Part shown: positions 1 to 35,762 of the stretch, piece by piece
Layout of the letters: each line of letters opens with the position of its first letter
Numbering within the stretch: the stretch's first letter is position 1
Source: Vitrella brassicaformis CCMP3155
Lineage: Eukaryota; Protista; Chromerida
Reading direction: 5' to 3'
NCBI GenBank assembly: GCA_001179505.1
Contig: CDMY01000657.1
Span: 1 to 35,762 of the forward strand
DNA: 35,762 bases
The notes under the pieces: generated by a model
The model's input: the letters and a program-made list of their open reading frames with translations, nothing else
The model's database searches: none
What the model was told of the DNA's origin: nothing
Made by a program: the position numbers and the translations under genes

Positions 1-213
1 TGTTCGAAGGTACCTACTGTACACACGCAGACCAGAGCAGAGCTGGGTGGACAGACAGACAGACAGACAGACAGTGCGGCCACAGCGAACATTCCTCTCT
101 GTCTGTCTCTGTGTGCGTGTCTGTGTCCAGGCGAAGACCCCGACAGTGGAATACATGTCCATTTGCCGAACGTCGAGAAGGCCAAAATCGCACACCAAGT
201 CACCTCCATGTGA
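1..213 (+). CDS. 3' end of an unidentified gene (truncated at window start); C-terminus ...FEGEDPDSGIHVHLPNVEKAKIAHQVTSM*
   Basis: GAAG|gtacct donor at 10 and tgtccag| acceptor at 130 are phase-consistent; exon 131-213 ends in TGA (211-213); the intron carries a GACA repeat. Family not recognised. Confidence 0.55.
   Translation, partial: CSKVPTVHTQTRAELGGQTDRQTDSAATANIPLCLSLCACLCPGEDPDSGIHVHLPNVEKAKIAHQVTSM
51..74 (+). repeat. (ACAG)n intronic microsatellite
   Basis: Six perfect ACAG units read directly; similar arrays recur, e.g. ~3383-3401, ~34371-34395, ~34561-34580. Confidence 0.9.
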
Positions 214-538
214 GTGAGTCAACACACAACCGACCGGTGCGTGAGTGAGGAAAGGACTGACTGACTGACAAACGATGGATGCATGGCTTACACAAACTAA
301 CGGGTGCGTGGATGGGTGCGTGCCAATGGAATGGGTAATGGCGGCCAACCTGCGGCCAACACATGCATTGCACAGAGGGGCACAAAATGAACCAACCAAT
401 GCATCGATAGATGTATACGGTGGACACGTGCATGCTGAGTGAAAAATTAGTCAGTCAAGTCAATCATCCGGCCACTTGACGAACACAGAGAAACACGCAG
501 AGCTTAAATTCATTGCCCGACTTCATCCATAACACGCA

Positions 539-2759
539 TCAAGCGAGAACGGTCCTCAAGGCTGCCTGTCGCTCTGCCTCCCTATCTATCGCCTCCCCTT
601 CCCTCTCCCCCGCAGCCGGCCCACTTGACCCACTACTACTCTCAATGAAAGCGATCATCTCGTCAGCGGTGGTTTGTCCATACTCAACACAGTCGCCGAT
701 GGCCACGCCACACTTGAAGTTGCCACCTGCGATAGGCAATCACACACACGGTGAGCGTGTGAGTGGGTTACTGGTGCTTCATCTCTCGTTTGTTCTTCAA
801 TCACTCACCGACGAAGAGCCCCGGCACTTGGGCGATCCCCTCTTCGGCCTCGGCGAGCAGCTCCAGGTGGCCCTTCTCGAATTGCGGGATGGCGCGGGGC
901 CACACCTTGACGCCCAGCACTCGCGGCGGAGGCGCGTCATCCTTCAACAGAATCCTCTTGATGTCTTGATGCACCTACAACCACACACACACAGATGTAT
1001 GGGGAGACAGGTGCAACGTGTCTGTCTGTTGCATCGTGACCTGTTCGGCGATTTGTTTGGGTGTGAGTTTGTTGATGTCTTCGTCTTGCCGCCCGCCGAT
1101 GTACGAGTTGGTGAGCTCCATGCCATCGGGGCTCCTGTAGGGGAAGAGGCTGCTCGTCCATATCGTGCCCAGCGTCCGGATCTTGTTCGCCCTCGGGATG
1201 AGGTGGCCGAACCCGTAGAACCGCCGCCGCATCGACGATGATGGGTACGCAAGAGCCACTGCAGCCACCGGCGGGTAGGCGATCTCCTCATACCGCTCCA
1301 CTTGTGGCACCATGTCCTTCAGCAGCCTGAGCATGAGATACATATCCAAAGGAGAGGGAATGTCTGTCTGCTCACGGACGGATGCTTTCGAGACTCTGTG
1401 ACTCGTCAGCTCACTTGGCTGTGGCTGCTGCAGGTGTGGTGACAGCGAGGGCCTTGGCGTTGACGATCCTTGTGCCGAAAGGGGTGTTGAAGATGGCCCG
1501 GAAGCCGCCGTCGGGCAGCCTCTCTATCTTGTCAACAGTCCAGCTGGTGCGGACCCTCTGAGGGCCCATCCTCTTCTCAACCGCCTCACAGAGCATCTTC
1601 AGTCCCTGATGTATGACGGAGAGGCGACACTTCGGGCTGTACACAAGTGCTGCTGCGCACATGATACGACTTACGTCTCGGAAAGAGCCCAGTTGTCCCG
1701 GTTTGACCTCCGGAAGATCTGCGTCGGGGGGATTCTCCTTTCTCTCCTGTGCCCGCTGCCTGAGCCGCAGGATGGCTCCATCAAGAAGACCCGGGCCACC
1801 CATCTCCTGCAGATTGTAGATCCTCTTCAGAGCAGCCCTGACACGTACCCGCACGAGCCACAAGGAGATGAGAGCCGACAGGCGTGCGAGTCCATGCACT
1901 TGTCACCTCATTGACAGGTTTGTGGGGTCGCCCGCGTACACTCCCGACACGAACGGGTCGATGAGCTTCATGAACGCCTCCTCACCCAAATGACGCGACA
2001 CAAACTCCCTTATGGACTCCTCCCTACACAGCGCACACCAGGTAAGTAATGTTTCGTTCTCTCTCATGTGCCCGTCCTCCCATGCGTGTTGACTCACTCT
2101 GTCGGTTTCGGAGGTACGAATCCCAGTGCACCGAGGCCAGCCCGGATCTTGCCGGGCCAAGAGAGAAGATTAAATGTGGGCAGGTCACCCAGACCGCCGG
2201 GGAGCTTGTACAGCTCCTCCTCCCAAAACACCCACCGTGGCTGCGAGCCATCTGCACACACGCACAGGACAGGCAGGACCCATTCAAAGTGCATTCAGTC
2301 GTGAGCACCCGTCTGGCTGCTTGCAGTGGTTGGCTGACCGGCGAGTACGAGTTGGTCTTTCAAGCCGACATCGGTAGCGAGTCGGAGGATGGCATCGTTG
2401 GGCTGGAAGGTGTTGGGTCCCTCCTCCCATATGAACTTGCCATCCGTCCTCGAGATGATGTTGCCGCCCACCTTGTCACGCGCCTCAGTCACCAGCACAT
2501 CTGCTCCCTTCTTGAACAGACTCCACCCCAGGCTGCACCCAGTCAGCCCGCCTCCAACCACCAACACGTCGGTTTGCTCCTCGCCGTTACCGCCGATGCT
2601 GCTGATCAGTGACTTGAATCTGTCCACTCCGTCCCATGCTGCTCTCACAGATGTCCGAGGCGGCCTCTGTGGCCGGCTATGCGTTGGCAAGATGAATGCT
2701 GCCTTGCCAGCGGCAGCGGCGATCTCCAGTACTGCAACCAGCAACACAGAGATCCGCAT
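539..2759 (-). CDS. PPOX: Protoporphyrinogen oxidase (HemY/PPOX type) with bipartite plastid-targeting leader
   Basis: Eight phase-consistent GT-AG exons: 2759-2339, 2251-2098, 2023-1907, 1837-1675, 1605-1415, 1326-1041, 974-809, 726-539. Motifs: [10 protein letters not shown] (FAD), [74 protein letters not shown]-terminus [22 protein letters not shown] followed by an R/P/S-rich stretch. Confidence 0.95.
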
Positions 2760-3268
2760 CTTCTGGCGAGAGAGCGGTTTCACGGAATGTCCTAAGCGGC
2801 CTGACGGCCAAGTCCCATGTCTTTCACGCACAATCAAACGACGACACGCAACAGGAATCACCCACGCACGCTCCACATGCACAGAGGAACCCAAGGAACA
2901 CACTCACGAGGCCTCCAGACCGACACCCACGGCCGGCCGCTGAATACGAGTCGTTTGCTGGACTAAGTCGTAGATCTGGCCGAGTCGCTCCTGAGATGCG
3001 CCACCCCGGGCCTCCCCCACGCCGCAGAGCCGTCCCCCCTCGGCGCCGGAAGCTCCATCCGCTAGATACGGGTCAGTTGCAGGATGGGAACCCCTCGACT
3101 CCGCTCGAAAGACGACTCCGTTCGGGTGCGCGTCGTCGGCGGATCCCTGCCGCGCCTCGACTCGAGGACGGGCAGGAAGAAGTGACATCGTCACTTCATC
3201 GCCAAGTAGCGTGGATCGGGTTGAATCTTCTGGCGATGAGTGCGAGCTTCAGTTCCGTGCGGTGAGGA
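2760..3268. promoter_or_regulatory. Putative bidirectional promoter between PPOX (-) and the methyltransferase (+)
   Basis: 509 bp between divergent ATGs; CpG-rich; contains palindromes CCTCGA-C-TCGAGG (3155-3167) and GAAGTGAC-ATC-GTCACTTC (3179-3197). Function is inferred from layout only. Confidence 0.5.
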
Positions 3269-5138
3269 ATGGCGGAGGAAGAACCTCATTTCGATGATGC
3301 AGGACCGGTGGGAAGCATCGGCTTCAAGGCAGACAATGGTAGATCTCGGAAGATCTCGACGCATCTGACTGTGTGTGGCGTGTCTGTCTGTCTGTCTGTC
3401 TGCAGTTTCTCCGTATGTGTTGACGAAAGCATCTCAGAGAGAAGCCCAGAGCATCCTCGATGGGGACAACAAGCCAGTGTCCGAGCTCCACAAAGGTTTT
3501 TTGCCTGCTGTTTCAGCAGCGACTTGTACGCCACGGAATGCTTTGCAATTTCCTTCAGACAAGTACGAGCGTGAAGCGGGGCGGAACTGGGACATCTTCT
3601 ACAAGAGAAACACCACCAACGCATTCAAAGACAGGTGGGCTAGCGAAGTGCTACACACGATGTAACTGTGTGCCATTGTGTTTGCCGCCCTGTATCGGTC
3701 TGGCAGGCACTATTTGTCCAAGGAGTTCACCGAGCTCAGCGCCCACAGCTGCCGGGCGGGGAGGGAGGCCAGGACACTCGCACAGCGGGAAGCTGATGAT
3801 GGCGACACAACCAGCTCGGATGCCCAGAGCGACTGCCGGCCTGTACTGGTTGATTTCGGCTGTGGAGTGGGCAACGCCGTAGTGCCGCTGCTGATCAGTA
3901 GATTGACAAGCTGATCAGACCGCCTGTGATGCATGTGGCTGCGCCTCCTGTTCGTATGGTGTCTTTGTCCAGAGAATCCCCACTTGCGGGCCATCGGGTT
4001 CGACATCTCCAAACGAGCTATTGATTTCCTCAATGTGAGCGAAAGGTTTCAACGACGTGGCTGTGCACGAGTCATCATCAGCCAGCCATTCTCTCCTTCA
4101 TCAGAACAAGTGGCGGAGAGTGCTGGCCAACAGGGGGAGGACGGTCAACCTGAAGGACCTGAATGCAGACAGTGAAGAAACAACCGGTCCGCCCGGTGAG
4201 CAGTCTGCCGCGGCCCCCGAGCCGCCCTCTCCTCTCCAGCCGTCCCAGCCCACCTCCTCAGACGATGAGGAAATGGCAGCGGCACAAGGACAGCAGGATA
4301 GGAACATTGAGTCCATCCCGATGGAGGTTGGCGAGCTGGTGCATGGGTTTGTGCATGACATCACCAAGGCAAGCGAGACGAGGCAGCCAGGATGCATGCA
4401 TATGTGATGGATGCTGGCTGAAGCGGGGTGTGTCGTGTCCTTGGTTCTATTTGCTGTCCGTCAGGGTGATCCTCCCGAGGATGTGTGCCCCAGCGGCTCA
4501 GCCGACTTTGCCCTCCTGCTGTTTGTCCTCTCGGCTTTGGCCCCTGCGCACTTCAGAGATGTGGCGCAAAGAATCAGCAGAGTACGTCAGCCACGAAGAT
4601 GGTCTCTGTGTTCCTGTCTGTCTGATTGCCCTTTCTGTCGGCTCATTTGTGTATGTGTGCAGGTGTTGCGTCCCGGCGGCGTGTTGATGCTGCGCGACTA
4701 CGGTCGTTACGATATGGCTCAGCTGCGGTTTGCGGCGCAGAGGAAGTGCAAGATCGAAGAGAACTTCTATGTCAGATGGGACGGCACACGCACCTACTAT
4801 TTCACTGTCGGTGAGTGAGACTTCGACAGGCACAGGACTTAGTCATGGGTCTGGTTTATCTGTCTTGTCTGCCTGTCTGGTGCAGAGGAGCTGCGTGAGA
4901 TCTTCTGTGGCTGCGGCCTCGTCGAGCTTGAAAACCGGTGGGAGCAAAAGCGACACCCCACAGCAAACTGGCTATCGGTCCATGCGTTGTCGTGGGGCTT
5001 ATGTATGTGTGGTGATGCGATCAGGTATCACATGCGTGAGATCGTCAACCGCAAGACGGAGCAGCGGATGCGGCGCATATGGATACAGGCCAAGTTTGAG
5101 AAGCCCTCACACGCACCAGCAGCAGCGGAGGAGACATA
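3269..5138 (+). CDS. tRNA N3-methylcytidine methyltransferase, METTL2/METTL6/Trm140 family
   Basis: Exons 3269-3338, 3406-3495, 3559-3634, 3707-3897, 3973-4034, 4105-4368, 4465-4581, 4663-4810, 4886-4937, 5025-5138. Motifs: KYEREAGRNWDIFYKRN..FKDRHYLSKEF, VDFGCGVGNAV (SAM motif I), FDISKRAI, FVLSAL, LRPGG..LRDYGRYDMAQLRF, FYVRWDGTRTYYF, NRK..MRRIWIQAKF. Confidence 0.9.
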
Positions 5139-5461
5139 GACCAACCAGTGTGAGAGAGGGATGGCTGTGCGAGTACATCGATGTGGGTTGGATGTGTATA
5201 GGCGTTGCGTTGCCTACCTGGTGTGGGATGGTTGGTTGTAGGTAGAGACATACATGCATCATATGATGGGGGCGGTGCGGTGCGGTGCTTTCTTGGCTTG
5301 ATCGATTCAACAAGGCTAGATACATATACGCACTTACTTACAGGGGTCTCATCAATAAATAATGCATGGATGGATGGATGAAGACAACAACACAGAAACA
5401 TTCGCGCAAAGGCCATACATGAAACACACCAACGTGAGCGTCTGCTCGGTCCCTCACTCAC

Positions 5462-7468
5462 TCAGGCTTGTCCAATGAGGGTGATTACAATGGATCTGTT
5501 GTGTCCCCCGCCCCAGCCGCCAGTGTTCCTGTGTTCACACAGGTAAACCTGAACACACACACACCGACACAGCCCCACGTCACCTTTTTTTACATACACA
5601 CATCCGCCATCACACCTCGTTGCCACCGATGTTGATGTCGCCGTCCGCAACCGGCAGCATGCAGCCAGCAGTGAACAAAGTGCTCTTGACGTGACCTGCA
5701 GGCAGACAGGCAGCCACAAGCACATTAATGCAGACGCCGTCCTGGCTGGAGGAAAGGGCCGACTCACTGAATGTCTGTCTGACCTGTCATGTCATCGGGT
5801 CCCTCGAGCGTGTGTTGAAAGAACTCATGATGCCATTTCTCAGGCACGATGTGGTTGAGGGCCTTCTCGAGCAGTCGGCCCGTCTGCACCGCATCGATGC
5901 CGTCATTGAACGTCAAACTCGCAGACGTGTGCTGACCGATGCAACGAAATGACCGACAAACAGGCAGACAGGTAAGTAAGATGCGCGTGCTGCCCCCTTC
6001 CCCAGCCCCCTCTGGTAGGTCCCTTCTCTCTCACCTTGATAAACACATGGACGACGCCCACGGTACATTTCCTGAGTTGGTCATCGATCGCGGCCCGAAC
6101 CTTGTCGGTGATGGCGTGGCAGCCCCTTGACGGTGCAGTCACTCTGATGGTCTTCTGGACAGCGACGGCCGACGAGGGCAGCCGCGTCACGGTGATACTG
6201 CGGGAGCGGTCGTCGTGGTCGTGTGGGCTGGCATGTTCATTCAGGTAGACGCCCTGCCAGGTGCCGAGCTGTGGGCTGCCTCGGCTGTCGTAGGGCACCG
6301 TGATGCTTGGACCAACTGGATGGATGGATGGATGGATGGAACACACAACACACGCAGAGAGGATGGCCGCGTGTGCGTGCTGATGCCCTCGCTCCCCTCC
6401 CCTCACCCAGTGTGGACTTGATGTTTGCGTGTCGGGTGCTGTCGCCCTTCTTCTCAGGCACGAGTCGATTGAAGGCCGCCTCCAAGTCAGTCCTGAACAA
6501 ACAGACAGACAACAGGCAACAACAGATCAAATCACATGCACACCCATACATACATTCCATGACTGACTGCATACCTTACCTGACGTCGGCATCGGCGTTC
6601 TCGTTGATGGTGAGAGAGCACCCGCTGTGCTTGGCGCACACGTTCATCAGACCAAAATCCCCGCCACTCGAGTCACTCAAATGCGTCACCTGCACCCCAA
6701 CACATCACATGCATGACACACATACAGCCAATTAGTCGGCCTCCACCTCCTACTGCACTTAACTAACTTACTGACCTTGCGAGTGATGATGTGGCATCCG
6801 CGAGATGGTGCAGGCAGTGACGTGGCTTTCGAGTCAACCCCAGGCACAAGCGTCGCGACGATGGTCCGCTGTCCCGACACCTTGCTGTTGTTGTCCACCA
6901 AATAAACCTCCTGTGACGCCGCCAGATCTATCGCACCGTCCCGCACTGGGACGGCAAGAGACTTCCCAAGGACGCTCGCCCTGACGATGGCCTCCTCCCT
7001 GTTGTTGCCCAGGCCTTGTGTCAGCCGGCTGAGGGCCGTTTCAACTGCTGAGGGCCCGCCATCCATACCACCAATGACCCCGAGGGAGAGGCCAGGCTCA
7101 ATCGCGCAGAGCGAGAGTAGGCCAGCTGGCACCTTGTGCAGCGGCACCTCCTTCTGCAGGATGTCAGACAGCGCCACAGCGTTGCCCTGCGCCGAGTCGA
7201 TGGTCAGCGGCTTCTGCACAAGCTGTCCTGGCTTCATCTTGATCTGTGGCAGCTCGATCTCGGATGCGAATGCTTGTGGTGCAGCGGCGCAGAAGAGGGG
7301 TCGGCGGCAGTGTGCGGGGGTCTTGTCAACGAGACGACTAAAAGGGACGGACCGCCTGTTGTTGTTGAATGTCGTCGTCTTGTCGAGGAAGTTTGGGAAA
7401 GCAGATGCACTCAACGAGGCCACGGAAACAGAGATTCCAATACCAAAAACAGCAGATCCGACCCGCAT
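5462..7468 (-). CDS. yjbQ: Plastid-targeted protein with three tandem YjbQ/UPF0047 domains (first degenerate)
   Basis: Exons 7468-6776, 6689-6580, 6492-6407, 6315-6035, 5931-5784, 5695-5616, 5548-5462. Motifs: HSGCSLTINENAD, LGTWQGVYLNEH, HTSASLT, HTLEGPDDMTGHVKS, VYLCEHR. Leader MRVGSAVFGIGISVSVASLSASAF resembles an ASAFAP-type bipartite signal. Confidence 0.85.
6318..6339 (+). repeat. (TGGA)n intronic microsatellite
   Basis: Perfect TGGA run; the same motif recurs at ~16037-16050, ~24540-24556 and ~32836-32843. Confidence 0.85.
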
Positions 7469-7549
7469 TGCATCCCGCGATCCTTTGTCGTTCGTTACAC
7501 GGCACCGAAGCCACCGGCCTGTTTGTTGTTTCTCAGATGCAAGTGCAGG

Positions 7550-10489
7550 TGATGGCGGATTTGTGGTCAGCGTGGCGCACGAGCCACGAGCCCCAAAAGA
7601 GGCGCCATGAAGAGGACGTCAAGAGCCGTGCTCGCGGCCGCCAACACCCGTCTGCGGTGGAGGCGCACGAGGACAAGATGCGAAGACACAGCTCACATCC
7701 GCTGCTGCAGCCAAGACCGGCCACGGCCCAGCCAAGAAGACAGCAGTTCCACGAGGCCTTCCTATCACGGGCAACAGAGGGGCTTGCCGACGAGAATGGG
7801 GGCGGAGTCATGCTGCTGCACCAGCTTGGAGACAGTCGCCGCGCCGTCCACTCAGACGACCCAGGCGGGAAGACAACAGAAGATGCTGAGACGGCCAAGT
7901 GGCGGCAGCGGGATCTCAAGAACCTCGGGGCGGATAAGAGGCCGTGGACATCTCTGGGCAAGGGAGCGGCCCATCGGATTGGGATGGACCGTGCCATCAC
8001 GTCTCGAGCCACCTACAGACAGACGTGCATGGCCAATCTGACGGAAGAAGGAATGCGCGAGGAGCTGCAGAGGTGGGAGGCCGAGAAGACGAGGCTTCTG
8101 CAGGACCTCGATGCCGCCCGGGTGCTGGCCAAGCAGTGGGAGCGGCAGGCAGACGACCTCAAGCGAACCCTGACTGAGAAAGACGAGGAGATCTCGCAGT
8201 GGCGAGCCCATGTAACGGTGCTGAAGCGGCGTGTGCAGGGCCTATCTGACCGGCGGCTCGAGACAGAGAAATCGCTGCATGAGGTGGCGGTCCTCAAGCC
8301 TCTATTCAATGAGGTATCGAAGAAGGAAGAGACATATGAGCTAGCTGAGCGCTGGTGCATGTCTCTCTGTCTGTCTGTGTGTGGGCTCGGCTCTTGTATG
8401 TAAGCTGGCAACGGAGCTGAAGCTGCAAACACCTCAAGAAGTCATGAGTCGCATCGACGAATTGGAACGAAACCAATTCAACATGCTCCAGCAAATACAC
8501 AGGTTGGTCCGTTACAGACCGGGATGTAAGTTGCTTATTGTCTGGTTATGTTGCACCCTTTCGTTCCCCTCTCACCTTACCCCTTCAGCATGGATGAGGA
8601 GAAGGAGCAGGTAGAGGCGGCGCGTCAGGCCCTGCAGAAGCAGCACCGCAAGGCCACCGGCTACATGCAAGACAGACTCGTGGCGTCATACGAGGTCATT
8701 GAGAAGCAGCGGCAAGAGCTCGAGAGTGCCGAGGAGCGCGAGAGCGCCAAGTCTCTAAGGCATAAGGATCTACTGGAGCAGTATCTGAAGCTGAGTGACT
8801 ATTGCTGGTGGATGCTCTCTTTCTGGGCCAAGAAGGCGCAGTGGGGGCGAATCAAGAAGGAACCCTCCATCATACTGCAGGACCTCAAGTCGAATCTCAT
8901 CTACAAGTAATTAATGAGACATAGAGAAATCTGTGTATTCTGGCAGCCGCATGGATGCACGAATCCATGGGTGTTTGCGGATTGTGTCCCTTCTCGATAG
9001 GCACGGCTCCATTGCGGCGGCCTTCACAGCTTACAACATCCCCGTGATCGAATCGCTTCACAAGGATGACTTCGCGACGCAGCTGCAGAAGTTCAAAATC
9101 GGTGCCGCGGACGCCGGCAAGATTTTTGATTACTTGCCGGACAAACGGAAGGTGGACGAGACCTACTTCGCGCCCGTGGGTCCGATGACTGCCAGGCCAA
9201 TATTCACACGCACAGCAGCACCCGCGCCTGTAGAGGCAGCCCAGGCCACAGAAGGGCCAGGAGGAAAGGCCTCTCCCCCCAGCCCCCTCTCTTCGGCACG
9301 CCCCTCGTCTCAGAACAGTGCCAGGCCCATCTCGCCCTCCCAGCCGCATGCTCATGCCGGCAGCAAGCCTGCCTTGCCCCACTACCACCCGAGAGAGAAG
9401 ATCTTGGTGATAGCGATGAAGGACTTCCAGCGGCACTTGGAGGAGCTGTCTTTGCCTCGACCGCTGGAGGGCATCACAGCTGATGTGCTGCTGGAGAAGC
9501 CCCTGGACATTGCTGTGAGGGACTTCAGGCCCAACGCTTACGATCCCCTGGCAGCACTGCAGGCAGTCCATCAGCTGCTGACGGTGTCGGAGAGGTCACA
9601 GAACACACAGCAGCTGCAGGGTCGGTCAGGAAGGCAGACAGAGACAGACGCCAAATGGCCGGCCACTTTGCACGTGTCTGTCTGTCTGTTATATTTATGG
9701 GCATGTATGTATTCAGAGGTGATAGTGTACGCCAATTCTTTGTATCGCCACTTCTTCCCCAATGCCGACCTAGACAAACGCTTCAAGCCCACTGAGATCC
9801 TCAAGACGGTGGGAGAAGTGCTGAAGCGCAAGGAAATGCAGATCACTGCGGACCACAACAAGACCAGGGATGCCCAAGTCAAGACACACGAAGCCAACAA
9901 GGAGCTTGACAAGCTGCGGGGGGAGAACAGACAGCTCAAACAACAGGTGAAAATCTCGTGTCGTGTCTCTCCAGGAGTCGATCGATCGATCGCATACATG
10001 TCTCTCTGTCTGTGCGTCGTGCGTCTCTCTCTCTCTTCTGTGTGTGTGTGTGTGTGTGTGTGGTGTCTCTGTGTGTGTGTGTGCAGATTGACAAGTTGCA
10101 GCGTCAGCTGACGTCGCTGTTGGGCAAACAGCTGAGGGTGCAAAGGCAGATGGCAGAGTCACACTGACTGGTGTGCGTGAGACCTGGTTACCCATCGATG
10201 AGTGCTGTTCGTCTGTCCCTCTGCCGTACGTGTCTGTTGCCTTTCCTTTGGCTTGACTGACTGGGCAGCTTGCTTGACTCACCTAGGTGCATTCATTCAT
10301 TGCTGCCTGGGCTCCGATCGCAGCAAGGCAGGGAGGGAGGCCGATACATGTTGGGTTGCGAAACGTAGTCCAATCCATGTATGTATGTATGTATGTTGTG
10401 TGTATTTGTCGCTCGTTGAAGATACGTACATGCAGACCCTTCACACGCACAAGTCCGTCATCGTAGTGGACAATGCGGTCCGGCAATGA
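7550..10489 (+). CDS. Large coiled-coil protein with a probable degenerate EF-hand pair; function unknown
   Basis: Exons about 7550-8313, 8405-8502, 8590-8906, 9001-9620, 9717-9947, then 10087-10167 (stop) or 10087-10137 plus 10436-10489. Long E/K/R/Q heptad stretches. LKSNLIYKHGSIAAAF...LHKDDFATQL...AGKIFDYL resembles EF-hand-like helices. Start codon uncertain (7538 or 7550). Confidence 0.7.
10039..10062 (+). repeat. (TG)n intronic microsatellite
   Basis: Perfect TG run just upstream of the 3' splice site at 10086. Confidence 0.9.
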
Positions 10490-10612
10490 ATGCAATGCAC
10501 CACACAAAGCGACAGAGAGGGCCAGCAACGAATGCGACAGCAGCCCAGTCCAGCATGCACAGCTTTTGAGATCTGACACGTGCATTGTCCGTGTGGAGAC
10601 ATGAACGAATCC

Positions 10613-13539
10613 TCACTGGTCGATCAGCAAGCTGACATTAGGTGCCTGCGGTAGATACACACTGCCGGCAGGGGCCTGCGGCACCACCACGCTCCCTGCC
10701 GGTGCAGCAGGCATCGCAGCACTCACGTTGGGCGCGCTCGGAAAGAACATACTGTCGGCTGCTGTCGGCATGGCCATGCTGACATTGGGCGCTTTCGGCA
10801 GGAACACACTGCCGGCAACAGCCGGCATGGCTACCCCTGCGGCCGGTGCGGGCGGCATGGCGACAGAGGCGCCAGGTGCGGGGGGCATGACGATGCTGCT
10901 CTCTATCTCTCCCCACAGCTCGTCGGATGAACTTTGGTTCCTCTCGGCGGCCTCAGTGTGCTTATGGTGAAGTGCCGATGCCGGTGGACCTGTGGCCGTC
11001 TGGCGCTCCAGCTCCTCCATCATTTCTTCCGTCAACAACCGCCTACACACACACACACACACACACAGAAAGATGGAAGAGAGACACCCATGCAAGACTA
11101 GCGCTCGTGTGATGTGCTGACCAGTCGGTGAATGGCTCTCCGGGAATCAGCGTGTGAAAGATATGTTGACGAGCCTCGATGTCCTCCTTGTCACCGTAGA
11201 CGATGGCGGTCTTGACCTTCTCCTCGCTGCTCACCGCACTGCAGTCCAGCCACCGGAGGTGCGGCAGCCGATGAATGACCTGCATGCGGTACGCTGGCAC
11301 ATTCTCTATCGCCATTGGGGTCAGGAACAAATCGGTCAGCAATGGTAGCTTCGCCAATAGCTCCAGCTGTGCATACACATTTAAGGCGATGACGGAGAGA
11401 CAAAGGTGTCTCTGGCTGGCTCGTTGTCTATTCTCGCTCACTTGGGCGGGATGCGTGAAACGGTTGTTGCAGAGGTGCAGGGTGATGAGTTGTGCGTGTT
11501 GGCTGCCAAGCCCCTCTACCGAGTCGAGCATGTTGTCGCGGACATTGAGCTCACGCAGCTTGGTCAGCCGGCAGACACCTCCCTTCCCCTCAGCTGCCCC
11601 GCCCTCAGCACCACCCGCCAGGCTGACCAGCTGGTTGCCGCTCACGTGCAGCTCCTCGATGTTCAGATCATCCAAATTGTCAACGTAACGCAGCTGGTTC
11701 TCTGCCATTAAATGACACGAGGGAGGGGAAGATGCAAACGAGCCACGCACGCACGGACAGACATTTGGTGGGTTCATCCGTGGTCGCGTGCACCTGAGAG
11801 GTCGAGTGCTGTGAGGCCCTTGTTGGCGGCCAGGCCCTCAGAGATGGCAGAGATCATATTCCCGCGAAGATTCAGCTCTCTGGACAGACACAGACAGAGA
11901 AGCCATGAACCGCCATACATACATACTGAGAGGCCGACCTGGCCACATGTGTGTCGTTTGCTTTCCGTGTCTCTGTCTGTCACCTGAGGAATCTGTGGCT
12001 GGAGAAGTCGCCAATGGCCGTGATGTAGTTATATGAGAGGTCGACCACCTCCAGCCGCTGTGAGAAATGAAACCCGATAGAGCGCCGCAACATGTTGTGG
12101 CTCGCATTGACGTGACGCAGACGTACAAGCGGATACAGCGAGCAGAGCGACCTGATGCCAACACGCCGCCCACGCGCAAGAGACGCGAGTCAGTCAGTCC
12201 AAAAGGCACACAGCCACCTGCCTTCCTGACGTACCCACCTGAGCCGATTGTGCGAGACATCGACGTACTGCAGGTTGATGAAGGCCTCCAGGGGATCGAT
12301 TGTCGTCAACCCCATATCACCAAGGTCAGCCTGAAAGCCACACAAACGAAGGATAGTCGTGTATGTGCATGACTTACTGACTCCCCCCTTCCCCCACCTA
12401 CCCACCCTGAGATAGGCGTGCGATCCGTCGGGTGTCGGTCCAAGCAGTGACAGCCGGGATGGAATGTCGGCCACGGTCAGCGGTGTCTCATCGGCCTCCA
12501 TCACCACCATTTCATCCAAATTCTTCAGACGGTCGATCTGCATGGAACAACGACAAAAGAATTTATGGGAGGGGGGGGGGGACTTGTGCGTAGAGACACT
12601 CTTTAGAACGGAGCTCACCCTCAGAAGGCCGGATGTGCCATCCACGGCAGACGGCGGCCGGCGGTCGAAGTCTCGCTGCAGCTGCTCTAGCCGCTGGTCC
12701 TCAAGTTCACGAGCCGCTAACCTGATTAATCATCATCGCACTAGCGATCAGCGGCTTCCATGACGGATGTCCCTGTGTGTACGATCCTACCTCTGTCTCT
12801 TCTCCTGCTCAAGTGCATGTCGGTGTCCACGTGCCAGCTCTGCCATCTTCCTGAGTACGTCCCCCATAGTTGTCGCTGGTGTCATGCCCCCACCGGCCGC
12901 AGGTGCCTCGCTCGGTGACACACAGCACTCCAGGTATCCCTGTGCACCAATCTCCCTCAGCAAGTGGCGAATGGTCTCGTCGTCGGCTGGCTGACCCTTC
13001 GACATAGCGGCGTGGGTGTCCACGAGCCTCACGAGCATCACAGGGACCGTCAGCCCCATTCCTCGCAGCATAGGCACCCACTTGTCGCGAATCCGGCAGT
13101 AGTCAACAGGCGATGAGTGGATGAATGCTAGCGCCTCGGTGACTCTCAGGACAGGGTAGTTCTGCCTCCCCACTCTCCCACCCACGTCAAGGGCCGCCGC
13201 AGAGGCACCCTCTGACTCGACTCCTGCCTGCACCGAACGGGTTGCATCTGACTCAGCGACCTCTTCTTCTCTCCACGCTCTGTAGTCGAACACTCTCACC
13301 GACACCGTCTCCTCCGCTTTGCCGTGAGCCGCCTGTGTGCCTCGGGAGGAGACTACCACATCGGTCTTGAATGAGGGAAGCGATGATTTGGACGTGAGCT
13401 GCTCGGGGACCTCGATGGGCTGTGTGCGGTCGCGGCTCTTGGCGAAGGGATGCAGGGGGATGAGGGCTCTCGTCTGCGCTGACTGGACCTCCTCGCTCGA
13501 CGCGAAGAAACACAGACGGTACTCGTCATCAAACGACAT
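10613..13539 (-). CDS. Rho/Ras-like pseudo-GTPase domain + coiled coil + LRGUK/LRRC23-like leucine-rich repeats + Pro/Ala-rich repeat tail
   Basis: Phase-consistent exons 13539-12791, 12721-12619, 12537-12406, 12330-12239, 12151-11984, 11879-11794, 11701-11442, 11366-11122, 11042-10613. GTPase-like segments: [39 protein letters not shown]. LRRs: LQYVDVSHNRL, LRHVNASHNML, LEVVDLSYNYI, LRELNLRGNMI, LTALDLSENQL, IEELHVSGNQL, LRELNVRDNML, LITLHLCNNRF. LRR cap: YRMQVIHRLPHLRWLD..EEKVK. Confidence 0.8.
10630..10870 (-). repeat. Imperfect coding tandem repeat (MP..A.GS.(F/Y)LP.APNVS-type units)
   Basis: The APNVS-encoding block recurs at about 10632, 10722 and 10779 (spacings of 90 and 57 nt, both multiples of 3). 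Confidence 0.75.
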
Positions 13540-13789
13540 GCCGGCTGCCGCCGCCAGGGGGAAGCACGCCTGACAGACGCCTTGCAATGGGGGCCTTTGC
13601 AATGCTTAAGCTCGCGGCCCCCAGCGTCTTGTCGTCTCCGTTGGATGGAGCCTGAACCTGTGAGGGATCCACTGCGCCAACAAGGCTCATGTGGTACCCC
13701 CAAATCCATCACTTAACTAAGGATCATGATCGCTTGCCAATGTACTGTGGCGGGGGCTCTGTACTCAGACGTGTTGCGCACTTCAGAGG

Positions 13790-16700
13790 ATGGGAGCGAG
13801 CATTCAGCAAGCATCCCTTCCCCACCCGACCTTCAACTTGACACCCTCGTGTCAAGACACATATTCAGGCAAGCAAGGAAGAAGAGACGGCAACAATGCA
13901 CAAACGTTGCACATTCATGCTTTCAGGGACCTTCAGCATGACCTCTCCCGGGTGCAGTCCTATCCAACGAAGCTGCCTACATCTGCCGTTACACCACAGA
14001 AGCTGGAGCTGAGGCGGCGACTCGTCCAGCAGCACACAAAGCCGCCCCCGAAGCTCAGATCACGACCGGCCAACCCCACGGCTGCTGACAGCCGACGACC
14101 GCAAGACAAGGGAGGGGGAGTCGTCAGCGAGCATGGGTCCAAGGCTCGGGGAGTCAATAAGAGAGACAAGGCGATTGACAGCCCCCCATCGCCGCCCCAG
14201 CATGTACGGCCTGGGCGTGCCGACGGTCCTCTCAAGGGGGCTGGTGACGGCGATGTGTTCGCGAGCGTGGTCAAGAGACTCAGACTCGTGGAAAAAGAAA
14301 ATGCCGAACTGAAGACAAGGCTGGCGGACAAGGTGTGGATGAGAACCGTCAATTTTGCTTGTGGTCAACCCTTCTTGCATGGTGCAGGAGAAGGACCTCG
14401 CGGCGATGTGCGAGAGGGAGCGATTCCGTGAAGACATGTTTGACGGTTCCGTAGCAACCGATGCAAATGTTGAGAGGGATGATGGCGGTGCGGTCCGTTT
14501 GGCGTACAAGTATTTGGAAGAGAAGAAACAGCTGAAGAATGAGGTACACAGGTGAGGGACGCCTCCGTTCCCGGACTATGGGACACCCAACCATCTCTCT
14601 GATGTGCAGCTGGCAATTATGCGCAAGTACTTGGCATCCTATGGAGTGACATGGAATGAAGGCGGGCGAGACACCGATCTAAGGGCAGCAGATGAGCTGT
14701 CCATCGCCAGCCTTGGGTATCAGGGGGAGTTTGATGCTGAAAGGGCGCTGCAGGACCTCAAACAGACCGAACGTGAAGGAAGAGACCAAAGGTGAGACGA
14801 TACTCGCTCCTTTCGGGGAACAAGCGGTGGATACTGCATGCTGTCTCAATCATTTGCTGCTCCTCTCAGGTTCCGTCCTCCTTCGTTGTTGGATAAGGGC
14901 CACCCCGTTCAGCGTCATCGGCGTCTCCACCTGAACCGATGCGTCTCCAACCCTCCGGAAAACAGCGACACGCCCGCCCCCGCTGCACCCTTCCCCCCGC
15001 CCCTGTCTGCACGGGGGCCTAGGGAGAAACCTCACGCACCGCCATCATACATGGGCGGCAAACGGTGGTATCCGCCAAGACATATCGGCCCCCTGCAGCC
15101 ACTGGATAACGAGGGTGCTGCTGCTGCTGGAGTTTCGGATGTGCTGCTATCACCAATTCATGAGGAGCGCTCATCGGCTCACGAGCATGCGCTGGTCGAC
15201 TTCAACAGAATACAGCGGGCGGTGGCTGAGCTCAACCTCATGGCCGGTGGGTGCGTCAGCGCTTGCAATGAGAGCTGGCTGTCGGTCTCCCCACTGACGT
15301 GTCTCCTTTGTATGCAGGCGAGGATGAGCCAGCAGATGCAGCAGACGATAGAGAAGAATCCGATCTCTTTGTGCAGTCCTACGGCATCATGCGTCTCCGC
15401 CACTCACCCAAGCCTGCTGCTGCTGGCCCCTCACTTCCTCTCATCTTCTACTCGAATGGTCTTCATCTGGATCCTTTGCACCGGCCGTTCTACCCGTATT
15501 CCCATCCGCAGAGTCAGCAGATCCTGCGAGACATACTGGAGGGCTACTTCCCATCTGTGCTGCAGCAGACGTATCCTGAAGGAGGTGAGGACGCCACCAA
15601 GAACCTCACGACACAATACGCAGACGTACGTCGCATGACATATCCTTCACGCCCATCTTGTGTATCAGTTGCCCTTGCTCCCATAGACAAGACGCTGACA
15701 GAGTACCGCCCCGACGCTTCTGCAGTCACTGCGAACTTGCGCGACACGGCCGGCTCGCGAGTGTGTTATGGTGATCAATGGCGCAGGTTCCCTGAGGTAG
15801 CCCCACTCATCGAGCGTCAGCAGCAGCCGCACATCGACCAGGGACTCAGACGAGTCACTAACAAATCCAACAAGGTAATTTGCTCACAGAAACAGGAGAG
15901 TTTTAAACTTGGCGCGTACGCTTTGCTCTTCAGGATCAATTTCTGCAGCGGCTACCGAAGCGTGTCATACGAGGGGGTAAGCAACCTAAGAAAATCGAGC
16001 CATCTTCGTTTTGTGTGTCCGTGTCTGCACGTGTTGGATGGATGGATGGATCGATGCATGGCGTGTATGCAGGGGTGATAGTGGAAGTGCGTTCTGAGAT
16101 AGCTCGGCAGCTGGACCACCAGCCCCTGCCCAACATTCTCCATCACACGCCGAGGCAAGGCAGCCAGCAGCAGAGGAGAGAACAGTGCGCACGGGCCGCA
16201 GACGCGCGGATTGGGAGTGGTGCTGTCGCTCCTGACACGGATAGCGAAAGGCAACGCAGGCTGCGCATCCAAAAGGAGCCGAGAAGGACCCCTGCCCATC
16301 ATGGGCTGAGGAATGGTGTACGGCTGCGTGTGCAGTGCAGGGGCTGGGACGAAATTCCGCCGACAACAGCGCCGCTGGAGATCGAATATGATGTAAGGAT
16401 GTGTCAGTGTATGTCTCCGGCCTGTGTGTGATGGATGTGTGTTCTGCATGCAGTCAGCGTCTTGGTCTAGAGCCACCATCGAGGAGCTTATCAGCGCCGT
16501 CCTTGACAACCGGTGAGTAACCGAGGGATGCTCAGCAACTCACACAGTGAGGAATGACTATTGTGATGTTGCTCAGGTGCGATTGGGTGAGACAGGGCTC
16601 ATCGGCCTGTGATTTGGTGTTCCCATCTGTGAGGCCGCCCCACGTCGTCTCACGCATCACACTCGCAAGAGACGCGGGTGGAGACACATCGACAGTGGCG

Positions 16701-16875
16701 AGCGGTCAATGGAAATTGCTTTCTTCGATCCTACAAGGTGCGGTGCGTGTGACATACACACGCACATCCGCACGCGCATGGATACACCATGGCCCGCGTA
16801 CGTATCGTGCGTGTGCTCTTGTGGTGTGCTGCAGATGCACGGGGGTCGTATGCGGTGTACTTCAGCCTCTTCTGA
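13790..16875 (+). CDS. UBXN11: UBXN11/Socius-like p97 adaptor (coiled coil + SEP domain + probable divergent UBX)
   Basis: Multi-exon. Family-like motifs MRKYLASYGVTW, LVDFNRIQRAVAELN, LIFYSNGLHL...PFYPYSHPQSQQILRDILEGYFPSVLQQTYPEG (SEP) and DQFLQRLPKRVIRGGVIVEVR match my recollection of UBXN11. Start may instead be 13726 with a GC-AG intron. Last exon DARGSYAVYFSLF* ends at 16875. Confidence 0.8.
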
Positions 16876-17147
16876 CTGACCAGCTAATTATTTAGCTAGC
16901 CAGCAGAATGATGTGACATCAAATGTCTGAGCGACAGACACGTCATTAAGGACTAACGGTGTCATTGATGGGTGTGTCTCCGTGCCCTGAAGACATGGCC
17001 TATTCACCGTCTTCCACACACAGCCAACCACAGTGGAGATGCATCAAAATTTGAGACAGACAGCATCCACCAACCGAGGGTCGTCATCACTCCCGCCCTT
17101 TATGCTCCAAGCCCCTCTCCCGTGTCCCACCCTTGACCTCTCAGCCT

Positions 17148-19340
17148 CTACTGATGGCCCCATCCTCTTTTGCACCCGCTCTGTCTGGCATCTAGTGCAT
17201 GACAAGGCGCGATGGATGCAGCTGGCGGTGCGGGGATGGTGGAAGGGGGCGGATTCTCTCTCGCTTCACGGCACTTGTTAGTCTTTTTGACGCGGCCCGG
17301 CCCTTCCCATGGAGCCCGCTGCCTATTGTGGATGCCGTAGGACTCATCGAGCCGATAAAGCATCGCCGATGCATCCTGACTAAGACCATGACCTGTACAC
17401 AAGGCGAGGCGCACTATGACTCTGACAAGCCCTTGAGTTTGCATCGATCCTTTCGTCCTCACCGAGTCTTCTTGGCCATAAATCCCTCGCCTTGCTCCGG
17501 ACCAGCTCATCCGCCCACCAGCCTTGGTGTCTCGGCCTGGCTTGTCTGTCGTAGCTGCTGGCGCTGCCACTGTCGCAAGCCGAAGAATCTCGAATCGACG
17601 ACGCCCGGCTAAGACTGCTGGCAGGGGGCGGTGCGTGACTACGACGCACATCTGAGCAGTCAGTTTCATGCTGCTCTGAGGGACAAATTGTACAAGATCA
17701 ACCACTGTGTACTAGCGTGCATGCCGCCTACGTATATTGTAGAGGTCTCTGTGCTTGGCCCTCGACCCCTTAGGTGTAGCATCGACGACAAAAGGGGACT
17801 GCATCGACCCAAAAAACAAATCGCCATATGGACCCCTGTATAAATCGACACAGGCTTACCTTTGAGCGACATTTGAGGCGGCAAGCTGGCAGATTCAGCC
17901 GAGCAGCCAAGGCACTGAATGGACCGACACATGGATATAGGACGGATGTGTCCACGGACACCTTTGCAGGTAACCTACTGAATGTTCTGGGGGGGCAGCG
18001 ATTGCACAAGGCCGCCAAATAGGTAACTGAGGCGACCGTAAACGCGCTCATCAATGGAAAGAAGGAATACTTGGTTCTGCCTGACCCCACCGGATTTGCC
18101 TGGCACTCGTTTCAGCTCTGCTACGTCGCCATCAACGGCATCGACCTCATAATGCGGGTCTGATAGACCCTCCTGCCAGGAGACACGACCAGAAGCTGAG
18201 CCGGTGATGATGTGCCGATGCGTCACCCGCACCTGGAGACTCCTCCCCTGGGCATCGCACTCCAGCTGCCGGCGCACACGACGCAGCGTACGCACATTCT
18301 GCACGCTCACACAGAGAAACGAAGGAAACATTGCATGCATAGGTGCTAGCTATGACCCATGGATTCAGGGTTGCACCTTTCGTATCTCGGAGTCATTCAA
18401 ACTCGGCACGTCTGCAATCACAGGGAAATCGCCGTTTGATCACACACAGACAGGCAGCAAGGCTTCACGCAGGCAGGATGTGGAGCAGGGCAGGCGGGGC
18501 CCTGTTGTTGTGAGCATTACCACCGTCGCCAACTGTGTTGTGTGCTGAGGGCACTGCTGATGAGCAAGTAGCTGCTGAGGGTGAGACACGGCTCTGAACA
18601 CAGTGGCAATGGAATGACAATGTGGAAGAAAGTCATGCCCATCCGATGGGTGCAATCAATCTTGCCTGTCTCTCGAGGCCATCCAGAAGGGTCTGCAATG
18701 GGAGTACTGGGCCTTCACTCTCTTCTTCAACTTCGACCTGCAACACACACATGCATACATATGCAAACCTGTTCCACTCTTGGGTATACATTGCGTACAC
18801 CCGAGGCAGTGGCGTCATCACTTCCAATCTTCATGCCCTCCCTTATTTGCATGAGCCGGTCGGCAGTCTTGGCCAGCTCACTGCCATTGAAGGTCCGCCA
18901 CAAACAAAAACCATCGACGCGAGACACCATGAAGAGAAATAGATACATGTGCACTTCGCTGTGTGTACCGATGGCGGCTTACTGCTGGTGCTGCCGGAGC
19001 TCTGATGTGACGACTGCATCAGACAAAAGAGCAAGGGAGCCACCGAGACAGCCCTAAACACACAAACACAAACATACGCGCTGAGGGGGATTTTGATCGT
19101 CTCTCTCATGCTGCATGTGTGTTCCTAGCTCACGATGGCTTGATGTACAACAAACAGAGCCGATTTTGTTGTCCTCTCCACTTTCTTTGCAATGCACCGG
19201 CCTTCAAACTCCTCAGAGTCTCCCCCTTTGCCCTTCGGAGACGACGAGTGAGACGGGGCACGAGTTGCGTCAAAATTGGGCATTTCATGAGATTCAAAAC
19301 GTTTCTTTTCCAAATGTACAGAACGCCGTTGTCGATGCAT
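17148..19340 (-). CDS. Hypothetical multi-exon protein; central region possibly a divergent C2-type beta-sandwich
   Basis: A phase-consistent exon chain can be built from 19340 (or 19283) through 19134|19053, a GC-AG intron at 18665-18594 and the exon NVRTLRR...LQVRVTHRH...RVSWQEG...NQVFLLSIDERVYGRLSYLF, to TAG at 17148-17150. No family motif is certain. Confidence 0.55.
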
Positions 19341-19452
19341 ACCCGTCCCTTACGGACCCTCGAGAAGGAGTGTTGCGAGCTCGGGCCCGCCAAAGAAGGC
19401 GATCGAGCAATGAATCGAGGCGTTAATTATCGATGGATAGAGGCTGAGTTTG

Positions 19453-22400
19453 ATGACAGGTGATGGGTGCTGGCCGCGGCCACTCGGTCCTCCGTCGACT
19501 ATTGAAGACATTCGTGGTCTTCTTGACCGCATCTCCAATGGCCGGGCTGAGCGGGAGATAATAGTGGATTCGGGATGGCTGGCCCACAAACAGCTGTTCA
19601 AAAGGCTAGTGGAACTCATCCAAGCCCAGCACTGCACTCCAAGGCGGCTGACGGTGGCTGATGCAGCATTTGCAGTGGCTCAGCTGCCGGTGCTTTGTGC
19701 GGCATCTCCGCTGCCGGAGGCCCTCGTGCTCAAGAGCATCGGGAATCTGTCCACCAACAAGAAACTGCAGGGTGAGATGCAAGATCACCGACACGTTGAA
19801 ATAGGGACAATTCTGTGTGTTGCAGAACAACTCCTGTCGACGTTCCAGGGCCTCTCTCTGACGGAGCTGGGTAAGTACGCCTGTACGAGTGGGATGACCG
19901 TGCCAATCCCCTCTGTTGATGGCCGTGCCCATTCCCTCTGTTGGTAATGTGTGCAGGCCTTGTGGACTGTGGTGTGGACGATGAGTGCTTGAAGACACTA
20001 GCGGGGCCCCTGGCCGCAATGCCCTCCCTCAATCGCCTCAATGTCAAGGTGATTGAGGGAGAAGCACTGCAAAACACCCCCAGCATTGGGCCAAAAACAG
20101 TACCACACATGGATGGATTGATGACGTTCATGTTCTCTGTTCTCTGTACACCAGGGCAACTCCCTGACGTCTGAGGGTGGTGCGAAGGCTCTCTACGAGC
20201 TGGTCTCTGCCCGCCGCTCTTCTTCGGCTTTCACCCATCTGGCGCTGGGGCGAAATCGCTGGACACTGGAGAGCCTCAGACGCACCCTGACGCACTGCAG
20301 GAACACACTGGGTGAGAGCCCCCTACGGGGCACCCTCCCCCTGATATTCTTTGTTGTCGTGACTGTGTTTCAGTGGCATTGGACATCAGTGAGCTGTACG
20401 TAGGTCCCCGGGACTCCTCTATCGTAGCACAGGTGCGCACGGCATCCACCACACAATGATGATGATTTGGTGAGGGATCGCCTTTTTTCCTGTTTTTGTC
20501 AGCTGTGTCGGCTTCAGCAGCTCCGTGTGTGCAAGTGCGGCATCACCAGCGCACGGGACATGCAGAAGCTGCTCTCGCCTATCGCACCCACGCTCACACA
20601 CCTCGGTACACACCAACAATCGCGCAGGGAACACACACACGCACTGCACTGCTCCATTGCTTGGCATTTGTGTGTTGCAGACGTTTCTGAGAATGCGATA
20701 GGTGACAGTGGTGTTGAGCACATCGCACACTCCTTCGGCAAGGCAGCAAGGTCAGAGTTGCTGCACTCCCCGGAGTGCACGAGCGGAGGTCACATCGCAT
20801 CAATCTTGCGCCTCTGCCCGCCTGCAGTGACGGCATGTGTGTTCTGCAATACATCGACATCTCTAGAGTGGACCTGTCGGCACACGGTCAGCAGAAACAC
20901 GACAGCAAGGAGAAGTGTTCACACGGGAGTGTGTGTTGAATGTTGTGTCTTCAGGCGCTCGCGTGGTGTGTCATCTGATTGAGACCGCCCCGCTGCTGGA
21001 GAGCATCCACATGGACGGCATCATTTCATCTCAGACGCACACGACACTGGGTGGGGGAAAACGGGAAGCAAGCGTAAAGGTTTCTTCACTGACTGGTCAC
21101 ACCCTGTCCATGTTGACACAGGCCATGCTGCCATGTCTCGGGCGGAGGAGCACAACCTAGCGAAGGAGCTGGTCGGCGCCCTCGAGCAGCCCAGCTGTCG
21201 CATCACCGACCTGACGGGTGTCAACCTCTCTCTCGGCATGCCAGAGGGTGAGAAACAAAGGAGAGAGAGGACATGAAGACTGTGACGAATGGGCCTTATT
21301 CGCTGAATGGACCTTGTGTGCTCCGTCAGGGACGGTCGAAGCCTCTGCTGGCAACAACGCTGCAGTCATCCAAGTGCTGAGAGGAGGCGTCGATGCACCC
21401 ATGGACGACGCTGCTGCCGCTGCCGCGGCTCCACCGCCGCCCCTCTGCGTTTTCCAGTTCCCCCAGGACGCCATGATGATGGAGGACGAGCCAGCACCCC
21501 CACCGGCACCTGCATTCCGCGAACCCGTCTTCGCCCGGAAGGAGCAGAGAGGGACGGGGGCGAGTGGGGCGGCGGGGGACGTGTCTCTGCTGCGGTGTTT
21601 GTTCGACAGCCCGCGGTTGACGGGCACGTCAGGGCTGATTCGTCTGCTGCAGGGGCCAGTCGAGCACCAACTCTTGGCATTCAAGGTGATTGATTGATGA
21701 GACAGGGATACAGGGAAATATACACAATTTACACAACTGGCCTGGTGCATGACTATGTCCCTCTCCTTGTGCAGCTCATCCTCCAGCATGCGTGTCCGGT
21801 GACCCACAACGATATCGAGATGCTGATGCAACTGCAGGCCAACCACAACCTCTCCCAAGACTTTAGATACCTCCTCGGTCCCACCAGACTTTAGATATAT
21901 CCTCTCCCACAGCCTTACATGCAGTGCTGGTGGGACTTGTTCTTTGTTTCCGCTTTGTGGCTCAGACACAGTCATGGAGGAGCTGCCGCTGCGCAACCAC
22001 ACACTCAAATACATGGCAAGTGACACTCAGCCAGATGAATGGACAGCCAAATGTGCGTGGTACGGCTGAGATCGTGTGTATGCATGCTGTGTCGACTCTC
22101 AGAGGAACAACTCGCTCGACTTTGATGATTCCATTACCGATGGCCAGCCATTCTATGACGCAGGACCGAATGCAAAGGTAAACGTGGCCTGCGACGTTTA
22201 CCTGCCTACCCATTGCCTACCAATCCTCTGATCTCTCTGGTTGGTGATGCATGCAGGGGTTGAGCGCTCTCGACTACCGCCTCGAGTGGCTGAGGCGCCA
22301 TGGCCGTCTGCCCCACAACCCCCCGCCACAGCCGGCTCGCCAACCCAGCACACCCGAGAGGCGCCCTCGAGCTCCTCCACCGGCCCTCCAGGAGTCGCCT

Positions 22401-25274
22401 TTCCGTGCGATGGCGATCAAGTACCCCCTTCACTTCGAAGATGGACCGCAGCGGGTAGAGGGGGCGGATTGTGACGACGGCGCAGACGACCTGATGGGAG
22501 TGGACATCTGCAGGTGCGTGGCGGCAGGAGAGTGGGAGCCTGGGCAGGTGTGTCAGTGCCGTGAGACTGTCATCGTCGACCCCCAGACAGATGAGGGCCT
22601 GCGACAGTGCATCTCACACGTCACCCAGCAGCGGGAGGAGGCCAACGGGCTGACAGACGAGGAGTTCGTTTCAGAGCTGCAGGACTACGTCCAGTCCACC
22701 ATCATGTGGGACACAGGCCAAGGCGGCGGTGGCAGGGGCGGCCGGCGGGGATCTGCACGCTACACACTATCAGCTGCGGAGTTGGCCGCGGACAGGAATG
22801 GGCTGGTCAAGATAGGCGACATCAACAGGGGACGATCGCGGCACCGAGCCCTCCTCTTCAAGGTCTGTCAGTTGGGGGGAAAGAGGCTCACCTGCAGCGA
22901 CCGATGTGCGTCCTGGAGCGACCGAAGTGCGTCCCTCTCTCTCTTTGTCTCTCCAGGCTCTGTGTGACGCGTGTTCCATCCCCTGTCGGCTTGTGCGTCC
23001 CCTTTCGCAGTCATCCTCGTCTGCAGGGCCCTCCCGGCCGTCCCAGGACAACGAGCCCACCAGTGACGAGGACGAAATGGTGTATAACGTCGTCATGTGA
23101 GAACAAGACTCCTGCATTTCTGCAAGTGCCTGGCTGCACTTCCAATACATTGATTGTGTCAGGTTTGGTGTGGACTATGGCCACGCTGGAGACTCCAGAG
23201 ACGGTCACGTGGAACGCATGATGTATGCATGAATGCTACACGCCTCGCTCTCACGCATGAGATTGGTGCTGCCTTCCTTCCTTCCTCAGGCCTGTATTCT
23301 GGGCGCCCCCTGGTCCGGCAGAGTCGGCCTCATACGCCGCCCCGGCCGCCCCAGCCCGCGCCGCCCGCCGGCGGAGTCAGATGGAGATGGTGTCCAACAC
23401 GTGTGCCATGTCGCTGCCCCGCAACCTGAGGCAGACGCTTGAGGCCTTCTACTTCTCGCTCAACCGTCGCTCGCCCGACCATCGCGAGGTTGTCGACTTG
23501 GATGACTACTTCGCCTTCGTCGAGCAACTCGGCAAGGTCATTCATAGGCAGCCACGCAGCGAGGCAACCAACAAATCCGTTTCTTCTCGTCTTGACTTGC
23601 CGTCGATCAGGGTATGTTTGGGGAGGTGTGGCGTGTGCGGCTGCGGCGAGAGGGCGATGACACACTTGAGGGCGGGGGACCGAGGGCCAGGAAGGGGCGG
23701 GGTGGCAAGAGGGACGGCGGTTTGGAGCTGGCACTCAAACTCATAGAGATGAGGAGCGACAATGTGCCAGAGGCCGAGATCATGAGGTTAACGTCGTACC
23801 ACCAGCAGCAGCACTGCCCGGGAACATCAGGCGTCATCCCTTCCGTGTGTGGGTGCGGGTGTGTTCTGTCTGCAGGGCCTACAACCATCCTCGCATCGTG
23901 CGTCTGTTAGCTGTATTCGTCGGGCGACAGGTGAGGAAGCTCGCTGAGTGGCAAGCACGCTGTCTCTCAAGCAGCCCTGATGTGATGTCTACAGAGCCTC
24001 GAGGGCCGCAACCGTGTGCAGACCCATGTGCAGTCACTGTGTCTGCTGATGGAGCTGTGTGACGGGTCGCTCGAAGGCCTGATCGAGCCGCCCAGAGAGA
24101 GAGACAGAGACCAGGCGGCCCTCATGGACCTCGACACAATCAGGAAGGTGCTCCTCGACACCGCCAGGTATGACGCCTGTACATGATGCCATATATTGGC
24201 CATTTCACCCCTGGGTGTCCTGTTTGTTATCCATGCTTGTGATGTGCAGGGCCATGGCCTATCTGCACCATCCCTCGTCGTCCAAGCCGCACCTGCTGCA
24301 TCGAGACATCAAGCCGGCCAACATCCTCCTCAAGGACGGCCGGGCACTGCTGTCGGACTTTGGGTACACACATCCAAACAGGAAATCGGACAACTGCCGG
24401 TCTTTCCTGGCATGACTCTCTGTGAGTGTGTGTGTGTGTGTGTGTGTCTCAGCATTGCTCGGGCGGCGGTCAATCTGCACCTCGACGCCAACATGACGAG
24501 AAGTGGGACAAACGGATGAATGGATGACATACTCGACGATGGATGGATGGATGGATGTGTGTTCCTTTGGATGGTGTGCCAGGTCCAGGCACCGAGGGAT
24601 ACATTGCGCCCGTGAGGACCGATAGACATTATGCAAGAAGAAGCTTAGCTTCGTCCTGTGCTCGTGTCGTATCTTTAGGAGCAGAGGGGCAGAACGTATG
24701 AGCGCCCAATCGACGTGTGGGCGTTCGGCGTCACCATCGGTGCGCACCTGCATATAGCCATGTCTCCCGCCCGATCGATCAATGGCTGCAAGGGATGTCT
24801 CTGTCTGTCTGTGTGCGTGTGGCAGCTCGAATGTTGGGCGTGCAGAGCTGGAAAGGGTTCGCTGAGCGTCTGCCCGCAGCAGAAGAGTTCCAGACCACGG
24901 TATCATGAATCTGCCGGTGTCTTGTCAGATGGTATTTGTCTATCTGTTCCTTCTGCTGTTCTTGGTCTGTGGAAATCAGGATCCGTTTCTGAAGAGTTTG
25001 GCCATCAATTGTCTCGAGAAGGAGCCACTGCTGCGCCCCACATTCACAGACATCGTCAGGTGACTCCGTGACTGACGCAACAGACGAACACATGTGTCAG
25101 GGTGCGCCTGCATGCGATGAATGGTCTTGTGCCATGTGCAGGGACCTGCTGGATGAAATATTCCGCGTGTCGCTCGAGAGACTGGGTGCTGCCCTGCCGC
25201 CCGATGCCCCTCTCGCCGTTTGTGACGGCGACGTCCATGATCTGCGCAGAAAGAGGAAGCGGAACACTCCATGA
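19453..25274 (+). CDS. RNI-like LRR + EDR1/CTR1-type domain + Ser/Thr (TKL/Raf-like) protein kinase
   Basis: About 25 exons. LRRs: LGLVDCGVDDECLKTL, LNVKGNSLT, LDVSENAIGDSGVEHI, IDISRVDL. EDR1-like: [59 protein letters not shown]. Kinase: LGKGMFGEV, ALK, HPRIV, MELC, HRDIKPANILL, DFG, GTEGYIAPE, DVWAFG, CLEKEPLLRPTF. Basic C-terminus RRKRKR. Confidence 0.85.
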
Positions 25275-25637
25275 CGGATGGCCGATGAGCACATCATGCA
25301 TACATGTGTGGGGGTGGGCTGGGGCCATGATGCGGCCTATTTGTTGACAAGATTGCTTCGGGACAAATGCGATTCGCGCTCAATGACGCCCCCTGGGTAC
25401 GTACCAGCAGATGCGCCTCGGGACAGAGAGGAAATGCATGAATGGATGGATGTTTCCGCAAGAATAACACAGATGATGGAGATCTCATAGCCAACGAGAT
25501 GATTTATGGACTCAGAATGGCCAGACTAGAGGGAGGCACAGCACACATGAGATGGGTTTCACGAATGGATCTGCGATCTAAGCGAGCACAGAAGAAGCAA
25601 CCACACCCTCATCAGAGGGCAGGGCTCTTGGTGGAGG

Positions 25638-26789
25638 ATGATGCAATCTGCTGCTCCTTTGTCAGGTTGCATTCTTGCTTTGGCTTGTCTGCACAACTTG
25701 CTGCTGTTACCTTCAGACGCCGCGCCCTCATTCATCCCCTGCCCTCCACATCCATCCCCATCCTCTGCCCGCCTGTCACCTCGTCACTCGCGTTTCCTTC
25801 CATCGTCTTTCACCTCCCGCAACCGCAGAGCCCATCAACCATCCCCTGTCCGGCGGCATCGTTGTTTCCTGCGGCGAGGCCAGCTGACTGCGCTCTTCTC
25901 TGGGATAGTGGAGGAGATGGGGACGGTGCTGTCCGCGGAAAAGGACAAGGAGATGACGCTTTGGGACGGCACGAGTGGACGAGGGGTGGAGCTGACCATC
26001 GAGGCCTCCGAGGGCACTCTTGAGGACTGCTATGTCGGGTGCAGCATGGCCGTCAACGGGGTGTGCCTCACCGTGACGGAGCTCGACAAGGGAGAGGGCG
26101 AGGGGCGGGGCACATTCACTGTCGGCGTGGCGCCTGAAACGCTGCGGCGGACGAATCTGGATGACGTCAGTGCTGGGAATGCAGTCAACCTGGAGAGGAG
26201 TCTACCCGCCGACGGCAGATGCAGCGGACACTTTGTGCAGGTAGGGGCCGGGGACGCTGTGCCTGTGTGCCTGTGCCTGTGTAATTATACTTATGTGTGT
26301 GTGTCGGCTGTTGTTGTGGCTTGCAGGGTCACGTAGACGGCACTGGAGTGGTGCTGGATCGGTGGTCTGAGGGAGAATCGCTGTGGCTCAAGATTGGACC
26401 TCCCGCTGAGGTGATGCCCTTCATTGTGGAGAAGGGCTTCATCGCCGTTGATGGCACCTCACTCACCGTCTGTGACGTCAACAGGAGTCACGACCCACAA
26501 CCTTGGTTCACTCTTATGCTCATTGCACACACCCAGCAGTGCGTGACACTGCCTACCCGGGACGTCGGCGATAGGTACGAAGCGCGAGGAGTCAGCGCAC
26601 GGTAGTCAGTCAATGCATATTCATTTGTTTGATTGGCGTATGTGTGTCTGTGTTGATCTGTCCATTCCATTCAGGGTGAATATCGAGGTCGATGTGATGG
26701 GCAAGTATGTGGCGCAGGCGGCCGGGGCTTTGATTGACCGTGTCAACGCTCTCGAGAACAAAGTGAAAGAGCTAGAAGGGCAGACGTAG
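25638..26789 (+). CDS. ribE: Riboflavin synthase (alpha chain type) with bipartite plastid-targeting leader
   Basis: Exons 25638-26240, 26327-26574, 26675-26789. Motifs: LFSGIVEEMG, GCSMAVNGVCLTV, APETLRRTNL, VNLERSL, GHFVQGHVDG, KGFIAVDGTSLTV, LIAHT, VNIEVDVMGKYV. Hydrophobic signal peptide followed by an R/S/P-rich transit-like segment. Confidence 0.95.
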
Positions 26790-27096
26790 GCATCGTAGAG
26801 TTGTGCAGCTGTGTCTGTTGGAATATTGGCCCCACGTGCAGTCAACTGGTGTGTACAGAACCAGATAGATCATCTCTTGCATCGATAGTCTTCTATCGCG
26901 TTTCCACAACACACGAGTCCTGACTACACACACACACACACACCCCATCATCATCACCTACACAGTGATAAAGCGCTTACACTCACACATGCTCACTCAG
27001 TATGCCTATAAGACAGTCCCTCTTCTGCCACTTGGAAGCCACACATGATCCCTTCCATCATAGTCATCATCACACGCGGCACTGCCCCGCAAGCCC

Positions 27097-27447
27097 CTAG
27101 TCAGCCTTCTCCCTTCCCTCTTTGTCCTCCTGAGCCGCGGTACGTTCGTTGTTCATTCGCTGCGCCTCCAGCACCACATAATTGGCACTCAGCGCCATCC
27201 CAGCCCCAAGGACGAGATAGCCGCCGTACAGCAGCTGCTCCGTGGCGGTCTGCGCACGCCAGATGAGGATCAGCATGACGATTCCGATGACCACAAGCGA
27301 GGCATTCACGGTGAGGAGCACGTTGCCGACATTGTAGCCAAAGATTACATCGAACATCTCACTCCACGATGTCAGGGCATCCTGCTGCGCCTCATCCCCG
27401 GCGACATTCGACGTGCCTGCGCCAGTCGACTCCGTCTCCTCAGTCAT
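27097..27447 (-). CDS. Small two-TM membrane protein, Pkr1-like (V-ATPase assembly factor)
   Basis: Intronless ORF of 116 aa from the ATG at 27447 with two hydrophobic helices (LLTVNASLVVIGIVMLILIW; LLYGGYLVLGAGMALSANYVVLE). The layout recalls Pkr1 (..N..F..L....L..S.NW...E). Family assignment is from recall only. Confidence 0.55.
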   Translation of the reverse strand: MTEETESTGAGTSNVAGDEAQQDALTSWSEMFDVIFGYNVGNVLLTVNASLVVIGIVMLILIWRAQTATEQLLYGGYLVLGAGMALSANYVVLEAQRMNNERTAAQEDKEGREKAD

Positions 27448-27651
27448 CTTAACCACTCACCCTCAACTCGCTGCCATTCTTTGGCAGATCTCTGCAGCTC
27501 GCGTTCCGCCACTGTAAATTTTTTATGTGGCTCCCATGGAGTCGCCCTCTCTTCCCATCGTCCCACCGTCCTCCCATTTTAGAACTTCAATCTTACACAC
27601 GTGTGCAGTCGATACACGCATGAGGTACGCATCACCGTACGAGCCCCACAT

Positions 27652-30600
27652 TCACTTTTTCTTGCCCTTCTGCGGCTCAGGTGGTCCTGCTGCACGCCTA
27701 ATCGGCCTGCCCTCCTCATCCAACTCGTACGCTGCACGCATACATGCTCATGAGGACAGACCAAGGTGCATGCGCAGGGAACATCCGCGCCCACCGTAGA
27801 GCTTGACATGGTCTGGCTTGTCCATAGTATAAGAGTGTTGCCCGTTTAGAGAGAAGTCCACTCGGCATGTCCATGGCGATTCGCCGCAGTCGGTGAGGTC
27901 GTCGCGGCCAACGCATGGAGTCACGAACTGACACACATTCGCCCACACACACGCATGCACAAGTCCATCACATGAGTGCCAGGCAAGATGGCTTACCTCG
28001 AGCCACTTGTCTTCTGCTGGAGGCGTCTCGTCCTCAGCCTCGTCATTCTCTGCGGGCACCGGGGCTCCCTCATCCACTCGGCAGTGGCATGTGGCCCTGA
28101 CCGAAGCCACGTGACCGATCTCCTCCTCTTCCCCCTCGGAAGCCTCTTGCGGCTACATGTAATCGATCAAACACACATGGGGGCAGGCCCATTTCCGCTC
28201 CCCCATCGTAGGTACCTTTATGAATGAGAACTTGACCGCGGCAAAGTCCGAAGGCAGCAGCTCACTGACGAACAGCCTCATAGTGGTGTCTCCGTCGAGC
28301 GTGCAGCGGTCGGCAGTCACCTCGAGCAGCTGCTGCGCATTCGACTCATCTGTCGCGTTGGGGTTGTCGACAAGTGAGCAGAGCTTGGTGCACTCAAGGG
28401 GCGGGTGGAAGGTGAAGACTAGGCGGTCATTTGTAAAGGATTGGCCATTGAAGGATACTTCCAACGTCAGCTGAGACATATCCATGTTGAATCAAAAAAA
28501 GGGTGAAGAATGGGTATTAACTGTATGAATGATCTGTTGGTACACGCACCTGTGTGATGTTGTCAGCTGGACGCTTGACGTTGCATCGGATGCCCCCCCT
28601 GGCTTGGTCCATCTCGGCCCCCACGGGGTAGGGAGGGCCGCTGGTGGATGTGTCTGGCGAGACGGGTGCCGCCCGCACGGCCAGCACTTCACTGCTGAAC
28701 ACAGCTGAAGGCTTCATCAGCACTGACGTCGCCTGCAAAGTTGATGGAGACATGTATCCATGCACTTAGCTCGCCGGTCGAACCGGGTTGAGCCACCTGA
28801 TCAATCGGTCCCAGGTTGGGCACTATCGCGACCAGGTGTGCATCGTGTATCAGCAACGGAAAAGGGCTCCCGGAGAACGATTGCCCTGAGTCATGTCAAT
28901 CGAGAGAAGAGACAACACACAGACTTCGTTCTACGCCGAGAAGTCGGCTGCTTTGTGTTTGTTCATTCACCATCCAAGGCGACGTCACACATGGCCTGTA
29001 TTGTTCCGCATGGCAGTGGGAGGCCTCTCAGGTCAGGGGAGAGGAAACGGACAGCTGGCGACGGCCCACGATATACAAACTGACCTGAAGGATACATAGA
29101 CGAGTTAGACAGGTCTGTGAGGATGTACGGACACATACCAGTGACGAGAACACTTTGTGTGATGGGCTGTGGCTGTGCATCGGCCGTGGCCGCTCCATCA
29201 GAGTCATCCGCTGCTGGCAAAGAAGCAGCAGGGGCACGGTGTGGGCGTGTAGGATGATTGATGCATGAGGTGGATGCACGCATACGTGTGAATATGAGTG
29301 TCAGCCTGACGACAGTGTCTGTGGTCGGAAGGCCTTTCGGGAGCGAGTCCACAATCACGAAGACCTCCTCACCACCTGCACAAACACCCAGCCACGATGC
29401 GAAAGACAGATATCTTGGGGAGCAGCAGATTTCACACGCACCGCACCCTTGACATTGCAGTTGGATGGCTCCAGCCGGTCCATCAAGACGGGCAGAGTGC
29501 ACGCAAAGAACAGGCACGAGTTGGAGGTAGTCGCCGTCCATGTGTCTCCCCCATCGGGGCTCACAGCACAGGTGAACCATGCCGTCAGCCCCGGGGGAGA
29601 CACATGGAAGCCCTCTCTGTCCTGTTGTCCATCATCACCGTCCACTTTGACGGCTGTACCATCCTCGTTTTGATGGGCCTCATCGGGCCAGCATGGTGGC
29701 GCCTTCCACAGAAGCGGCACCGTCACCTCCACCCACTGGCCCTCCTCGCTCGTCTCATCTGAAGGCAGCAGCAGGCCTTCCAACTCACAGTGATCCACAA
29801 CTTCGCCCCAGTTCGACAGCTCCAGGCTGTCATTGGTCGCGATCAGGTTTGGCCTCAGGGCGTCCTGCCGGGTCGGGATGGGCTGCACGTCAGACGAGAG
29901 ACATGCGAACCGCACTCTCACAGGGACCCCACCCTCATCTTGTCCATCTGCATTCGTCAGATGGCCGCCCTCCGCAGCGGCTGTCCTGAACCCCATGACC
30001 TGGATGCGCAGCTTCTTGCCGCCGTTGGTGCCCAGCAGCGGCACTATCCGTGGCTCAACACGCGTCACACTTGCAGGGGAGAAGAGGACAATGTGGTGGT
30101 CACTGCAGGCGATGCGAGTGAATGCGGGGCAGGGTCTGCAGAACTCCACGAGAGGATGGGGCTGTTTGTTGGAGTGCTGAGGGATGGCCGATGCGTCAGG
30201 GGTGCGGCGGGACGGCCGGACGCCACTGCCGGATGTGGTCGCCCGATCGGGGGTCTTGCGCCACTCGGGACAGTCAAGCACCACTGAGACAGACACATGG
30301 AGAAACACCAAAAGGAGATACATATTTGTGTGCTTTTTTCTGCCACGCTTCCGCTCACCTGGGCACAGTACAGTCCCCTTTAACGGATCCCCTGTATCCT
30401 TCCCGCGTGGTAGATCCCTCAAATGGATTCTCCTGATCTCTCGCAGCTCCTCATCGTTTGCCCCCTCCTGCGGCATCTCTCCGTCGCCGGTGGCATTCTC
30501 TCGCCCCTCGCGTGAGGCCGCCATCTTCCTGAACGCGTCACGGTTCGATATGTGTGCGAGGGCATCGAACCTCTCCCGAACTTTGCCCACACCAGCCAGC

Positions 30601-31883
30601 GGCCGCACACACGTCCCCGGCTTGTTCTCCTTAGCGACCATGTCCGACGGCACAGGCAGCTTGCCGACAAAATAGACAGTGCCTTGGTGTGTGAGGAAGA
30701 GCGTGAAGCTTGCCGACGCAGACATGGCCACGATCCTCTGGCCTTGCTGCCGGCTGAGGGGCTCCGGCAACACGGGAACAGTGGAGGGGGGCGGGAAGGT
30801 AGGTATTGGGGGTGCGTATGGAAGGGGCGGCGGCCATTGGCTGATGTGTTCTGGCAGAAACGCAGACACTGTGTGGCCGAGACCCAGCTGACCTGAGGCA
30901 ATAGCATAGCATGCATAATCAAGGATAGATTCGCGGGAGAGGCACAAGGAAGTACACGTACCGTATATGTTGAGACCAAAGGCGTAGCACTCATTGGCAT
31001 CCGCCCGAATCACCGAATGTGCCCTCCCGGCAGCCACATCACTCACACAGCCAGAGATACGCACGAGCTGAGGTCCAGGGCAGCGTGGTGCCCTCCTCCC
31101 AAGGCCGAGCTGCCCTGCCGCATTTGACCCCCACGCAAGGCACTTGCCGGTGTCTGTACAGGCCAGAACGTGCTCTTCCCCACAACTGATGGCCACCACA
31201 CGGGGGAAGTGCTGGAGCGACAGACGGGGGCATGGCTTGCCGTCGTCTATATACTCATTCGAGGGCACCTTGACGCATCGAGGCACCGAGGCGACAGCCA
31301 CAGGTGGAGAGAGGCCCAGTTCACCAGCAAAGCCCCCTCCCCAGCTGAAAAGCTCTCCCCCGTCAGTGAGGGCCACTGCAAATGACCTCCCGGCCGCAAC
31401 AGCTGTGAATCGGTGGTCCTTGAGAGCAGGAATGAGCCTTGGCTGCTGTCCCTCTGCCGCCCCTCCCCACCCCAGGCACCCGAATGAGCAGTGGCCGCAT
31501 GAATACAGCCGCCCGTCTTGAGCCACCACGCAAAGAGACTCCTCGCCCACCCCAACTGACCGCACGCAGCACTCATCCACGAATGGTCGCCACTCCGAGA
31601 TCGCCCTCGGTAGCACCGCGGTCCCCTCGAACACGGCGAGATCAGCAATGTTGTCCCTCACTACTGCAGAGTCCTCGCAACCGTCGTCTGAGTGGGGGGC
31701 CCTGCGTGAAGGCGGCTGTGATGCGCTGCTGAGTGAAATGAGGCATCGGCTCGTGCCGGAGGCTAGAGTGGCAACGGGGCGGCCCGTGAGGGAGTGAACG
31801 CGCCGCATCTGGCCGTCTGTCGCGGGGCTCATCATGAAGACCTCGCCGCACGGCGGTGATGCACAGGGCTCAGAAAAATTCAT
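27652..31883 (-). CDS. RCC1-repeat protein with C-terminal IPT/TIG-like domains
   Basis: RCC1 motifs: LYSCGHCSFGCLG, VAAGRSFAVALTDGGELFSWGGGFAGELG, ISCGEEHVLA..LAWGSNAAGQLG, VAAGRAHS, ASASFTLFLT, IACSDHH. IPT-like motifs: VTRVEPRIVPLLGTNGGKKLRIQ, LEPSNCNVKGGEEV, LEVSFNGQSF, VDFSLNGQ. Last exon 27731-27652 ends ..KGKKK*. Confidence 0.8.
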
Positions 31884-31943
31884 TGCAAGTTGAAGCGGCT
31901 TGAGAAGATAGTTTTGAGGACATCTACGCCGTCGAGGAATACA

Positions 31944-34900
31944 TCATTTTCCCTCCTTTCTCCCCTCTCTTTTGCGAGCTCGGGAAAGATGCGAGCCTAG
32001 AATTGTCCCCGCCACCTCGCTGGTTCCACCAGATACGATAGAATGAGTGTCGTGTAGTCCACATGATGGTAAGGTGGTGCGGCTGCTGCAGCGTACGTCC
32101 ATGCAGTGTATGTCCCACCTCCCCTACCGCATGCCCCTCCCTCTCAGTTGTAGGTCTGCCCTGGCCAGCATTGTCTTGAGCACGCCGCGCCACAGCTGCC
32201 GGCACGTGGCCTCCTCCTTCCGCTGCTTCCGATCCGCCTGACGCCGCAAGAAATCTGAATGAATCAAGACATCCATCCGCGCAGAGAAAGACGTGAATGA
32301 AGATGTGTCCGGCCCGGCCGGCCGCTCACTGACTGACCTTGTGCAGCCTCCCGCAGGTTGTCTGCGTCTTGCAGCATGACGACCACACCGTCGATGCGTG
32401 GCTTGGCGCCGCTCCACTGGTAGTCGAAGCCCACGAGGGCGGGGGCATGCTCCAGTTGGAGCCGACGCGCAGCACGCAAGGCACCGGGACACTCACCCTC
32501 ACTCAGGTGCACTGTGCCCACAGGCAACCCCACCTGCATTGCATACCGAGGGTACACACGACAAGCGGCAATAAAGTGACTGATGGGCCATACATACCTC
32601 AGTATTACGGACGTCCGTCGTTGGTGGTGTGGTGTGGTGTGTATACCAACCATACCTTGCTGGTGAGGTCGACATTTCCGTATTCGTTGACGGGGATGGT
32701 GCCGTTGGTGGCCACCTGCCGCGCCATGGGGGTCGTCTGCCACACACCATACAGCTTCCTGTCTACAGCATCCACCTCCTGCATCGCCGCATCTGTCATA
32801 CACGCACACATACGCAACATAGGCACATGTGGGATGGATGGATGGCGCTGCGTGCCACGCTGTTTGACCTGCGGTACCACCGTGTGTGGTTTTCTTGGTG
32901 GGCTTGCGGGGCTGAGTCCTGAAGGGCCGCTCCAACTCGCACTCTATCACCTGCAGACGGACGCACCGTACCGTACACACATGGTCATTCGTCCACAACA
33001 GCACAGCCTGCCTCTTTGCAGTGGTGTCTGTTTGTTTGTATCCCTCCCTCCCTCCATCTCCCTATGTAGGCAGCCTACCTACCTGTCGGCCTTCTTTCTT
33101 CCACTGGTCGGCGGTCCTCAGCTTGGTGACATCACCGCGGCGGTAGACCTTCTGGCCCTGGAAGTACCCCACCACAGCACCAGCAGCCTCTACTGCACGC
33201 GGATGGATCGCCTCGTCCATATTCAACTGACACACAACACATGTGACGTGACATGACACACAATGCAATGCAACGCAATGCTCATCCGTCCATGTGTGTA
33301 TCATCCCATCCACCCCACCCGTCCATGGCATCAACAGCACGGCCCCATGGCATGTATCTTCCCTCCCTCCCTCCCTCCCTCTAGGCCTACCTACCTACCT
33401 CAGATGGAAGGGCGAATAGCGGGTGGTTTTTGAAGTCTTTCTGGGCCGACGGCAGCGGCTCACGCGACTTCTTGCGACCCAGCCGCTCATCGTCCAGACG
33501 ATCCTCTGAAACGATACATGCACTACTCACAGTGAATGCCTACCGCGTTGCTTCCCGTTCCCTCGCTTACCGATGGTAGGTCGGCGGCTGCGGGATGACT
33601 TGGCCGCACACTCAGTGATGTCCTCTATCAGCTGCTGTAGCCCACCACCCCGATGCTTGAGTACGTCAGACCACCTGCAGGTGCACAACCGCACAGTCAA
33701 GAACACAGAGCCATCCAATCCACTGCCTCCCTCCCTCCCTCCCTCTCTCCCTCCCTCTTTGCCCGCCCGTCTGTGTCCAGTGGCTCTGTCTGTCCCCATG
33801 GCCTACTTATCGACATATCTGAGTGTGATATCGACGGGCCTCCCCGCCCGGCAGCCCAGTATGATATCACGAGGACCGACGCCGCCCCCATCGCCACCCT
33901 TGCCCCTCCCCCTCCCCTTGGGCTTGTTGGTGTGCTTGTTGGTGAGTGAGTCGACGAGTTGTCTCCTGATGCCCTCCATCTCCTCATCACTCTCGCTGCC
34001 CGCGTCACCTGGATCGGGCACCCGCACCAACACGGGCCCCCTGGCCGGGTGGTCAACACCCCCATCTCCCTCACCATCCCCATCCTCGTCCATGGCGCCG
34101 TCACTGTCACTGTCGCTGTCGGATCCACCGTGCTCGTCCAGGAACAGACCCAGCGACGCCATCCCCGACGATGACGACCGACCACCCGCCGCAGCAGCTG
34201 CTGCTGCTGCTGGGGCGGGCTCCTCTTCCCTTGGCAGTGGCTCCTCTGGCGGCACAGCAAAGTCGCCATCCAGATACAGCGGCACCCACCTACATGACAT
34301 GACATGCAGTGATTGATATGGAAAGCATAGCATCAATGCAATCAATGCACACGTGTGCACTAACTAAGTTCCCTGTCTGTCTGTCTGTCTGTCTGTGTCT
34401 GTGTGGGTGCCACCTTACTGCTTCGAGCAGAAGAGCTCGAGCCAGAGTGCTGCCTTGGTGTGTGGCGTCTTGTCGCCCCCGCCGGGCAGCGAGGGGCACC
34501 GCAGCACGAGGCGACACGGCACACGGTAGGACCGATATGCCGCACACAGCAGCTGACACACAGACAGACAGACAGACAGACAACCGACATACCATACGCC
34601 ACATCCAATCAATCAAGGCACACAGAGTGGAAGGGTCCCTCACTCCCTCACTCACTCACTCACCAGCACAGCCATGTTGTAAGAGGCAGCCTTCCGCTTC
34701 AGCGCCCTGTCAGTCATTAATTATCAAAGATGAGATGAACGAACAAGGTACGCTACGGTAGGTACGCATCTGTCTGTCTGTCTGTATGTGTGTATGTATG
34801 TGTGTATGCGTGTGTACTGTACCGCAGCATCTTGCGGTGTATGGCACCGGCGATGTGTGCGCTAGGCTGCAAACAAGTGATTGTCGAGGCCGGCCCTCGT

Positions 34901-35717
34901 GACAGACAGATACCATTCCCTTCCTCCCTCACTCCCTCCCGGCCCGCCTGTTTGTCCCACTTCCCTTACCGGGTTCTGGAAGAGCCACACATGAGAGCGC
35001 TCCTGCACCTGCAGGCGGACAGCAGCAAAGCACAGCACACACAACCCAACCAGCCAGGGAGTGATTGAGCGAATGGAAAGGCTGGGTTGGGTGGCGTTTG
35101 CATGTGTGTATGTGTGCATCCCTTCGGGTGCCTGCCTGTCTGCCTGCCCACTGACTGGCTGACCAGGCCACCTACCCTACCCGGATCGATGACTTGAATA
35201 TGCTGAGCAGGTCATCAAGGCCGGTCGTCCACTCGGACTCGCCCCCTGTGTCACTCCTGTCCATTGGACGGTCGACCCGCACCTGGTGAGGGAATGCCAG
35301 CCGACCGCCGCCCTCCAAATACGCACGAACGCACCGCTGCAGCCACCGCACCCAATCAAACCAATGACATTCACGCAGACATAACAGAATGGATTGGCGG
35401 GGACAGAACGGCACGTCGAAGAGATTGACCATCCATGAATCGAGAGATTGACCAGAGCGGTGGTGAGTGAGTGCGGCAGTGCAGTGCAGTGCCCCCGCTT
35501 GCTTGCTCTTGTGTGACTGACTAACTGACTGACCTACCTGGATGATTCGGTCATCGCAGATCTTGGAGAGGAAGATGGTGTGCGCCAGATGGCAGCACAT
35601 GTGGACCTGCCGCAGCCGATGCTCTTCTTTCTTCATTGTCAGGATTGCCAGCTTGGCAAGACGAACCACTGCGAGCTTGTGAGCTAGGGTATATTGCTGT
35701 GTAACGGGTGGAGACAA
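31944..35717 (-). CDS. XPC: DNA damage recognition protein XPC/Rad4 (5' end beyond the window)
   Basis: Motifs: EHRLRQVHMCCHLAH..CDDRIIQ, LCAAYRSYRVPCRLV, LWLELFC..RWV, VDITLRY, EPLPSAQKDFKNHPLFAL, VYRRGDVTKLRTADQWKKEGRQV (BHD1), LYGVWQT..IPVNEYGNVD, ALVGFDY..AKPRIDGVVV (BHD3). Stop is at 32124 or, with one more exon, 31944. Confidence 0.9.
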
Positions 35718-35762
35718 GGAAAGACAAGGAAAGCATTCTGAGGAGACACGATCTTATCAGCC

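Follow-up and report, generated by a model that had tools for sequence, protein, structure and literature searches.

LRRC23, LRGUK and FAP246 are axonemal proteins. For FAP246/LRGUK, a position in the C1b central apparatus has been described (bioRxiv 10.1101/2021.06.16.448709, PMC8175508). In the multidomain protein RhoBTB, the Rho domain is N-terminal (PMC4931677), pseudoGTPase domains are present in p190RhoGAP (PMC5593906), and Rho GTPases are missing in Plasmodium (PMC3265948). Alveolates also possess Nd-GTPase, a stand-alone single-domain GTPase with a conserved GxxxxGK(S/T) (PMC13739732). Here, we describe a gene of the chromerid Vitrella brassicaformis located in a window of 35,762 nucleotides, which is the whole stretch of DNA that was analysed. 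The gene is real, and one mRNA encodes both an eroded Rho-type GTPase-like domain and LRRC23/LRGUK-type leucine-rich repeats (LRRs). By its published description, Nd-GTPase is different from the multidomain Vitrella protein, which is devoid of a P-loop. Our literature search turned up no account of such a pseudoGTPase-LRR fusion, whether from dinoflagellates or from chromerids.

Gene model and transcript

The coordinates of the gene and of its features are given in Table 1. The hand-built model is identical to the public V. brassicaformis protein CEM28748.1 (A0A0G4GGI8), and all of its junctions are present in spliced contigs from three runs, the types of which are not on record as RNA. Both results bear out the limits of exon 1 and the junctions 12791/12721 and 12619/12537 proposed by an earlier reading made from the sequence alone (the sequence-only reading). 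The phase-consistent splicing that it had proposed between the GTPase-like domain and the LRRs was also correct, with six further GT-AG introns completing the open reading frame. A single 2772-nt spliced contig, again from a run whose type is not on record as RNA, spans exon 1, every LRR exon and the 3' UTR. The fusion is therefore one transcript, with a putative start near 13588, and this contig contradicts a split of the GTPase-like and LRR parts between separate mRNAs. The public label of CEM28748.1 rests only on the LRR cap.

Table 1. Features of the Vitrella brassicaformis gene, with positions numbered along the window
Feature	Residues	Positions	Strand	Remarks
Whole CDS	754 aa	13539-10613	(-)	Hand-built model, 9 exons, introns all GT-AG
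Exons 1-5		13539-12791, 12721-12619, 12537-12406, 12330-12239, 12151-11984	(-)	
Exons 6-9		11879-11794, 11701-11442, 11366-11122, 11042-10613	(-)	
Exon 1	1-250	13539-12791	(-)	Degenerate Rho-like G domain and beginning of long helix
ASSEEVQS	13-20	13503-13480	(-)	Expected P-loop site, by position only
DVGG	118-121	13188-13177	(-)	Probable retained G3 (DxxG); BLASTP, MAFFT A3
beta4-alpha3-beta5-alpha4-beta6 of G fold	127-215	13161-12895	(-)	Demonstrably Rho-like part; HMM, hhalign, AF2 pLDDT
DKWVPML		13086-13066	(-)	Within beta4-beta6 segment
RLVD		13029-13018	(-)	G4 remnant, aligned position
ECCV		12930-12919	(-)	G5 remnant, aligned position
alpha5 to long charged helical linker	221-284	12879-12619	(-)	End of exon 1 and exon 2, intron 1 included
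N-cap motif, about 9-10 LRRs and LRR cap	301-611	12489-11122	(-)	Exons 3-8, introns included
Exon 9	612-754	11042-10613	(-)	Conserved RLLTEE, then Pro/Ala-rich degenerate-repeat tail, stop codon

LRR domain and dinoflagellate relatives

Pfam recognised LRR_4, LRR_9 and LRR_8 in the LRR region of the Vitrella protein. Among PDB entries, LRRC23 (9fqr_Xm, 4e-22, aa 301-583), LRGUK (9ijj_4P, 2e-21, aa 317-603) and FAP246 (9e-15) are the only ones to match in one stretch from the N-cap through every repeat to the cap, and the LRR start LSLLGPTPDGSHAYLR aligns with the same N-cap motif of LRRC23. The sequence-only reading, which had counted about 8-10 LRRs with an LRGUK/LRRC23-like start and cap, was right on this point. 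SDS22-type LRRs also serve non-ciliary partners, and PPP1R7/SDS22 (4e-14) as well as many other LRR proteins score well against the domain (4e-14 and below). The LRRs could thus be an SDS22-like adaptor of general use, binding for instance a phosphatase or some cytoskeletal partner, with no axonemal role; we find this rather unlikely, given that the single-stretch match is confined to the three axonemal proteins and that LRGUK-type proteins are the next-best database matches after the family described below. From the LRR similarity, with 29-30% identity to LRGUK, the Vitrella protein is probably located in the flagellum (axoneme).

Where the sequence-only reading had placed a coiled coil, AF2 predicts a long helix over aa 221-249, and the linker sequence has no conservation in alignments with the dinoflagellate relatives. 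Exon 9 gave no Pfam match, and its tail contains a repeat with a 30-bp period at 10823-10893.

The sequence-only reading did not recognise the architecture, which is not unique: dinoflagellates carry the same domain order, with a Ras/Rho domain already without the P-loop lysine. An N-terminal Rho-like domain followed by LRRs was found in Symbiodinium (CAE7369399.1, OLP78266.1), Yihiella (EP00933_P011371) and many marine transcripts, with 43-47% identity between the Vitrella and the dinoflagellate LRRs. The N-terminal domains of these relatives are recognised as Ras by Pfam (E 1e-9 to 1e-18) and their best PDB matches are all of the Rho family (RhoA, 6.6e-20). Vitrella conforms to the family signature, composed of an N-terminal Rho-like domain without the P-loop lysine, a pre-LRR motif LS.LG.T...HAYLR, about 9 LRRs with a cap, and RRLVTEE. 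With the family profile, Vitrella scores 789 bits and the members at least 528 bits, while other LRR proteins reach at most 210 bits, and an LRR tree places Vitrella as sister to the dinoflagellate clade. On profile and tree evidence, the protein is a chromerid member of an undescribed myzozoan (dinoflagellate and chromerid) family. The search for the fusion that the sequence-only reading had proposed was thus positive for dinoflagellates; as for Chromera, apicomplexan, ciliate and perkinsid members, none were among the matches of word-limited database searches or in a metagenome scan, by which absence is not proven. The family places a Rho-type sequence in alveolate relatives of the apicomplexans, where, to our knowledge, Rho GTPases are generally considered absent.

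Most dinoflagellate members carry at their C-terminus an additional module, about 450 aa long and marked by a CMN..CACS.GNPM motif, for which no PDB, Pfam or Atlas match was obtained. The family C-terminal HMM did not find this module in a six-frame translation of the whole window. The same HMM did not bear out a tblastn match at 14550-14726 (E 0.009), which we regard as chance. A short form, P0071 (549 aa), has a Vitrella-like layout and likewise lacks the module. The Symbiodinium proteins named 'LRGUK' in databases have no guanylate kinase domain and their names can be corrected: Pfam found no PF00625 in dinoflagellate P0002-P0008, nor in the Vitrella protein.

Rho-like domain and nucleotide-binding motifs

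When exon 1 was compared with the PDB using phmmer, the top 60 matches all belonged to the Rho family (RhoA/Rac/Cdc42; best E 0.0025), and the 15-residue and 11-residue segments cited by the sequence-only reading aligned to RhoA/Rac/Cdc42. The half-2 HMM of the dinoflagellate family scored 31.5 bits against Vitrella (hmmsearch), a value reached by none of 500 shuffles, and hhalign matched the Vitrella G-domain half to the family at 94.5% (E 7.8e-8). With the closest family member, P0071, BLASTP gave an E value of 6e-14 in an alignment that begins at DVGG. By these comparisons, homology to Rho is demonstrable for aa ~118-215 only (G3 to beta6). A small-GTPase fold was predicted in two independent ways. 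All six structural rows for the ESM-Atlas model of exon 1 were of the Ras superfamily, with RhoC first (TM 0.57-0.60). The AF2+MSA model, with a pLDDT of 63-85 over aa 127-215 and low confidence in the N-terminal half, gave a Foldseek top 50 entirely composed of Rho/Rac/ROP proteins, and VIA-align Z values of up to 9.4 with Rnd1 as first match. The G-domain matches that had been anticipated for aa 1-250 were therefore obtained. A single-sequence AF2 model was uninformative (pLDDT 33). In the language-model comparison, CENP-M belonged to the nearest clusters with a score below 0.9, and is a lead only.

No Pfam match was obtained with exon 1 or either of its halves, even at E<=10, and when exon 1 was searched exhaustively with phmmer against 1.84 billion representative proteins, the protein itself was the sole match, as would be expected if the resemblance were due to chance or if exon 1 were a gene-model artefact, unrelated to GTPases or taken from another transcript. 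Such an explanation is very improbable and is already contradicted by the phmmer, hhalign, HMM, Foldseek, VIA-align and BLASTP results, by the single spliced contig, and by the recognisable Rho-like domain that the relatives carry at the same position.

The first 117 residues are different. The half-1 family HMM scored -0.2 bits against this half, which is the level of shuffles, and hhalign gave a probability of 0.13%. In three MAFFT runs, the positions of G1 and G3 disagreed between runs, with ASSEEVQS standing opposite the family GDxGxG[QH]S in two of them and not in the third. An ungapped PSSM test of the P-loop register gave p~0.007, yet its best match, by a wide margin, lay at aa 305, in an unrelated site. 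At low pLDDT, AF2 modelled aa 10-12 as a strand and aa 15-26 as helices. As aa 1-117 have no detectable similarity, the P-loop register of ASSEEVQS is only positional. Hence, of the proposed replacement of GxxxxGKS by ASSEEVQS, the loss of the P-loop stands and the register does not; similarly, exon 1 follows the small-GTPase fold in register over aa ~118-215, but not demonstrably over aa 1-117. Since the AF2 pLDDT is 25-35, and everywhere below 50, over aa 26-134, the first 117 residues are possibly disordered and not part of a complete fold. A, S, V and E abound in this stretch, and together with the shuffle-level score and the unstable register this could indicate that only the beta4-beta6 part folds, or nothing at all, with the first ~120-130 residues disordered, the LRRs alone at work and the remnant as neutral baggage. 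We give this reading a minor chance, because the alignments with small GTPases span aa 1-250 and comprise 176-184 residues for the ESM-Atlas model and 120-150 for VIA-align, more than the C-terminal half could supply. Furthermore, half a Rossmann-like sheet would hardly be stable by itself, and the reading frame is intact and expressed, as judged from the 2772-nt contig of a run type not on record as RNA.

A regex search of the whole 754-aa protein found no GxxxxGK[ST], GK[ST] or [NT]KxD. RLVD and ECCV sit where G4 [NT]KxD and G5 SA[KL] align in Rho, and the reading of RLVD as the counterpart of G4 TKxD was correct. DVGG, the sole DxxG of the protein (regex), stands opposite DSAG of P0071 (BLASTP) and opposite FTDNxG of the family (MAFFT A3); it is followed by Arg, where Rho has the catalytic Gln. 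Thus G3 is probably retained as DVGG, and the earlier assignment of G3 to DYRA is probably wrong. With G3 most likely retained, not every nucleotide motif is replaced, as had been claimed. The Rho insert (beta5-alpha4) is reduced: to align this region with RhoA, phmmer opened gaps of 5+4 residues in the Vitrella sequence and of 8 residues in that of dinoflagellate P0008. There is no C-terminal CAAX prenylation box, because the domain is internal to the protein, which ends in ...LLIDQ more than 500 residues beyond it.

From its motifs, we infer that the Vitrella domain has lost nucleotide binding. Some atypical Rho proteins are reported to bind nucleotides. Even without a P-loop lysine, the family domain might do likewise with GTP, GDP or ATP, and work as a switch that is constitutively loaded or regulated in some other way. 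In many dinoflagellate members, the P-loop glycines and Ser/Thr, DxxG, the G4 Asp and ECSA are still present; in Vitrella, DVGG and the G4 Asp persist. Such a binder nevertheless seems improbable, the P-loop (Walker-A) lysine being missing in all 20 members that have an N-terminus, and the whole P-loop, G4 [NT]K and G5 SA being gone in Vitrella.

Proposed explanation and comparison with known systems

Taken together, the reading that we favour, with moderate confidence, is that of a myzozoan LRR protein, probably flagellar, on which a Rho-derived domain serves as a scaffold independent of nucleotide; this function we infer. The family architecture consists of an N-terminal domain with a Rho-type small GTPase as its ancestor, followed by a helical linker and LRRC23/LRGUK-type LRRs with a cap, the Walker-A lysine being absent family-wide. 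The Vitrella copy has eroded further, losing the P-loop glycines, G4 [NT]K and G5 SA while keeping one DxxG, and long insertions of low confidence have been added to its switch I / beta2-beta3 region. The domain would no longer cycle nucleotide and would most likely act as a scaffold or as a fixed module for protein-protein interaction, which the helix holds beside the LRR solenoid; this solenoid would dock the protein in a flagellar (axonemal) complex of zoospores. The 'nucleotide-dead Rho-fold scaffold' of the sequence-only reading thus keeps its Rho-type G-domain origin and its lost P-loop, but homology extends only over aa ~118-215 and G3 is likely kept. In a bolder version, which we think unlikely, the capture of an ancestral Rho predates the divergence of dinoflagellates and chromerids; this Rho then lost the Walker-A lysine and became a nucleotide-free axonemal subunit (central apparatus or radial spoke 3), the family being the surviving Rho form in Myzozoa, from which Rho GTPases are reported to be missing, and Vitrella the end-point of decay.

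If true, our favoured reading would provide a lineage-specific case of a small GTPase turned into a nucleotide-independent scaffold, with a gradient of decay from the dinoflagellates (P-loop lysine alone lost) to Vitrella (loss of nearly every motif). An axonemal location would make the protein a new component, specific to its lineage, that is joined to a conserved module of LRRC23/LRGUK type.

Rho family proteins (RhoA, Rac, ROP, Cdc42) are the best sequence and structure matches of the Vitrella domain, which has in common with them the alpha3 'KWxPE/L', 'GYxEC' and the beta4-alpha3-beta5-alpha4-beta6 order. The Vitrella domain differs by the lack of P-loop, [NT]KxD, SAK and CAAX, by a Rho insert shorter by about 8-9 residues and by long insertions in the N-terminal half. 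Rnd1/3, RhoBTB, p190RhoGAP pG1/pG2 and CENP-M are comparable as G-fold domains that lack catalytic or binding motifs and serve as fixed interaction modules. However, the partner domains are BTB or RhoGAP in RhoBTB and p190RhoGAP versus LRRs in Vitrella, and the relationship of atypical and pseudo Rho proteins to Vitrella is only at the superfamily level, the Vitrella family being myzozoan and not of Amorphea.

ROCO proteins also combine LRRs with a Ras-like domain, and the LRRs of Chlorobium Roco score high repeat-wise. Their order is LRR-Roc-COR, whereas the G-like domain of Vitrella comes first, is Rho-like rather than Roc-like and is dead in its nucleotide motifs; no COR domain (PF16095) was found in the Vitrella protein by Pfam. 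LRGUK/FAP246 and LRRC23 align with the whole of the Vitrella LRR domain, N-cap motif (TPLT..LSLL..HAYL/V) and cap included, at an identity of only about 29-30%. LRGUK has a guanylate-kinase-like domain after its LRRs and no GTPase-like domain, and LRRC23 is a protein of 340 aa without a G domain. The contrast drawn earlier with ROCO and LRGUK is therefore upheld, with a GTPase-like domain that precedes the LRRs and neither COR nor guanylate kinase domain. The closest counterparts are the dinoflagellate proteins named 'LRGUK', which share the Rho-like domain without P-loop lysine, the pre-LRR motif, the LRRs and RRLVTEE, and differ by a G domain that Pfam recognises and, mostly, by the C-terminal module of about 450 aa in place of the Pro/Ala-rich tail of Vitrella.

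A single mRNA for exon 1 and the LRR exons

Hand assembly on the minus strand of 10400-13800 gave a gene of nine exons, with GT-AG borders and consistent phases throughout, encoding a 754-aa ORF. Searched exhaustively with phmmer, exon 1 matched a single protein, of 754 aa and 100% identical over exon 1, and this public protein (CEM28748.1 / A0A0G4GGI8, Vitrella brassicaformis CCMP3155) is the hand-built model in sequence; its UniProt name covers the LRR cap only. Of the public sequencing runs matching the stretch, three contain about the exonic share of sampled words. Runs X1, X5 and X6, whose types are not recorded as RNA, were read as cDNA from their intron-less form. Between 10300 and 13900, contigs of three runs had seven joints exactly at modelled introns, as the sequence-only reading had proposed for the 12791/12721 and 12619/12537 junctions; the ends are CT..AC, hence GT..AG when read on the minus strand. 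One X5 contig of 2772 nt leads from 13517 through all exons to 10408, including the eighth intron, whose joint is visible only through flanking pieces of the contig, the repeat there being skipped. Overhangs of 9 nt at the exon 1 border in X1 and X6 are exon 2 sequence, and contigs of both runs extend to 13579-13588, upstream of the ATG, with no further joint there. The joints and this uninterrupted upstream reach therefore place exon 1 and the LRR exons on one spliced molecule, with no further splice inside exon 1, and the single mRNA that had been predicted is borne out. Farther upstream, separate X5 and X7 contigs may belong to a divergently transcribed neighbour (Table).

Table. Features of the gene and its surroundings, in window positions and protein residues
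Feature	Window	Strand	Residues	Remark
DYRA			85-88	earlier G3 candidate
DVGG			118-121	sole DxxG of the protein
Predicted strands			137-141, 167-174, 199-207	AF2 with alignment, helices between
Pre-LRR motif LSLLGPTPDGSHAYLR			305-334
Insertion in LRR7	~12088-12123 (approximate)		473-484	exon 7; 12 residues, Gly/Ala-rich
(AC)11.5 microsatellite	11045-11067			intron 8, adjoins acceptor of last intron
Pro/Ala-rich tail	10613-10920	minus	~655-754	degenerate ~10-aa units (AMPxAPxxSV); 30-bp period at 10823-10893 by TRF
Upstream contigs (X5, X7)	13688-13900			255-nt loose end at 13869 in one contig
Neighbouring ORF	13790-14431	plus

A Rho-derived N-terminal domain without its P-loop

A Pfam scan of exon 1 gave no match. 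Against PDB sequences (phmmer), exon 1 had 128 matches at E<=10, the best at E 0.0025; the best 60 of the 128 were all RhoA, RhoC, RhoB, Rac, ROP, Cdc42 or TC10, and coverage was of Vitrella aa ~116-212 against Rho residues ~63-166. Relatives give stronger support for the Rho likeness. With the LRR region as query, seven proteins were retrieved (957-1139 aa, 44-45% identity, E 1e-58 to 1e-67); Pfam recognises a Ras domain at the N-terminus of six (E 1e-9 to 1e-18), the seventh being truncated N-terminally. The best PDB matches of this domain were all of the Rho family, RhoA first (6.6e-20, residues 8-178). Vitrella aa 137-207 matched a profile of the relatives' domains with 94.5% probability (hhalign, E 7.8e-8), aa 130-250 scored 31.5 bits with an HMM of the second half of the family domain, where 0 of 500 shuffles reached 8 bits, and aa 118-330 matched the closest member, P0071, at E 6e-14 (BLASTP).

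Structure prediction on residues 1-250 returned the Rho/Ras matches that had been anticipated. AF2 gave no usable model from the Vitrella sequence alone; a second model, built with a 17-sequence family alignment, had pLDDT 63-85 over aa 135-250. Foldseek against PDB placed only Rho/Rac/ROP structures in its top 50 (from E 3e-5), and VIA-align listed small GTPases throughout, Rnd1 first (Z up to 9.4, 120-150 residues aligned). An ESM-Atlas whole-protein model, independent of AF2 and limited to aa 1-250, had only Ras-superfamily neighbours, RhoC first (TM 0.57-0.60, 176-184 residues aligned). Chance resemblance, like a split gene, is ruled out by the data and retains hardly any probability.

Confidence was low over aa 26-134 (pLDDT <50), and no signal is detectable in the first ~117 residues: with an HMM built on the first half of the family domain the score was -0.2 bits, which is shuffle level, and hhalign gave 0.13% probability. 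That the domain is a half-decayed relic whose N-terminus is disordered strikes us as rather unlikely. MAFFT runs shifted the placement of the P-loop region. A gap-free alignment from Met1 gave 9/28 identities (p~0.007 vs shuffles) and was outscored by an unrelated site, the pre-LRR motif, against the family P-loop block CLLGDPGTGQSAFLR; we take this likeness as chance and as a caution against short motif parallels. The proposed P-loop remnant ASSEEVQS is thus a positional inference only. Taking DYRA as G3, as first suggested, would require a ~30-residue insertion in switch II and is probably wrong; DVGG lies opposite the family DxxG in BLASTP and in one MAFFT alignment (A3), with near-normal spacing to beta4, so that G3 was probably retained. 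The claim that all nucleotide motifs were replaced therefore holds in part: the whole protein has no GxxxxGK[ST], GK[ST] or [NT]KxD, but probably keeps G3. The Rho insert is largely absent, both in Vitrella and in relatives. In the reading we favour, the Rho-derived domain would no longer bind nucleotide and would act as a fixed interaction module; a non-canonical nucleotide binder seems quite improbable.

LRRs of LRRC23/LRGUK type and a family shared with dinoflagellates

The LRR domain comprises nine to ten repeats and a cap (Pfam LRR_4, LRR_8, LRR_9). LRRC23 (4e-22), LRGUK (2e-21) and Chlamydomonas FAP246 (9e-15) matched in a single stretch over N-cap, all repeats and cap, whereas other LRR proteins matched repeat-wise only. 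The resemblance of the LRR start to LRRC23 stood up: LSLLGPTPDGSHAYLR aligns with LSLLCKTGNGLAHAYVK of LRRC23. The LRR7 insertion is absent from all dinoflagellate relatives, LRRC23 and LRGUK. In the central apparatus of cilia, FAP246/LRGUK belongs to the C1b projection (10.1101/2021.06.16.448709, PMC8175508). The Vitrella protein would likewise sit in a flagellar complex; a non-flagellar adaptor, built on the same LRRs, is the less likely alternative.

Further searches enlarged the family to >25 clusters. All named relatives are dinoflagellates (Symbiodinium microadriaticum, S. necroappetens, Symbiodinium strains CCMP2456, CCMP2592 and Y106, and Yihiella yeosuensis). In a profile search the family, including Vitrella at 789 bits, scored 528-1780 bits and all other LRR proteins <=210. 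The Walker-A lysine is absent in 20/20 members with an N-terminus, where Q, H, N, A, L or Y takes its place, so loss of the canonical P-loop is older than the extra decay in the Vitrella lineage. Most members keep DxxG and ECSA, and their G4 is mostly L[KRQ]xD. An LRR tree rooted on LRGUK-like proteins placed Vitrella as sister of the dinoflagellate clade, which fits vertical descent from a myzozoan ancestor. Automatic annotation names the dinoflagellate members LRGUK; three Symbiodinium records (CAE7369399.1, CAE7565626.1, OLP78266.1) bear this name or 'leucine-rich repeat and guanylate kinase domain-containing protein'. No guanylate kinase domain was found by Pfam in the seven initial relatives (P0002-P0008), to which the scan was confined; in its place they have a Ras domain.

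Most dinoflagellate members (P0002-P0008, P0057-P0070) have an extra C-terminal module of ~450 aa, from about residue 600 to the end, with conserved motifs such as LTGC.AVGQ and CMN..CACS.GNPM.LTEFYFDD. It had no match in Pfam, PDB sequences or Atlas and appears to be an uncharacterised domain. The module is missing from the Vitrella protein, whose Pro/Ala-rich tail is unconserved among relatives, and from the 549-aa P0071. The latter, from a marine metatranscriptome contig (L001 106-1755), is complete and stops just past the LRR cap; it shares the two-module layout of the Vitrella protein, yet nests within the dinoflagellate clade.

Comparison with known systems

We found no description in the literature of a Rho-like pseudoGTPase ahead of LRGUK/LRRC23-type LRRs, in line with the earlier view of an unrecognised architecture, but the same fusion occurs in dinoflagellate relatives (e.g., Symbiodinium, Yihiella). 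Rho orthologues were reported absent in alveolates with Plasmodium the only one sampled (Rojas et al., 2012; PMC3265948). The recently described alveolate Nd-GTPase (PMC13739732) differs from the Vitrella protein in being canonical and stand-alone. Comparable arrangements are known: RhoBTB has a Rho domain at the N-terminus of a multidomain protein (PMC4931677), p190RhoGAP contains pseudoGTPase domains (PMC5593906), and ROCO proteins combine LRRs with a GTPase, although in the opposite domain order and with a COR domain.
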